Positions 1 through 64,000 of a DNA stretch of 64,000 bases are shown here, piece by piece. The translations under genes and the position numbers were made by a program. Source of the DNA: Candidatus Poribacteria bacterium (GTDB taxonomy: Bacteria > Poribacteria > WGA-4E > WGA-3G); NCBI GenBank assembly GCA_965205015.1, contig OZ242029.1, forward strand, positions 4,224,001 through 4,288,000, written 5' to 3'. The notes under the pieces were generated by a model. That model did not search any database and was not told the origin of the DNA. It saw nothing but the letters and a program-made list of their open reading frames with translations. The stretch's first letter is position 1. Each line of letters begins with the position of its first letter.

Positions 1-1
1 T

Positions 2-1342
2 GACGAAACGTTCATCAAAGACCGCACCACCGGATTTGATGACTTCTTTGAACATATCAGCCAATGGACGCCGGAATGGGCGGAAGAAATTACAGGGGTA
101 CCAGCAAAGGATATTGAAAAAGCCGCGATGTGGTATGGCGCTGCCCACAGGGGGGCTATCTACTACACGTTAGGGATCACAGAGCATATCTGCGGTGTTG
201 AGAACGTGCAGAGCCTCTGCAATCTTGCCCTGATGACGGGTAACGTCGGACGCGAGGGGACAGGGATCAACCCGATGCGGGGTCAGAACAACATTCAAGG
301 CGCAGGAGACAGTGGCGCGTTGCCGAACAACTACCCCGGTTTCCAAGCCGTCACGGACCCAGAACACCAGGCGAAATTCAAAGCAGCTTATGGCAGAGCG
401 GTTGACTTGGAGAAAGGCATTACTAAAGTCACCGCCTTAGAACTTTGCGGCGACAGTATCCACGCGATGCTGATAGACGGCGAAAATACACTGCTATCGG
501 ATCCAGATCGGGAACACTGTGAGCACGCGCTCCGGGCATTGGAGCATCTCGTTGTTATTGACATCTTCCTCACCGAAACCGCGGAACTTGCCGATGTCGT
601 GCTACCAGCGACGGCATGGGGTGAAACGGACGGGATCTGCACGAACACGGAACGTCGGGTCCAGCGACTGCGAGCGGCCGTCCCGCCATTCGGCGACGCG
701 AAACCCGATTGGTGGATTATATCTCAAATTGCGCAACGTCTCGGTTTTAAAGGCTTTGATTACGACGCGCCGAAACCGATTTTCAACGAACTCTGCGAAC
801 TTTCACCGATTTATGCAGGATTGGATTGGGAACGCATTGACAAAGGTGCCACGGACATCTTCAACAACCAGTGGCCCGTGCCACATAAAGAACATCCGGG
901 TACACCGAGATTACACGAGGAAACGTTCACCAACGGACGCGGTATCTTTTCCAATGTGCACTACCGAGACCCCGCTGAGACGGTCACTGCGGATTTCCCA
1001 GTGTGGCTCACAACGGGGAGACGCTTGCAATCCTATCACACGCGCACACAGACCGGTAGAGCTGAGGGAATTGATTACCTGTTGTCGGAGGAATCGTTGG
1101 AAGTGAATCCGACTGACATCGAGAAATGGAACCTGACGGATGGGGAATGGTGTAAAATGAGCAGTGCCCGTGGAAGCATCACTATCAAAGTGAAAGCGAC
1201 GAACCGTTCTCCGCGTGGCACAGTCTTCGCGAGTTTCAGTTTCGCGGATGTCCCTGTCAACCTATTGACGGGTTCTGGTTACGACCCAATTACGCACACC
1301 GCTGAATTGAAAGTGTGCCCGGTCCGGTTAGAGCCGCTTTAA
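2..1342 (+). CDS. Formate dehydrogenase alpha / molybdopterin oxidoreductase, C-terminal part (5' end outside window)
   Basis: Frame is open from base 2 (DETFIKDRTTGF...); motifs RGQNNIQGAGD, DIFLTETAELADVVLPA, TNTERRVQ and C-terminal ELKVCPV are typical of FdhF/FdhA. Confidence 0.9.
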   Translation, partial: DETFIKDRTTGFDDFFEHISQWTPEWAEEITGVPAKDIEKAAMWYGAAHRGAIYYTLGITEHICGVENVQSLCNLALMTGNVGREGTGINPMRGQNNIQGAGDSGALPNNYPGFQAVTDPEHQAKFKAAYGRAVDLEKGITKVTALELCGDSIHAMLIDGENTLLSDPDREHCEHALRALEHLVVIDIFLTETAELADVVLPATAWGETDGICTNTERRVQRLRAAVPPFGDAKPDWWIISQIAQRLGFKGFDYDAPKPIFNELCELSPIYAGLDWERIDKGATDIFNNQWPVPHKEHPGTPRLHEETFTNGRGIFSNVHYRDPAETVTADFPVWLTTGRRLQSYHTRTQTGRAEGIDYLLSEESLEVNPTDIEKWNLTDGEWCKMSSARGSITIKVKATNRSPRGTVFASFSFADVPVNLLTGSGYDPITHTAELKVCPVRLEPL

Positions 1343-1377
1343 TATTTTGGGCACACAAAACGCATAGGAGACTATCT

Positions 1378-1569
1378 ATGGAAACGCAAAAGTACGTTTA
1401 CTGGCAAGATGAAACAGTATTTATCGGATATTTGGAGGCGTACCCCGATTATTGGACGCAAGGTGAAACCATAGAAGCCTTAGAGGAAAACCTTCTTGAC
1501 ATTTACAAGGAGCTCACGAGCGGAACTATTCCCTGTATTAGAAAGGTTGCGGAGTTACAGATTGCATGA
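1378..1569 (+). CDS. hicB: HicB-family antitoxin
   Basis: 63 aa with YPDYWTQGETIEALEENL motif; AGGAG RBS; overlaps the downstream hicA by ATGA. Confidence 0.8.
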   Translation: METQKYVYWQDETVFIGYLEAYPDYWTQGETIEALEENLLDIYKELTSGTIPCIRKVAELQIA

Positions 1570-1742
1570 AAAGACGAGACTTGATTCGTGAGTTAAAAAA
1601 GATAGGATGTGCACTCATTCGTCATGGTGCCAAGCATGATTGGTATCAGAATCCGAACACTCGTGTTTCTCAACCAGTGCCGCGCCACAGGGAAATTAAA
1701 GATGTGTTAGCAAAACGCATTCTTAAAATGCTTAGGGATTAA
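1566..1742 (+). CDS. hicA: HicA-family toxin (58 aa, absent from ORF track)
   Basis: Hand translation MKRRDLIRELKKIGCALIRHGAKHDWYQNPNTRVSQPVPRHREIKDVLAKRILKMLRD shows the GxxH and VPRHxEI HicA motifs. Confidence 0.85.
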   Translation: MKRRDLIRELKKIGCALIRHGAKHDWYQNPNTRVSQPVPRHREIKDVLAKRILKMLRD

Positions 1743-1747
1743 AGGAG

Positions 1748-2065
1748 ATGTCTATGAGTTGGAAATCACGCTGGTTAGAAGAGCATCCCGATGCTGAGGC
1801 TTTAAAGCAACAGTTAACATCTGAAGGCTTCGATGCATATCAATGGACAGGCCGTCCCGGGGGTGCCTATCTCGATTATATTCACACGCAAGATGAAGTC
1901 GTCTGTGTGTTGTCCGGCACGGCTGATGTGAAAGTTGCCGATGAACAGGGAACCGTCGAACCCGGCGACAGGATGGATGTTCCCGCGAACACCTATCATT
2001 CAATCACTGTCACAGGCGGGGAGCCATTGGTGGTCCTGACGGGAATGCGGTCTTCTAACAATTAG
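1748..2065 (+). CDS. Cupin-domain protein
   Basis: HTQDE...LSG and PGD...VPANTYHS cupin motifs. Confidence 0.8.
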   Translation: MSMSWKSRWLEEHPDAEALKQQLTSEGFDAYQWTGRPGGAYLDYIHTQDEVVCVLSGTADVKVADEQGTVEPGDRMDVPANTYHSITVTGGEPLVVLTGMRSSNN

Positions 2066-2221
2066 GGAACAGGGTAGGTACAAGCCTCGTATTCAAGGAA
2101 CAGGGTAGGTACAAGCCTCGTATTCAAGGAACAGGGTAGGTACAAGCCTCGTATTCAAGGAACAGGGTAGGTACAAGCCTCGTATTCAAGGAACAGGGTA
2201 GGTACAAGACCTACCCCTACA
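2066..2221. repeat. 31-bp tandem repeat (4 exact copies plus a terminal REP-like palindrome)
   Basis: GGAACAGGGTAGGTACAAGCCTCGTATTCAA x4, then GGAACAGGGTAGGTACAAGACCTACCCCTACA. Confidence 0.95.
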
Positions 2222-2286
2222 GTACCATTACGGGGTACTTTTTCTTATTTTATACCCAACTTACATCAAAATATAAAGGAGCATTC

Positions 2287-3774
2287 ATGAATATTACTGT
2301 CAAAACGGGCGGGTTTGCTCAGGAGCAGACCGATGTTATTGCCCTCGGTATCTTGGAAAACCCAGATTTCTATAGCGCGCCTCTCCAAAACATAGAACAG
2401 GCACTCGGTGGACGCATTCGGGAAGTGATGAATCTTGGCGATTTCACAGGCAAGCATAACACGACGAGTTGGCTCTATACAAACGGAACCATCGCAGCAC
2501 CGCGCCTGCTTCTGGTGGGTTTGGGTGAATATCACGATCTCACTGTTGAGAAGGTGCGTGAGGCAGCTGGGACTGCTGCGAAAGCCATCCGCGACATGGG
2601 GTTAAGTACCGCCGCAATTCCGATTCCTATTGAAGCGACTCCCGAAATGATTCAAGCCGCTGCGGAGGCAAGCCTTCTCTCGCTCTATCAGTTCAACGAA
2701 CACAAAACGGACACCGACGATGACGATAAGAAAAAGAAACTTGAATCTATTACATTTTTGGTTGACAACGAGCAAATCAAGGCAACGATAGAAGATGCCG
2801 TGGTACGCGGGCAAACGATAGCCAACGGTACACTTCTCGCCCGCGACCTCAGTAACCAGCCCGCGAACTATCTCACACCGATACAACTCGCCGAAAAGGC
2901 ACAAGCGGTCGCAGAAGCAGCGGGACTCAATTGTGAGATATTTGATAAAGCGACCCTCGAAGAAAAAGGATTCCGGACCCTTCTCGCTGTCGCGCAAGGC
3001 AGCGTTGAAGAACCTCGGTTTATTATTCTCGAATATACACCAGACGGTGAAGGACAAGACACCGTCGTGCTTGCTGGAAAAGGGATCACCTTTGACACAG
3101 GTGGGATCTCGCTCAAAGCTGGAAGTGGCATGCACGAGATGAAGCACGATATGTCGGGTGCTGCTGCCGTGATCGGTGCCATGCAGGCGATCGGTCATCT
3201 GAAGCCAAACGTACGCGTCATCGGTGTGATTGCGGCGACTGAGAATATGCCGAGTGGGACGGCTGTGAAGCCGGGGGATGTCGTCACCTCCTACGGTGGC
3301 AAAACGATTGAGATCCTCAACACTGATGCTGAAGGACGGTTGGTGTTGGCAGATGCGCTTGGATGGGTGGCACAGTATAATCCGAAGGGGGTTGTCGATT
3401 TAGCCACGCTCACGGGGGCTGTGATAACCTGTTTAGGGCATATCGCGGCGGGTGCGATGGGAACGGATCCCGAGCTCATGGTGAAGGTGAAATCTGCCGC
3501 CGTAAAGACACACGAACGGGTCTGGGAATTGCCACTCTGGGACGATTACGATGAAGGCGTGAAAAGCAAGGTCGCCGACGTACAGAACATCGGTGACGGC
3601 GGTGCTGGGACGATTGCGGGCGGCGCGTTCCTGAAGAAATTCGCTGAAGGCTATCCGTGGGTTCACCTTGATATCGCTGGCATGGCGTGGGGAATGAAGG
3701 GTGGCTCCTATATCCCTGAAGGCGCGTCCGGTTACGGGGTGCGGTTGTTGGTGCAACTCGTTGAGGATTGGTAG
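2287..3774 (+). CDS. pepA: Leucyl aminopeptidase (M17)
   Basis: GKGITFDTGG, MKHDMSGAA, NTDAEGRLVLAD motifs. Confidence 0.96.
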   Translation: MNITVKTGGFAQEQTDVIALGILENPDFYSAPLQNIEQALGGRIREVMNLGDFTGKHNTTSWLYTNGTIAAPRLLLVGLGEYHDLTVEKVREAAGTAAKAIRDMGLSTAAIPIPIEATPEMIQAAAEASLLSLYQFNEHKTDTDDDDKKKKLESITFLVDNEQIKATIEDAVVRGQTIANGTLLARDLSNQPANYLTPIQLAEKAQAVAEAAGLNCEIFDKATLEEKGFRTLLAVAQGSVEEPRFIILEYTPDGEGQDTVVLAGKGITFDTGGISLKAGSGMHEMKHDMSGAAAVIGAMQAIGHLKPNVRVIGVIAATENMPSGTAVKPGDVVTSYGGKTIEILNTDAEGRLVLADALGWVAQYNPKGVVDLATLTGAVITCLGHIAAGAMGTDPELMVKVKSAAVKTHERVWELPLWDDYDEGVKSKVADVQNIGDGGAGTIAGGAFLKKFAEGYPWVHLDIAGMAWGMKGGSYIPEGASGYGVRLLVQLVEDW

Positions 3775-3780
3775 TTTAAG

Positions 3781-3891
3781 AGTCGTCAGTTATCGGTTAA
3801 AGAGGTTCTTGACTGAACTAAACTGCCTCTTTAACCGACGACCGAAAGGAAATCTGTATGGCAGATTTTCGTCCTGACAACTGATAACTGT
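3781..3891. repeat. Heptamer-flanked inverted-repeat element between convergent genes (probable bidirectional terminator)
   Basis: TCGGTTAAAGAGG (3793-3805) pairs with CCTCTTTAACCGA (3826-3838); CAGTTAT/CTGATAA-type heptamers flank it; relatives at 5470 and 6646. Confidence 0.7.
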
Positions 3892-3894
3892 TAA

Positions 3895-5448
3895 TTATCC
3901 TTCCGAACGGATTTGGATTAACTTATTTACGGCGTGGATGTAAGCCCGTGCGCTCGCTTCGATGATGTCGGTGCTCGCACCGTGTCCGGTGATGATGTGT
4001 CCGTTGTCTTGGACCTTCAATGAGACCTCACCGATAGCGTCTTCCCCTTCGGTTACGGAACGAATCTGATAGTCGATGAGGTTTAGTTGAATGTCGACAA
4101 TTTGACTGATCGCTTTAAACGCCGCATCTACAGGTCCGTCGCCGGTTGAGGCTCTCTCAACGACACCCTCTTCCGTCCGAACACCAACGGTCGTTGTCGG
4201 TGAGATTCTCGTTCCACTGACAATTTGGATATAATCCAACTCAAAAACAGCAGGAATGGCGCGAATCTCATCGCTCATGATCGCCTCAAGATCGGCATCC
4301 TGCACGGCTTTCTTCTTATCAGCAACCCGCAAAAACCTTTCATAGACTTTTTCCAGCTGATCCGCGTCCACTTCATAGCCGAGTTCGCTGAGTCGGTGTC
4401 TGAGAGCATTACGTCCGGAACGTGGGCTGAGAATCAGTTGACTCTCTTTCCATCCGATCTCTTTCGGATCAATGATTTCAAAAGTCACACGCGATTTGAT
4501 GATACCGTCTTGATGGATGCCCGAACTGTGTGCGAATGCGTTCGCACCGACAATCGCTTTGTTCGGTTGAACGGCAATACCCATCGTCCGACTCACACGC
4601 CTGCTGATCGGAACGATTTCTTTGGCGTTAATATCGGTATAATATGCTTTAAAGTAATCTCGGCGGGTTCGGATCGCCATAACGACCTCTTCCAACGAAG
4701 TATTACCAGCCCGTTCTCCGAGTCCATTGATTGTGCACTCGACCTGCCGTGCGCCCTGCTCAACTGCTATAAGACTGTTCGCTACTGCTAAACCGAGGTC
4801 GTTATGGCAGTGTACACTAATAATGGCATCGTTAACATTTGGGACATTCTCCATGATGCCCTTAATTAAATCGCCAAACTCCGTTGGCACTGTCCATCCG
4901 ACGGTTTCCGGGATATTGATGACGGTCGCCCCCGCAGCGATCGTCGCTTCGACGACTTCATAAAGGAAGGCTAATTCCGTCCGTCCCGCGTCCATTGGTG
5001 AAAATTCGACATTCGCATCCGGGTGTCCTTCGCACAAACGTTTGGCATAGGCGACCGCGTCGGTTGCCATTTGCAATGTATCTTCAGGGGTTGTCCGTGT
5101 AATGCGTCCCATGTGAATTGGTGAAGTTCCGACAAAAGTGTGGATACGGGCGCGTGGTGCATCCTTAATAGCTGCCCATGCGGCAGTAATATCTTTCTCC
5201 ACAACGCGAGAGAGGGCACAGATTTCCGGTCCTTCAACTTCGTTGGCTATCCGTTTGACCGCATCGAAATCCCCCGGCGACGAAATTGGGAATCCGGCTT
5301 CAATGATATCAACATTTAATTTCGCGAGGTGCTTGGCAATCTCCAGTTTTTCCTCAATACCGAGTGCAGCACCGGGGGTCTGTTCAGCATCGCGAAGCGT
5401 TGTATCGAAAATATAGACTTTCTGCGGGTTGTTTTGAAAATCGTCCAA
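3895..5448 (-). CDS. leuA: 2-isopropylmalate synthase
   Basis: [29 protein letters not shown] motifs and C-terminal regulatory domain (GDGPVDA). Confidence 0.95.
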
Positions 5449-5469
5449 AGCTCTATTCCTCCAATTTAG

Positions 5470-5598
5470 AGTCGTCAGTTATCAGTTGCCAGTCGTCGGT
5501 TAAGAGTACCCGTGTAACAAGCGGTTCCTTAGGATTGGAAGCACGCCAAGAAGGGGGAATGTGTTGCAAAAACCTCTTAACTGAAAACCGAAAACTAT
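5470..5598. repeat. Heptamer/inverted-repeat element between aroF and leuA
   Basis: GTCGTCAGTTATCAGTTGCCAGTCGTCGGTTAAGAG ... CTCTTAACTGAAAACCGAAAACT. Confidence 0.7.
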
Positions 5599-5601
5599 TC
5601 C

Positions 5602-6627
5602 CTACATTTCACGACCAACGGCAATCGCTATTGATTTCAGTTCCTGCATGAGGGTCTCGAATTGATCAGGGAACAGCGACTGTGCACCATCTCCTGTCAT
5701 TGAATGATCTGGATCGTGATGGACTTCAAGTAACAGTCCATCTGCGCCTGCCGCCACAGATGCCTTTGTCATATCACAGACGAGACTCCGGATACCCGTG
5801 CCGTGGCTCGGATCCACAATAATAGGCAGATGGCTCAATTCGTGAATAACAGGTACTGCGTTCAAATCAAGGGTATTACGGGTATGCGTTTCAAAAGTCC
5901 GAATGCCCCGCTCGCAGAGAATGACATCGGGGTTTCCTTCTGCGAGAATATATTCAGCGGCGAGGAGCCATTCTTCAATTGTTGCCGACATTCCGCGTTT
6001 GAGGATGACAGGCTTATTTGCTCGTCCCACTTCGCGCAACAGATAGAAATTCGTCATGTTCCGCGTGCCGAGTTGAAACATATCTGTATATTCACCAACG
6101 AGTTCAACTTCGTGTGGTGTCATGACCTCAGTGACGATGCCGAGTCCTGTTTCGGCTTTCGCTGCTTCCAGCATCTTAAGAGCCTCTTTACCGTAGCCTT
6201 GGAAACTATAAGGTCCGGTTCTCGGTTTAAAAGCGCCGCCTCTGATGAAACTCGCACCGGCTTTTCGGACCTGTTGCGCAATGGTTACGATCTGTTCCGT
6301 GCTTTCTACTGCGCACGGACCGGCAATGACGGGTACCTGCCGTCCACCAATTTTCGTGTCGTTGACTGCAATAACCGTCGGTTCATCCCGAAACTCACGG
6401 CTTGCCAATTTGAACGGTGCCGTAATTGGCATCGTCCGATCGACCCCCGACATTGACTCTATCGGAATATCACCAAGCAATGTTTTATCTCCTATGACAC
6501 CGATGACAGTGTGTCTCTCACCGACTGAGACTTGTGCTTTCAAGCCTGCATCTTCGATCCGTTTTACAACAGCGTTGACATCTGCTTGTGTCGCATCGGT
6601 CTTGGTAACAATTACCATCCTTTTCAA
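5602..6627 (-). CDS. aroF: DAHP synthase, type I-beta with N-terminal ACT/ferredoxin-like regulatory domain
   Basis: [41 protein letters not shown] motifs; GGAGG RBS before a TTG start. Confidence 0.93.
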
Positions 6628-6645
6628 CTACCTCCGCCTTTTTAA

Positions 6646-6740
6646 TAGTTTTCAGTCTTCAGTCTTCAGTTTTCAGTTAAGAGGTTTTCGTTTAAAAGTT
6701 CCCTCTTTAACTGATAACTGACAACCGATGAGCGATAACC
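6646..6740. repeat. Heptamer/inverted-repeat element in the aroF leader
   Basis: (TTCAGTC/T)x4 then TTAAGAGG ... CCTCTTTAACTGATAACTGACAACCG. Confidence 0.7.
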
Positions 6741-6807
6741 ACTCTTCCGATGAATGACAACCAATACACCGAAAGATAATTCTGTCTGTCGCAAATGAAA
6801 CTCGGTT

Positions 6808-6848
6808 AAAAAAAATACCCAACATTGAAATCTTTTTCAACGCCGGGT
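6808..6848 (-). terminator. Rho-independent attenuator terminator upstream of aroF-leuA
   Basis: Minus-strand ACCCGGCGTTGAAA-AAGA-TTTCAATGTTGGGT forms a 14-bp stem with G-U pairs, followed by A and 8 U. Confidence 0.85.
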
Positions 6849-6900
6849 GGTGATACTGGAATCGGTTAATCTTTGTAATATGGGCATTACCTGCGAACTT

Positions 6901-7083
6901 TCACCACCTGTCGTTGCTGTACAAATATAAGTACAGGTACAGATACAATCCAAAAAGGCCTGTGCTTGTAAGTCGCGTAAAAAGGGACCCTGCGTAGGAG
7001 GAAGCGTTCCCTAAAGAGATTGAAACAGCACGGACGTGAGGTATCTGTATTGTGGTAGTATTACGTAGAAGTGTTCGCATCAT
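6901..7083 (-). CDS. Putative Leu/Tyr-rich attenuator leader peptide (60 aa)
   Basis: AGGAAA-TTG-ATG-ATG start; peptide ends LFGLYLYLYLYLYSNDRW; stop region is complementary to the 5' arm of the terminator. Confidence 0.75.
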   Translation of the reverse strand: MMRTLLRNTTTIQIPHVRAVSISLGNASSYAGSLFTRLTSTGLFGLYLYLYLYLYSNDRW

Positions 7084-7273
7084 CAATTTCCTAAAAATTA
7101 GGGCACTCAAAAAATCGACCCTAATGCGCTGAAAGCAAATGCCGCTATCAAAGCGGACCTCTTTGTAACCTAAGACGTTATTTCTGGAAAAGTGTTTATG
7201 CTTTTTGATATAGGCACGCGTTTTGTCATCCAAAATCCCATGCCCTATTATAATACCTGACCAATTTTATTAT

Positions 7274-7302
7274 ATAATAACACATTTTTTTTCGCAAGTC
7301 AA
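7274..7302 (-). promoter_or_regulatory. Sigma70-type promoter for leader-aroF-leuA
   Basis: TTGACT-17 nt-TATTAT with TGn extended -10. Confidence 0.6.
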
Positions 7303-7359
7303 ATTTCTTTTTTCTCCAACCCTAGGTAAAGTGTCAATTTCTCAGCCGATCAAATAGCG

Positions 7360-7388
7360 TTGACTCCTAAATTAAGGTGTGTTAATAT
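7360..7388 (+). promoter_or_regulatory. Sigma70-type promoter for the uridine kinase-like gene
   Basis: TTGACT-17 nt-TAATAT with TGn extension. Confidence 0.5.
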
Positions 7389-7404
7389 AGGAAAAGAGGA
7401 CAGT

Positions 7405-8070
7405 ATGGAGAAAACTATGCCGAAACCAGAACACTTTACACCGATTACCGTTGGGATTATGGGCGGCTCCGCCTCTGGAAAGACGACGTTCGCGAGTGCC
7501 TTAGCGGAACAACTCACGGATTTATTGCCTGTTGTGCTGAATCAGGACTCCTATTTTCGCGATTGGTCGGAATACTCGGAATCGGAACGGGAACGCGTCA
7601 TCACGGCGAATCACCCGGATGCCGTCCTATGGGATGCCCTCATCGCGGACATTAAGAAACTCCGCAATGGCGATACGATCAACACACCCACCCCCGGCAC
7701 GCGTGCCGCGCAACGCGGCGACGCAAAAGCGAGCGTGCAACCGAGCAAAGTCGTTATTGTGGAGGGACATCTCATCTTCTGGAGTGAAGATTTACGAGAC
7801 TTGATGGACATGAAACTGTTCCTTGATGTAGATGCACATGAACGCGTCCTGCGCCGGATGCTCCGTGATGTTGCACAACGCGGGGGTGATTTGGAGTGGT
7901 GTATTAATTGGTATCGGCGCGATGTCCTCCCTAACTTTCCAGTCTATACCGAACCCTGTAAGCAGTATGCTGACCTGATTATCCCGTTCCAAGATGACAA
8001 TCCAGTCGCATTGCACACGCTGGTCGCTGGTATCCGTGCCCGGATCGCAGAACACAGCGGAACATCTTAA
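7405..8070 (+). CDS. Uridine kinase-family P-loop kinase
   Basis: GIMGGSASGKTT, QDSYF, HPDA, VIVEG, RRMLRD, EPCKQYADLIIP. Confidence 0.8.
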   Translation: MEKTMPKPEHFTPITVGIMGGSASGKTTFASALAEQLTDLLPVVLNQDSYFRDWSEYSESERERVITANHPDAVLWDALIADIKKLRNGDTINTPTPGTRAAQRGDAKASVQPSKVVIVEGHLIFWSEDLRDLMDMKLFLDVDAHERVLRRMLRDVAQRGGDLEWCINWYRRDVLPNFPVYTEPCKQYADLIIPFQDDNPVALHTLVAGIRARIAEHSGTS

Positions 8071-8230
8071 TGCCGACACTCGCGTAAAATACGCGCCTCC
8101 CCCATTCCTCTAACCCTTAAAGTCATTTTGACATATAGGTAATGCCACAGTGGCAAGGGGTGTGCCAATTTGGCGAGCCCGTTTCCTGCCTGCATTTCTG
8201 GAAATTTTGATGTATAGAGGTGGTCGCATA

Positions 8231-8294
8231 GGGTAGGCACAAAACCTATCCCTATAGCCTCCATATCTACATATGCACAAGACCTATCCCTACA
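8231..8294. repeat. REP-like palindromes (same family as 2190 and 30433)
   Basis: GGGTAGGCACAAAACCTATCCCTATA and GCACAAGACCTATCCCTACA. Confidence 0.7.
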
Positions 8295-8325
8295 GGGTTG
8301 GTGCTTACCGAGATTGGATTAGCTT

Positions 8326-8341
8326 TGGCACGGAAATTGCT
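8326..8341 (+). promoter_or_regulatory. Sigma-54 (-24/-12) promoter 1
   Basis: TGGCAC-GGAAA-TTGCT matches consensus TGGCAC-N5-TTGC. Confidence 0.7.
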
Positions 8342-8390
8342 CAGTATGCAAACAGTGAGGCAGATACCTTCGGATCGCCTCAAAAAAGAT

Positions 8391-8406
8391 TGGCATAGAA
8401 ATTGCT
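8391..8406 (+). promoter_or_regulatory. Sigma-54 (-24/-12) promoter 2
   Basis: TGGCAT-AGAAA-TTGCT, ending about 40 nt before the hsp20 ATG. Confidence 0.7.
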
Positions 8407-8445
8407 TCTAACATCTACAGAAACAAAATTCAAAAGGAGAAAAAA

Positions 8446-8898
8446 ATGACTTACTTAACAACGCGCAGACCGATGAGAAACCTGTTCAGCCTCCACAACG
8501 AGATGGGACGCATTTTTGGAGACCTCTTCGCTCCCCACGAAAACGGAACGGATACGGAAGAAACCTCTTGGATGCCCACGGTAGACATCTCTGAAACCGG
8601 AAACGGGTACGAAATCCGAGCCGAACTTCCCGGTGTCTCCGAAGACGATGTCAATGTCTCCCTAACCGACAACGTCCTCACCGTCAAAGGTGAGAAACGG
8701 CAGGAAGCGGAAACGGAAGGCAAGAATTACCATCGTGTGGAAAGACGATACGGCAGCTTCCAACGGAGTTTCACACTACCGAGGCACATTGAAACCGATG
8801 CCATCAAGGCAGAATTCAAGGACGGTGTCTTGACACTCGGAATTCCGAAAGCGGAAGCGGCGAAACCGACTGAAGTCCCGATCAAAGTAAACGCTTAA
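8446..8898 (+). CDS. Hsp20/alpha-crystallin small heat-shock protein
   Basis: PTVDISET, AELPGV, ERRYGSFQRSFTLP, FKDGVLT. Confidence 0.95.
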   Translation: MTYLTTRRPMRNLFSLHNEMGRIFGDLFAPHENGTDTEETSWMPTVDISETGNGYEIRAELPGVSEDDVNVSLTDNVLTVKGEKRQEAETEGKNYHRVERRYGSFQRSFTLPRHIETDAIKAEFKDGVLTLGIPKAEAAKPTEVPIKVNA

Positions 8899-8999
8899 AC
8901 CAACAGCTTGGGTATGCCTCGTAACTTGGACGGTTCACGAGGCTACCCTTAGCGTACATGAAACACACGAATTACGAAGTACACGAAAGGAGAATGAAA

Positions 9000-9431
9000 A
9001 TGACTTATTTGACGTTACGCAGACCAACAAGAAATCTCTTCAGCTTCTACAGCCCGTTTTTCACACCTCAACGCACAAGGAACGATGCGGACGGATACAG
9101 TTGGACACCCTCAGTTGATATTTCGGAAACAGACGAGAGTTTTGAAGTCCGCGCTGAACTCCCTGGGGTCGCAAAGGACGATATTCATGTCTCTGTCAAA
9201 GATAACCTCTTGACGCTCCGCGGGGAGAAACGGCAGGAGAAGGTGGATGACCCCCAAAATTATCGCAGCGTTGAAAGGCGGTACGGCAGTTTCCAACGGA
9301 GATTTACACTTCCATCGGAAGTAGAAACAGGCGACATCAAAGCCGAATTTAGCGATGGTGTGTTGACGCTCGCTATCCCGAAGCCGGAAGCCGTAAAACC
9401 GACCGAGATCCCTATCACAACTGTATCGTAA
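9000..9431 (+). CDS. Hsp20/alpha-crystallin small heat-shock protein (tandem paralog)
   Basis: Same motifs; both proteins start MTYLT; AAGGAG RBS. Confidence 0.93.
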   Translation: MTYLTLRRPTRNLFSFYSPFFTPQRTRNDADGYSWTPSVDISETDESFEVRAELPGVAKDDIHVSVKDNLLTLRGEKRQEKVDDPQNYRSVERRYGSFQRRFTLPSEVETGDIKAEFSDGVLTLAIPKPEAVKPTEIPITTVS

Positions 9432-9453
9432 TACATTTACCATAGCAGAAAAT

Positions 9454-9492
9454 AAGAAAGGCTGGCGCGTGGATGTGCCAGCCTTCTTTTTT
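9454..9492. terminator. Bidirectional rho-independent terminator
   Basis: AAGGCTGGCGCG-TGGA-TGTGCCAGCCTT then CTTTTTT, between convergent genes. Confidence 0.8.
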
Positions 9493-9508
9493 GTCTGTGA
9501 TACGCGGG

Positions 9509-10177
9509 CTACGCCTCCGCTTTGTCTTTTAAGACACCGATATAGAGGCGCGCGGCGAGGATGGCACCGACGAGCGGTCCCACAAAATAGAGCCAGATGT
9601 CCGCATAGTTCCCGCTGACAATGGCGGGTCCCAAGGTCCGTGCGGGGTTCAGTGAAGCCCGGGTCAAGGGTCCCCCCATGACGATACAAAACATCAGCCC
9701 CAACCCGATAGCGAGTCCTGCGAAGTTCCCTGCTTTCCCGCTTACAGCAGTATTGAAAATGGTATTGACGAGGAAGAAGGTGAGTACGATTTCGACGATA
9801 AGTCCTTGTGTTGCAGTAACCGTGAAGGCGCCGCCATTCGCCGCTGTGGTTAGAATCGTCACACCCAGATCGCCAGGATCGGGTAGCACGATATTAAGCA
9901 AAGCTGCCCCCAAAATTCCGCCAAGAAACTGCACAATCCAATAGCCGATCGCTGCGGTGAATTCGATTTCGCCTGCTATCCAGAACGCCAGTGTCACAGC
10001 CGGATTGATGTGTGTGCCGGAGATATGTCCATACGCATAAATAAACGCGATAACGACGAAACCGTGAGCGCATGCTGCCCCAATTAAACCGCCTGCACCT
10101 ATCGCGACTGCGCCTGCACCGATAAAGATCAGCGCGAAGGTACCAACAAATTCGACAATTAAGCTTTTCGTATTCAT
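9509..10177 (-). CDS. MIP-family channel (aquaporin)
   Basis: Two NPA motifs (HINPAVT, SLNPART) and EFVGTF. Confidence 0.95.
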   Translation of the reverse strand: MNTKSLIVEFVGTFALIFIGAGAVAIGAGGLIGAACAHGFVVIAFIYAYGHISGTHINPAVTLAFWIAGEIEFTAAIGYWIVQFLGGILGAALLNIVLPDPGDLGVTILTTAANGGAFTVTATQGLIVEIVLTFFLVNTIFNTAVSGKAGNFAGLAIGLGLMFCIVMGGPLTRASLNPARTLGPAIVSGNYADIWLYFVGPLVGAILAARLYIGVLKDKAEA

Positions 10178-10497
10178 GAAACTCCGCTATGAGTGTCCTC
10201 CTCTAAAATGGCAACATCTGTTGAATTGATACCTTCTCGTTTCGGTTATTCCAGTCGTCCAGTGTTGGAAATAACTTATGTACCGAATCCATTGAAACTC
10301 GATTGTTTCCTAATATGTGCGACGACAAATTTATTATACCTCAATTTTACGTCAAATTTTGGACAATATTATAGCATTTATGTGGCTTTGCCAAAAGCTT
10401 CAGGGGTATCGCGCAGTTAAAATTTCTGGACATTCCACCAATGCTATGCTATGCTAAAAACCACAGAATTTCATAGATATTACACAATAGAGGAGAA

Positions 10498-12063
10498 ATG
10501 ATGGAAACCACCAACGAAGACTACACCTCGCGTGTACCGCATTATACGTTTCCAGACACACTCGAAGAGCAGGAAGCAGCATTAGAGACGAATCCACTGA
10601 TGCAACGGCTCAACGCTTATCGGAAGACGTATGAAGGCGATCCGCACCGTCCGATCTATCACTATATCAACCCCGAAGCGATGCTCAACGATCCGAACGG
10701 TCTCTGTTTCTGGCAGGGACGCTGGCATCTCTTCTATCAGGCATATCCACCTGAGGATACACGGCAGCACTGGGGACATGCCATCAGCGATGACCTCATC
10801 CACTGGCGCGACTTACCCTATGCGATTTATCCGAATCCTGAAAGATGCTGTTTCTCAGGTGCGACGCTTGTGGAGGAAGACCGCGTGATTGCGATGTATC
10901 ACGGAACGGTTGTCGGCAATATGGTAGCGGTGTCAAGCGACCCGTTGCTGCTCAATTGGGAGAAGGTCTCTGGTAAAGCGGTGATCCCATCGCAACACGC
11001 CGACGGCACAACCCCGGTCTATCGCGTTTTCGATCCGTGCATTTGGAAAAAAGATAGCATGTATTACTCACTCTCGGGCGGTACGCTTCCACACGGACCG
11101 GGCGGTAAACGGGTGCGCGCGAATTTCCTGCTCCGCTCAGCAGACCTCGCAAACTGGGTCTACCTACACCCCTTCCTTGAAGATGATATGTACACCTTAG
11201 TCGGCGATGACGGCGCGTGTCCTTATTTTTGGCCCATCGGCGACCGGCACATGCTCCTTTTCTTCAGCCACATGAGCGGCGGTCAGTATCTGCTGGGTGA
11301 TTATGATACCGAACGCGACAAGTTCATCGTCACAGCAGGCGCGAAAAACAATTTCGGTGCGGCATCGCCTGCGGGTGTTCATGCCCCGTCTGCGACGCCT
11401 GATGGTAACGGGGGGCTTATCGTTATCTATAACATGAACCCGGCGAAGCCTACCAAAGGTTGGAATCAGATTATGACGCTGCCGCGCCGCCTGACGCTCC
11501 TTTCCAGAGATGAAGTCGGAGTTGAGCCCGCTGGCGACATTGAATCGTTGCGGTATGCACACCAGCATTTCAATGCGATGACACTCCCCGCAAACGAGGA
11601 GGTCGTGCTGGAGGGCATAAACGGCAACGCCATGGAGCTTGAACTCGAAATCGATCCGAAATCGGCACCGATGGTTGAATTGAACGTCCTCCGATCACCG
11701 CAGAAAGAGGAGTTCACCCGTATCGCCTTCTTCAGAGAACGCGGTATGCGTAACCCGGATATTCCCGATCGCGTTCGCGATAGTTTGCTCACGATTGATT
11801 CATCGTATTCATCGCTTGCCTCGGATGTGCTTTCACGCGCACCGGAAACGGGTGCCGTCTCCATCGCACAAGACGAGACTCTGAAATTACGGGTGTTCGT
11901 TGACAAGAGTGTTGTGGAGGTCTTCGCGAATGGGAAGCAGTGTGTAGCGATGCGCGTTTATCCCGATAAGGAAGAGAGTGTCGGTGTATCACTTCGCTCA
12001 CAGGGACAGTCCTGTGAACTCAAATCCTTAGATGCTTGGCAGATGCAGAACATCTATGAATGA
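10498..12063 (+). CDS. Glycoside hydrolase family 32 protein
   Basis: NDPNG, HLFYQ, WGHA, FSG, FDP motifs; C-terminal DKSVVEVFAN. Confidence 0.88.
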   Translation: MMETTNEDYTSRVPHYTFPDTLEEQEAALETNPLMQRLNAYRKTYEGDPHRPIYHYINPEAMLNDPNGLCFWQGRWHLFYQAYPPEDTRQHWGHAISDDLIHWRDLPYAIYPNPERCCFSGATLVEEDRVIAMYHGTVVGNMVAVSSDPLLLNWEKVSGKAVIPSQHADGTTPVYRVFDPCIWKKDSMYYSLSGGTLPHGPGGKRVRANFLLRSADLANWVYLHPFLEDDMYTLVGDDGACPYFWPIGDRHMLLFFSHMSGGQYLLGDYDTERDKFIVTAGAKNNFGAASPAGVHAPSATPDGNGGLIVIYNMNPAKPTKGWNQIMTLPRRLTLLSRDEVGVEPAGDIESLRYAHQHFNAMTLPANEEVVLEGINGNAMELELEIDPKSAPMVELNVLRSPQKEEFTRIAFFRERGMRNPDIPDRVRDSLLTIDSSYSSLASDVLSRAPETGAVSIAQDETLKLRVFVDKSVVEVFANGKQCVAMRVYPDKEESVGVSLRSQGQSCELKSLDAWQMQNIYE

Positions 12064-12075
12064 GGGTGATTTGAC

Positions 12076-13698
12076 ATGGCAGATAGATGGGAACGGTTGA
12101 AAGGTAACACCTATCCGGATACAGAGGCGGAACAACTCGCTGCCCTTGAAACGGACGAGACGGTGCGCGACTACAAGAAACGGAGAGAAGCGTGGGCATC
12201 AGATCCCTACCGTCCCATTTATCACATGTCCTCTCTCTACGGCATGGGGGATGCGAACGGGCTTTGCGAGTGGCAGGGTAGGTATCATCTGTTTTATCAA
12301 TTCGGTCCCCCAGATGCTAATCGGGTACACTGGGGACACTGTTATAGCGAAGATCTGGTGCACTGGCAGGATCTCCCACCCGCGTTGTATCCAGATACCG
12401 AACTCCACTGCTTTAGTGGTCAGTGCCTCGTGGAAGATGAACGGGTTGTTGCCATCTATCACGGCAAGATGTCGGGGAATAGCATCGCCACTGCCAGCGA
12501 TCCACTCCTACTTAACTGGGAAAAGCATCCGAATAACCCAGTCATTCCAAATGTTGAAACGAACGCATACGAGCAACCCTACAACGTCTTCGATCCATGC
12601 ATCTGGAAAGAGGAGGACGGATATTATTCGATCTCAGGAACATCGACGAACGGTTGGATTCGTGAACGGCGCAGATCCGCGTCCCACCTCTTTTATTCAA
12701 AGGATTTAACGCATTGGGAATATCTCCATCCGTTGTTGATTGATGATGTCTTCTGTGACTTGGGTGAAGACGGGGCGGTGCCGAATTTCCTGCCCATCGG
12801 CAACGGTAAACACATCCTACTTCTTTTCAGTCATAAACGTTCGGCGCGCTACTACATCGGTGAATACGACTACGGAACACATAAATTTACGCCTGAATAC
12901 CACGGTAGGATCAACCACGGCACCTTCGGTGGCGGGATGGTCTCCTGCCCCTCTGCGACAATAGACACCCGCGGTCGCCTCATCGCCATTTTAAATTGCT
13001 CCGACGGAAGACAGAGCGAAGAAGCGGCGTCGGGATTGTGTATGACGCTCCCGTGGCATCTCACGCTGAAAGCGGACAACGCGTTGGCGATGGAGCCGGT
13101 GGAAGAGGTGAAAAGTTTACGCGCGACACACACTCGCCTCACCGATATTGCACTGTCGGCAAATGCGGAACGTATCCTGGACACTGTAGCCGGCAAAGCG
13201 ATTGAGATAGACATGACCGTTGACATCGGAACGGCAAGGGAATTTGGTTTGTATGTGTTCCGATCCCCAGACGGTAGTGAACGGACAAAAATCTCTATCT
13301 ACAACCACAGACACGGCAAGACCAACGATAGTCTACAGATCGACACCTCTTATTCCTCCCTACGGACAGACCTTGTCGGTAAACCACCTGAAATCGCGCC
13401 GTTCCGTCTGAGCAGCGACGGGAAAGTCCGACTCCGCATCTTCCTTGATCGGAGTCTCATTGAAGTCTTTGCTGACAACGGGGAATGTCTCCCAGAATGG
13501 GCGTTTCCTCGAAAAGGCATCGACAAACTCTTTCCACTGTTCTCGCGGCAGTGCGTCGTTGCCCGCGTCTATCCATCGCAAGAAGAGAGCAACGGACTCT
13601 CGCTTTTTGCCATCGGTGGGGAAGCGAAGGTCGTTTCGATGGACGTGTGGCAGATGCGTTCCATCTGGCAGGAGTTGAAGTATCGGGAAGGGGAGTAG
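12076..13698 (+). CDS. Glycoside hydrolase family 32 protein (tandem paralog)
   Basis: DANG, HLFYQ, WGH, FDP, DRSLIEVFA. Confidence 0.85.
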   Translation: MADRWERLKGNTYPDTEAEQLAALETDETVRDYKKRREAWASDPYRPIYHMSSLYGMGDANGLCEWQGRYHLFYQFGPPDANRVHWGHCYSEDLVHWQDLPPALYPDTELHCFSGQCLVEDERVVAIYHGKMSGNSIATASDPLLLNWEKHPNNPVIPNVETNAYEQPYNVFDPCIWKEEDGYYSISGTSTNGWIRERRRSASHLFYSKDLTHWEYLHPLLIDDVFCDLGEDGAVPNFLPIGNGKHILLLFSHKRSARYYIGEYDYGTHKFTPEYHGRINHGTFGGGMVSCPSATIDTRGRLIAILNCSDGRQSEEAASGLCMTLPWHLTLKADNALAMEPVEEVKSLRATHTRLTDIALSANAERILDTVAGKAIEIDMTVDIGTAREFGLYVFRSPDGSERTKISIYNHRHGKTNDSLQIDTSYSSLRTDLVGKPPEIAPFRLSSDGKVRLRIFLDRSLIEVFADNGECLPEWAFPRKGIDKLFPLFSRQCVVARVYPSQEESNGLSLFAIGGEAKVVSMDVWQMRSIWQELKYREGE

Positions 13699-13848
13699 TG
13701 CGTGTTGGCCAGGAATAGCCCGGTAAAAACGCAGAAACGTTTGACGCTGCTTGGTAAATTCTGATAAACTTTACAGTAAAGCTGCGGGAATCACTGCGCG
13801 CCCGCTTCGTTGACGGTCTCAGTATATTGCAAAGAAGGAGGAAAAACT

Positions 13849-14154
13849 GTGTCAGTTACAACAAAAAAATGGATAATGAATACCGTCGAGAAATTATCCG
13901 CTTCGGAAATTGAGGAATTGAAGCGTTACTTGGAATACCTCGTCTGGAAATCAGAAATTCCAACAAAAAGTTCCGGGAATCCTCAAGATTCGCCAAAACC
14001 TGAACCAACAGGTCAACCTTCACAAGTCTTAGCAGCCATTAACAGATCAGATCAAGTGTCAATAGAAGATGCCGAAGCCTTGCTTCAATCCATTAAAGAT
14101 GGAGAAATCCCAATGCGTTTTGATTCTGTTTTCGTCGAGTCAAAAGGTGAATAG
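13849..14154 (+). CDS. Hypothetical protein, probable antitoxin of the adjacent vapC remnant
   Basis: AGGAGG before GTG; LSASEIEELKRYLEYL antitoxin-like N-terminus; stop lies 3 nt before the vapC-like start. Confidence 0.5.
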   Translation: MSVTTKKWIMNTVEKLSASEIEELKRYLEYLVWKSEIPTKSSGNPQDSPKPEPTGQPSQVLAAINRSDQVSIEDAEALLQSIKDGEIPMRFDSVFVESKGE

Positions 14155-14157
14155 CCG

Positions 14158-14264
14158 ATGAACTATCTTTTGCTATGGCACTTGATGCGATTTTGGTCAC
14201 TGCTGACTCAGATTTTCAGAGGATTGCTGAATTCGGATTACAACTGGAAGATTGGACAAATTGA
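14158..14264 (+). pseudogene. Internally deleted PIN/VapC toxin
   Basis: MNYLL (PIN-type start) joined out of frame to AMALDAILVTADSDFQRIAEFGLQLEDWTN* (PIN-type C-terminus). Confidence 0.7.
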
Positions 14265-14389
14265 TCTGGGCAGATATGGACCCTTTGAGAATTTACTTCA
14301 ATTAGACAGGGGACGCGGAATAGGTGTAGCCAAAGGATCACAATGGATGTTGGTTAAAATTTCAGCCAGGTTTTGCAAGGAAACAACTT

Positions 14390-15289
14390 ATGGCATTTTA
14401 TTTTACTGTTATTTTCATCGTCTATATCTTATTTCTGTCAACCCAATTGACTGCAACAGGGCAAAGCGTGAAAATTCCTGAACCTATATCTCCAACAGTT
14501 CCTGTTCGCAAGACTTTTAACTTAGACTCGTTTTACACACAGTGGATTGATGTAGAGGGATTGCCTGTTGTCGCATCAGCGAAGGTGAACCCATATGCCG
14601 TGAAGGAAGCGGCATGGCTGATCCGTCAGATGATCGGACATCGCCAAGATGTATTACAGGCACTCGCAGAAAACAACGTACGTTTTGCCGTAATGGCATA
14701 TAACGAACTGACCACCCAGATTCCGGAACACAGCGACTTGGAGCCAACTATCTATTGGGACCGGCGAGCACGCGGTTTGGGTTCCACGCCAGCGAGACCT
14801 GCTGTCAGTTGTGGCGAGGAAAATCTGCTTAATTACCAAGGCGATCCGTATTCGACTGAAAATATTCTGGTTCACGAATTCGCGCATGCCATCCACCAGA
14901 TGGGATTGAATACAGTGGATCCCAGTTTTGACGATCGCCTTAAGGTGGCATTTGAAGCGGCAGTCGAGAAGGAACTTTGGAAGGACACTTACGCCATTAC
15001 AAACAAAGCGGAGTACTGGGCTGAAGGCACACAATCTTGGTTCGATACCAATCGGGCAAATGACGACCAACACAACCATGTTGATACCCGCGATAAGCTG
15101 AAGAAATACGACCCCGCACTTGCCACACTACTCACCGAGGTTTTTGGGGATACGGACTGGCGATACACACAGGCGGTAACCCGCACCCATTTCTCACATC
15201 TCCAAGGGTTCAATCCTGAAAAGTCTCCAAAGTTTGAATGGTCCCCTGAATTGATTGAATACGATCTCAGGAGAAATATAGATGAATGA
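14390..15289 (+). CDS. Secreted zincin metallopeptidase-like protein
   Basis: Hydrophobic N-terminus; HEFAH and downstream EYWAEG. Confidence 0.75.
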   Translation: MAFYFTVIFIVYILFLSTQLTATGQSVKIPEPISPTVPVRKTFNLDSFYTQWIDVEGLPVVASAKVNPYAVKEAAWLIRQMIGHRQDVLQALAENNVRFAVMAYNELTTQIPEHSDLEPTIYWDRRARGLGSTPARPAVSCGEENLLNYQGDPYSTENILVHEFAHAIHQMGLNTVDPSFDDRLKVAFEAAVEKELWKDTYAITNKAEYWAEGTQSWFDTNRANDDQHNHVDTRDKLKKYDPALATLLTEVFGDTDWRYTQAVTRTHFSHLQGFNPEKSPKFEWSPELIEYDLRRNIDE

Positions 15290-15911
15290 AGTTGTCCAAA
15301 AGGTTACGGCATTTATCGTCCGTGAACGGGGTGGTGTCAAGGAGTTACTCGTGTTTAAACATCCGACTGCGGGGGTTCAAATTCCGGCAGGCACTGTCGA
15401 AAAAGATGAAGATATTGAAACCGCTGTAAAGAGGGAAACTTATGAGGAAACAGGCTTACAGTTTGTAGAAATTGAAAACTATCTGGGTTGTTTTGAGAAT
15501 GAATTGGAAAAGAACCAAAGAATCATAGCGGAAACAACCCGAGTCTATATCGAACCCAACTTAACTGCAATTCCCTACAAGCGAAGACTGCCCAAGGGGC
15601 TTACCGTTGATTACCTCTCCACACACGCGGATTTCACACGCATTTCGTACATTGAATATGAATATGACCAATTCCACAAGCCCATACGTATTGACGCTAA
15701 CATTACAGGGTGGGTGCCGAATGAAAACTTAAGGGCGCAGAAGAAAAGACATTTTTTCCTTCTGTCTACGCAAGAGGAAACAGCAGATGTGTGGGAATTG
15801 AAGAGTGATCAAGGACACATTTTCAACCCGTATTGGACACCGCTTTCACCGAAACCTCAAATTATACCACCACAAAATAAGTGGCTTGATTTCGTCTACG
15901 AGAAAATCTGA
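15282..15911 (+). CDS. NUDIX hydrolase
   Basis: Nudix box PAGTVEKDEDIETAVKRETYEETGL. Confidence 0.88.
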   Translation: MNEVVQKVTAFIVRERGGVKELLVFKHPTAGVQIPAGTVEKDEDIETAVKRETYEETGLQFVEIENYLGCFENELEKNQRIIAETTRVYIEPNLTAIPYKRRLPKGLTVDYLSTHADFTRISYIEYEYDQFHKPIRIDANITGWVPNENLRAQKKRHFFLLSTQEETADVWELKSDQGHIFNPYWTPLSPKPQIIPPQNKWLDFVYEKI

Positions 15912-16008
15912 ACTGTGGTAAAATAGGAATTAAAATAAGCTGCTATACTCATTTTGTAACTTTACTCTTCTGATTGAAAGTTTTCAACCCGAAGGAGGTA
16001 GGATAATT

Positions 16009-17160
16009 GTGGAACGTATCAGACTAACTTCATTAGGACAAATCACGGAAGCCGATATCTCCTTTGGGGATCTAACAGTGTTTGTGGGGGAACAAGCGAG
16101 TGGAAAGAGCATTCTGCTCCAACTTGTGAAGTTAATTTTAGACGCGGGCGATATTACGCGAACTCTCAAAAAACACGGTTTTGACTGGCAGAAAACAATT
16201 GATAATTTTTTGTCCCTTTATTTTGGTGAGGGGATGCAGACGATTTGGAACAAGGATGAGACGAAGGTCATCGTTGATAAAGTGGATTTTACACCCCGAA
16301 AGGCGTTGGCAAAGCGAAAGAAAGATGAGAACCTCTTTTTGATACCAGCGCATCGAGTTATAACGCTGAAAGATGGATGGCCACGTGCGTTTACAGACTA
16401 TGCTATAAGCGATCCGTATGTAGTTAAGGAATTCAGCGAGGAATTGCGCTTATTGATGGAAAAAGGTTTAGGTTCAGGGGGAAGGGCTATATTTCCACAG
16501 GAAGGTCGCATGAATAAAACGCTCCGAGACGCGATCGGAAAAAGCATCTTTGGAGACGCTGAAATTAGATTGGATAGGTCCGGATTACGTAAACGCATCG
16601 TCTTAGATATTGCAGGCACTCAACTCCCATTCATGACTTGGTCAACTGGACAGAGAGAATTCGCGCCTCTCCTATTGGGACTGTATTGGTTAATGCCTTC
16701 TGGGAAAGTACAAAAAAAAGATAACATCAACTGGGTTATTATTGAAGAACCAGAAATGGGCTTACACCCCCAAGCGATCTCAGCATTACTTCTTGTTTTT
16801 TTGGAGCTTCTAAGGCGAGGCTACAAAGTTATCGTTTCTACGCATTCATCCCAAATTTTAGAACTTATTTGGGCAATTCAACTTATTGCTAAATCGAAAA
16901 CCGCGCCAGCACGGTTAAAACAATTGTTGGATTTGAAAGCGAGTGCCTATTCCAGGGACCTCACGGAGACAATTTTGGATGAAAAAACATTTAAAACTTA
17001 TTATTTCTCTCGACAAAAGAATATTGTGAACGTCAAAGACATTTCAACGTTAGATGCTGAGGACCCCGATGAAGCAGTATCGGATTGGGGAGGGCTTACA
17101 CTATTTAGCACTAAAACGGCTGATGTTGTCACGGAAGCTATGTGGGAGAGTGATCTTTGA
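16009..17160 (+). CDS. ABC-type ATPase (AAA_15/AAA_21-like, no membrane partner)
   Basis: Walker A GEQASGKS, signature STGQ, Walker B IIEEPE-GLHP, H-loop STHS. Confidence 0.85.
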   Translation: MERIRLTSLGQITEADISFGDLTVFVGEQASGKSILLQLVKLILDAGDITRTLKKHGFDWQKTIDNFLSLYFGEGMQTIWNKDETKVIVDKVDFTPRKALAKRKKDENLFLIPAHRVITLKDGWPRAFTDYAISDPYVVKEFSEELRLLMEKGLGSGGRAIFPQEGRMNKTLRDAIGKSIFGDAEIRLDRSGLRKRIVLDIAGTQLPFMTWSTGQREFAPLLLGLYWLMPSGKVQKKDNINWVIIEEPEMGLHPQAISALLLVFLELLRRGYKVIVSTHSSQILELIWAIQLIAKSKTAPARLKQLLDLKASAYSRDLTETILDEKTFKTYYFSRQKNIVNVKDISTLDAEDPDEAVSDWGGLTLFSTKTADVVTEAMWESDL

Positions 17161-17618
17161 ATTTTACCGAGGCCATTCAGAATGTTCCAGAGCTTGCCAG
17201 ATGTCTGGAAAATGGGTTACAAGCATTGGAGCGGCGAGATAGAAATAAAATCAACGTGAATGTATCTCGTGATCTAAAAGGTAGCGTTTATATAGACAAA
17301 TGTCTTGAAAGGCATTATCCGAATGCCCCTCGCTGGGATTACGTGTTTGGCTATAAAGACCGGATTTATTATGTTGAAGTTCATCCTGCGGACAATACGC
17401 GTAAGGTAAGGGAAGTCACTGCGAAATTAAGGTGGTTAAAGCAGTGGCGTGAAAGGTCAGCACAACGCTTTGAAGATTGGGAGGGGCAGAGTACTTACCA
17501 TTGGATTTCCACTGGAAGAACTCTATCAAGCATAAAAAGAGGTAAATACCTTCAGATATTGGCGCAAAATGGGATCCGTGGACCAGATTCCGTGTTGAAC
17601 GCGGATGCTGTTTTGTGA
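17157..17618 (+). CDS. Hypothetical protein coupled to the ATPase, possible PD-(D/E)xK-like nuclease
   Basis: 4-nt overlap with the ATPase stop; RWDY...YYVEVH pattern. Confidence 0.55.
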   Translation: MNFTEAIQNVPELARCLENGLQALERRDRNKINVNVSRDLKGSVYIDKCLERHYPNAPRWDYVFGYKDRIYYVEVHPADNTRKVREVTAKLRWLKQWRERSAQRFEDWEGQSTYHWISTGRTLSSIKRGKYLQILAQNGIRGPDSVLNADAVL

Positions 17619-17647
17619 ACATACCGCTACCGAAAAAGGAGAAAAAG

Positions 17648-18751
17648 ATGACAACGTATCGAGCAGGTGTAATTGGTTTAGGACGTATGGGGAGCACCTT
17701 TGATGACGAAATCACACAGGGTGGATCGATCTTTCTGCCCTATTGCCACGGTCCAACCTACCACGCTGCCCCGAATGTAGAACTGGCGGCGGGTGCCGAT
17801 CTGCACGCCGAACAGGCAGCGATCTTCGGTGAACGGTGGGGACTCGGTTCTGACCATATCTACAGTGATTATCGCGAAATGCTGGAGAAGGAAAATCTCG
17901 ACATCGTCAGTGTCTGCACGACGGCACGGATACGGTCGACTATTGTGCAAGATGTGGCACGCTCCAGTGTTAGGGCAATCTGGGCGGAAAAACCGATTGC
18001 GCTCAGCCTCGCCGAGGCGGATGCGATGGTGGACACTTGTCGAGATGAAGGCGTCGCACTGGCGATCAATTGTGCGCGACGCTGGAATCCGTTCTTTAGT
18101 GAAGCCCGCAAACTTATTGACGAAGGTGAAATCGGTGATGTGCTTCAGGTAACAGTCTATGCACAGTGCGGGCTATCACACAACGGCAGCCATGCTATTG
18201 ACATCTTGCGTTACATGGCAGGCGGAAATGTGGAATGGGTTTTCGGAGAGATGGAGTCCGATGAAGTCGCCGCCGGTGAAAGTGACCCGCAGGGAAACGG
18301 CTACCTCGTTTTTGATAATGGGGTGCGTGCGTATCTGAGAAGCACGTCGTGTGGTGCGGCACCATGGGAGGTCGATGTCATCGGCACAACCGGACGTATC
18401 CGTTCTGTTAACAATGCCGAAACTTTCGAGTTGATTCGTGTGATTCCCGGTGGACGGCGCGGACGCGGGGTGCCTGCACAATGTCCATTCCCGATTCCCG
18501 TGCGGATGCAAGGGATGGGACTCACAATCGTTGAGGATCTCATTAGCGCCATTGAGAATGGGACTTCCCCGAAGTGTTCGGGAGAAGATGGACGTGCTGC
18601 GTTAGAGGTAGCGGTCGCACTTCGGGAGTCGCATCGCCGTGGTGGTGTAAAAGTGGAGCTACCGGTTGAAGACCGGAGCCTCCGGATTCTTTCCTCGGAG
18701 ATTCAGAACGACGATACGCCCGCCCGAATTCGGAGATTACAAGCGCGTTGA
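17648..18751 (+). CDS. Gfo/Idh/MocA oxidoreductase
   Basis: GVIGLGRMG, EKPIA, GSHAID. Confidence 0.92.
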   Translation: MTTYRAGVIGLGRMGSTFDDEITQGGSIFLPYCHGPTYHAAPNVELAAGADLHAEQAAIFGERWGLGSDHIYSDYREMLEKENLDIVSVCTTARIRSTIVQDVARSSVRAIWAEKPIALSLAEADAMVDTCRDEGVALAINCARRWNPFFSEARKLIDEGEIGDVLQVTVYAQCGLSHNGSHAIDILRYMAGGNVEWVFGEMESDEVAAGESDPQGNGYLVFDNGVRAYLRSTSCGAAPWEVDVIGTTGRIRSVNNAETFELIRVIPGGRRGRGVPAQCPFPIPVRMQGMGLTIVEDLISAIENGTSPKCSGEDGRAALEVAVALRESHRRGGVKVELPVEDRSLRILSSEIQNDDTPARIRRLQAR

Positions 18752-18933
18752 TGGCAGGTGTCGATTTGTTTGTTAGGTATACATAAAAAATCAGATCCGT
18801 AGCCTGCAACAATACGCAGAAATACTTTCTTCGCATTGGATTTTAGCGTTTGCAAAAACACGCAGGCGGGTCCTGAGGAAGGCACATTGAAATCTAAACT
18901 CGCGTCGTTCTCCCGCAAGGTATAATTAAAAAT

Positions 18934-19746
18934 ATGAAGTCAGCAGATTATGCGTTTTTTAAAGAAAATGGCTATGTCTCGCTCGGTAAGATTCTGAGCG
19001 ATGCAGAGGTTGCGCGTTTCGTTCATACTTTTGACCGGGACCGCACTGAGGTTGAAGATCACTGGTATCGTATCGGACATTACCAGACTGTGAATTGCGA
19101 TGCCCTTTTGACTTCACCTGAATTCGACACTGTGATTCGGCATCCGATCGTCATGGATTGCTTACATACACTGATGGGCAATGCCCCGTGCTTTTCAGAA
19201 GTCTGCATCCGGCACATGGCACCCTACGAGGGTGAACTGAATCGCGGCTGGCATCGAGATGGTCCCAGGCACTGGCTTGAACATCCATTGCGCATCGGGT
19301 TCATACAGTTGATGTTGTATCTGACCGATGTTGATGAAACAACACACTGTTTCTCCTTATCACCGGAATCAGTGGAAGCTGAAATTCTCGAAACGGATGC
19401 CCAGTTGGAGCGCGGTGGAGTTGTCGATCTGTACGGTCCCGCTGGGACAGCCATACTCTTCAACATCGGTGTTTTACATACCGCTACGACCCGTCCCACG
19501 CAGGAAGAACGCAAGACGGTGCAAGTCTATTACGGGCATCCGAACCGTCGGTACTTGAGCGAGGATTCGATCATACCTGTTGAATTGTGGCGAGACCATC
19601 CCGACCCTGAAGTGCGTGCCTTTTATGGTGTGCTCAACGACAAGACGCGCGACTACCTCGAACACACGGCTTCAACGGGTGAACTGCCGTTTGAGGACAC
19701 TTTGGCACTCCTTCGCGAACTGGATGTCAAGCACCGCAAGCGATAG
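18934..19746 (+). CDS. PhyH-family Fe(II)/2-oxoglutarate dioxygenase
   Basis: FKENGY, WHRD, YLTDV, distal LHT. Confidence 0.85.
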   Translation: MKSADYAFFKENGYVSLGKILSDAEVARFVHTFDRDRTEVEDHWYRIGHYQTVNCDALLTSPEFDTVIRHPIVMDCLHTLMGNAPCFSEVCIRHMAPYEGELNRGWHRDGPRHWLEHPLRIGFIQLMLYLTDVDETTHCFSLSPESVEAEILETDAQLERGGVVDLYGPAGTAILFNIGVLHTATTRPTQEERKTVQVYYGHPNRRYLSEDSIIPVELWRDHPDPEVRAFYGVLNDKTRDYLEHTASTGELPFEDTLALLRELDVKHRKR

Positions 19747-19788
19747 GAATGACAGATCGCTTTAGTTGCGGTTGAGGACTATTATCGC

Positions 19789-20934
19789 CTAAAACTCTGA
19801 GTCTCGTAAGACCTCCGCCTGCACTGGATTTACATAACACTGATAATGCCGTTCGACATCTGCCTCCGGCGTAATACCTGCGTGGACGTAGACCCCAAAT
19901 TGCAGACGGAAACGGTCATTTTCCAGTTCATCGGGTGGATGGTGGAGGATGCTCATCTGTTCTGGCACAGCGATTTCCCCGAAAAAGCCCGGATGTTCAG
20001 CGTTTTCTGGGTGATCAAACAGCGCGATACCCGACATTCCATCTCCCACTGTGCCCCCTAAATCGCACCATCGCGCCCGTTGATGATGGACCTCTGTTCT
20101 GCCAATCTGTCCTTCAGAATTTTCAACGTGCCCTTCCTCCGGGATACCCATTGACGGATTCAAACGCGCGACACAGAGGAATTGCCGATCACCGATGTCC
20201 AACGGCGGTGTCGTTTCGTGAATAATTTCCAGAAACCGCCGCGTATTGCTCCCATACCATACCCGAGCCGTCCGAGTTTCTGTCATGATAACTTCACCAT
20301 CTCCCTTGACATGGATCAGGTCTTCCACAAATTCAGCGTAGACGTTCCCTTCAGTGATTCGGACAAAGCGTTGGTGCAACATCTTTCCGCAGGGTCCATA
20401 AGGTGGTTCATCCCAATCAGACCAAATGTTCGCAGATCCACCTTCACCATGCCCTCCGTAGGCGAGGTAAAGCCCGGTGTGATGCGGATGGTCTTCGCCA
20501 CCAGCCCCGCGGACCACAGTCCCATGATTCCCGTTGAGGGGCCAAAAGTAAGGCTTCCAGACACCGAGAAAGTTGTAGCGTGCAAATAACGCGTCATTGG
20601 CAGAAATGAGCAAATGCGCGGGTTTCTGTGCGATTTGATAACGGGGTTTTGGGGGTGGTCCATCGATCTGTCGGATCGCGTAATATGCCGATGTCCCTGC
20701 CGGAAGTTCGCTTGTCTGCCAGGCAAGTTCACGTAGCGTCGGCTCGAATTGACAAGGGACATTTTCATCGGAGACATGACCGTCTGCATCAGTCATGGAT
20801 ATCGCAAGCCCTGAAACCCCTTCTTGCCAATCGGGAAAGTAACGTTTCGGCTTGAAACGCATCCGAACGAGGTCATTGTCCCGCTTGACGGAACCCGCCT
20901 CAATTTTGATGATTACACTTCGATTTTGTGTCAA
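19789..20934 (-). CDS. PmoA-like/DUF6807-type beta-sandwich protein
   Basis: KPYFWPL, DHPHHTG, ARWCD, FDHPEN motifs; TTG start abuts the IS left end. Confidence 0.7.
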   Translation of the reverse strand: MTQNRSVIIKIEAGSVKRDNDLVRMRFKPKRYFPDWQEGVSGLAISMTDADGHVSDENVPCQFEPTLRELAWQTSELPAGTSAYYAIRQIDGPPPKPRYQIAQKPAHLLISANDALFARYNFLGVWKPYFWPLNGNHGTVVRGAGGEDHPHHTGLYLAYGGHGEGGSANIWSDWDEPPYGPCGKMLHQRFVRITEGNVYAEFVEDLIHVKGDGEVIMTETRTARVWYGSNTRRFLEIIHETTPPLDIGDRQFLCVARLNPSMGIPEEGHVENSEGQIGRTEVHHQRARWCDLGGTVGDGMSGIALFDHPENAEHPGFFGEIAVPEQMSILHHPPDELENDRFRLQFGVYVHAGITPEADVERHYQCYVNPVQAEVLRDSEF

Positions 20935-21018
20935 GGGAATAGTCGGTTTGGAATCCCAATCCTTTAGGTTTGGGAGGAAAAACCGCCTTCTTGGAAAGGA
21001 CCAAAGCGTTGTTTTTTC

Positions 21019-21048
21019 TTGACCCTTGGTCCGAAATTGTGGTATAAT
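21019..21048 (+). promoter_or_regulatory. Sigma70 promoter inside the IS left end, for tnpB
   Basis: TTGACC-18 nt-TATAAT with TGn. Confidence 0.65.
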
Positions 21049-21144
21049 TGTAGTATCTCGTAGGCAGACATGTTTAGCATTACCGCTTGGTAATGTGTCT
21101 GCCTTCCACTAAACAGGGGATAAAGGCGAGATACGAGAGATACC

Positions 21145-22440
21145 ATGAAATTAACCTTTGAATATCCTGTATATCCGACACGGACACAGGAACAAATATT
21201 GTTAGCGTGGCTTGACCACTTGTGTGAACTTCAGAATTCTGCTCGCCACGATCGACTCGTCGCGTATGAGACAGAAGGTGCTTTTGTGTCGCTCTCCGAC
21301 CAGCAGACACTTCTTACGCAAGTTCGTGAGAAATATGACGACTTCCGAGAAGTGCCACAAGATTTTCAGAATCACGCGCTACGGAGAAACGACAAAGCCT
21401 TTACTGCCTTCCGCAAACGTTGTAAAGACGGTGCGAAGAAAAAGGGATACCCTCGCTATAAAAAGCGTGTTCGCTCTCTGACGTGGAGTCTCCGAAAATA
21501 CACCAAAGTGGTTCAGCGAAAGACCAAGAACACTGAAAGACAAACAATACGCGTGCGTGAGAATCCGATTGTAGAAACCAATTTTAGGTATAATCGTTTG
21601 AAAGTGCCAAAACTGGGTGAAGTCAAGATACGCATGCACCGCCCCTTGCAAGGGGATCCAAAAGAAGTTACGCTCGTCAAAAAAGCAAGTGGCTGGTATG
21701 CTCATATTACCTGTGAACTCCCCGATACCCCGAAAGTTGAACCGACAGACGCAATTGCCGTTGATGTGGGAACAATACACTACCTGACGACTTCCAAAGG
21801 CGAAAAAGAAGATAACCCGCGTTGGTATCGCCAAGCAGAAGGTTTGCTACGAAAACACTCTAAAGACCTTTCTCGAAAGAAAAAAGGGAGCCAGCGTTGG
21901 CAGAAACACCAACACAAACTCGGTTTACACCATGAGCGAACCGCGAACAAACGCAAAGACTTTATCGGTAAACTCGTCTATAAACTCTACCACCATAAAA
22001 AAAACAATGTTTTAGTGGCAGAGGATTTAGGCGTATCAAACATGGTTCAGAATAAACACCTCAGCAAGAGCATCAGCGATGCATCTTGGGCTAAATTCTT
22101 TAAGTGGTGTGCGGACATAGCCGAAAGAGACGGTCTGTACTTCCACCAAGTTGATCCCAAGAACACTTCGCAAACTTGCTCTGCTTGTGGTAAGAAGTCG
22201 CCAAAGAAACTTTCGTTGGCGATACGCACCTTTGATTGTAGTTTTTGTGGCACGGTTTTAGACCGAGACCACAACGCTGCGATAAACATACTTTTACGGG
22301 CGGCTTGCGCCCTTCGTGGAGAGCGTTGGGTTACCGACCTCACTGAAGCGAGAAACACCAACGAAGCACGAGACACGGGCTTAGAGACTGCTGAACAACT
22401 CTTGTTGTTTAATGGCCTCTTAACAAGCCCAAGTCTTTAG
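21145..22440 (+). CDS. tnpB: TnpB RNA-guided endonuclease
   Basis: RuvC-I AVDVG, RuvC-II AEDL, zinc finger CSAC...CSFC, RuvC-III DRDHNAAINI. Confidence 0.95.
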   Translation: MKLTFEYPVYPTRTQEQILLAWLDHLCELQNSARHDRLVAYETEGAFVSLSDQQTLLTQVREKYDDFREVPQDFQNHALRRNDKAFTAFRKRCKDGAKKKGYPRYKKRVRSLTWSLRKYTKVVQRKTKNTERQTIRVRENPIVETNFRYNRLKVPKLGEVKIRMHRPLQGDPKEVTLVKKASGWYAHITCELPDTPKVEPTDAIAVDVGTIHYLTTSKGEKEDNPRWYRQAEGLLRKHSKDLSRKKKGSQRWQKHQHKLGLHHERTANKRKDFIGKLVYKLYHHKKNNVLVAEDLGVSNMVQNKHLSKSISDASWAKFFKWCADIAERDGLYFHQVDPKNTSQTCSACGKKSPKKLSLAIRTFDCSFCGTVLDRDHNAAINILLRAACALRGERWVTDLTEARNTNEARDTGLETAEQLLLFNGLLTSPSL

Positions 22441-22574
22441 GCTTGGGTACATTGACTAGTTAACTCCTGTTCGCTTCACAGCGAAATCGTTCAATCTTCC
22501 AGCGCAAATCGCATACCTCTTGCATAACGGGTACATCTGATTGACGCAAGTCGTTTGAAAGTTGTTCCACATTT

Positions 22575-23795
22575 CTACCAACTCTGAATGAAATCCTCCA
22601 CCTCAAAATTCGCTGGCATATCCGTCAATTGATAGCGCATCACACGCGATGTTCTGTCGGGCACAGACCGGGCGATTTCTGCCTCGATTTTCTCGTAGAG
22701 CGTTGAGAACCGTTTCCAGATACTTTCGGCATCTTCGGTGGAAAAACGATCCGCGAAATCCTCGTAGAGATGGAAATTGAGTCGGTGTGCAGAGATTGCG
22801 CCGATGCGTTCTTCAATCGAAAGTTTATTGATCTCGGGATCTTTGAGTTTACGGACTTTATCCGCTAATTTTGAGAGAAATACGACCGCGACCATGCGTT
22901 CTTCTTCACCCGGGTGCAGCTTCGCCACTCCATCTCGAAAACCATCAGCGTCCTTGTTAAAGATGGCGTGAAAGGTTGCCTCAATCACATCGCTCTGCTG
23001 TTGCTGAAGTTGGAAGAAATGTTCAAATTGGGTGCGAGCCTTAGCCGGAAGGTGCTGTGTAAATTCCATATTCCAATAGAAGTGGTCAACGATAGGATAC
23101 GAATCCCCACCGAAGGCGCGATAGCCAAGGTGAACCGTCCGCCGCAATTTCGTGCTATAGTTGCTGCCCCAATGCAAACCCATGTGACTATAGACGACCC
23201 CATCGCCTGCTGAGAGTTCGATTGGAATCCCGTCCGGCATCGGCTCCTGTGGGCGTGTCACGAGGTGTTGGTGTTCCTCTGGTGTGTTTGGACGGCAGTA
23301 GCTTCTCGGCACGAGCCAGAAGACGCTATCGTCGTAAAGCGGGATGTTCCACTGAACATATCCTGGTCCGTTTTTAACATAATCCCTCTGCATGCCCTTG
23401 AGGGGTGCCTGCCCCGTTGGATCAATATCACGATGCCAACTCGCCGGACCGTGATCTCGCACAGGATTACACATCAGTGCCATGAGTGTGATCGCTGCGT
23501 CGGGTGCTCTCATGAGTTGCTGACTCACACCGAGAGTGTTCGCATGCAGACAAAATTCGACGGTATTCGCGGTTGATGGATCAACGACCTCATCGAAAAA
23601 CACTCTCGGTTGCGCGCTCGTCGTCCAAACGCCTCCCGGTTTTTCGTTCGGTTTCCGTTCCTGTTCCCAGACCACTTTTTGCTTCTCAACGAGGGTTTCA
23701 AAACTCGTTCTCAACGCTTCCAGCTGATCAGGTGGAACAACCTGTCGCAGTACAACATAGCCATCATCAATGAGTTGTTGCGGATCTACTTTCAT
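22575..23795 (-). CDS. PhyH-family dioxygenase with C-terminal extension
   Basis: DDGYVV, WHRD, VQWNIPLYDD, LHWG. Confidence 0.85.
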   Translation of the reverse strand: MKVDPQQLIDDGYVVLRQVVPPDQLEALRTSFETLVEKQKVVWEQERKPNEKPGGVWTTSAQPRVFFDEVVDPSTANTVEFCLHANTLGVSQQLMRAPDAAITLMALMCNPVRDHGPASWHRDIDPTGQAPLKGMQRDYVKNGPGYVQWNIPLYDDSVFWLVPRSYCRPNTPEEHQHLVTRPQEPMPDGIPIELSAGDGVVYSHMGLHWGSNYSTKLRRTVHLGYRAFGGDSYPIVDHFYWNMEFTQHLPAKARTQFEHFFQLQQQQSDVIEATFHAIFNKDADGFRDGVAKLHPGEEERMVAVVFLSKLADKVRKLKDPEINKLSIEERIGAISAHRLNFHLYEDFADRFSTEDAESIWKRFSTLYEKIEAEIARSVPDRTSRVMRYQLTDMPANFEVEDFIQSW

Positions 23796-23930
23796 CGTCA
23801 GTCCTCGTTTCTAACAGATAGCGTTTAGTGGAATCCCGAAGGTTCGGTACCTTCGGAAGTTTCTGCGTCCCCCGGACTTTCGTCAAGAAATAAAAAAAGA
23901 ACCTGTTATGTTGTCTGAATCTGACAATCA

Positions 23931-24746
23931 TTAACGATAAGGTTGCGCGGTTTTAATCCGCCCCCAAGTGAGACTCAACTTCCCGGTGGGCTGGACCGCT
24001 AACCCCTGTGACTCAAAGTTCTGCTTGATTTCTTCCGGTGTTAGTACTTTCTTGTAGATGCGCACTTCGTCCACCGCGCCTATCAAGTATCCATCGGTAT
24101 TGCCATCTTGCGCGATGTTCCAGTTCGTTTCACCGCCGCCTAAATTGCCGGACATTGCCTCATCCTCTTTGACGAGGACGCTATCGACATACACCTGTGC
24201 CTTATCGGCTTCGCGTGTCGCCACTACATGGTGCCATTTGCCATCGGCGTAATCCTCATCGGTTACCCACGCTTTTCTGATGTTGTTTGCTTCCTCGGTA
24301 TAGTATCGAAGTTGTCCGGTGTTTTGATTAAAGCCCAACCGAAAGAAATGATCGAAGAAATTCGTTTTGTTTGTGAGAATATATTGCCAACCGACGCGAC
24401 TGTTCGGGGTTTTCAGAAACCATGCTTCATACGACGCTGGTTTCTCCCCGATATTGAAAAGGATCGGCAGCTCCACACAATCCGGTTTTCCGCCAAAATT
24501 GAGTGCCTCACCGAGATGCCCTTCGATGGACTCCGGCTCACCGACGATTGTTCCATCTTTGCCGCCAACGAGATCTTTAACAGTATCGCCAGCGATGTCG
24601 TTTTTGTCAAGCGTGTAATAACTCACTAAGCCGTCCGTAACTACCTGAGCTTTCACTCCAATAATTAAGATGAAAGTACAGAGGAGGGCAAAACCGGTTT
24701 GAAATGCCCACCAATTTAAATGTTTCGGTTTCATGGCTGCCTCCAT
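23931..24746 (-). CDS. Secreted LamG/concanavalin A-like domain protein
   Basis: Signal peptide; DGLVSYY, WHHVV, GAVDEVRIY; C-terminal AVQPTGKLSLTWGRIK. Confidence 0.88.
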   Translation of the reverse strand: MEAAMKPKHLNWWAFQTGFALLCTFILIIGVKAQVVTDGLVSYYTLDKNDIAGDTVKDLVGGKDGTIVGEPESIEGHLGEALNFGGKPDCVELPILFNIGEKPASYEAWFLKTPNSRVGWQYILTNKTNFFDHFFRLGFNQNTGQLRYYTEEANNIRKAWVTDEDYADGKWHHVVATREADKAQVYVDSVLVKEDEAMSGNLGGGETNWNIAQDGNTDGYLIGAVDEVRIYKKVLTPEEIKQNFESQGLAVQPTGKLSLTWGRIKTAQPYR

Positions 24747-24877
24747 TTTTCCAGTTTAGTGATACGATGTGAAAAACTAACGGATACCCTCTAAATCGCG
24801 TCTATCACATTTCGATTGTGGCTATGATGGCAAATTTGACGAGGATTGTCAATAAAAAAATCAAACTCATTTTTTTG

Positions 24878-24906
24878 TTGACTTGTCTGTCTAAAACCTG
24901 TATCCT
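24878..24906 (+). promoter_or_regulatory. Sigma70-type promoter giving a ~210-nt leader
   Basis: TTGACT-17 nt-TATCCT. Confidence 0.5.
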
Positions 24907-25126
24907 CATAAAAACAACTCATTCATATCATTAAATACAGGGGATGAAAGTGTCCCAAGAGTAAATACTTCTGATTAATGGTGTTCGGCTTTGGACAGCC
25001 ATTCCCGAATCAGGACATTATCCTTGGGTAGAGAAGCCCGATGAAGTGAAGGCATCACTCAGGCGGTTTGTAGTAGATTTTATAATTAACGAGACAGTAT
25101 GAGCAATCAAGATTTAGGAGAAAAAA

Positions 25127-25627
25127 ATGAAACTTAATAAAATCGGAACACAATGGCCTGTGAAATTCAAATCAAGTCTTCTTATTCTACCTCTGGGTAT
25201 ACTCTTATCTCTGCCGTTTGTCGGTTGCGGAACGGTTATCAATAAATTTATATCAGAGAGTGCGTACGAAGCCCCTCAGTTCCCAAAGTCCGAACTCGCC
25301 ACTATCCAAATTGACACGGAGGGCGGGTGGCTCCAACGGTATAAGTTAATCGCGTTCCGAATTGATGGCAAATTAGCCGCACGCAAGCAGATTGATGTAC
25401 ACGAGGAGCCCGCTATTGACGAAATTTTGGTCCTACCAGGAAAGCGTGATATGTCGGTAACGACGATACACCGTCATTTTTTTGATAACGACACGGGGAC
25501 CACCACCCAAATCGTGTCCAAATTCTCTGCTGATGTAAAAGCAGGTGGCACCTATTTGTTGAAGGACGACAACAAATTGGTTGATGCGAGTACAGGTGAG
25601 GTTGTCAGCCAATGGAAACTTTTTTAA
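25127..25627 (+). CDS. Hypothetical lipoprotein
   Basis: AGGAG RBS; hydrophobic stretch ending FVGC. Confidence 0.7.
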   Translation: MKLNKIGTQWPVKFKSSLLILPLGILLSLPFVGCGTVINKFISESAYEAPQFPKSELATIQIDTEGGWLQRYKLIAFRIDGKLAARKQIDVHEEPAIDEILVLPGKRDMSVTTIHRHFFDNDTGTTTQIVSKFSADVKAGGTYLLKDDNKLVDASTGEVVSQWKLF

Positions 25628-25717
25628 TTCAAAAAATGCTGCCGATTTATGTTGGGCAAGTTGTGCCTTTTCGATATTAACTGGGCTGCAAGTCCACCGA
25701 AATTCTGAGGAGACGTT

Positions 25718-26590
25718 ATGCTAATTCGTGGTGACGACAGTGCGATCAATCTTCCGTCTACACTAACGGAAGAGGAGAAGTGGCACTACGATCTGTTTGG
25801 CTATTTAGTGCTTCGGCAGGTGGTATCGCCAGCAGAGGTTGAACGGATGCTTGAGATAGCAAACAAGTGGTTCGCTGATCCCGAAACTGCCCCCGAACCG
25901 GTGAATGTCACGCAAGACGAACATAGCGGTGTGCTGAACAACGTTCAATACGGCGACCGGATTTTCGAGCGGTTATCCCTCAATGAGAAGGTGATGCGAA
26001 TTGTGATGGGCTTGATGTGGAACCGTCCGAGGCTCTTCAATTGTGCTCTCGTCTTACAAAAGCAACGTCCCATCTCCGAAGGTGAAAAGGAGAGACTGCA
26101 TCGCGATACCAGCGGTTTTGAATTTCCCGATGGATTCCATAATCCGCATAACGATTATCAAGCCGGTAACGGACAGATTTATAGCAATTTCGTCAACACC
26201 GCTATAACACTCGTCGATGTACCGAAGGACAACGGTTTCATGTGCATCCCCGGTACACATAAATCACGAATTACGTTTCCGACAACACTTGACATTGACA
26301 ACGAATGGGCACCCGCAATTACGTTTGAGCTGAAGGCAGGAGATTGTCTCATCTTTTCACCGCGTTTGATGCACGGAGCGAAATTTTGGAAAGTCGATTC
26401 TCCGCGTCGGGTTGTCTTCAATCGGTATCAATTCAGCTTCTATTTCAATGAGAACTACAGTCTCCCAATAGAAACACACCGACACCGCATCTCTGATGAC
26501 GAATACGAATTGGAATCGATCCAACGAAATGAAAAAAGATTTGCCAAACGGATCCTCAAGAAATTAGAGACCGGAGAAGAATTATGCTAA
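25718..26590 (+). CDS. PhyH-family dioxygenase (HRD type)
   Basis: DLFGYLV, LHRD, IPGTHKS, LMHG. Confidence 0.87.
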   Translation: MLIRGDDSAINLPSTLTEEEKWHYDLFGYLVLRQVVSPAEVERMLEIANKWFADPETAPEPVNVTQDEHSGVLNNVQYGDRIFERLSLNEKVMRIVMGLMWNRPRLFNCALVLQKQRPISEGEKERLHRDTSGFEFPDGFHNPHNDYQAGNGQIYSNFVNTAITLVDVPKDNGFMCIPGTHKSRITFPTTLDIDNEWAPAITFELKAGDCLIFSPRLMHGAKFWKVDSPRRVVFNRYQFSFYFNENYSLPIETHRHRISDDEYELESIQRNEKRFAKRILKKLETGEELC

Positions 26591-27402
26591 CACCGGAAGA
26601 AAAATGGCACCTCGATCTGCTCGGCTATTTTGTGGTGCGTAACGCCGTGCCAAAAGCGGATGTCGAACTGATGAAAGCACAGATGTTTGAGTGGTCCGAA
26701 TGGGATGCATCAGACTTCAAGCCACCCATGCGAATCAATGCCCCAGTGGGGAAACCGTGGTGGGTCTATAACATGCACTACGGACATGAAGCGTTCCAAC
26801 GGCTGATTTTAAATCCAGAAATCCTGCGCGTGGCGACTGCCTTGACGTGGAACCATCCGAGAGTCTTTGATGTCGTAGCAAATATTTGTTATCCTGACGC
26901 TGATGGTTTGGAACTACATGGTGGACATAAAGGGTGGTTTAGAGGTCCACATCACCAATACCAAGTCGCGAACGATGAGATCTTCGCGAGTTTCTTTAAC
27001 CTCTCCGTTTCGCTCGTGGATGTTCCACCCGGTAACGGATTTGCTTGCATTCCAGGAAGCCACAAATCCAACTTCCAGTATCCAGAATACATCACAATGG
27101 ACGACGCACCGCCGATAGTTCACAACGTTCCAGTGAACGCTGGTGATTTCATTGTGTTTCTGCCGAACACGCGACACGCTGGACGACGGTGGAACCACAA
27201 GGTGTATCCTCGGATGACGGTGTTCTTACGCTGGGTCTACGCGAAACAATTTCACCACGCCGATTCGTCTTGGTGGCTCCCATTTGATGCACATAGGGAC
27301 GAAATCCCGACCGCGCTGCATGAGCTCGAAAGCCGAGATCACGGACAACGGAAGGCGTTGAATGAACTCATAGATCCATTTAAAGTGGATGTCCCCGAAT
27401 AA
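26584..27402 (+). CDS. PhyH-family enzyme (HGG type)
   Basis: DLLGYFV, LHGG at the HxD position, IPGSHKS, TRHAG. Confidence 0.85.
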   Translation: MLTPEEKWHLDLLGYFVVRNAVPKADVELMKAQMFEWSEWDASDFKPPMRINAPVGKPWWVYNMHYGHEAFQRLILNPEILRVATALTWNHPRVFDVVANICYPDADGLELHGGHKGWFRGPHHQYQVANDEIFASFFNLSVSLVDVPPGNGFACIPGSHKSNFQYPEYITMDDAPPIVHNVPVNAGDFIVFLPNTRHAGRRWNHKVYPRMTVFLRWVYAKQFHHADSSWWLPFDAHRDEIPTALHELESRDHGQRKALNELIDPFKVDVPE

Positions 27403-27477
27403 AACGTTGACGCGAAGCCAGAAGATTGGTAAGATATACAAAGAAACGATTTTTATATTACAGAACTGGAGAAATAG

Positions 27478-29127
27478 ATGGCAGCCCCGACGAATCGAGA
27501 AGTGATTGCCCAGTGGCGCGATGAACCCGCTCCGTTGCTTGTATTGCTACACGCTTTCCACGACCGGGACGGGTTTATATCGGAGGCAGTCCTTCGCGAC
27601 ATCGCAGTCGGACTTCGGATCCCGCTCGCTGAACTCTTCGGCACTTTAACGTTCTATCACCATTTTGCGCGTGAGGTTTCCCCAGGACAGAGGGCGCCGC
27701 GCGTCTGTACGGGACCCGTCTGTCGATTGCAAGGTGGATTGGAAATTCTTGAGGCACTCAAAGACGAAGGCGCGACCCCAATGCCGTGTGCAGGAAGATG
27801 CGACGATTGCGTGCCAGTGCTGAAAGGACATCAGGTGCTCGTCGGGAAACAGGTAGAAACGCTCTCTGTGGAACCCACCCCTTTACCGCCACCCTATCCA
27901 GGCGATGGTGAAGAATGCATCTTCGCCGAGATCCGCGAACCCGAACGCAAGACATTGGAAGGCTATCGACGTACTGGTGGCTATGAAGCGTTAACTCGGG
28001 CATTGACAACACTGACACAAACAGATGTAATTGAAACGCTTAAAGAGAGCCAACTCGCGGGTAGAGGGGGCGCGGGGTTCCCGACAGGTATGAAATGGGA
28101 ATCGGTGTTGAATGCACCCGGCGAACCGAAAACGATCGTCTGTAACGCCGATGAAGGCGAACCGGGCTGCTTCAAGGACCGGGTTATCCTTGATTACGAC
28201 CCACACGCCGTGATTGAAGGGATGACGCTCGCTGCCTATGCGACAGGTGCGACGCGCGGCTTTATCTACCTCCGCTATGAATACCCAGAAACCTTGAAAA
28301 TACTCGAACATGCCCTCTTGGAAGCAGAAGCGGCAGGACTGCTTGGCGATGCTATCTTCAGAGAAAAACATGGGGGTGAAGACTTCAACTTCCACATCTA
28401 CATTCGACGGGGTGCCGGTGCTTATGTCTGCGGGGAGGAAGGATCGCTATTGAACAGTCTGGAAGGGAAGCATCCATTTCCAAGGAATCGTCCGCCTTAT
28501 CCTGTAACACACGGGTTTGAAAACTTGCCCACTGCTGTCAATAACGTGGAGACACTCACCGCCGCTGTCCAAATTTTGCGACACGGCGCAGTGTGGTATA
28601 AAAATCTCAGCTGCGATGAAAACTTGGCAGGCACAAAGATTATTAGCCTTTCCGGTGACATCCAGAGACCGGGGAACTACGAGGTGCCCTTCGGACTTCC
28701 GTTAAAGACGCTTCTCTATGAATGGGCAGGCGGCGCGCCAGAGGAGCGCGAAATTCAGGCGATTACGACTGCTGGACTTTCTGGTGGGTTTATCGCTGCA
28801 GCCGATTTCGATATTACAATTGATGAACCGAGTTTTCAAAAGGTAGGTGCAATGCTTGGCGCAGCGGGAATCATGGTGTTTGATGACACGCGAGATATGC
28901 TCGGTGTCGCACGCAATGCTATGGAATTTTTTGCCGAGGAATCTTGTGGGAAATGTTTCCCATGCCGTATCGGGACACAGCGATTGACGGAACTTTTGTC
29001 TGAGCCGTTGCAACCAGATTCAGAGGCACTGATTTCGGAGATTGGAGCAGTCATGAGGGCAACGAGCGCATGTGGACTCGGCACCGCTGCACCAAATATT
29101 ACAGATAGTCTAATGCGGTATTTCTAA
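27478..29127 (+). CDS. NuoE-NuoF fusion (NAD(H)-binding diaphorase subunit)
   Basis: CTGPVC...CAGRC 2Fe-2S ligands; GRGGAGFPTG, NADEGEPG, GAGAYVCGEE, ESCGKCFPCR...CGLG. Confidence 0.9.
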   Translation: MAAPTNREVIAQWRDEPAPLLVLLHAFHDRDGFISEAVLRDIAVGLRIPLAELFGTLTFYHHFAREVSPGQRAPRVCTGPVCRLQGGLEILEALKDEGATPMPCAGRCDDCVPVLKGHQVLVGKQVETLSVEPTPLPPPYPGDGEECIFAEIREPERKTLEGYRRTGGYEALTRALTTLTQTDVIETLKESQLAGRGGAGFPTGMKWESVLNAPGEPKTIVCNADEGEPGCFKDRVILDYDPHAVIEGMTLAAYATGATRGFIYLRYEYPETLKILEHALLEAEAAGLLGDAIFREKHGGEDFNFHIYIRRGAGAYVCGEEGSLLNSLEGKHPFPRNRPPYPVTHGFENLPTAVNNVETLTAAVQILRHGAVWYKNLSCDENLAGTKIISLSGDIQRPGNYEVPFGLPLKTLLYEWAGGAPEEREIQAITTAGLSGGFIAAADFDITIDEPSFQKVGAMLGAAGIMVFDDTRDMLGVARNAMEFFAEESCGKCFPCRIGTQRLTELLSEPLQPDSEALISEIGAVMRATSACGLGTAAPNITDSLMRYF

Positions 29128-29151
29128 TAGTTGACTGACAGCCATTTAAAG

Positions 29152-30342
29152 ATGTGGAGTCGCGGTTTTATTCTTCTTTGCGCCATTGTGTTCGTTGTCG
29201 GTTTGGTAACAGGACCGGTCCAGATGCTATTTCCGGTCTACGCGGAGACGATTTTAGAAGAGACCGCACTGTTTGCGGCGTTGTTGCGTGCACTCCCTAT
29301 CGGGTTAGGTGGACTCTCGGCACTGATAGGTGGAACGCTCAGTGATCGGTTCGGACGGAAACCGGCTATACTCATCGGGATGACAGGTGCAGTCGTCGTA
29401 GGCGCGCTTTTCACCACAGAAACGCCGTTGTTTATCTGGGGCATCCTCTGTTATGAAGGCATCGCATCGGGGTTCAAAACTGCGGGTGGTCAAACCTATC
29501 TCATTAGCGTTGTGCCATCAAACCGATTGGGATTGGCGACAGGACTGTACTTTATCAATATGACTGTCGGGAGTGCTGTCGGGAGTGCTATTGCTGGAGA
29601 AGTCATAGATCGTATTGATTATGGTGTTTTCGGGATCGGTGCCGTGGTTTTAGCAGGTGTTCTGTTCATAGGTGCGTGTTTCTTTCTACCTCGATTGGCA
29701 CGACAGCCGTCTTCTAATAACCAGCGGAAGCAAGGTGGGATATGGAAATCGACCCTTAATATCGGAGCATATATAGATCTGAGTCGGCGGCGAAACATGC
29801 AAATGCTGATCGGTTTACGGGTTTTCCCGACCTATTATTGGGGCTCTGTGAACCTGCTGATGCCGATCTTGATTGCCCGTATCGCTGGCGTTAAAGCGAC
29901 AGGTTATTACGGGGCGGTGAGTCTGTTATTTGCTTTTGGGTGTCAATTAGTTGTTGGTAGAATATGCGATGCGATTGGGCATCGCACACCTGCCCTCGTG
30001 GCGAATGTGCTTGTTACGCTCCTCGCTTTTGGCGTAGCGTTCTTCCATGATTCTTTAATCGCGCTGGAGGTTTTCGGGATACTCGGTGCAGGCGCGGCGT
30101 GGGGACTCTCGACGACGATTCCTCGGTTTATCAACGAATTCACCGAGGCTCATGAGAAAGGACACGGGGTAGGTCTCACCCATTTGGCATGGAGCACAGG
30201 ATTTCTTCTTGGCTACGTCGCAAGCGGTTTTTTGATTAACTTCTCTGTTCAGGTTCCATTTATTGTGGCAGGAATTTCCCTGATTTTTTCAACAGGTATT
30301 GCTTACAAACTTCAAGATACAAATACTAAGATCACAAACTAA
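29152..30342 (+). CDS. MFS transporter
   Basis: GTLSDRFGRK motif A; about 12 hydrophobic segments. Confidence 0.9.
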   Translation: MWSRGFILLCAIVFVVGLVTGPVQMLFPVYAETILEETALFAALLRALPIGLGGLSALIGGTLSDRFGRKPAILIGMTGAVVVGALFTTETPLFIWGILCYEGIASGFKTAGGQTYLISVVPSNRLGLATGLYFINMTVGSAVGSAIAGEVIDRIDYGVFGIGAVVLAGVLFIGACFFLPRLARQPSSNNQRKQGGIWKSTLNIGAYIDLSRRRNMQMLIGLRVFPTYYWGSVNLLMPILIARIAGVKATGYYGAVSLLFAFGCQLVVGRICDAIGHRTPALVANVLVTLLAFGVAFFHDSLIALEVFGILGAGAAWGLSTTIPRFINEFTEAHEKGHGVGLTHLAWSTGFLLGYVASGFLINFSVQVPFIVAGISLIFSTGIAYKLQDTNTKITN

Positions 30343-30367
30343 ATGAAGATTAAGAATGTAATTCGGT

Positions 30368-30458
30368 AATGTGTGGGTAGGCACAAGACTTACCCGAATG
30401 TATGGATAGGCACAAGACTTACCCGAATGTATGGGTAGGCACAAGACCTACCCCTACA
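30368..30458. repeat. Three tandem 29-bp REP-like units
   Basis: AATGT(G/A)TGG(G/A)TAGGCACAAGACTTACCCG x2, then ...GGGTAGGCACAAGACCTACCCCTACA. Confidence 0.85.
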
Positions 30459-30543
30459 GTGATTTTTCGGGATGGAATTACCGGAATATTTATTTAAACT
30501 TCATACAGTTTGTGTTACTTTCAAACGAAGGAAGGAATGCATA

Positions 30544-31071
30544 ATGGTAATTGCAGAACTCGATTTAGAAAATGGGGAACATCGTGAACTCACAAATTCC
30601 GAATGGCGTTATGGCGATGGACTCGTTCCCGGTGAACCCAACGGTGGCTTAGTCAATCAGTTAAAAGAAACACCCGCTCGGCTGGCGGATTATGACGATT
30701 CAGGATGGCCGGTCTGTGAGGATATTCAAGAGTGGGTTTCGGAAGGACTCTGTTTCGGTTGGTACCGCATCACTGTGACACTTCCAGAGGAAGTTGACGG
30801 CGTCTCAATCGCTGGATCACAGGTGTGGTTCCACACGTGTATTGACGACTACGGTGAAGTCTGGATCGATGGCGAAATTGACTTGGCTTTTGGAGAGTCA
30901 GGACGTGGTGCTGCCTCGGGTTTCAATACGCCGCAACGCGTTGTCGTTACAGAAAGCGCGGAACCGGGTGCGAAACATGTCATTGCATGCTTAGCGATCA
31001 ACGGTCCCCTTGCCAGACCAGGGGGTGGTATCTTTATGCGTTTCGCCAAGTTAGAATTTGAATCCTCTTAA
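30544..31071 (+). CDS. Hypothetical galactose-binding-like domain protein
   Basis: YDDSGW, GWYR, IDDYGEVWIDG resemble GH2 sugar-binding domains. Confidence 0.6.
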   Translation: MVIAELDLENGEHRELTNSEWRYGDGLVPGEPNGGLVNQLKETPARLADYDDSGWPVCEDIQEWVSEGLCFGWYRITVTLPEEVDGVSIAGSQVWFHTCIDDYGEVWIDGEIDLAFGESGRGAASGFNTPQRVVVTESAEPGAKHVIACLAINGPLARPGGGIFMRFAKLEFESS

Positions 31072-31090
31072 TTATAGCCTCTGGACTACT

Positions 31091-31166
31091 CTCCATTACA
31101 TTACGATCAGGTTTCTGATGAACGTATTTGGTTTAATCAGAAACATTAGCCCGTAATGTAATGGAG
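31091..31166. repeat. Long inverted repeat (REP-like hairpin)
   Basis: CTCCATTACATTACG / CGTAATGTAATGGAG outer arms with inner GTTTCTGAT / ATCAGAAAC. Confidence 0.75.
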
Positions 31167-31243
31167 GGTGGACTTAAGGAACGCACTTAATGGACTAAAC
31201 GAATATTGTTTCTCGGCAAGGTAAAATTAAAAAAGGAAAAAAT

Positions 31244-31930
31244 TTGCGTAAAAAAGCAGTCGTCTTACTCAGTGGCGGCTTGGATTCAGCAACAACGCTT
31301 GCTATCGCGCGCGATGAAGGTTACGATACATACTGCATAAGTTTTCGGTATGGTCAGCGACACGCAGTGGAACTACAGTGTGCCAAAAACATTACGAAGG
31401 CGTTAGGTATTAGGGAACACGCCGTCATTGACATTGACTCTCGGACCTTTGGCGCGTCAGCATTGACAGCAGATATAGAAGTTCCAAAGGATAGATCGGA
31501 TACAGAAATGGGAAGTGGCATCCCGATAACCTACGTTCCCGCCCGAAACACAATTTTTCTCTCCTATGCCCTCGCGTATGCGGAGGTTCTCGCCGCTGAC
31601 ACCATTTTTATCGGAGCTAACGCTATCGATTACAGCGGCTATCCAGACTGCCGTCCGGAATATATAGATGCCTATCAAACGATGGCAAACCTCGCGACAC
31701 AAGCCGGCGTTGAAGGTAAAACGAAACTGAGAATTCGCGCCCCACTTATCGACAAAACGAAGGCAGAGATTATCCAAATCGGCACAGCACTCGGTGTCGA
31801 TTACAGTCTCACCTTAAGTTGCTACGATCCAGATACCGAAGGCAACGCATGCGGTGGATGTGATAGCTGCCTGCTCCGAAAGCGAGGCTTTAAAGAAGCA
31901 GGTATCCCCGATCCAACGCACTACGTCTAA
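31244..31930 (+). CDS. queC: 7-cyano-7-deazaguanine synthase
   Basis: LSGGLDS, YGQRH, TYVPARN, GYPDCR, SCY...CGGCDSC. Confidence 0.97.
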
Positions 31931-31952
31931 AGGTGAAGCACTCAAAAAAACG

Positions 31953-32657
31953 ATGACAAAAGCAATTTTTTTTGATTTTTATAATACACTCTGCACGTGG
32001 GGGCAGCCCCTTATCGGGCGTCTCCAGAAAATCGCAGACCGGTACGGTTTTGAAATTAACCCAGCACGCTATGCAGCAGCACGCGAGAATCTCTATGCGG
32101 AGGCATCAGGGTCCGATCCTACCGCGCACGCACTCCTTGAAACGATGCAAGAGATCATTGAGAGTTACCACGACTTTGTAAAAGCACTCGGTGTTCAAGA
32201 ACATGTAGAACAGATGACATGGGAACTCTTACAATCCGAACACTCACTTTTCGCTGCCAATGCCGCGACACTCTATGACGATACCGTTCCGACACTTCAG
32301 CATTTGCGAGATGCGGGTTTCAAGTTAGCAATCGTTTCCAATTGGGATACGCCGTTGGACCCACTTACCGAGAGACTCGGTATTGCGCACTATTTCGATA
32401 TAATTGTCGCCTCGCACGATGCCCGTGTCCGGTCAGCAAAACCAGATCCGCATATCTTCAACTATACGCTCGCAGCGGTCGGTGTTTCGGCAGAAGAGGT
32501 TGTCCATGTCGGGGATACCTACGAGGCAGACATCGTTGGAGCACAAAATGCGGGGATCCGTCCGATATTGATTGACAGAGACAACACACAAACCGACAGA
32601 TGGCACGAGACGATCCAGAACCTGTCCCAATTACCGGAACTACTTTCCAGGGTATAA
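31953..32657 (+). CDS. HAD-IA hydrolase
   Basis: FFDFYNTL, VSNWD, KPD, HVGDTYEADI. Confidence 0.9.
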   Translation: MTKAIFFDFYNTLCTWGQPLIGRLQKIADRYGFEINPARYAAARENLYAEASGSDPTAHALLETMQEIIESYHDFVKALGVQEHVEQMTWELLQSEHSLFAANAATLYDDTVPTLQHLRDAGFKLAIVSNWDTPLDPLTERLGIAHYFDIIVASHDARVRSAKPDPHIFNYTLAAVGVSAEEVVHVGDTYEADIVGAQNAGIRPILIDRDNTQTDRWHETIQNLSQLPELLSRV

Positions 32658-32669
32658 AACAAGGAAATT

Positions 32670-33371
32670 ATGGTAAAGGCTGTTTTCTTTGATTTTTACG
32701 AAACATTATGTTTTCACAAGCATTCCCTTGAAGAAAACCTTGAAAGAATTGCTGAAAGGTATGGCGTTGAGGTCAATTGGGAACGCTGTGAAACAGCAAT
32801 GGAACGTCTTTTTGCCGGGACATCGTTCCCCGACCCTACGACCGATTTTTCTTTGTTGGAATCGTTGATAACTGTGATGAAGCGAGAATCCGAATTTATC
32901 AGGGAAGTCGGCATTGAGAAACACGTAGAACAGATAGCATGGGAGTTGTTGCAATCTGGGCACTACGTCTTTGCGGCGAACAGTGCTACGCTCTACGATG
33001 ACGCTATCCCGACACTTCAGCACTTCCGAGATGAAGGCTTCAAGTTAGCGATTGTTTCCAATTGGGATACGCCGTTGGATCCACTCACCGAGCGACTCGG
33101 TATTGCCGATTATTTCGATGCCATTGTCGCCTCGCACGATGCGCGCGTCAAGTCCGAAAAACCGGATCCACATATCTTCAACTACGCGCTTGCCGCGGTC
33201 GGTGTTTCAGCAGAAGAAGCCATTCACATCGGGGATACTTATGAGGCGGACATTGTCGGAGCAGAAGGTGTAGGGATTCGTCCGATATTGCTTGACAGAG
33301 ACGGCACACAAGCCGGCAGATGGAAAGAGACAATCCAGAGCCTCACCGAATTACCGAAACGACTCGTTTAG
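32670..33371 (+). CDS. HAD-IA hydrolase (tandem paralog)
   Basis: FFDFYETL, VSNWD, KPD, HIGDTYEADI. Confidence 0.9.
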   Translation: MVKAVFFDFYETLCFHKHSLEENLERIAERYGVEVNWERCETAMERLFAGTSFPDPTTDFSLLESLITVMKRESEFIREVGIEKHVEQIAWELLQSGHYVFAANSATLYDDAIPTLQHFRDEGFKLAIVSNWDTPLDPLTERLGIADYFDAIVASHDARVKSEKPDPHIFNYALAAVGVSAEEAIHIGDTYEADIVGAEGVGIRPILLDRDGTQAGRWKETIQSLTELPKRLV

Positions 33372-33379
33372 TTCTCGGT

Positions 33380-35371
33380 TCAGTAAAGGTAAGGTTTCAT
33401 ATCCCATAACAGGATGGTGCCGTCTAAACTACCGCTCGCTAAGAGTGTTCCGTCCGGCGAGAAAGCGAGCGACTGAATGTCGGTGGGATGACTCCAGAAA
33501 GTAGCAACATTTTCTCCCGTGGTGGCATCCCATAAACGAATGGACATCTTATCGGTGCCTTGCCACGATGCACCAGAAACGAGATATCGTCCACACGGGG
33601 AGAAGGTTAAGGCATCAGGTCTCTGACATCCATGTGGCAAACATATCACCATCCGGGTTTCATAGGTCGTTGCATCCCACAAATGGATCTCTCGGAAAAC
33701 ACCGCCAGCAATCAGGGTTCCGTCGGGAGCAAAGGCAATCGTTTTTGGGGTACTCCTATACGCCGAGCCTTTTTCCAACCATTCGAGTATTTTCTGAATT
33801 TGGCGATCGTCGCCTTTATATTTAGACGTATCTCGGGGTCGGTTTGAGGAGAGTTCAGTGATCAGTTTCCCGCTTTCAATATCCCACAATCGGGCTTTTT
33901 CCTCATGGTGTGCACTCGCAAGATACTGTCCATCCGGTGAAAAGGCGATCGACCAGATCCAATCCGTATCTTCCGTGAAGATTTGAAGTTCATAGCCGTG
34001 TTCCACATCCCATACGCCTAAAACACCGTTAGCATCCGCGCTCACCAGTAGATTTCCTTTGGGAGAGAAAGCGAGGGCATAGAGGACTGCCTGATGTCCA
34101 GTAAGTTCAACAGGTGGAGTGTCTGGTTTCCCAAAGTCCCATACTCTCACAATCTTATCGTAGGAGGTGGCAGCTAATTTGTTGCCACAGGGTGAAAAAT
34201 CAATAGAACGGATCGTCTGAAGACCTTCGCATTTGAATGTTGTCTGCAGTTTTAATGCCTGAACATCCCGTAAACGAATTTCACCTAACCAACAGCCGGC
34301 AGCCAACTTGTTTCCATCAGGTGAAAATGCAACAGCCCCACACACAGAATCGTGGTCACGGATAGCAGGAGACTGGGGTGCGAGGTCTCCGATGCTCCAC
34401 GTCCGAATGGTATCTGTACCACCGATAACTAACTGCGAACCCGTCTGTGAAAAACGGAATCGCTGGACAATTTCTTTATACGTTAAGGTCGCTACCTTTC
34501 GGGTCCGTTCCACATCCCAAACGGTAAGCGTCGTTCCAGAAGCCATTGCAGCAAGCAAAACGCCGTCAGTTGAATAGGCGTATTGCACCAATCTCGTCGC
34601 CTCTGGCATTGATGTGATAATGGGATGTGGTTCATTAGCGGTGAGTTTGTCAGTTTCCCATTTTTGAAGACTGCCATCCCAATCCACCGAGGTCAGGAAC
34701 TCACCACACGGTGAAAAAAGCAGGGCAATTACTATGGCTGAGTGTCCAGTGAGGTGAGCAACACGTTCACCGGTTTTGATGTTCCAGACGGAAAAGGTAT
34801 TTTCGGGGGTTGCTCCTATGAGGAGCTTTCCGTCAGGTGAAAAAGTAAGTGGAATGCGAGTGGGATAATGACGAGGTTGGAGTTCTTCATCAACGGCAAA
34901 TTTCGCGATCTGTTCACCAGTTTCGAGGTGCCAAATGTAAATCGCATCGTATCTTCCACCAGAGGAGGCTAAGCATTGCCCATCCGGTGAAAAAACAAGC
35001 TCAGAAGCCCGATCAAATTGTCCCATCCGTTGCATGTTCACAAGGCAACGGTGATTCTGCACATCCCAAACTTTAATCTCACCGTCTTGGTTGCCGGTGG
35101 CAAGTAGCGTACCATCCGATGAAAATTTAAGGGCGGAAATCATCCCTCGTTCTGTTTCCCACAATGCGATAGGCTTCATCGTGGCAAGTTCATACCACCA
35201 AACCCCAATCGATGTTCCAACAACGAGATACTTTTCATCTGGCGAAAATTCAAGCGGCCCGACCGTTCCGCGTCCTAACCGAGCAATTGCGCCTTCTGGG
35301 AGTGCCCAAGTGCTGACATCCGTATCTATGCCTGTTTCTTCGGAAACCGTCTGAGGATTTGGATTTAGCAC
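33380..35371 (-). CDS. WD40-repeat protein
   Basis: LPEGAIARLGRG N-terminus and many FSPDG...WD repeats. Confidence 0.93.
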   Translation of the reverse strand: MLNPNPQTVSEETGIDTDVSTWALPEGAIARLGRGTVGPLEFSPDEKYLVVGTSIGVWWYELATMKPIALWETERGMISALKFSSDGTLLATGNQDGEIKVWDVQNHRCLVNMQRMGQFDRASELVFSPDGQCLASSGGRYDAIYIWHLETGEQIAKFAVDEELQPRHYPTRIPLTFSPDGKLLIGATPENTFSVWNIKTGERVAHLTGHSAIVIALLFSPCGEFLTSVDWDGSLQKWETDKLTANEPHPIITSMPEATRLVQYAYSTDGVLLAAMASGTTLTVWDVERTRKVATLTYKEIVQRFRFSQTGSQLVIGGTDTIRTWSIGDLAPQSPAIRDHDSVCGAVAFSPDGNKLAAGCWLGEIRLRDVQALKLQTTFKCEGLQTIRSIDFSPCGNKLAATSYDKIVRVWDFGKPDTPPVELTGHQAVLYALAFSPKGNLLVSADANGVLGVWDVEHGYELQIFTEDTDWIWSIAFSPDGQYLASAHHEEKARLWDIESGKLITELSSNRPRDTSKYKGDDRQIQKILEWLEKGSAYRSTPKTIAFAPDGTLIAGGVFREIHLWDATTYETRMVICLPHGCQRPDALTFSPCGRYLVSGASWQGTDKMSIRLWDATTGENVATFWSHPTDIQSLAFSPDGTLLASGSLDGTILLWDMKPYLY

Positions 35372-35494
35372 CGTGCTCCTCCTATTTCAAAATGACCCTT
35401 TTGCGCATAGGTGAAATTTCATCTGCCCGCAGTTGATAGAAATAACAGATTGCATCAGTGGTTGTTCTTGAATGAGGTGTTGGATTTAAGGATA

Positions 35495-36682
35495 TCACGA
35501 CAGCCCAACTCCTGTTTCGTAAACATCGTTCTGGACTAACCATACCGAAACTGCCTGAACGAGAATCTGATTCGCCCGTTCAACAATTGGGTTTAAAGAT
35601 GGAATATTGGCAAACATCTTATGTGCTCGGTGTTTCAAGTTTGCAATGGATGGCAACTCAAGGATTTTCATCTCTTTGAGGAATGCTTCAACCTCTGATT
35701 GACTGATGCGAGCACGGTTACGCAGTTCTTCCAACTTCGGTGTGTGCGCCCAGGTTTTTAAAACCGTTTTACCGATGTGTTCAATCGAAAAACTCGCAGC
35801 GAGTTGTTGCGCGGCATTTTCGATGGTTGTTAGAGATAATCTACGTTTTCCTTCAACCACATGTGCTGGCGGTAAACGTAGATCCCAAACGATTCTAAAG
35901 AAGGACAAAGTTCTTAGGATATAGTATGTGATATCAATTTGCCACCAATGGAAGCCTTGGGGAGTAGCACTCGGGAAGTGGTGGTGATTGTTATGCCATC
36001 CTTCCCCCAACGTGATAATAGCCAGAAGCAGGTTATTGCGAGAATGGTCACCTGTGGCGTACCGCTGTTTCCCGAATACGTGAGAGAGAGAATTGATCGT
36101 AAATGTCCCGTGAAAAAGGATCACCGTGCTCACGAAGAATCCTACGATGAGTCCCGACCAACCCGCAATCGCCCAAACGAGAACACCTAATAGGAAGGGG
36201 GGCAATCTGTCCCATTTATTGAGCCAAACGAGTTCTGGGTATTTCTGAAAATCCTTAATTATACCGTAATCTACGGTCCGCCCGCGTTTCGAGAAAATCC
36301 ACAGCACGTGAGAATGCCAAAATCCGTGTTGTACTGGGGAATGTATATCTTGCTCTGTATCGGAGTGTTTATGGTGTTCGCGATGTTTCGCTGCCCACCA
36401 GAGCGCGCCGCGTTGCGCTGAAGTCTGCCCCAGGAATGCCAGAAAAAATTGGAATCCGCGACTTGTTTTGAAGGAACGGTGCGAAAAATAACGATGATAT
36501 CCAGCCGTGATACCGAACATACGGATAACATACAATGCACCGCATATCATCCAGTCGATAGGTTGAACGTCCACCCAGAAAATTGCAAGACAGGCAAGGT
36601 GAACCATTATGAAAGGCAGGACGCGTGGGTGAATAATGTCCTCCGCATGGGAAGGACGTGTAGGGCATGGTTCGGTTGACAA
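35495..36682 (-). CDS. Delta-9-type fatty acid desaturase with C-terminal extension
   Basis: His boxes HRYFSH, HREHH, HNNHH. Confidence 0.9.
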   Translation of the reverse strand: MSTEPCPTRPSHAEDIIHPRVLPFIMVHLACLAIFWVDVQPIDWMICGALYVIRMFGITAGYHRYFSHRSFKTSRGFQFFLAFLGQTSAQRGALWWAAKHREHHKHSDTEQDIHSPVQHGFWHSHVLWIFSKRGRTVDYGIIKDFQKYPELVWLNKWDRLPPFLLGVLVWAIAGWSGLIVGFFVSTVILFHGTFTINSLSHVFGKQRYATGDHSRNNLLLAIITLGEGWHNNHHHFPSATPQGFHWWQIDITYYILRTLSFFRIVWDLRLPPAHVVEGKRRLSLTTIENAAQQLAASFSIEHIGKTVLKTWAHTPKLEELRNRARISQSEVEAFLKEMKILELPSIANLKHRAHKMFANIPSLNPIVERANQILVQAVSVWLVQNDVYETGVGLS

Positions 36683-36864
36683 TATAATTCTCCTTGCTAC
36701 GTATAGCAGTTAAGTTATGTCTATTCAAATTGTTTCGTACACAGGAATTTATCAGGGTACAATGGTTGTTAGTGTGTTATTAGAACAGAATTAAGAATAC
36801 CACGTTTTGTCAGAGGAGTCAAGCTCTTCTATTTTTGGGTGGGACTATTCAGTGTGTTTCTCCT

Positions 36865-37086
36865 TTATTTTTCAGGGGGTGTTTCGGGTTTGCTTTCGGT
36901 ATCGTCCGTATTGACGTTTCGTTGTGTCATCTCAGCGACAATACCGATAACCGTTGCACTCAGGAGCATTGAGAGTGTGTCATTGACAAACAAACCAAAG
37001 ATGTCCTGACAGATAAAAAACCCGACGGTCATCAACACAACCTTGATGTTCCATAACAGAAAACGTTTCAGCCCTTTTAAGATCAT
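36865..37086 (-). CDS. Small two-TM hypothetical protein
   Basis: Two hydrophobic helices; start is 3 nt from the upstream stop. Confidence 0.55.
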   Translation of the reverse strand: MILKGLKRFLLWNIKVVLMTVGFFICQDIFGLFVNDTLSMLLSATVIGIVAEMTQRNVNTDDTESKPETPPEK

Positions 37087-37089
37087 GGA

Positions 37090-37449
37090 TCACCACCACT
37101 TGCGGATCGAGGGCCGGAGCCTCCCAATGACGATGCCGAACATCATGCCGACAGCAAAAAGAGCGACGTTCTCATAGAGTTCGGTGCCCTTCTTATCTCT
37201 GATGTCTTCACGAAGCCGTTGTAGTGCCTGCTTCTCTCTTGCCATTTGCTGTTTCTGACGCTCCCGTTCGATTGTTCTGTGTTCTCGCTGTGCCGTCTTT
37301 TCGGCTTTTCTTGCGGATTTGGCGGCGACTTTGGTGGCTTTTCTATCTTCCTTTGGGGTGGGGCGTTGCTCGGATGCCCAAGTGCCTCTGAGACAGATGC
37401 CCATCAGAACCGCAGCGACGATGACACAGACGAGTGTTGCCTTTTGCAT
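37090..37449 (-). CDS. Hypothetical protein (signal peptide, basic coiled coil, C-terminal TM)
   Basis: GGAGG RBS before MQKATL. Confidence 0.6.
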   Translation of the reverse strand: MQKATLVCVIVAAVLMGICLRGTWASEQRPTPKEDRKATKVAAKSARKAEKTAQREHRTIERERQKQQMAREKQALQRLREDIRDKKGTELYENVALFAVGMMFGIVIGRLRPSIRKWW

Positions 37450-37477
37450 ACGATTGCCTCCAGACAACAGGTTGTTT

Positions 37478-37801
37478 TCAAAATCCCGCACAACCTGCAA
37501 AGCGAGATTCCTTTGGAGGAATATCCCCGACGAACCGCGTCGCAGACAGCCGGAGCACTCTTTCAACTGCCTGTTGACACCGCGTGCGGATGTCGATCGC
37601 TGGAAGGCGTTTATCACCGGTGAGCATACCACGCGGTTGAAAGGGAATCAGCTGATAGTTACCAAGCGCGAGGACTTCGTTATACTTTCCTGCCTGATCA
37701 AGACCGACAGTCGCTATACCTGTAATACAAGCAAAAATAAAAGTTGCTATGAAATATCTCAGTGTTTTTCTCCTTTGTAAGTTATAGGTTGTGAAGTTCA
37801 C
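37478..37801 (-). CDS. Hypothetical protein (start uncertain)
   Basis: Internal AAGGAG followed by a hydrophobic segment; fills the gap in a co-oriented gene run. Confidence 0.4.
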   Translation of the reverse strand: MNFTTYNLQRRKTLRYFIATFIFACITGIATVGLDQAGKYNEVLALGNYQLIPFQPRGMLTGDKRLPAIDIRTRCQQAVERVLRLSATRFVGDIPPKESRFAGCAGF

Positions 37802-37803
37802 AG

Positions 37804-38460
37804 CTAATGTGTGTGCATAGGTTTCGGCTCAATCGGCTCTTCACGCTCCAGGGCATCCTTGCGCTCATCGGTTTTCTCGAACTCTGCCATGAGAAACTTT
37901 CCCCTCTCAATATCTTTGAGGCGTTCAGATTCAGGTATGTGTGTCGCTTCATAAGCAGGACGGTAATTGTATTTTTCAAGGAGCGATATTAATTCGTTCT
38001 CCACACCATCAAATTCAGTCGTCAGTTTCCAATACTTTTTCATGTATTCTATGTCTGCCATGAACCAAGTGGCGGTCCGATGGGCATCTGCCAATACAGC
38101 CTGATGCTCTTTGCAGTCAGGATACTCCTTATAATGCTTTGCGACATAGTTATCTCGGACGCGCGCATAGACATCTTCCTTTGGAGTGGTTCTCAGGTAT
38201 CCCTCAACAGCCTTTAGGGTCGAAAGCGAGACGGACACATCGGCGGGCATTACCCCCCGCGCATCGACACTTGTATCTTCGAGCGGGCGGCATAAGTGCC
38301 AACGCCACTCATTGAGTTTAGAAGGGTCGATAGGTTCTGCGGAGAAGGAAATGTAAACTTTTTGCTGTTCTTGGCTGGTGATGTGCTGCCCACAAAATAT
38401 TCCACCGCTGGCGATAATTGGGACACAAACGACCAATATCCAAACTTTTTTGGCTAACAT
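37804..38460 (-). CDS. Membrane-anchored hypothetical protein (YPDC / HTH-tail family)
   Basis: N-terminal TM; HYKEYPDC...ADA; ends EPIEPKPMHTH. Confidence 0.7.
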   Translation of the reverse strand: MLAKKVWILVVCVPIIASGGIFCGQHITSQEQQKVYISFSAEPIDPSKLNEWRWHLCRPLEDTSVDARGVMPADVSVSLSTLKAVEGYLRTTPKEDVYARVRDNYVAKHYKEYPDCKEHQAVLADAHRTATWFMADIEYMKKYWKLTTEFDGVENELISLLEKYNYRPAYEATHIPESERLKDIERGKFLMAEFEKTDERKDALEREEPIEPKPMHTH

Positions 38461-38594
38461 TTTCAAACTCCTTGTCGCTACTCTTTGTAGATCAGATGAG
38501 ATTGCGAAAATCGCGACCGATTGAATTACCTTGCCTAATAGTGGTAGTAAAGTGTTCGAGGTTCAGTCGGGGTTCGTTCATAAAGGTCATCCTG

Positions 38595-39215
38595 TCAATG
38601 TTTGTGAGTGTGTTGCGGGTCCGGCTCTACTGGCTCCTGGTTGATTAAATCAATTAATCTTACTTGGAGGTCATAAATCCGTTTTTCAATAGGATTCGCA
38701 AAAATCTGAAGTCTCCGCTTTTTTCTGTGACGCATCTGACCTCTCAATTTTCTTATATCGGATGCCAACTTGTTCATTTCCTCCACCTTCTTGTCGAAGT
38801 CCATTTCAATAGAAGCGTCAGACATGTAAAAACTCATTTTTTTGTGGTAAGGTCTAAATCCTGGCAAACGCCGATTGAAAATCTTGATCGTTTTCCTCCC
38901 TAAATGAATAATCTCATTCATAAGCACACTTTTTTTCCCCTTGTAGGTATAGTGATCCACTTCATATTGGGCGTGGCGTTTTGCATCTGCTTCCAGCATC
39001 TGTTCCTGTGTGCAATCGGGGTATTTCTGTAAGTGCGTCTTTTTATATGACTGGTAAGCTGAATTATATTTCTTATCCAGATCAACTTCTTTATCCAGAT
39101 CAATATATTCAGGTGTCGGTTCTTGATGTGTGATGTAGTATCCCCAAATTGAGCCGCAGATCAGGACACCTATCAACGTCAGCAAAATCGGCGCGCCAAT
39201 ACGTTTCCTCGACAT
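38595..39215 (-). CDS. Membrane-anchored hypothetical protein (paralog of 37804-38460)
   Basis: N-terminal TM; HLQKYPDC...ADA; ends EPVEPDPQHTHKH. Confidence 0.7.
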   Translation of the reverse strand: MSRKRIGAPILLTLIGVLICGSIWGYYITHQEPTPEYIDLDKEVDLDKKYNSAYQSYKKTHLQKYPDCTQEQMLEADAKRHAQYEVDHYTYKGKKSVLMNEIIHLGRKTIKIFNRRLPGFRPYHKKMSFYMSDASIEMDFDKKVEEMNKLASDIRKLRGQMRHRKKRRLQIFANPIEKRIYDLQVRLIDLINQEPVEPDPQHTHKH

Positions 39216-39253
39216 TTTCCGACTCCTTTTGTGTGGGTTGCGAAATCGCAAGC

Positions 39254-40012
39254 CTACCGAATATAATCTGAACGCAACTCAAGTCTCAACAACCGCCATC
39301 CCCCCGTTCTGTCGTCGAGTTCAGCCTTTACAGCGTCTATCTCCGGCAATGCTTCATACGTATCGGCATCTGCCTTCGTGGCAAACTCAAACGCAACCAA
39401 GCGATGCGGGGATTCTCCATAATAGTTGTCGTAAGACGTGATCCTTTTGACTTGATGCGGGGCAACTAATACCGCAGAAATGGAATCCACCCATTCCACA
39501 TACGCCTGTTTTCCGCCAAGCGGATAGTCAACAACATTGATAATCTTCATCTGCCAATCGCCTACCTCACCCGCCGCATAGTCGGAGCGTTGGATAAACG
39601 TATGAACAGTTGTGTCGCTGGACCGATTTGGAAGTTCTTCGAGAATCTCAGCGATCTCTGGACGGTTGAGATACGTTGCCATCTCCAGAAAGCTCCCAAA
39701 CTCAAACTCAACGAGGCGGTGTGGACTTATACCCGCTTCAATATTGTCGTAAGACCGGATCCGAATGACCTCTTTGGGAACTTGCAGTGTTGATGCTATG
39801 GACGCAATCCATTGAAGATACACGTCCTTACCGCTTTCGGGGTAGTCAATGAACCAGACTAACTTCACGGGAATCCCTGGCATCGGTTCATCTGCGGTCG
39901 TGTCCACAGGCATAACGTCAAGCACCTGCTTTTGGGTTCTCTCACAGCCTACGAGTAGAAAAAAGCCAATGAGAAGTATCACTGACAGTTTTGCGAATCT
40001 CAAAATCATCAT
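39254..40012 (-). CDS. Lipoprotein with an internally duplicated domain (EthD/dimeric alpha-beta barrel-like)
   Basis: LVGC lipobox; DYP..GK..Y..W...SYDN...SPHRLV occurs twice; GGAGG RBS. Confidence 0.7.
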   Translation of the reverse strand: MMILRFAKLSVILLIGFFLLVGCERTQKQVLDVMPVDTTADEPMPGIPVKLVWFIDYPESGKDVYLQWIASIASTLQVPKEVIRIRSYDNIEAGISPHRLVEFEFGSFLEMATYLNRPEIAEILEELPNRSSDTTVHTFIQRSDYAAGEVGDWQMKIINVVDYPLGGKQAYVEWVDSISAVLVAPHQVKRITSYDNYYGESPHRLVAFEFATKADADTYEALPEIDAVKAELDDRTGGWRLLRLELRSDYIR

Positions 40013-40309
40013 CAATCCTCCTTGTTTGCGAAAAATAGCGTCAACTCTCAGATCGGTAGATAGCAGACAGGTTTTCGCGATCCAGCGCATGGAACCTGCC
40101 ATCCAGTCAGAAGCATTACAATGTAAAAGCAGTTTTCCGACATACTCAGGTCGATGCAACGAGACGTCAAAACCTAATCTCTATAACGGCGGCGGGGGCG
40201 AGGGGGTTAGAAGGATCGCCCCCATAAGAAGATTCTGACGTTGGCGGGTGGGGTCAAAATCTGTTAGAGGGCCCCACCCATACGCTCGCCAGCACGGGGT
40301 CTTGATCCT

Positions 40310-42346
40310 TTACTTTACGATTAACAGTTTGCGAGTCGCCGTGAAATCCCCTGCCGTCAGCGTATAGAAATACACACCACTCGCAACAGGTTCACCGACA
40401 CCGTTTCTGCCATCCCAATACGCCGCACGACTCTGATCGGTATAATATCCTGCGGTCTGGTGTCCGAGATCCAACCGACGGACAACGCTGCCGCGGATGT
40501 CGTAAATCGTTATCAAGACCTCCGCAGCCGTTGTCAACTGATATGGGATCCACGTTTCTGGGTTGAACGGATTTGGGTAGTTGGGCAAAAGAGACGTCTC
40601 TCTGGGTGTTAATGATACAAGGAGCTGCTGAAGCATTAGAATTCCGCGTTGAAAGGTATGATTGGTAAGGTTGACGTGCTGTGCTTCATAGAGCCATTGT
40701 TCTACCATTGTGCGTCTTGGCACTAACGCTCTATCGTCGTTTGCTATCTGAGGTGCGCTTGGCAGATTCCCGATCGCGCCAGCGACTTTAACTAAGTCTA
40801 CAATATCGACAACCCCATCGCCGTTGACATCTGCGGGGTTTTCACCCGTCTTTCCGAAGTTTGAAGCGATGAGTACCAGATCCAAGACGTTTAGTGAACC
40901 GTCCTCATTGACATCTTCAGCGATGGATGCCGGTTGAATCGTTCTGCCTTTTTCTATCGGGTCTTCTCCGACGCTACTATTTTCAACGCGAGGATAGAGA
41001 CGCTGACCCTCCAAATCAACAAGAGAGGCTTGGGATAGGAAAAAACCCGATGCTCTGCTATCAACGACCTGAAATGTGATTCTCGCAAGCGTGCCGTCAC
41101 CGGTGGTGTCCTTTGCCCCTGCTGCTGCCAAGGTTACATAACTTTTTTCAACAACGGGTGCTGCAAAGAACACTCCATCAGGTAGATACTCACCGTTAGC
41201 ACTTGAAAAATAGATGAGCGTATTCGGGTCAAAGACGACAATTGCTTCATAGCCAGCTACATTTTCTCCACCTGAAATGTTCAGAGAGACGGTAAGTTGT
41301 TCCCCAATACCAAGTGCTTCCGTTGAGATAGGAGAGAGACTCAAAGTCGCAGGCGTAGTGGCAGAGACTGTCAGGTCCCATAGGGTGATCGTGTTATCCC
41401 CGCGCCGGTCTATACCACTTGCCAACGTCCGACCATCGGGCGAAAAGGCTATACTCAAGACCTTATCCGTATGCCCTGTGAGGATGGCTTTAATCTCTCC
41501 TGATGCGACATCCCATAAACGCACCGTTTTATCATAACTCCCACTTGCCAACGTCCGACCATCGGGCGAAAACGCTACACTCGTAACACCCTCTGAATGC
41601 CCTGTGAGCGTTGTTTTACGTTCCTCGGATGTGACATCCCATAAATGCACCGTTTCACCACTACTACTTGCGAGCGTGCTACCATTGGGAGAAAATGCCA
41701 CGCCCCCACTCCATCGACCCCACGATATACTTTCTGAAAGGGTCGTTTTGAGTTCTCCCGATGCCACATCCCATAAATGTACCGTCCCAGCACCTGCACC
41801 ACTTGCCAGTGTCCGATCATCAGGCGAAAACGCTACACTATGAACCCCCTCCGAATGCCCTATGAGGATAGATTTAATCTGACCTGATGCCGCATCCCAT
41901 AAACGCACCGTTTTATCATGACTCCCACTTGCCAGCGTCCGACCATCCGGAGAAAATACGACGCTGCTGAGGCTATCCGAATGCCCTGTGAGGATAGATT
42001 TAATCTGACCTGATGCCACATCCCATAAACGTATCTTTTTATCTTCACCTCCCATGGCAAGCGTCCGACCATCGGGCGAAAATGCGACACTATTGATCGC
42101 ATCCGTATCCTCTGTGAGCGTTGTTTTACGTCCCTCCGATGTCAGGTCCCATAAAATAGCAGTATCTCTACCGCGCCACCCACCACTGGCGAGACTTTGC
42201 GAATCGGGGCTAAAAGCTAAGCTATGGATATTACCACCCCAACGCCCCAGTTTAAGGGGGGCTTTCTGTCGTGGTGGCGAATCTGCGGCAAACGTGTTCA
42301 TCGAAAACAGCAGTAGAAGGGTCAGTAGATTTATGGTTATTTTCAT
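40310..42346 (-). CDS. Secreted WD40 + cohesin-like + dockerin-like + C-terminal sorting-like domain protein
   Basis: Signal peptide; WD40 repeats; DVNEDG/DVNGDG motifs; NYPNPFNPETWIPYQL C-terminal domain. Confidence 0.9.
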   Translation of the reverse strand: MKITINLLTLLLLFSMNTFAADSPPRQKAPLKLGRWGGNIHSLAFSPDSQSLASGGWRGRDTAILWDLTSEGRKTTLTEDTDAINSVAFSPDGRTLAMGGEDKKIRLWDVASGQIKSILTGHSDSLSSVVFSPDGRTLASGSHDKTVRLWDAASGQIKSILIGHSEGVHSVAFSPDDRTLASGAGAGTVHLWDVASGELKTTLSESISWGRWSGGVAFSPNGSTLASSSGETVHLWDVTSEERKTTLTGHSEGVTSVAFSPDGRTLASGSYDKTVRLWDVASGEIKAILTGHTDKVLSIAFSPDGRTLASGIDRRGDNTITLWDLTVSATTPATLSLSPISTEALGIGEQLTVSLNISGGENVAGYEAIVVFDPNTLIYFSSANGEYLPDGVFFAAPVVEKSYVTLAAAGAKDTTGDGTLARITFQVVDSRASGFFLSQASLVDLEGQRLYPRVENSSVGEDPIEKGRTIQPASIAEDVNEDGSLNVLDLVLIASNFGKTGENPADVNGDGVVDIVDLVKVAGAIGNLPSAPQIANDDRALVPRRTMVEQWLYEAQHVNLTNHTFQRGILMLQQLLVSLTPRETSLLPNYPNPFNPETWIPYQLTTAAEVLITIYDIRGSVVRRLDLGHQTAGYYTDQSRAAYWDGRNGVGEPVASGVYFYTLTAGDFTATRKLLIVK

Positions 42347-42457
42347 GCTAAAGTCTTCCTTTTTTGAAAATGAAATAAAAATCAAACAATGCTATAGCAT
42401 TCTCAATGCTATCCGTTTGCGAGAAACCCCCGCTGTCTGCTGGATCCGCGCGGGGGG

Positions 42458-42778
42458 TTATGTGCGAGATGTAAGCCAGTCCTCTACTTCCGCTATGAGT
42501 TTTGCCATGTCTGCTTCCAATACGCCGAATTTCTTTGCGAGTGCTATAGGCATCTCGCGACACGGGTACGTCTCTATCCACCTTTTGAGTTGCGCCCGAG
42601 ATCGGGTCGTGCGCATCAGATTTGCAATCGTCTCCATATATTCAGGGTCCTCTATCGCGGCACGCACCTCAGCTGCACTTAGGTCCAGATGTGATCCTAA
42701 GTTTTCTATTTCTTTCTTGTGAAACCACTGACGCATGGCAAGAATTTGAGGCACTCTGAAGGAGGGTTGCGTTTTCAT
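42458..42778 (-). CDS. Hypothetical helical protein (106 aa)
   Basis: AAGGAG RBS before MKTQPS. Confidence 0.6.
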   Translation of the reverse strand: MKTQPSFRVPQILAMRQWFHKKEIENLGSHLDLSAAEVRAAIEDPEYMETIANLMRTTRSRAQLKRWIETYPCREMPIALAKKFGVLEADMAKLIAEVEDWLTSRT

Positions 42779-42795
42779 AAGAATCTCCTTGCTTT

Positions 42796-43677
42796 TCATC
42801 TCAGCAATTTCAAGACATGCGGTCGGAACACTTCGTGTAATTTCATGAGTCTCTCGTGCAACCATGAAAACTCTTGATCGGTGTTAGCCCTGTCTACATG
42901 TCCCACGGTGTTATTGGCGAATCCAATTCGGTCTCTTCTTTCATCCTCCCATATTAATTCGCCAAGATTGTTCCCAACGTCTCTTTCAATACTACTCTTC
43001 TGTTCTTCCAATTGATCGTAATGTGTTGAGGTCTTCATGCAGAGGTTCGCTTGTAGTTTCTCATTATCTCTATACGCTACGAGCCAAACAGCACCCTCTT
43101 TATGTCTGTCCTCAGATTTAAGGGTTTTTCCATCAATCTGGATACCATAAATGGAAGGTAAATCGGGTTCAGGAAACAACTGTAGTTCTTTCTCATTTTC
43201 CACGTAAGTTTTGAATTGATCCCAATACGTTTTCCCCAAGGGATCATTAGCAGCCGGTTGTGTAGAAGGTTGTCGATAGGGTTTATGCTCCCTTTTGTGA
43301 CATTCCTGGCATAACGCGACCAAGTCAGAAAGGGGTTCTTTCCCAATATTTTTATAGGTTTTATGATGCGCCTCAGTCGCCTTAGCACCACAGACACATT
43401 GCCCCCCATCGCGTTGTTTGACTGCGTCTCGCTTCGTCTCCCATGCAGGCGAGTCGAGATATTCTTTATAAGTTCCGCAGTTATTATCCGGGTCCAGTAC
43501 CTTGAGTAAGCAGTGCCAGACCTCCGCACGAAAGATAGAAGCCTCTGAAAACTTCGGGTAAAGAGCAACTGCTTCGTTGAGCAGTTCTATAGCGCGCTTA
43601 CAGTCCCCCATTGAGGGGTTCTGAAATAAACTCACAGCCGCGGCATAGTAGTTCCTTGCTCTCATTTTATTATCCAT
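42796..43677 (-). CDS. HNH endonuclease with N-terminal TPR-like and C-terminal DUF4268-like domains
   Basis: CVC...AHHKTY...DLVALCQECHKREH HNH zinc motif. Confidence 0.8.
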   Translation of the reverse strand: MDNKMRARNYYAAAVSLFQNPSMGDCKRAIELLNEAVALYPKFSEASIFRAEVWHCLLKVLDPDNNCGTYKEYLDSPAWETKRDAVKQRDGGQCVCGAKATEAHHKTYKNIGKEPLSDLVALCQECHKREHKPYRQPSTQPAANDPLGKTYWDQFKTYVENEKELQLFPEPDLPSIYGIQIDGKTLKSEDRHKEGAVWLVAYRDNEKLQANLCMKTSTHYDQLEEQKSSIERDVGNNLGELIWEDERRDRIGFANNTVGHVDRANTDQEFSWLHERLMKLHEVFRPHVLKLLR

Positions 43678-43836
43678 TGGAACGCCTTTCTTTTTGACCC
43701 CTTGTGATTGTGGAGTGTTGCGTTTTACTTGCGTATCAATAACTTCCGTGTGGCTCTGAAATCCCCTGCCGTCAGCGTGTAGAAATAGACACCACTTGCT
43801 ACTGGCTCTCCTAAACTATTTCTGCCGTCCCAGTAG
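43660..43836. repeat. 177-bp direct repeat, copy 1 (gene end + intergenic + next start)
   Basis: Near-identical to 46407-46583 at offset 2747. Confidence 0.9.
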
Positions 43837-46424
43837 GCGGCGCGACTGCGGCTTTCATAGATGCCCGCAGGCTGGTGTCCAAGGTGTAGATGCCGAACCG
43901 TTCTGCCGCGGACCTCATAGATATGCAAGGTGACTGCGCTCGGTTCAGCAAGTTGGTAAGGGATCCACGTTTCGGGATTGAACGGGTTTGGATAGTTCGC
44001 GAGTAAAACCGTCTCATCGGGACGGACTTCTGCCAGTGTCGGCGCAGCAGGAACATCTCCGACCTCAAAACGGACAATCTCTGTGAAATCATGTCGCTGT
44101 GTATTTCCTGCTTTATCAAATACAGTCATCTCAGCGAGTCCCCATATACCTGGAGCACTACCGACAGGTAAAACGATTCGCTGGTGATATTCCTTAAAAA
44201 GAGCAGGGTTACCGGCAAAATACAGCCCACCGTCTCCGTCTGGATAGTGAAAAAAACCGTGCATAAGCCCCTGTGGATCTCTTAAATTCAGGCGGCTTAT
44301 GTCATAACCGCTGATGTTATCTTTAATCCTAAAGGAAATATCAACGATTGTTTCACCATTGGGTGCCTCTGGTATCGTCGGTTCGGCTTTAATCGCGATA
44401 CGGTTAACATCCAATACGGGTGGCTCAAGGTCGGGTGTCTTTGTTTTTACCTCAATCGTTTTGGGTGCCTCGTCTCTGTTGTCCTCTGTAAAATAAACAC
44501 GGGATTTATTCAAAGCAATATCTGACATGGTAATAAAATCAAGGCTGTAAATACCACTTGGCATATATTCAGCTAACGGAAATCTCACGACGACTCTCTC
44601 TGATTCACTATCATAGCCACCATATTCAAACTGTCTGTTATGTATTATTGAAGGCGTCTCCCTCAAATCATCATTTAAAAACGCAGAAACCCATTCTATA
44701 CCTGTTTTTTCTATCACCTGCCAACTGGCTGTAACGATCTGATAAGGTTTCCCGTCAGATGTAATCGCTCTGGACAATGAAAGTATCATTGAGTTCGGAA
44801 CATATTTCGGTGCCTCACAATCGGAAAGCGGATTATTGACATAGAGTTTCCAACCATAGTCAATTTGAGATCCATGGCGTTCATCGCCATGGACATCCCA
44901 TATCCTAATTGCGTCAGGACGCCAATATCCTTCCGCGGCATATTTTGAGAGCGTTGCTTCTCCACGCAATATGTGTCCAGCAGCGACAGGTGTACCATTG
45001 GCATCAACCGGGGTCATCCACGCAACATCAAAAAACGTGTCTTTATCCGAAAAGACTCGGATATATGCGCCTGTTGCAGCGTCGAGGTCGTTCTCACCAT
45101 GAATCTCAATTTCCACCGTTATCTGCTTATCTGCTTCAGGTGCCCCCTCAACGCGTATGTCAATGCGTATAATCCGTCCCGGATAGACATAATCGGGCCA
45201 GAGGTTGTAGACCTCAAAGGTTAAGTCTTCGCGGATCTTTGAGATATAGCGGGTGCCGTGCATGACTCGGTTTTGAATGAACTCATATTTCGCAGGCGAT
45301 CGCGATCGGAGTTTGTCGGGGCGGACGATGTAGTAGCTGATGCTCTCTGCCATATCCTCATTCGGATTCACACCGTGGGCATAAGCAGAGGCGAACTCAA
45401 CCTGTTTGGTAGTTGACCAGCCATCTTTATCGTCCGGATTTTCAAACCAACCGCCAAGTTCGATCCAATCCTGTTTCAGTTGTTCATCAAAGAGGTATTC
45501 CCATAAGAAGTGTGCTTTTTCATGAAGGATCAAACGGTGAATAGCGTCGGCTCCCTGCCCCTTAAAAGCAGATTCCATAAACTCAATATAGCCCGCGCCC
45601 GGCCACGCGACCGCGGGTGCCCTGGGATGTGTGGGATGGGGGGTGCCATCTAAACGCCGAACAAGATATTTCAGCCCTGGTATTTTTAGCATTCCCGAAG
45701 GATACTCCTCTAACATCGAGACGAGCGCGATAAGTTCTTCGTTCTTGAATTCGGAGAAACGTCCTGCAGGTTCACCTGTCAATTCGGTATAGTCCGGGAT
45801 ATTCACACTAACGGCATAACGCTCTTGTAAGATCCGTTCAAGGGCGTATCTATCGGCACCGTTGTCGGTGACAAAACGAACCACCCCCCGATGAAGCCGT
45901 TTGGAGAAATACCGACCCCGAACGCCTTCAATTTCAGCTAACAGTGGTGTGGCATGCACAAAGGCTGCCGTGGCAATCGTGACGATCCGATTCCCGCCTC
46001 GATATTCTACTGAAATATCATCTTGTATGTGCCGATCACTTAACCGCCACAAAGACGATTCCACTGACGGAGCATCCGAAAGCGGGTTGTTTATCACCTG
46101 TGGGATAGATTCAAACGTCTGGAGCAACCGATACGCAAGCCCTGGACTCCATTCAGTACCCAGATGCACCGAATACTTCCGTAGTAACGCCAACGACGCA
46201 CTATGAGACGCAACTTCTACCGGCTCGTCGAGGAATGTCACCTCTACTGGCGCAACAGGCGTCGCACTTTCCTGTCCCTCTGGCGTTTCGTCAAGTTCCC
46301 AGTGATACGTCCATAGATTTGGAGACTTGGTTTCTTGTTCTTCCGCAGACAGAAGCAACGTTGTAAGTGAAAATATCAGACACAGCATCATCTGTATGAT
46401 TCTATTTCTCATCTTATTATCCAT
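43725..46424 (-). CDS. Secreted zincin metallopeptidase-like protein with C-terminal sorting-like domain
   Basis: Signal peptide; ILHEKAH, EDMAES; NYPNPFNPETWIPYQL tail. Confidence 0.85.
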   Translation of the reverse strand: MDNKMRNRIIQMMLCLIFSLTTLLLSAEEQETKSPNLWTYHWELDETPEGQESATPVAPVEVTFLDEPVEVASHSASLALLRKYSVHLGTEWSPGLAYRLLQTFESIPQVINNPLSDAPSVESSLWRLSDRHIQDDISVEYRGGNRIVTIATAAFVHATPLLAEIEGVRGRYFSKRLHRGVVRFVTDNGADRYALERILQERYAVSVNIPDYTELTGEPAGRFSEFKNEELIALVSMLEEYPSGMLKIPGLKYLVRRLDGTPHPTHPRAPAVAWPGAGYIEFMESAFKGQGADAIHRLILHEKAHFLWEYLFDEQLKQDWIELGGWFENPDDKDGWSTTKQVEFASAYAHGVNPNEDMAESISYYIVRPDKLRSRSPAKYEFIQNRVMHGTRYISKIREDLTFEVYNLWPDYVYPGRIIRIDIRVEGAPEADKQITVEIEIHGENDLDAATGAYIRVFSDKDTFFDVAWMTPVDANGTPVAAGHILRGEATLSKYAAEGYWRPDAIRIWDVHGDERHGSQIDYGWKLYVNNPLSDCEAPKYVPNSMILSLSRAITSDGKPYQIVTASWQVIEKTGIEWVSAFLNDDLRETPSIIHNRQFEYGGYDSESERVVVRFPLAEYMPSGIYSLDFITMSDIALNKSRVYFTEDNRDEAPKTIEVKTKTPDLEPPVLDVNRIAIKAEPTIPEAPNGETIVDISFRIKDNISGYDISRLNLRDPQGLMHGFFHYPDGDGGLYFAGNPALFKEYHQRIVLPVGSAPGIWGLAEMTVFDKAGNTQRHDFTEIVRFEVGDVPAAPTLAEVRPDETVLLANYPNPFNPETWIPYQLAEPSAVTLHIYEVRGRTVRHLHLGHQPAGIYESRSRAAYWDGRNSLGEPVASGVYFYTLTAGDFRATRKLLIRK

Positions 46425-46583
46425 TGGAACGCCTTTCTTTTTGACCCCCTGTGATTGTGGAGTGTTGCGTTTTACTTGCGTATCAATAACTTCCGTGTGG
46501 CTCTGAAATCCCCTGCCGTCAGCGTGTAGAAATAAACACCACTCGCAACAGGCTCCCCTAAACTATTTCTGCCGTCCCAGTAG
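46407..46583. repeat. 177-bp direct repeat, copy 2
   Basis: Near-identical to 43660-43836. Confidence 0.9.
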
Positions 46584-49186
46584 ACCGCACGGTTTCTACC
46601 TGTATAATAGCCCGCTGACTGATGCCCAAGTGCTAAGGCGCGAACTAACATGCCTCTCGTATCGTAAATGCGAATCTGGACATCGCCGCTGTTTGCGAGT
46701 TGGTAAGGTATCCACGTCTCTGGGTTGAATGGATTCGGATAGTTTGCGAGCAGTTGTGTATCGTCAGGGAGTGAGGCAATCGTAGGTGCTGCAGGGGCCC
46801 CTTGTTCCACTTCAAAGCGGACGATCTCAGTAAAATCTGCGTTAAGTGTATTTTCCGCCTTGTCTGTTATATTCATTGCGGCAAGCCCCCAGGTGCCGGG
46901 AACGCTTCCGACTGGCAAGACAATTGTTTTATGATAGTTTTGGTAGACGGTTGGATCTCCATCAAAATAGACTTCACCCCGATCTGGGCGAGCATGCCAA
47001 AAAGGATGTGTTACACCTTGTGGATCGCGTAAATAGATGTGTGCAGAACTATATCCGCTGATATTGTCCTTAATCCTGAAAGTAATGTCTACTTGTGTTT
47101 CACCATTTGGTGCTTCTGGATGTGTTGGCTCTGCCTGAATTGTAATTTGATTTAAATCTAAAACAGATGGTGTGCTATCAGGATTTTTCGTCTGAACCTC
47201 AATTGTGTAGGGGCCTTCATCGAGAATGACGCGTTGGTTTTCTCGTAATATATCTCTTGGTGTGAAATATATCTTAAAGCCCTGTCCAGCAATATTACCG
47301 ACTCCAATGCTCGATAGTGTATATGTCCCACTTTGTCGATAGTCTGCAATAATTATATCACCAGTCACTTCACCTTTCTGCGCGAGGTCTTTTCCCTTTT
47401 CGCGCGGGTACGCAGCACCCCCACTTACAGAATAAGTTTCAGGGTTCTCATCGTTCATAGCTATACTACAACCCGTTAAAGGAACATGTGAAGGGGCGAT
47501 CCTCCAACGTACGGTCACGATCTGATAGGGTTTACCCTTTTCAGTTATTGCTTCTGATAAGGAGAGTTGGACTGAATTTTTGATATATTCTGGGGGTTTT
47601 AGGCTTTCAAGAGGATTGTTTATATAGAGTTTCCCTCCAAAATCAGTTTGTCCGTTGTGCCGCTCATTGCCATTGGCATCCTGGAGGCGCATTGCATCAA
47701 GTAGCCAATAGCCGTTTGCCGCATATCGTGATAACGTGAAATGTCCTCGAAGAATATGACCTGACTGGATACGTTGACCGTTAGTATCTACAGGCGAAAA
47801 GTGTATCCATTCAGAGTTGCCTTTTGGACCCCGAATTTGGGCACTAGCAGATTGCGCAGTGTCAAGATCACTCTCGCCGTGAATTTCGATCTCTATTGTT
47901 ATCCGCTTATCTTCTTCAGGTTCACCTTCAACCTGTATATCTACGCGTATAACCCGTCCCGGATATACGTAGTCAGGGTAGAGGTTGTAAACTTCAAAGG
48001 TTAAGTCCTCGCGTATCTTTGAAATATACCGTGTGCCGTGCATCACTCGGTTCTGGATAAACTCATATTTGGCAGGCGAACGCGAACGCAGTTTGTCAGG
48101 TCTCACAATATAAAAACTGATGCTCTCCGCCATGTCCTCATTCGGATTTATACCATGGGCATACGCGGAAACAAATTCAACCTGTTTCGTCGTTGACCAG
48201 CCATCGGGATCATCAGGGTTTTCAAACCAACCCCCAAGTTCAATCCAATCCTGCTTGAGCTGCTCATCAAAGAGATATTCCCATAAGAAATGTGCTTTTT
48301 CATGGAGAATCAAGCGGTGAATGTAGTCGGGACCTTGTGCTTTAAAGGCAGATTCCATAAATTCAATATAGCCTGCACCGGGCCACGCGACCGCGGGTGC
48401 AGTTGGATAAAGCGGATGCGGTGTTCCATCCAACCGCCGAACGAAATACTGCAGTCCAGGTGTTTTGAGCATACCTTGTGGAAATTCTTCAAGCATAGAC
48501 ACCAATGCCATTAATTCTTCGTTTTTGAATTCGGAAAAACGTCCCGCGTGTTCACCGGTTGTATGTTTTGTCAACTCACTGTAATCCGGGATATTTATGC
48601 TGACTGCGTATCGTTCCTGCAATATCCGTTCAAGCGCGTATCTATCGGCACCGTTGTCGGTGACAAACCGAACCACGGCATGGTGAAGACGTTTGGAGAA
48701 ATATCTGCCTCGCACGCCTTCAATTTCCGCTAATAGCGGTGTCGCATACACAAACGCCTCCTCGGCGATAGTAACAACCTGCTGTCCATCTCGGTATTCC
48801 ACCGAAATGTCATCTTGAATGTGACGGTTGTCTAATCGCCACACAGAGGGTTCCACCGCAGGACTCTCAGCATAAGGGTTGTTCGTTTCTTGCGGTATGG
48901 ATTCAAAAGTCTGGAATAACCTATACGCATGCCCTGGACTCCATTCAGTTCCTAAATAAACGGAATACTTCCGCATCAACGCTAAGGATGCACTATGGGA
49001 TACTACCTGTATGGGTTCATCAAGCAGTGTCACTTCTACAGGTTCAACGATGGTCGCACTTTCGCTGCCTTCGGGGGTTTCGTCTATTTCCCAATGATAG
49101 GTAAAAGAGGCACCTTGAGTGTCGGGATTACAAATCCCTCCTACAAGAAGGATAACTGAAATTAGGGCAAACTTGATAGTTTTCAT
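46472..49186 (-). CDS. Secreted zincin metallopeptidase-like protein (tandem paralog)
   Basis: Same HEKAH/EDMAES domain and C-terminal domain. Confidence 0.85.
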   Translation of the reverse strand: MKTIKFALISVILLVGGICNPDTQGASFTYHWEIDETPEGSESATIVEPVEVTLLDEPIQVVSHSASLALMRKYSVYLGTEWSPGHAYRLFQTFESIPQETNNPYAESPAVEPSVWRLDNRHIQDDISVEYRDGQQVVTIAEEAFVYATPLLAEIEGVRGRYFSKRLHHAVVRFVTDNGADRYALERILQERYAVSINIPDYSELTKHTTGEHAGRFSEFKNEELMALVSMLEEFPQGMLKTPGLQYFVRRLDGTPHPLYPTAPAVAWPGAGYIEFMESAFKAQGPDYIHRLILHEKAHFLWEYLFDEQLKQDWIELGGWFENPDDPDGWSTTKQVEFVSAYAHGINPNEDMAESISFYIVRPDKLRSRSPAKYEFIQNRVMHGTRYISKIREDLTFEVYNLYPDYVYPGRVIRVDIQVEGEPEEDKRITIEIEIHGESDLDTAQSASAQIRGPKGNSEWIHFSPVDTNGQRIQSGHILRGHFTLSRYAANGYWLLDAMRLQDANGNERHNGQTDFGGKLYINNPLESLKPPEYIKNSVQLSLSEAITEKGKPYQIVTVRWRIAPSHVPLTGCSIAMNDENPETYSVSGGAAYPREKGKDLAQKGEVTGDIIIADYRQSGTYTLSSIGVGNIAGQGFKIYFTPRDILRENQRVILDEGPYTIEVQTKNPDSTPSVLDLNQITIQAEPTHPEAPNGETQVDITFRIKDNISGYSSAHIYLRDPQGVTHPFWHARPDRGEVYFDGDPTVYQNYHKTIVLPVGSVPGTWGLAAMNITDKAENTLNADFTEIVRFEVEQGAPAAPTIASLPDDTQLLANYPNPFNPETWIPYQLANSGDVQIRIYDTRGMLVRALALGHQSAGYYTGRNRAVYWDGRNSLGEPVASGVYFYTLTAGDFRATRKLLIRK

Positions 49187-49419
49187 TGCTCTTTCTGGTC
49201 CCTTCTATAAAAATATCCAAATAACCATCGGTCTTGAGCGAGATGTTAGAATTAAGAGATATCACATTTCATTAGAAAAGTCAATCTTTTCTCGCTTCTT
49301 GAATTAAAAATGGGTAATTTTGATTGTGAGGGATGATTGGGGTCTGTAGGCACGTAGGTTGGAGATTAACGATAAGGCGAGGCGTGGGTGCCTCGCCCTA
49401 TCATGGGAATTGATCGGTT

Positions 49420-51213
49420 TTATTGCTTTTCACGCAAACGCGCTTCTAACGCTGCCAATTCATCGGACAACGCTTCGGGCAGTGTTTCCTCGAAGCGTGC
49501 GTAATGTTCCCGAATGGATTCAATTTCGTTGAGCCATTCTTCGACATTGACATCCAGGAGTTCTGCCATTTGCTCGTCTGTTACGTCTAATCCATTGGTA
49601 TCAATGGCACCGGATTCGGGTAAGTAACCGATCGGTGTTTCAACTGCCTCACCTTTACCAGAGACACGTTCCACGATCCATTTCAACACACGACTGTTTT
49701 CTCCGAAGCCGGGCCAGAGCCATCCACCGTCAGCGTCTTTGCGGAACCAATTGACATAGAAAATCTTCGGCAATTTGCTGGTGTCGGTGTTTTTACCCAT
49801 CTCCAACCAGTGTGCGAAGTAATCGCCCATATTGTATCCGCAGAACGGAAGCATCGCCATCGGGTCGCGTCGGAGTTCACCGACGGTGCCTGCGGCGGCT
49901 GCAGTGCGTTCAGAGGAAGCAATGGAACCGATAAAGGTACCGTGCTGCCAATCAAACGCTTCAAATACGAGGGGGACGGTCGTGGCACGGCGTCCACCGA
50001 AAAGGATCGCCGAGATCGGGACACCGTTCGGGTTCTCCCAATTCGGATCGATGATCGGGCATTGCGCAGCGGGGGTGGTATAGCGTGAATTTGGGTGTGC
50101 TGCTGTTTTTGCATCACCGGGGTGCCACGCTTCACCGAGCCAACTCGTGAGGGTTTCGGGGAGCTCTTCGCTCATCTCTTCCCACCAGACATCACCATCT
50201 TCTGTGAGGGCGGCATTCGTGAAGATTGAGTTTGATGCGAGCGTATGCATCGCGTTCGGATTGGTGTCCATTGATGTGCCGGGTGCAACGCCGAAGAAAC
50301 CTGCTTCGGGATTAATTGCGTAGAGTCTTCCATCTTCACCGAATTTCATCCAGGCGATGTCGTCACCGATGGTCTCCGCTTTCCAACCGGGAATGGTTGG
50401 TGTGAGCATCGCGAGGTTCGTCTTACCACAGGCACTTGGGAACGCTGCGGCGATATAGGTCTTCTCGCCTTCCGGACTCGTTAATCCCAAAATGAGCATG
50501 TGTTCTGCCATCCATCCATCGTTTTTCGCCATAATAGAGGCGATACGGAGGGCATAGCATTTTTTGCCGAGCAGGGCGTTGCCACCGTAGCCGCTACCGT
50601 AGGACCAGATAGAGCGTTCCTCGGGAAAATGGACGATGTATTTGTTATCCGAATCGCAGGGCCAGACGACATCGGCTTGTCCGGGTTCAAGGGGCATTCC
50701 GACGGAGTGTAGACACGGCACAAAGTCACCGTCTTCGCCTAAGACATCTAACACGGCACTGCCCATGCGTGTCATAATCCGCATATTCACAACAACGTAG
50801 GGGGAATCGCTAATTTCAACACCGATGTGTGAGATGGGTGAACCGAGGGGTCCCATGCTGAACGGCACAACATACATCGTCCTGCCTTTCATGCACCCCT
50901 TGAAAAGCCCTTTGAGGGTTTCTTTCATCTCATCGGGATCGTGCCAGTTGTTTGTCGGTCCTGCTTCCAGTGGCGTTTTCGCGCAGATAAACGTTCGGTC
51001 TTCAACGCGGGCGACATCGCCAGGGTCAGAACGCGCCAGGTAACTCCCTGGACGTTTTTCGGGGTCTAAGCGAATAAAGGTCCCTTTTTGAACTAATTCT
51101 TCGCAAAGTCGATCGTTTTCTTCTTGAGAACCGTCGCACCAGTAGATAGAATCGGGTTGGCAAAGCGCAGCGGCTTCTTCGACCCAACTCTGTAATTTCT
51201 TGTTTTTGGTCAT
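49420..51213 (-). CDS. pckG: Phosphoenolpyruvate carboxykinase (GTP)
   Basis: [43 protein letters not shown]. Confidence 0.97.
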
Positions 51214-51353
51214 CTAAACCTCCAAGTATTGAATATTCTGGTTATTACTTCCATCTATAATTTTATAACATATTTTCGCACTTGGCAAATTAAAAGGATA
51301 AGGTTGTTTATAGTAGATTTTACAATTATTCATGGGATGTTATCAGGAAGCAT

Positions 51354-53291
51354 CTAAAACGCCGCGCCGAGGTTAACGTGGATTTTTCCTCGCAATAGAG
51401 AATCTCCTGCCGCGAGTCCATAATTGATGCGTAAGATACCGCCCCTTGATTCAAGGCGCGCCCCGAATCCGTAGCCGACTCGGAGTGTGTCAAAAACGGA
51501 TGGGGTTTCAATCAAGGTTACAGCCCCTAAATCGGTGAAGACAAAAATTTGCGAATCGGGTCCGACGAGGAATCGGTATTCGAGGTTGGCATACACCCGG
51601 CGCGGTCCAGAGAACCAGTCTTCATCGTACCCGCGCAAAGTGGTCGCACCACCGAGATAGAAGAGTTCAGTCGGAGGGATGTTAACACCCCAGGCAGCGG
51701 CACCGTGGAGTTCAACGGCGATAGTCTGCTTCCGCCATGTTGGAAAGTATTGTTGTAGGGAAAGCCATGCTTTTCGGAGACGGAAATCGCTTCGTGACAC
51801 TTCGAAGGCGATGCTATCACGCCGCCCGCGGGTCGGATTCAGAAAATAGTCCCGGGTATCTCGTGTCAATCGGAATGTGACACTGTATTTCGTACCGATG
51901 TAGGGTGTAGGCTCGGTAGGTAGAATCGCACCTGGATCGGGGAGTACCGGCGTTTGAAAATCGAGCGTAGGGGTTATCCCTGAAGGGGGACCAACATTTG
52001 GTACGTTAATCCGTTTATATCCCAACGTCATAATCCCTTCAAAGACGCGTCCGAAGTTCGTTGTCGTACTGAGGCTACCAGACTGTTCTTCAGAAACGGT
52101 TTCTGAAGCGTTATCAGTGAAACTTTGGAGTTGTCCTCTATTGGGAGTGCGTTGTTCGAGTTGCCCGTATTCTATGCCGATAGTTAGCGGTTTACCGAAT
52201 ATCCACGGTTCCGCGTAGCCGAATCGTAAGATCTTCAGCAGACCGGATTTCCAATAGAGGTTAACCTGTCTGCCCGTTCCTAAGAGGTTGGTTTCGCGCG
52301 CCTCAAACACGCCAGTGAGTTGCGGCGCAGCGTCGGCATCTGAATCCGGTGGTGCATATCCGACAACGCCGCTCAGTTGCCCTGTTCGTGCTTCGGTGAC
52401 TCGCGCGTGGAAGTTGATTTTATCTTCTGTCTCGCCCGCTTCCAACACATTTGGATCAACTTGATAGAAATACCCCAAATTTCGTAAGCGGCGGTAGCTT
52501 GTGTCGATGTCACGCTGCTTGAAGTTTTGGTTTGGTTTCACGTGAATTTCCCGAAGGACTACCTGAGTTTTCGTTTTCTTGAGTCCGCTGACTTTAACTT
52601 CACCTATCCGGACCTGTGCGCCTTCGCGAATATTCAACTCGAAATTGATGGTGCCTGTTTCTGGCAAAAGCTGAATATTCTTGGGCTCAATCTCAACTTT
52701 CGGATATCCGTGTTCACTGTACAGAGTTTGGATGCGTTCAATACCCTGTTCCAATGCCACCTGTGTAAATAATCTTCCCTCTTTTATACCGAATTGATCT
52801 CGAATTTCGGATTCTGAAAGGCGTTGATTTCCCGAAAATGTTAACGTCCCAGTACGGAGTGCTTTACCTTCAACAATTTCTACCGTGATAGACACAAGTG
52901 TCTCGCCGCTGCCTTGTCCAGTTTCAGAAATTATTGTGAGGGTGGGAGATGTCTCCGCGAATATAAAGCCTTCGTCCCGATAGCCTGTTATGATGCGTTC
53001 AAATCCTGCTATAATTTCTTCACGGGAATAGAGTTTTTCTTTTTTCCACCCGAACAGGGTTATCAGTTTTTTCTCATTTAAATGTGCATTCCCATTAAAA
53101 CGGAGCTGGCGAATACGGTAGCGTGATTGTGTCGTCTCTTCTGAGTCGTCGTCTCGTATTAGGACATTTTCCGAGGGGGTGTTCTGTCCAGGATTATCTG
53201 AGCCATACAACAGTGTTTGCGGGTGACTTGCGAGACAAAAGAGGATACTGCTGAAAAGTAGTATGAGTTGTGGAGGTTGAGGTCTGTGCAT
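51354..53291 (-). CDS. BamA/TamA (Omp85) family outer-membrane protein with POTRA domains
   Basis: POTRA repeats, NLLGTG, LRGY motif, C-terminal Phe. Confidence 0.88.
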   Translation of the reverse strand: MHRPQPPQLILLFSSILFCLASHPQTLLYGSDNPGQNTPSENVLIRDDDSEETTQSRYRIRQLRFNGNAHLNEKKLITLFGWKKEKLYSREEIIAGFERIITGYRDEGFIFAETSPTLTIISETGQGSGETLVSITVEIVEGKALRTGTLTFSGNQRLSESEIRDQFGIKEGRLFTQVALEQGIERIQTLYSEHGYPKVEIEPKNIQLLPETGTINFELNIREGAQVRIGEVKVSGLKKTKTQVVLREIHVKPNQNFKQRDIDTSYRRLRNLGYFYQVDPNVLEAGETEDKINFHARVTEARTGQLSGVVGYAPPDSDADAAPQLTGVFEARETNLLGTGRQVNLYWKSGLLKILRFGYAEPWIFGKPLTIGIEYGQLEQRTPNRGQLQSFTDNASETVSEEQSGSLSTTTNFGRVFEGIMTLGYKRINVPNVGPPSGITPTLDFQTPVLPDPGAILPTEPTPYIGTKYSVTFRLTRDTRDYFLNPTRGRRDSIAFEVSRSDFRLRKAWLSLQQYFPTWRKQTIAVELHGAAAWGVNIPPTELFYLGGATTLRGYDEDWFSGPRRVYANLEYRFLVGPDSQIFVFTDLGAVTLIETPSVFDTLRVGYGFGARLESRGGILRINYGLAAGDSLLRGKIHVNLGAAF

Positions 53292-53576
53292 CCATTCTCT
53301 CCATTAAGTTAGAGTCTGTGACATCGAAAATAATTTTAACATGCACGCTGTGCTACAAGCAAACCGGTGCTTCAATAGAGACAATTTCCTGATTGCGATC
53401 TTGTGAGAAATCAATCTTCAATTAGCGCGATACTTTGATGGACGAGAAAAAATTTGATAATAATTCGAAATTGTGGTATCATAATTGGTTAAGGGATGTT
53501 ACATTTATAAATTATTCAAAGAAATTTTGGCAATATGGGCATGAAAGTTACGCCCACAAGGAGATAGATATATATT

Positions 53577-55559
53577 ATGCCAAATGCCTTATTTGTTTAT
53601 CCTAAATTTCCGCCGTCCTATTGGGGTTTTAAGTACGCTTTAGAATTTCTTGGTAAAGAATCATCAATGCCCCCGCTTGGATTGTTGACGATCGCTGGCA
53701 TGTTCCCCAAGAATTATAACTTAAAAGTCGTTGATATGAACATTGAACCGCTGACGGATGCGCATCTTGAGTGGGCGGATGTCGCGCTGACATCGACGAT
53801 GATTGTTCAAAAAGACTCGCTTTATGAAGTTGCCGAACGATGTAATCGAGCATCCGTCCCTATCATTGCTGGCGGCCCGCACCCGACTTCCTACTATGAT
53901 AATATTAAAGAAGAAACAGATGCTGTGATTGACCATTTTCTCTTCGGTGAAGTTGAGGAGATCTTTGAAGAGTTCTTAACCGATTTTGAGAGCGGTTGTG
54001 CGGAGGAAATTTATCGCGAAAAGCGGAAACCGGATATCACGAAGACCCCGCCGCCGCGCTACGATCTTATTGATATTAATGCTTACGGCTCAATGGCACT
54101 CCAGTTTTCACGGGGATGCCCTTTCAATTGTGAGTTTTGCGACATTACGAAGTTGTTCGGGCGCGTGCCACGCACGAAAAGCAATGAACAGATGCTTGCT
54201 GAGTTTGAACTGCTCTATAAACTCGGTTGGGAAGGTGCGATGTTCGTTGTTGATGACAACTTTATCGGTAACAAGCGCGATGCAATGCGTTTACTTCCTG
54301 CTGTGCAGCAGTGGCAAAAGGAACGTCAATTTCCATTTTCTCTCTACACCGAAGCGAGTGTAAACCTTGTCGAAATCCCTGAGATGCTTGACGCAATGAG
54401 CGACGCCGGTTTTAACATGGTATTTCTCGGTATTGAGAGTCCCAATGATGAAGCACTCCTCAGCACCTCCAAAGGACAAAACACCAGTAAAGAGGAGGAG
54501 GCAGGGAGTTACCTCTTGCGCGCAATTAGGAAGATACAGAGCAGGGGCATGGAGGTCACAGGTGGATTTATTATCGGGCTTGATGGCGATACGGAATTTG
54601 ATTCGCACATCAATTTTATTCAAGAAGCAGGCATTCCCATGGCGATGGCTGGCTTGCTGACTGCTTTGAAGGAGACGGACCTTTGGCACCGACTGAAACA
54701 AGAAGATCGGTTGCTTGTAGAATCCAGCGGAAATAATACCGATATGAGTCTCAATTTCGTACCGGAAATGCCGCGCGATGAACTTATTGCGGAATATCGA
54801 CGTGTCGTTTCAACGCTCTATGATCCAACCTTAAAGAACTATTTTGCGCGATGTTTGACATTGCTTGAGCACATGCCTCGAACGTCACACAACGTGAGAT
54901 CGATTCGAATGGAAGAATTGCGTGCCTTTATGCGATCCATCCGGCAACAACTTTTCTCCAGACAAGGATGGGAGTACACCCGGTTTTTGCTGAAGGCTCT
55001 CAAAAACCACCGGAAGATGTTTCCAGAAGCCGTGCGATTGGCAGTCATGGGTTACCACTTGGAGAAAACGACGCGTCATACGATCGCTGTTGAAGATTTC
55101 AGGAACTTCTTAGATCACGAAATGGATACGTTTAAGGAGGAGATCTCACAGTTTTCACACGCACCAGACAACCGGATGAGTGAGATTCAGAACTATTCGC
55201 GGCAACTCTTTGATCGTGTTAAGAAGGAATACGATTCAATTCACGAGGATTTCCGATACGCAGCGCACAGTGCACTTGCCGGGTTTCAGAAGTCGGTGTT
55301 CAAGGAGTACTTGGACGCGGAGTTCAATGCTTTTAAAGCAGCTGTCGGCACTTTCGCTAAGGCACAGACTGAAAGACTTGGTGAGCTCCAGATGTATGTC
55401 CACAATCTCTTTACCCGTGTTCGCGCGCAACATGAGCAACTCCACGACGATTTCAAGCAGAACGTCCAAGAATCTTTTGACGCTTTCCGAGACTCTGTCC
55501 AGCGGCATTTAGAGCAGCTCTTCGGTTCTGTTCCTGTGAAGATTGAAGGATTAAGTTAG
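53577..55559 (+). CDS. B12-binding radical SAM protein (DUF4070 type) with helical C-terminal extension
   Basis: PPLGLLT, SRGCPFNCEFC, DDNFIGN. Confidence 0.9.
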   Translation: MPNALFVYPKFPPSYWGFKYALEFLGKESSMPPLGLLTIAGMFPKNYNLKVVDMNIEPLTDAHLEWADVALTSTMIVQKDSLYEVAERCNRASVPIIAGGPHPTSYYDNIKEETDAVIDHFLFGEVEEIFEEFLTDFESGCAEEIYREKRKPDITKTPPPRYDLIDINAYGSMALQFSRGCPFNCEFCDITKLFGRVPRTKSNEQMLAEFELLYKLGWEGAMFVVDDNFIGNKRDAMRLLPAVQQWQKERQFPFSLYTEASVNLVEIPEMLDAMSDAGFNMVFLGIESPNDEALLSTSKGQNTSKEEEAGSYLLRAIRKIQSRGMEVTGGFIIGLDGDTEFDSHINFIQEAGIPMAMAGLLTALKETDLWHRLKQEDRLLVESSGNNTDMSLNFVPEMPRDELIAEYRRVVSTLYDPTLKNYFARCLTLLEHMPRTSHNVRSIRMEELRAFMRSIRQQLFSRQGWEYTRFLLKALKNHRKMFPEAVRLAVMGYHLEKTTRHTIAVEDFRNFLDHEMDTFKEEISQFSHAPDNRMSEIQNYSRQLFDRVKKEYDSIHEDFRYAAHSALAGFQKSVFKEYLDAEFNAFKAAVGTFAKAQTERLGELQMYVHNLFTRVRAQHEQLHDDFKQNVQESFDAFRDSVQRHLEQLFGSVPVKIEGLS

Positions 55560-55566
55560 TCAGACC

Positions 55567-57108
55567 ATGGCGTCTATTGAGATAGAGAATCTCGGTTTTA
55601 CCTATCCGAGTCGTGAAGCCCCGACACTGCGCAATATTACAACGCGTGTGCCTTCTGGGGCGTTTGTGTTACTGACGGGTCCAACAGGATGTGGTAAGTC
55701 CACTTTACTGCGGACACTCAACGGTTTGATTCCGCATGCTTCGGCGGGAATGTTCACCGGGACGGTCCGTGTTAACGGTCAAGACATCGCCGCCCAATCT
55801 CTGGCGGCCACGTGTCAACAGGTCGCTCTCCTCTTCCAGAATCCCGACGATCAACTCTTTTGCACGCGAGTTGAAGACGAAATCGCCTTTGGACTCGAAA
55901 ATCTCAGTTTCCCTCCCGAAGAAATTAAGGAACGGATTGTTGTTGCCTTGAAACAGGTAGGACTCCCCGACTTTGCATCGCGGGAGATCTCATCACTTTC
56001 TGGGGGGCAAAGACAGCGCGTTGCTCTTGCTGCTGTCTGTGCGATGCAACCACGAGTCCTGCTGTTGGATGAACCGACAAGTCATCTGGATCCGCAGGGG
56101 GCGCGCGACATCCTTACTATCGTCACACAATTGAATACGGGGTTAGGGATAACAGTGATTTTGGCCACCCATCGAACGAAAGAAATTGCTCCGTTGTGTG
56201 ACCATGTATGGCTGATGAACGAAGGACGCCTCTATCTGGATCTGCCCCAAGTGGAAGCATTTCAAGATCTCACGCCATACCAGCATTTAGGTGTGCAGGT
56301 TCCGAAAACCGAGGAATCCTCAGTAGATGCACCCCTATCGAATTCCGCAACTGCATCCCGAAAAGGTACTTACGAAACGACATCGCAAGCTCCTCTCCTC
56401 AGTATCCGCGAACTCCAATTCAGCTATCCGAACACCGATGCGGATGCAGTGCGCTCAATTTCCTGCGAAGTGCCGCGTGGGGAAGTGCTCGCTGTTATGG
56501 GCGCGAACGGTTCTGGTAAGACGACCTTGATTCATCTCATCGCGGGGTTGTTGCGTCCGGCGACAGGCGACGTTGTCATTGCTGGGAAGTCGTCCAGTCG
56601 TCCGAAACTTCATCAATTAGCGGGTAAAGTCGGTATCGTTTTTCAGGATCCAGACCTATTGCTGCAAGCGGAGACGGTTCGAGATGAGGTGGCATTCGGA
56701 CCCAAAAACCTCAAATTCCCCGCACGGACCCTCGAAAATAGGATTGATGGAACACTTGCGCGATTTGACTTACGAGATCTTGGCTCGGAGGCACCTTATT
56801 CGCTGTCTCGAGGGCAACGCCAACGGGTTGCTGTCGCAGCAACCTTTTCACTACACCCCGACCTTTTTCTCCTTGATGAACCCACCACGGGTCAAGATGC
56901 GCAACATCTCCACCAGTTGATGGACGCACTCTGCGACGAGATCCGCCGCGAAAATAAAACCCTCATTTTTGCAACACACGACACGGAACTCACCTTGAGA
57001 TACGCGGATCGTGTCCTCTTATTGCACGAGGGGGCAGTAATTTTTGACGGCGCACCAGATACTGCTTTTGCAAATCCTGAACTTCTACAGCAGGCATCGC
57101 TATCATAA
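55567..57108 (+). CDS. ECF-type transporter ATPase, two fused ABC domains
   Basis: Two Walker A (GPTGCGKS, GANGSGKT), FQNPDDQ, LSGGQ/LSRGQ, DEPT twice. Confidence 0.9.
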   Translation: MASIEIENLGFTYPSREAPTLRNITTRVPSGAFVLLTGPTGCGKSTLLRTLNGLIPHASAGMFTGTVRVNGQDIAAQSLAATCQQVALLFQNPDDQLFCTRVEDEIAFGLENLSFPPEEIKERIVVALKQVGLPDFASREISSLSGGQRQRVALAAVCAMQPRVLLLDEPTSHLDPQGARDILTIVTQLNTGLGITVILATHRTKEIAPLCDHVWLMNEGRLYLDLPQVEAFQDLTPYQHLGVQVPKTEESSVDAPLSNSATASRKGTYETTSQAPLLSIRELQFSYPNTDADAVRSISCEVPRGEVLAVMGANGSGKTTLIHLIAGLLRPATGDVVIAGKSSSRPKLHQLAGKVGIVFQDPDLLLQAETVRDEVAFGPKNLKFPARTLENRIDGTLARFDLRDLGSEAPYSLSRGQRQRVAVAATFSLHPDLFLLDEPTTGQDAQHLHQLMDALCDEIRRENKTLIFATHDTELTLRYADRVLLLHEGAVIFDGAPDTAFANPELLQQASLS

Positions 57109-57292
57109 TTTTTCTCTACCGAGAGTCTTGACAAACCCTTATCAAGTATGTTATACTCTGATTATAGTAAGTCCCACAATTACGTGGACACTGGGGCGAG
57201 GTTAGAAACCTCGCCAGCGGGATGCAGGATGGTGCTGCTACTCCCTGAGGTGTTAACTTATTTTTTGACTTTGCTATAAAAGGAGGTTTCAC

Positions 57293-57688
57293 ATGGTTAC
57301 CCGGGAAGATATTCAAGCGACATGTGATGATATAGTCCGTGAATTTGCACCGCTCCAAGTGATCCTCTTCGGTTCCTATGCCTATGGCACGCCTACAGAG
57401 GACTCGGATGTAGATTTGCTTGTCGTGATGGACATTCCGAAGTCAGAGTTTACTCGTAAAGCTATTGAGATACGACAACGAATTCCCTACCGTTTCGGTC
57501 TGGACCTCTGGGTACGCTCTCCAGAAGAAATTGCGTATCGCGTCTCATATAACGACTGGTTTCTCCGCGAGATCACCGAAAAAGGAGATTCAAGAACCGC
57601 CAAGGATACCCAGCACGCTATACGTATCTGTGACGAGGTGCGCCAAGCCGTTCGCGCACAATTGAAACTCTCAATATCTGTGAATTGA
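57293..57688 (+). CDS. MNT nucleotidyltransferase antitoxin fused to a probable HEPN C-terminal remnant
   Basis: LFGSYAYG...DSDVDLLV; after EITEKG it continues TAKDTQHAIRICDEVRQAVRAQL, resembling the last HEPN helix. Confidence 0.7.
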   Translation: MVTREDIQATCDDIVREFAPLQVILFGSYAYGTPTEDSDVDLLVVMDIPKSEFTRKAIEIRQRIPYRFGLDLWVRSPEEIAYRVSYNDWFLREITEKGDSRTAKDTQHAIRICDEVRQAVRAQLKLSISVN

Positions 57689-57714
57689 CGTTGAAATGGA
57701 TGCCTAAAAGACAA

Positions 57715-58434
57715 ATGCTTAAAAACCTTCAATTCTCCATAACGCTTCTATCCGTCCTCCTCTTCACCAACGTGCTCTACGGTGCTCCGTTAAAAACGCT
57801 CTCCTTAGATTTCACGCGCGAATTGACTGAAAATGATAAAACGGAGCACATCGCAGGCACGCTGCATTACGACGTAAAAGCTACACGCGTTGTCGTTGAG
57901 GTCACCGAACCGCTCAAGCAGATAATGGTTGTAAAGGACAAGGCGTTAGAGATTTATTATCCCGTAGAGAAGCAGGCGTTCCGGTTTATTTCTGAAGGGC
58001 AAATCCCGCTCCCGTTTGTTGAATCCATTGTTCAGTCTACACAAGCGGAGCATGGATTAACCGCGATCGGGTATTCTTTGGAAAAGCACGATATCGTAGG
58101 CGAGGTTCTCTATAGCTACTGGCGTCCCCCTAAGAAAGCGAAAGACCAACTCGGCACTATTATCCTGGGTATGCAGGACGACAAGCTTATCTCTGCCGAA
58201 GTCAAGAATCCGAAAGGTCATATCATCGGCAGATCGCACTATCAGAACCACAGCAGAGTCGGCATGAGCTATGTTCCGATGATGGTTACTTCCAGCACTT
58301 ACGGCGAGAAATCTGAAGTCCTTCAACACGAACACATTGTCTATAGCAACGCACAGGTGAACGCAGATCCACCGAATCCAATACTCAATTTCACAATCCC
58401 TGAATCTGTGGAGGTTAAAGACGTTAAATGGTAA
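57715..58434 (+). CDS. Exported LolA-like fold protein
   Basis: Signal peptide; beta-rich; ends FTIPESVEV as LolA-like proteins do. Confidence 0.55.
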   Translation: MLKNLQFSITLLSVLLFTNVLYGAPLKTLSLDFTRELTENDKTEHIAGTLHYDVKATRVVVEVTEPLKQIMVVKDKALEIYYPVEKQAFRFISEGQIPLPFVESIVQSTQAEHGLTAIGYSLEKHDIVGEVLYSYWRPPKKAKDQLGTIILGMQDDKLISAEVKNPKGHIIGRSHYQNHSRVGMSYVPMMVTSSTYGEKSEVLQHEHIVYSNAQVNADPPNPILNFTIPESVEVKDVKW

Positions 58435-58856
58435 ATCGTCTCGTTCTTTTTTGTCTGTGCTGTTTATCCGCCATTATTTTTGTTTCACCGGCGTTTTCGG
58501 GGGAAGCCTCCGACTTGGCATTCATCCGTGAAGCCAACCCAATTACAATGCCGAGCGCACAGAAAGTTGTCCGTTTTAATCCGCAGGAACCTTCCGAACT
58601 GAAACTCGTCGCGACGGGATTGATTCGGCTTTATCAGAAGTTTGTCTCCAGTCAAGACGGTCCGACATGCAACTTCCAACTGACATGTTCTCGCTTCGGC
58701 ATGGCATGTATACAGGAATATGGTGTCTTACGCGGGATATTGCTGACAGCGGATAGACTCCTCCGATGTAACGGATCGCAGTCGCAACATTACCATAAAG
58801 ACAGCGTAACGGGAAAATACATTGACCCTGTTTCAGACTATGCAACACTGAAATAG
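58428..58856 (+). CDS. YidD-family membrane protein insertion efficiency factor
   Basis: IRLYQKFVS...CNFQLTCS...DRLLRC. Confidence 0.8.
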   Translation: MVNRLVLFCLCCLSAIIFVSPAFSGEASDLAFIREANPITMPSAQKVVRFNPQEPSELKLVATGLIRLYQKFVSSQDGPTCNFQLTCSRFGMACIQEYGVLRGILLTADRLLRCNGSQSQHYHKDSVTGKYIDPVSDYATLK

Positions 58857-59008
58857 TCGAGAAGCTGGTTCACTCCATTCAACTTGGCGGAAATCCGCAG
58901 AAATATCGAATTTTGTCTGGGAATAGACTGGATTTAGTCTGCGGATAGACTAAATCCGTTTCTTGTATTACATTGCAAAAACTCCAAACAAAAACACCTA
59001 CGAGTTCT

Positions 59009-59893
59009 ATGAACACTACGCAAATTCCCAAGTTCCTGCTCATAATCTTCCTCACGCTTACATTTCTATCCTTTACAGCTGCTGAAGAGCCCATTGAATA
59101 CTATACTCCTGAAAACGTCCGTAAATTTGCCGATTTTCTGTATGAACAAGGCGACTATCTCCGCGCAGCGGGTGAATATCAACGTTATCTCTTTTATCAG
59201 CCACAAGAAAGCGAGCAGATACGCTATAGAATTGCCCTCTGCTATCGTTTTGCGGGGGATATAGAACAAGCCGTTCAAAATTTTCAGACACTTTTACGGA
59301 TGCATCCTGAAGGAGGGTTCGTGAGTCGTGCTTACTATCAGATCGGTGCGACCTATTTCTTGCAGGATCAGTTTGCACAATCCGCACGATTTCTACATCA
59401 AACGCTGCCGCGCATAACGGATACACGGCAGCACGCCGAAGCCGAGCAGCTGATCGGGCTCTCTTATCTGATGCAGAAACAGTGGTCGGAAGCAGGTGAG
59501 ATCTTCAAGACATTGCAGGGGTCGAAAGTGGCTTCAGTCGGGCAAAAGGCGGTAGTGTATCACAATTTTGCAAAGGCGGGTGCGCGTTTGCCCACCCGTA
59601 GTCCGTTTTTAGCTGGGGTGCTCTCTACAATCATTCCTGGAGCTGGACGACTCTATACGGGCAGGCTCAGCGACGCGCTTAATGCTTTGATGGTTGTTAG
59701 CATCACGGGTTGGCAGGCTTACGATGGTTTCCGAAGGGATGGTATATCATCAGTGAAGGGGTGGACGCTCGGCACGATCAGCGGTATCTTCTATGTCGGC
59801 AATATCTACGGCTCAGTCATTTCAGCTCGCGTTTACAATCGCCGGATAGCAGACGAATTTTTGGCAACATTATCTATCGAATTGCCGTATTAA
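59009..59893 (+). CDS. TPR protein with C-terminal membrane domain
   Basis: TPR helices; SPFLAGVLSTIIPGAGRLY motif. Confidence 0.8.
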   Translation: MNTTQIPKFLLIIFLTLTFLSFTAAEEPIEYYTPENVRKFADFLYEQGDYLRAAGEYQRYLFYQPQESEQIRYRIALCYRFAGDIEQAVQNFQTLLRMHPEGGFVSRAYYQIGATYFLQDQFAQSARFLHQTLPRITDTRQHAEAEQLIGLSYLMQKQWSEAGEIFKTLQGSKVASVGQKAVVYHNFAKAGARLPTRSPFLAGVLSTIIPGAGRLYTGRLSDALNALMVVSITGWQAYDGFRRDGISSVKGWTLGTISGIFYVGNIYGSVISARVYNRRIADEFLATLSIELPY

Positions 59894-60007
59894 AATGGCT
59901 ATTGGCTGTCAGCAGTCGACAGTCGGCAGAATATGTGGCGGTGTAGGAGGGGTTTGTAACCCCGAAACCCAGCGGAAGTTGGTAGCGAATTTTCCAATCT
60001 TAATCGA

Positions 60008-61018
60008 TTAACGCCTTGCGACGAGTTCAGGGTGTGCGCCTTGCATACGGAGTGGCGGTAACCCCGCCACAATAGCTTCAACGTCATCTGTAACCATTCT
60101 CCCAATGTCGAAAAGGGCGTGATCAATGGCACCCGCCATGTGACAGGTGAGTATCGTATTTTCGGTCTCTCGGACGGGATGATCGGGCGGAGGTGGTTCT
60201 TCAGGATAGACATCAATCGTCGCTCGAAATCTGCCTGCGTTTGTCAGTTCAAGGAGCGCGTCGAAATCGACAAGATGTGAACGGCTTGCTAAGACCAGTA
60301 CGGCTCCTGGTTTAATCTGTTCCAATTTCTCGTGGGTAAGCAGCTCCCTATTTTCCTGTGTTGGAATCGCTAAAACGAAGGTGACATCGCACGTTTGCAG
60401 CAGTTCCGCCAGTCCCATCGGATTTATGCCCTGTTGTTGTAGGTGTGTGTCAGGAAGCCATGGATCGTAGGCGTGGAGTTCACATTTGAAGGGTGCCAGC
60501 AACAGTCGCAGTTCTCGCGCGAGGTTTCCATAGCCGATGATACCCACCGTTGCATTGTAGAGTGTGCAAATCTCGGCTTGCCCGCGCCATCCCCAGTTCT
60601 CTTCACCACGACGCATTCTCCGATCCGCATCAACGATATTCCGTAGGGCAGCCAAGGCATGTCCCAACGCCATCTCAGCCACCATTTTGGCGAAGGCAGG
60701 GGCGCAACTCAGCACCCGAATACTCCGTTTGAAGCAGGTTTGGTAATCAATTTGTTCTTTCCTCGGGTGTGCACCGCCGACCTCCATAATTGCCTTTAGA
60801 TGTGGTGCAGCACTTTCGTCAACATCTCCGACCCCGTGGCTGGGGATACCGATGAGAATGGATGCCTCTTTCTTGGCTTCGGTCCATGCCTCTTCGGGCA
60901 TCTGTTCGTCTTTACCCCATATCACTTCAACGGTATTCCCGAGCCTTTGTAAATCTTCTTGTGTGAAAATTGTGTCGAGTTGTCGCACTGGACGCGTATG
61001 TAAAATCGCTTTTAGCAT
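60008..61018 (-). CDS. D-isomer-specific 2-hydroxyacid dehydrogenase
   Basis: VAEMA, GIIGYGNLA, YDP, SR, DVYPEEP, HMAG. Confidence 0.9.
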   Translation of the reverse strand: MLKAILHTRPVRQLDTIFTQEDLQRLGNTVEVIWGKDEQMPEEAWTEAKKEASILIGIPSHGVGDVDESAAPHLKAIMEVGGAHPRKEQIDYQTCFKRSIRVLSCAPAFAKMVAEMALGHALAALRNIVDADRRMRRGEENWGWRGQAEICTLYNATVGIIGYGNLARELRLLLAPFKCELHAYDPWLPDTHLQQQGINPMGLAELLQTCDVTFVLAIPTQENRELLTHEKLEQIKPGAVLVLASRSHLVDFDALLELTNAGRFRATIDVYPEEPPPPDHPVRETENTILTCHMAGAIDHALFDIGRMVTDDVEAIVAGLPPLRMQGAHPELVARR

Positions 61019-61051
61019 TATTGATCCTTTCTTTTTTTGGGGCATTATACC

Positions 61052-62413
61052 GTCACTTACCCCCATTTTTTTTCGAGAGTAGATTGTAGTTGATGTAGTC
61101 AGGTTTTTCTGTGAGAAAGTCAGTCAGTGAGTGGGTCCGAAAAGTGGATCCCCTCTGGCACCTATCTCGGTGAAAAAGGAGATAAGAAAGTGTTGGTTCC
61201 ATAAGTCGGTGAGCACGCGTTTGATAATAGTAATAACAGAAAAAGTTTTTCTGTTATTACTATTATATGCCCTCTGCCAATGCGTAGAGGCGACCTTCTC
61301 GTAACTGATAAACAGCAATCCATAAGCGAGGCAGGCACATAACCAAAGGACCTCCAGACGCGCTTGTGTCGGTTTTTTCAAGACGAGTTTACCAAATCCG
61401 AAGCACGACTTTATATCTCGAAACCCGTGTTCAATCTGCATGCGGCGTTTGTAGCAGTGATGTATCTGATGTCCACTGAGGCGATTGGAGATAAGATACA
61501 TCGGGTCTTTGAAGGTCTCATCTCTGAGGATATAGAGTTGAAGCGGTATCTGCTCCTGCGCCTGATAAAGGATATGCCGATACCAGCCCGCTTCGAGGTC
61601 ATCAAGTTTCTTCAGACTCCCATCATGCCGGATACCGACATTTCTCGCAACACGCATCACGAACGGGATATCCCGTGCCTTGAGAAACTTGATGACGTAT
61701 CGCGCACGCCCAAAACCACGGTCAAACACCAGAACAGGTCGTTGTTGATGCCGCGACACCACCCCTAAAGCCTCTTGATAAACATGGACACAGAAGTATT
61801 GGATAATCTCATTATGACTCTTATAGATACCCTCGTGAAGCTGGTGATCGCTATAGATGAACCAAAAGACAGGGATCGCACGATGCCGAAACGGGATCGA
61901 AACAACAAGGGCTTTCCACCCGGCAATCAGAGACGTCTCATCAACGAGCAAATACAGATGAGCACCCGCATCCTTGAAAAACCAACCCACAACCGACACG
62001 AACCACGCTTCTTTGAGCGCATCAATCGGCAGTGGGGTGTCAAGGAAACGCAGAAACCTTTTCTGTTTCGACTTCTCCCGCTTGACGACGAGCGACAAAC
62101 GCGACGCAACTTCATTGATCCGAAACGTCGGGGCAACACTGATCGCTATCAAGACCAATACCAGATTCCGAAAAACCGGTTTTTTCATACCAACAGACTT
62201 GAAGATTTCTCCAAAACGTGTTATCATCGTTTCTGGATTTACCCGTTTTGGGTATCTCTTTTTCATAAAATACCTCCTTACATGTTTTGTAAAATGCGTT
62301 TACAAACAGTTGCTGTAAGGAGGTATTTTATCATAAACCCACTGAGTTTCTCACACTTTTTACAACTAAAACCTTTCACCACAAACCTTCAGAAAAAAAT
62401 GGGGGTAAGTGAC
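61052..62413 (-). mobile_element. IS4-family insertion sequence, about 1.36 kb
   Basis: Terminal IRs GTCACTTACCCCCATTTTTTT; direct repeat GCATTATACC at 61042-61051 and 62414-62423 (or an 8-bp TSD if each IR is one base longer). Confidence 0.92.
61124..62266 (-). CDS. IS4-family DDE transposase
   Basis: LVDET, FDRGF, YKRRMQIEHGFRDIK (YREK signature). Confidence 0.92.
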   Translation of the reverse strand: MKKRYPKRVNPETMITRFGEIFKSVGMKKPVFRNLVLVLIAISVAPTFRINEVASRLSLVVKREKSKQKRFLRFLDTPLPIDALKEAWFVSVVGWFFKDAGAHLYLLVDETSLIAGWKALVVSIPFRHRAIPVFWFIYSDHQLHEGIYKSHNEIIQYFCVHVYQEALGVVSRHQQRPVLVFDRGFGRARYVIKFLKARDIPFVMRVARNVGIRHDGSLKKLDDLEAGWYRHILYQAQEQIPLQLYILRDETFKDPMYLISNRLSGHQIHHCYKRRMQIEHGFRDIKSCFGFGKLVLKKPTQARLEVLWLCACLAYGLLFISYEKVASTHWQRAYNSNNRKTFSVITIIKRVLTDLWNQHFLISFFTEIGARGDPLFGPTH

Positions 62414-62504
62414 GCATTATACCACATTAACAGAATTGTGCTTGCGTTATTTTTTTCCGACGTTATACTGAAAAAAACGCAAAACAACGAAATAAGGACT
62501 TAAC

Positions 62505-64000
62505 ATGCAGTACACATCACAGCAAAATGATTGGTTGATTCACCCGTTTCCTCAGCCTGCTTCGGTAGAAGAAACGGACAATCGACTTATTCTCGGTAAT
62601 GGTCTCATTAAGCGGACATTCGTCACTTCACCTAATTTCGCAACAGTCGATTATACCAATCAAATTACGGGTAGCAGTCTCCTCCGTGGCATCAAACCAG
62701 AGGGGATGCTTACGATTAACGGACACCCGTTTGAGGTGGGTGGGCTGAAAGGACAGCCTGATTACGCTTATCTTGATTCGGATTGGATTGCGGATTTGAG
62801 CAATGACGAGGAGGCATTTCAGTTTCGTGAATATCAAGTCGGTGAACCTGATATCCGCTACCCGTGGGTACGCAGACGTTCTGCTACATCATCAGTGTAT
62901 CCTCCAGAGGGTGTGACACTGACGGTTGTGTTCTCACCGCCACCGTCCCTTAGTTCTCTTCGGGTTTGTGTGCATTATGAACTATACTCTGGCATTCCAG
63001 TGCTGTCCAAGTGGATTACTATTCGCAATGAGAGTCAAAAACCGATTCAACTTGATGCGTTAAGCTGTGAAATCCTTGCGGTCAACGAGCAGGAGAAACA
63101 TCGGCTGTATGTCGAGAGTGATTATGCCTTCAGTGGAATGGAAACGACACAGTGGGGACCGGATGCGGATTACAAGACGCAGGTCGATTATCACTACCAG
63201 ATGCCGCTGTTAATGACAAGTTGCTATCCACTCGGTCCGGGAATACTTCTTCAACCGGGGGAGACATTCAAGAGTTTTCGCACCTTCGAGATTCTGCATG
63301 ACAGTGATGATCGTGAGCGAAAGGGACTCGCACGCCGTAAGATGTATCGCACGGTAGCGCCACAGGTCACGGAGAATCCAATCCTCATGCACGTTCGGAG
63401 TGCTGAGCCCGAAGCGGTCCGTTTGGCGATCGATCAGTGCGCCGAAGTCGGATTTGAAATGGTAATTATGACCTTTGGGAGTGGGTTCAATATTGAGAGT
63501 GAAGACCCGGAATACATCGCCGCAATGAAGGAATTGACCGATTATGCACACGGCAAACGGATTCAAATCGGGGGTTATACGCTGATGTGCGCTTCGCGGG
63601 ATGTGGGTGCAGACTTCAACTGTATTGATCCAGACACTGGGAAACCCGGAAGTCGATTTGGACAGAGTGCTTGTCTGGCGAGCAGATGGGCAGATGGCTA
63701 TTTCCAGCGAGTGCTGAATTTCATGGATGCCACTGGAATGGATGTCATAGAGACGGATGGTCCTTATCATGGTGATGTCTGTGCAGCAACGACGCACGAA
63801 CACCATAACGGCTTGGCAGACTCGCAGTTGCGTCAGTGGGAAGCGTGCGTGCGTTTTTACCACGAATGCCGAGCACGCGGTATCTATATCAATTCGCCGG
63901 ATCAGTATTACCTCAACGGTTCAAACAAGTGCGGTATGGGGTATCGTGAAACGAACTTCAGTTTACCCCGTGAGCAGCAAATTCTTATTGCTCGGCAGAA
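62505..64000 (+). CDS. Putative alpha-galactosidase-like glycoside hydrolase, 3' end outside window (absent from ORF track)
   Basis: AAGGA RBS; hand-translated frame MQYTSQQNDWLI...NGLIKRTF...VTENPILMH...AIDQCAEVGFEMVIMTFGSG; family assignment is from memory. Confidence 0.7.
   Translation, partial: MQYTSQQNDWLIHPFPQPASVEETDNRLILGNGLIKRTFVTSPNFATVDYTNQITGSSLLRGIKPEGMLTINGHPFEVGGLKGQPDYAYLDSDWIADLSNDEEAFQFREYQVGEPDIRYPWVRRRSATSSVYPPEGVTLTVVFSPPPSLSSLRVCVHYELYSGIPVLSKWITIRNESQKPIQLDALSCEILAVNEQEKHRLYVESDYAFSGMETTQWGPDADYKTQVDYHYQMPLLMTSCYPLGPGILLQPGETFKSFRTFEILHDSDDRERKGLARRKMYRTVAPQVTENPILMHVRSAEPEAVRLAIDQCAEVGFEMVIMTFGSGFNIESEDPEYIAAMKELTDYAHGKRIQIGGYTLMCASRDVGADFNCIDPDTGKPGSRFGQSACLASRWADGYFQRVLNFMDATGMDVIETDGPYHGDVCAATTHEHHNGLADSQLRQWEACVRFYHECRARGIYINSPDQYYLNGSNKCGMGYRETNFSLPREQQILIARQ

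Follow-up and report, generated by a model that had tools for sequence, protein, structure and literature searches.

The aroF-leuA operon of Candidatus Poribacteria is probably preceded by a ribosome-mediated (leader-peptide) transcription attenuator, a reading to which comparative sequence analysis leads us to assign a probability of about 0.8. If the locus is an attenuator, it is nearly certain that it senses tyrosine. Overall, the chances are somewhat better than even that leucine is a second real input. The window, by which we mean the whole stretch of 64,000 nucleotides, was compared with 39 related loci, 37 of which, together with the window, provide 38 sequences holding the leader region; the upstream sequence of L039 comprises only 128 nt, within which the terminator is still found. 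The complete chromosome behind L001 (G001) was used for genome-wide comparisons.

The aroF-leuA operon and its leader region

The features of the locus, all on the minus strand, are listed in the order in which they would be transcribed:

7274..7302 (-), promoter with -35 TTGACT, a 17-nt spacer and a TG-extended -10 TATTAT (10/12 matches)
7171..7198 (-), conserved 5'-untranslated block TAAAC...AACGTCTTA (strict regex on relatives)
7089..7092 (-), Shine-Dalgarno-like AGGA, 8 nt 5' of the conserved ATG
6901..7083 (-), leader ORF of 60 codons from ATG 7083 or 59 from ATG 7080, stop TGA, ending FGLYLYLYLYLYSNDRW
6919..6948 (-), putative regulatory tract of five Leu and five Tyr codons in alternation (codon reading and relatives)
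6917..6936 (-), small hairpin within the tract, CUGUAC / GUACAG, part of the minimum free energy (MFE) fold
6901..6915 (-), region 2, predicted antiterminator 5' strand, formed by the last four sense codons and the stop codon (pairing)
6839..6853 (-), region 3, predicted antiterminator 3' strand, whose last 10 nt are also the terminator 5' arm (pairing)
6808..6848 (-), predicted intrinsic terminator with a 14-bp stem, 4-nt loop and U8 (folding and alignment)
6652..6735 (-), variable spacer from the terminator to the ribosome-binding site of aroF, with the long hairpin of a dispersed repeat, outside the switch
5602..6618 (-), aroF-type DAHP synthase, type I-beta, with an N-terminal ferredoxin-like regulatory domain (DAHP_synth_1 match)
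5449..5601 (-), aroF-leuA spacer, in which no terminator-like site was found
3895..5448 (-), leuA, 2-isopropylmalate synthase with the LeuA allosteric domain (HMGL-like and LeuA_dimer)

An earlier note on this DNA had placed DAHP synthase and 2-isopropylmalate synthase downstream of the leader, and this assignment is borne out by the domain matches and by the score of leuA against the 2-isopropylmalate synthase equivalog TIGR00973 (697.6 bits, cut-off 598.7). aroF is the only DAHP synthase found in the complete chromosome of a 98%-identical relative. The gene pair is a constant feature of the group, with leuA directly downstream of aroF in 39/39 Poribacteria-type loci and in 0/41 others, and the spacer between them shrinks to about 22 nt in L020. 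We infer that leuA is co-transcribed with aroF. Two sponge metatranscriptome runs with small shares (0.10 and 0.06) yielded assembled contigs of related strains that cover aroF, leuA and positions 6845-6962, none extending over 7199-7420. One 495-nt contig spans the terminator (6778-6927) and one links the end of aroF to the start of leuA, skipping 138 nt. DNA carry-over is possible for all of these contigs and, being assembled, they are uninformative on 3' ends, levels, strand or a single transcript.

The promoter that the earlier note had placed at 7302-7274 stands, its TTGACT-17-TATTAT arrangement with TG giving 10 of 12 consensus matches. It is overlapped by a second promoter-like TATAAT box (7297-7269, minus strand), and a strict regex recovered a TTGAC-N16-18-TA..AT box 5' of the leader ORF in 27 of the 38 sequences. 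Downstream of the promoter, the untranslated block at 7171-7198 was matched in 29/38 sequences with all three clades represented (two further matches, in L014 and L024, look spurious by eye, and seven sequences were missed by the regex), and it occurs once in the window against 0.02 occurrences expected. The block was also considered as a genome-wide operator or regulon motif and rejected as such, G001 containing four matches against two in the reversed control.

The predicted terminator comprises 14 pairs between 6848 and 6817, followed by T8 at 6815-6808. Its fold has a stability of -18.2 kcal/mol (z -3.64; 0/200 shuffles were as stable), and it is paired in 96.5% of 486 cells across 36 sequences, so that the 14-bp hairpin with U8 described by the earlier note is retained in relatives. 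The end of the ORF, AACGACAGGTGGTGA (6915-6901), pairs with TCACCACCCGGCGTT (6853-6839) at 13/15 positions, the same count as had been proposed when recomputed here. This 2:3 helix is paired in 84.7% of 537 cells, against 27-62% in slid controls. When region 4 is omitted it is the MFE structure in 36/36 sequences, at -15.5 to -25.9 kcal/mol compared with -12.8 to -19.7 for the terminators. Doubly changed cells number 19 versus 7.1 +/- 2.4 in shuffles, a value reached in 0/500 of these, with compensatory pairs at alignment columns 58/145 and 63/140 (pair states A-U 19 / G-C 12 and U-A 24 / C-G 7). One of them arises via a synonymous GAC/GAT change of an Asp codon, and the compensatory changes probably stem from two or three events only. 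The earlier note had proposed looking for covariation in both stems; it is seen above shuffles as two compensatory pairs in the antiterminator, and the terminator stem is kept. Taken together, these comparisons indicate that the 2:3 helix is under selection.

RNAalifold, applied to the 36-sequence alignment, returned, besides the terminator, a helix of 7 bp whose register is shifted by 3; the two are able to coexist. This helix has no compensatory pair of its own, and we read the result as the 'off' state and not as evidence against the 15-bp register. The classical 1:2 anti-antiterminator, in which the tract would pair with region 2, is not supported: at 67.5% paired it is no better than shuffles. 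The trp/leu/thr-type architecture suggested by the earlier note is accordingly recognisable in the promoter, the leader ORF, the stop codon within the antiterminator strand and the terminator, but a 1:2 helix is without support. The stop codon lies about 90 nt from the terminator end, a distance that resembles that in trp.

In the mechanism that we propose, transcription would start from the conserved promoter and a ribosome would translate the 59- or 60-codon leader ORF behind the polymerase. On reaching UGA the ribosome would cover region 2, the ORF's final 15 nt, leaving region 3 to pair with region 4 as the 14-bp hairpin with U8, and the transcript would end before aroF. A ribosome stalled on Tyr codons, and probably also on Leu codons, in the tract 12-45 nt upstream would leave region 2 free to pair with region 3 ahead of the synthesis of region 4; no terminator would then form and aroF and leuA would be transcribed. 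Such stalling and its effect on read-through are what we infer from the arrangement of the parts. Scarcity of the charged tRNAs would in this way yield more of the first enzyme of aromatic and of leucine synthesis in these sponge-symbiont bacteria.

Tyrosine and leucine codons in the tract

The tract (6948-6919) reads TTG TAT CTG TAC CTG TAC TTA TAT TTG TAC. Tyr provides 5/10 of its codons against a background of 3.4% in the 36 long ORFs of the window, and Leu provides 5/10 against 9.1%; the Tyr excess and the conservation of the whole arrangement in relatives imply that it is more than chance. Among the 24 sequences of clades A and B, Tyr is invariant at positions -12, -10, -8 and -6 (24/24), with both TAT and TAC in use, a pattern which signifies that the Tyr codons are under selection. 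Leu is kept in 18-22 of the same 24 sequences, the replacements being F, V, M, W and P (2-12/24 per position), and the Leu positions carry two to four synonymous Leu codons each, with the exception of -7, where clades A and B have TTG only. The number of Leu-Tyr units ranges from 3 to 6 among relatives, and Leu codons could be passive companions in copy-number changes of the 6-nt unit. The hairpin at 6917-6936 has two pairs changed on both sides, which does not exceed the shuffle control; at the equivalent place clade C carries another hairpin, of 5 bp with U5. The hairpin at 6917-6936 may serve as an RNA polymerase pause hairpin.

The same attenuator might respond to tyrosine (aromatic supply) only, with the Leu codons as passengers and leuA simply co-expressed. 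Leu would then be a hydrophobic filler produced by expansion of the 6-nt unit, or would be kept for the sake of the small GUAC hairpin. This is consistent with the invariance of Tyr beside Leu positions that drift to F, V, M, W and P, with the variable unit number, with the overlap of the tract and a hairpin that is paired in 88.9% of cells, and with a count of codon states, about 9 synonymous to 10 non-synonymous where Leu stands, that is only mildly better than neutral. Leaders with Tyr and Phe alone also precede DAHP synthase genes in other phyla. Usable upstream sequence was available for 39 non-Poribacteria loci, and 4 of them (L041, L048, L060 and L065) have Phe/Tyr-run leader ORFs, with tracts that include RFYFYYF, FFSFYF and YSYRYYYYY, each then followed by a terminator-like hairpin. 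However, there is no Leu in these four tracts and none has leuA downstream (two are aroF-tyrA operons), so Leu is confined to the lineage with leuA in the operon and leader codon content tracks operon content. Furthermore, Leu has persisted despite synonymous changes that take two steps (TTA, CTT, CTG and TTG all occur at one position), and the tract of clade C, short as it is, retains L-Y-P-F-L-Y. We therefore regard a response to tyrosine alone as unlikely, if a serious contender.

Returning to the reading with two inputs, we call leucine sensing probable, and go no further, because the Leu positions drift to Phe, Val and Met. The OR gate over Leu and Tyr that had been put forward for this leader is strengthened on the tyrosine side by the invariant positions; the softness of the Leu positions leaves the gate as a whole conjectural. 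The balance tips slightly towards the fuller proposal of a two-input OR gate for the unrelated amino acids Leu and Tyr, in which leader and gene pair would have had a joint origin in Poribacteria. The operon would link the feedback-regulated entry enzymes of the two pathways, whose allosteric domains would correct the cross-induction that cannot be avoided.

Translation of the leader ORF and alternative readings

The minus-strand ORF at 7083-6901 with its Leu-Tyr ending, proposed in the earlier note, is confirmed, as is every other coordinate given there. Its C-terminus is FG(LY)5SNDRW* with the TGA stop at 6903-6901, a ribosome-binding site is present, and the second ATG (7080), not that at 7083, is the start codon kept in relatives, within a context (AGGAAYTTGATR-ATG) that is retained in clades A and B and replaced by AGGA or GGAG variants in clade C. 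The expectation that the (LY)n ORF would recur at related loci held, the leader ORF, terminator and pairing being found in 38/38 sequences that contain the region.

The length of the ORF is far from constant, ranging from 43 to 84 aa with 13 lengths among the 38 sequences, but its frame is kept: the distance from the conserved ATG to a nucleotide anchor, RGTRGTG, takes 12 values that are all equal modulo 3 (38/38), whereas the 10 lengths of the adjacent downstream untranslated spacer have residues split 21/11/6. The ORF's own frame has only the terminal stop, as against averages of 1.8 and 2.1 stops in the other two. In the N-terminal two thirds of the peptide, clade A has a weak excess of third-position changes (551/558/687 pairwise differences) and a synonymous share of 30-40%; since this excess is weak, the case for translation rests on frame and not on protein-like conservation. 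The conserved frame indicates that the ORF is under selection to be translated.

An independent gene for a small hydrophobic protein could also account for an ORF with its own promoter and terminator; expression of aroF would then depend on a different promoter or on unregulated leakage. For a leader the ORF is indeed long, the C-terminal half of its product is hydrophobic, and W-x-L-F-T is a recurring motif among the peptides. Against this, the sequence evolves almost neutrally and matched no family in Pfam or NCBIfam, and the stop codon falls within a helix that competes and covaries with the terminator. The terminator-aroF spacer, 137-282 nt in length, differs among relatives and is a place where many DNA contigs end or join; for 6652-6735 the analysis showed only the shape of a hairpin. 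In the two loci examined for a promoter-like site between terminator and aroF, L013 and L022, none was found, and there about 55 nt separate the end of the U-run from the aroF ATG. Moreover, the ORF was never found apart from aroF. The leader motif is unique in the complete relative chromosome, and a pattern scan of metagenomes gave 10 matches, of which 6 are chance occurrences without a leader and 4 have the same Poribacteria-type leader, so that no new leader diversity was recovered among the 10. A separate protein gene is consequently improbable.

Still less probable, in our view, is a leader RNA that responds to a metabolite, a tRNA or a protein reading the repeated UGUAC/UAY words, with the reading frame incidental. 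The tract does repeat UGUAY with a 6-nt period, it is preceded by a conserved untranslated block and Poribacteria use a T-box elsewhere. Such a device would not explain a frame that survives 12 length classes when the adjacent spacer's does not, and the TAT/TAC and synonymous Leu changes disrupt the RNA word while leaving the amino acid the same. T-boxes, riboswitches and other Rfam families were sought at the leader and set aside, as the whole window gave nothing at gathering score and 6500-7500 no leader family up to E of 10.

Least probable of all is a TnaC-like nascent-peptide arrest device that would keep region 2 covered and favour termination: R-W-stop is invariant in 24/24 clade A and B sequences, and without a 1:2 helix something must cover region 2 after translation, but pairing with UCACCACC accounts for the R-W-stop nucleotides, 4/38 sequences have the stop at another position (3-4 codons later in L026 and L038, one codon earlier in L034 and L035), the conserved Trp of W-x-L-F-T lies anywhere from about 17 to about 31 residues from the C terminus, and nothing in the sequence demands arrest.

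Comparison with known attenuators

To our knowledge, almost all leader-peptide attenuators studied so far belong to Proteobacteria and Actinobacteria and control either a single pathway or connected ones. The leader described here is conserved across an uncultivable candidate phylum, and its codon content mirrors an unusual operon that unites the entry points of aromatic and leucine synthesis. It provides a testable example of regulatory logic following gene fusion into operons, and the joint demands of coding and RNA pairing can be seen at single nucleotides. It suggests that sponge-symbiont Poribacteria keep watch on the charging of their own Tyr and Leu tRNAs, and so synthesise both amino acids. 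A compact switch of this type might be tried in heterologous hosts as a part that responds to Tyr and Leu.

Classical leader peptides typically comprise about 14-32 codons, as against 43-84 here, and the present leader exceeds them three- to fourfold in length. The stop codon adjoins the antiterminator 5' strand and the terminator precedes the first structural gene, as in classical leaders. In contrast to the enterobacterial examples, there is no sequence or Rfam relation and no supported 1:2 helix, the lineage is Poribacteria, and codons of two amino acids alternate strictly. The general plan, a promoter-proximal ORF with cognate codons and an antiterminator competing with a terminator, is that of trpL, pheL, leuL and hisL, the mechanism of which is summarised in PMC2659441 and PMC11802643.

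The Phe/Tyr leaders of Acidobacteriota, Methylomirabilota and others share the enzyme subfamily (ferredoxin-like domain with DAHP_synth_1); they have 17-29 codons, two are associated with tyrA-chorismate mutase, and by eye they look unrelated to the Poribacteria leader. Within the Poribacteria-type loci the most distant, L036, has a different leader. There a promoter is accompanied by an ORF of 34 codons that lacks a Leu/Tyr run and by a strong two-way hairpin, and no Rfam family was matched. A T-box likewise reads tRNA charging and switches between terminator and antiterminator, but it needs no translation and possesses a stem I, specifier loop and T-box sequence, none of which was detected at 6500-7500 up to E of 10. 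The relative G001 uses a T-box before ilvB, which was recovered with the same tool at 98.1 bits and served as a positive control. When G001 was read by eye, no Trp-rich ORF was seen before trpE and no intergenic leader before leuC.

The closest functional parallel is found in Corynebacterium glutamicum, where the aroR leader (Phe-Tyr-Phe) attenuates aroF, encoding DAHP synthase (Neshat et al. 2014, as cited in PMC11802643 and PMC4046766), and leuA has a separate leader with four Leu codons (PMC4046766). The aroR case demonstrates that ribosome-mediated attenuation can act on the entry enzyme of aromatic synthesis. In both organisms a DAHP synthase gene is preceded by a leader with aromatic codons; this likeness is functional, aroR having been compared by its Phe-Tyr-Phe content only. 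aroR has three aromatic codons and no Leu, whereas in Poribacteria both genes lie in one operon behind one interleaved leader. The Tyr codons are invariant here, whereas a review states that Tyr availability is without effect on the C. glutamicum aroF operon (PMC11802643). Our literature search, like the earlier note, found no described Leu/Tyr leader, but novelty is less than was first claimed because a Phe-Tyr-Phe leader before aroF is known in C. glutamicum. What would be new is the Leu/Tyr interleaving, the aroF-leuA operon and the length of 43-84 codons, the mechanism itself being textbook.

Leaders that respond to more than one amino acid have precedents in E. coli ilvL (Ile/Val/Leu) and thrL (Thr/Ile), where shortage of any one of the amino acids relieves termination. 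The amino acids read by ilvL and thrL belong to connected pathways, whereas the inputs proposed for the Poribacteria leader are unrelated and are joined only by the aroF-leuA gene pair.

Layout of the aroF-leuA locus

A 790-nt gap separates the DAHP synthase gene of the window from a divergent uridine-kinase-family gene (ATG near 7417, plus strand). An earlier note, made from the bare sequence, had placed a dual Leu and Tyr attenuator in front of aroF-leuA, and re-reading of the minus strand bore out each of its coordinates, for promoter, ORF, pairing and terminator alike. The features are as follows.

7302-7274, minus: promoter-like site from a promoter scan, TTGACT-17-TATTAT with a TG extension
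Between promoter and leader ORF, minus: untranslated leader of about 185 nt
7092-7089, minus: AGGA
7083 and 7080, minus: two adjacent ATGs
6903-6901, minus: TGA of the leader ORF, which ends F-G-(L-Y)x5-S-N-D-R-W-stop
Between leader ORF stop and terminator hairpin, minus: spacer of 47 nt
6848-6808, minus: 14-bp hairpin, then T8 (-18.2 kcal/mol, z -3.64)
6618-5602, minus: aroF, type I-beta DAHP synthase with a ferredoxin-like regulatory domain (domain search)
5448-3895, minus: leuA, 2-isopropylmalate synthase with a LeuA allosteric domain (domain search)

None of 200 shuffles was as stable as the terminator hairpin. The claimed pairing of the last 15 nt of the leader ORF with 6853-6839 was reproduced at 13 of 15 positions, the latter stretch ending in the 10 nt that form the terminator's 5' arm. 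A terminator scan of the aroF-leuA interval in the window detected no terminator-like site, and the gene beyond leuA (leucyl aminopeptidase family, plus strand) is convergent, so that the unit comprises two genes. Past the uridine-kinase-family gene lie two adjacent Hsp20/alpha-crystallin genes (8446-8898 and 8958-9431, plus strand), and the window also encodes an aquaporin-family (MIP) protein (9509-10177, minus strand).

The window stems from a Candidatus Poribacteria, a sponge symbiont, and two sponge metatranscriptome runs contain related sequence. In assembled form, these runs provide contigs from related strains over aroF, leuA and 6845-6962, and one 495-nt RNA contig bridges the terminator (6778-6927). 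Transcript ends, strand and level cannot be read from such contigs.

Conservation of the leader ORF and its codon tract

Scanning species-representative genomes with the DAHP synthase of the window gave 80 loci. The enzyme is 73-98% identical to that of the window in the Poribacteria-type loci (L001-L039), 37 of which are titled Poribacteria and two (L002 and L017) "uncultured bacterium", and 51-58% identical in loci from other phyla (L040-L080). With the window included, 38 of 40 Poribacteria-type sequences carry a homologous leader ORF with a conserved ATG, AGGA upstream and an end at or beside the motif AGGTGGTGA; the other two are L039, with only 128 nt upstream, terminator included, and L036, which has a different leader. 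The ORFs come in 13 lengths from 43 to 84 codons. Between ATG and the anchor RGTRGTG, 12 different distances occur, with a single remainder modulo 3 in 38/38 sequences, and the untranslated interval from RGTRGTG to CCCRRYGTYG takes 10 values divided 21/11/6 across the three remainders. Internal stops are absent from the ORF frame and average 1.8 and 2.1 in the other two frames; many indels are not changes of Leu-Tyr units (12-nt, 18-nt, 42-nt and 72-nt events). These patterns indicate that the frame is under selection. The peptide sequence itself is barely conserved, with pairwise differences by codon position of 551/558/687 in clade A of the leader sequences, 450/401/539 in clade B and 439/405/458 in clade C, and a synonymous share of 30-40% among single changes. 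A frame kept open around a nearly free protein sequence fits a leader peptide and not a functional small protein. The ORF picked out in the earlier note thus recurs upstream of aroF in relatives with its frame kept.

The most distant Poribacteria-type locus (L036:3760-4000, plus strand; 73% DAHP synthase identity) retains aroF-leuA without a Leu/Tyr leader. Its upstream region combines a consensus promoter with a 34-codon ORF lacking any Leu/Tyr run and, directly before aroF, an 18-bp hairpin between an A-run and a T-run (a two-way terminator); the fold of this leader has a z of -5.0 and matched no Rfam family. In all three clades, no other stretch of the 5' UTR is conserved as well as a block of about 28 nt (7171-7198, minus strand; TAAAC..TTT..AACGTCTTA), although its distance to the promoter ranges from about 15 to about 75 nt. 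It is not enriched elsewhere in G001, the complete Poribacteria chromosome to which L001 belongs (4 matches versus 2 in the control), and might serve as an operator, processing site or additional promoter.

Counted from the stop, tract positions -12, -10, -8 and -6 encode Tyr in every one of the 24 clade A and B sequences, by TAT as well as by TAC. At the alternating positions, Leu is present in 18-22 of the 24 and F, V, M, W or P in the rest; its codon is always TTG at -7, and each of the others shows between two and four Leu codons, some two steps apart. Clade C (n=14) has a shorter tract, typically L-G-L-Y-P-F-L-Y-C/Y-G-G-R-W. As background, Tyr accounts for 3.4% and Leu for 9.1% of codons across 36 long window ORFs. 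An invariant Tyr with varying codons points to strong selection on Tyr, and this codon selection supports Tyr sensing well. Leu is favoured yet can be replaced, chiefly by Phe, which the pathway opened by aroF also produces.

Terminator, antiterminator and the proposed switch

We designate the last 15 nt of the leader ORF as region 2, the 3' strand of the antiterminator as region 3 and the 3' arm of the terminator as region 4. The alignment comprised 36 sequences (L026 and L038, with displaced stops missed by the filter, were left out). Antiterminator cells are paired in 84.7% of 537 cases; sliding the partner strand by 1-3 columns lowers this to 27-62%. Columns 58/145 hold A-U in 19 sequences, G-C in 12 and G-U in three, with two unpaired; columns 63/140 hold U-A in 24 and C-G in seven, with five unpaired. 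Doubly changed cells number 19, against 7.1 +/- 2.4 in shuffles, none of 500 shuffles reaching 19. Both 3' columns (145 and 140) are shared with the terminator, which absorbs changes there as wobble (A-U to G-U, U-G to C-G), so full Watson-Crick compensation is specific to the antiterminator. Column 63 falls on the third position of an Asp codon (GAC/GAT), so that a synonymous change there goes with a change in an RNA partner at a distance of 77 columns. Of the two stems in which the earlier note suggested looking for covariation, the antiterminator displays it, in two compensatory pairs; the terminator is kept paired in 96.5% of 486 cells. The compensatory pairs probably reflect only two or three evolutionary events, and so constitute support for the antiterminator, not proof.

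When regions 2 to 3 were folded with region 4 withheld, the 2:3 helix was present in the minimum free energy structure of all 36 sequences, at -15.5 to -25.9 kcal/mol; the terminator hairpins range from -12.8 to -19.7 kcal/mol. RNAalifold of the whole sequence gave the terminator plus a 7-bp helix, shifted in register by three and compatible with the terminator, which we take to be the "off" conformation. A classical 1:2 helix from a single-sequence fold is 67.5% paired, not above shuffles, and is not conserved. A 6-bp hairpin within the tract is paired in 88.9% of cells, and clade C has another small hairpin with U5 at the same place; either could be a polymerase pause site. At the heart of the antiterminator, GGUGGUGA (6901-6908, minus strand) pairs invariantly with UCACCACC (6846-6853, minus strand); this core is one base from the consensus pairing of a Shine-Dalgarno sequence with the 16S rRNA 3' end, so the ORF end might also pair with the translating ribosome, which is pure speculation.

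A ribosome at the UGA would cover region 2, leaving 3:4 to pair and transcription to stop at the U-run, about 93 nt past the leader stop, a spacing that resembles the trp leader. An A-site stall on the first 7-8 codons of the tract (6948-6925) would place the ribosome edge at least about 10 nt before the core and leave the region 2 core free, whereas a ribosome halted at the final one or two would keep region 2 covered. More Leu-Tyr units would thus provide more productive stall sites, which fits their variable number. A coding-strand scan of two loci, L013 and L022, found promoter-like sites only upstream of the leader ORF; in both, about 55 nt lie between the end of the U-run and the aroF ATG. 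Conserved ORF, frame, terminator and antiterminator compensation together support the leader-peptide architecture originally proposed, and we regard the system as a real, conserved and lineage-wide leader-peptide attenuator, with a probability of about 0.8 that attenuation is ribosome-mediated.

The spacer before aroF is longer in the window and several relatives because dispersed short repeats are inserted. These lie just past terminators and before ribosome-binding sites (window 6652-6735 and about 5470-5506, minus strand), between terminator and aroF in L001, L005, L011 and L015, and between a T-box terminator and ilvB in L086, the ilvB region of G001. The window repeat is a hairpin-forming unit; several relatives have two or three tandem copies of a unit of about 39 nt, whose reverse complement also precedes ilvB. 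Numerous DNA contigs from runs X3 and X6 end or are joined at the repeats, which look like REP/MITE-type elements.

Operon content and known systems

The DAHP synthase of G001 is 98% identical to that of the window and is the only one there, a whole-chromosome search giving a single DAHP_synth_1 match and none of type II; the leader motif also occurs once. leuA lies directly downstream of aroF in 39/39 Poribacteria-type loci (counting L023, where it is cut after 116 residues), with a spacer down to about 22 nt in L020, and in 0/41 others. Of the non-Poribacteria loci, 39 offer 150 nt or more of upstream sequence (L040 and L078 are too short). Four of these 39 have small ORFs with aromatic runs and, after them, terminator-like hairpins, of which a crude terminator scan detected three and the fold shows the fourth. 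Their hosts are an uncultured bacterium, two Acidobacteriota and a Methylomirabilota.

Aromatic leaders at non-Poribacteria DAHP synthase loci
L041: MRQLMGKGIARSWRFYFYYFAHVCPPALK; tandem pair of DAHP synthase genes
L048: MNSRFYFYYFGAFTTGP; next gene a prephenate dehydrogenase-chorismate mutase fusion
L060: MRTSAWRGGFFSFYFGEVCPAL
L065: MTAEERKVTSCYSYRYYYYYRGSRDRSP; next gene a prephenate dehydrogenase-chorismate mutase fusion

None of the four runs contains Leu. Leader codon content thus follows operon content, Phe/Tyr with aroF-tyrA and Leu/Tyr with aroF-leuA, a correspondence known on the Leu side from one lineage only. This is the best argument for the Leu codons as a real input, and we lean slightly towards Leu as a second input of the attenuator. 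Judging from known features of these families, the allosteric domains on both enzymes would correct cross-induction at the enzyme level.

In G001, ilvB (acetolactate synthase large subunit, 790.8 bits) follows a T-box leader with a terminator (L086:1049-1341, plus strand; 98.1 bits, gathering 93), in which GUC (Val) is a candidate specifier by eye. The phylum therefore pairs a tRNA-sensing T-box at a branched-chain operon with a leader peptide at aroF-leuA.

The earlier note knew of no described Leu/Tyr leader. Full-text literature searches for one, for a leader upstream of an operon joining isopropylmalate synthase and DAHP synthase, and for attenuation or leader peptides in Poribacteria brought up nothing pertinent among the matches listed. 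Multivalent leaders are exemplified by ilvL and thrL. The aroF leader of Corynebacterium glutamicum is credited to Neshat et al. 2014. The mechanism itself is textbook, the classical leader-peptide attenuation described in the relevant parts of PMC2659441 and PMC11802643. According to PMC11802643 and PMC4046766, C. glutamicum has a Phe-Tyr-Phe leader peptide upstream of aroF and a separate leader with four Leu for leuA. In Poribacteria one interleaved leader precedes aroF-leuA. What distinguishes the present system is this interleaved two-pathway leader, its unusual length, the Poribacteria-specific operon and the visible compromise between coding and pairing.
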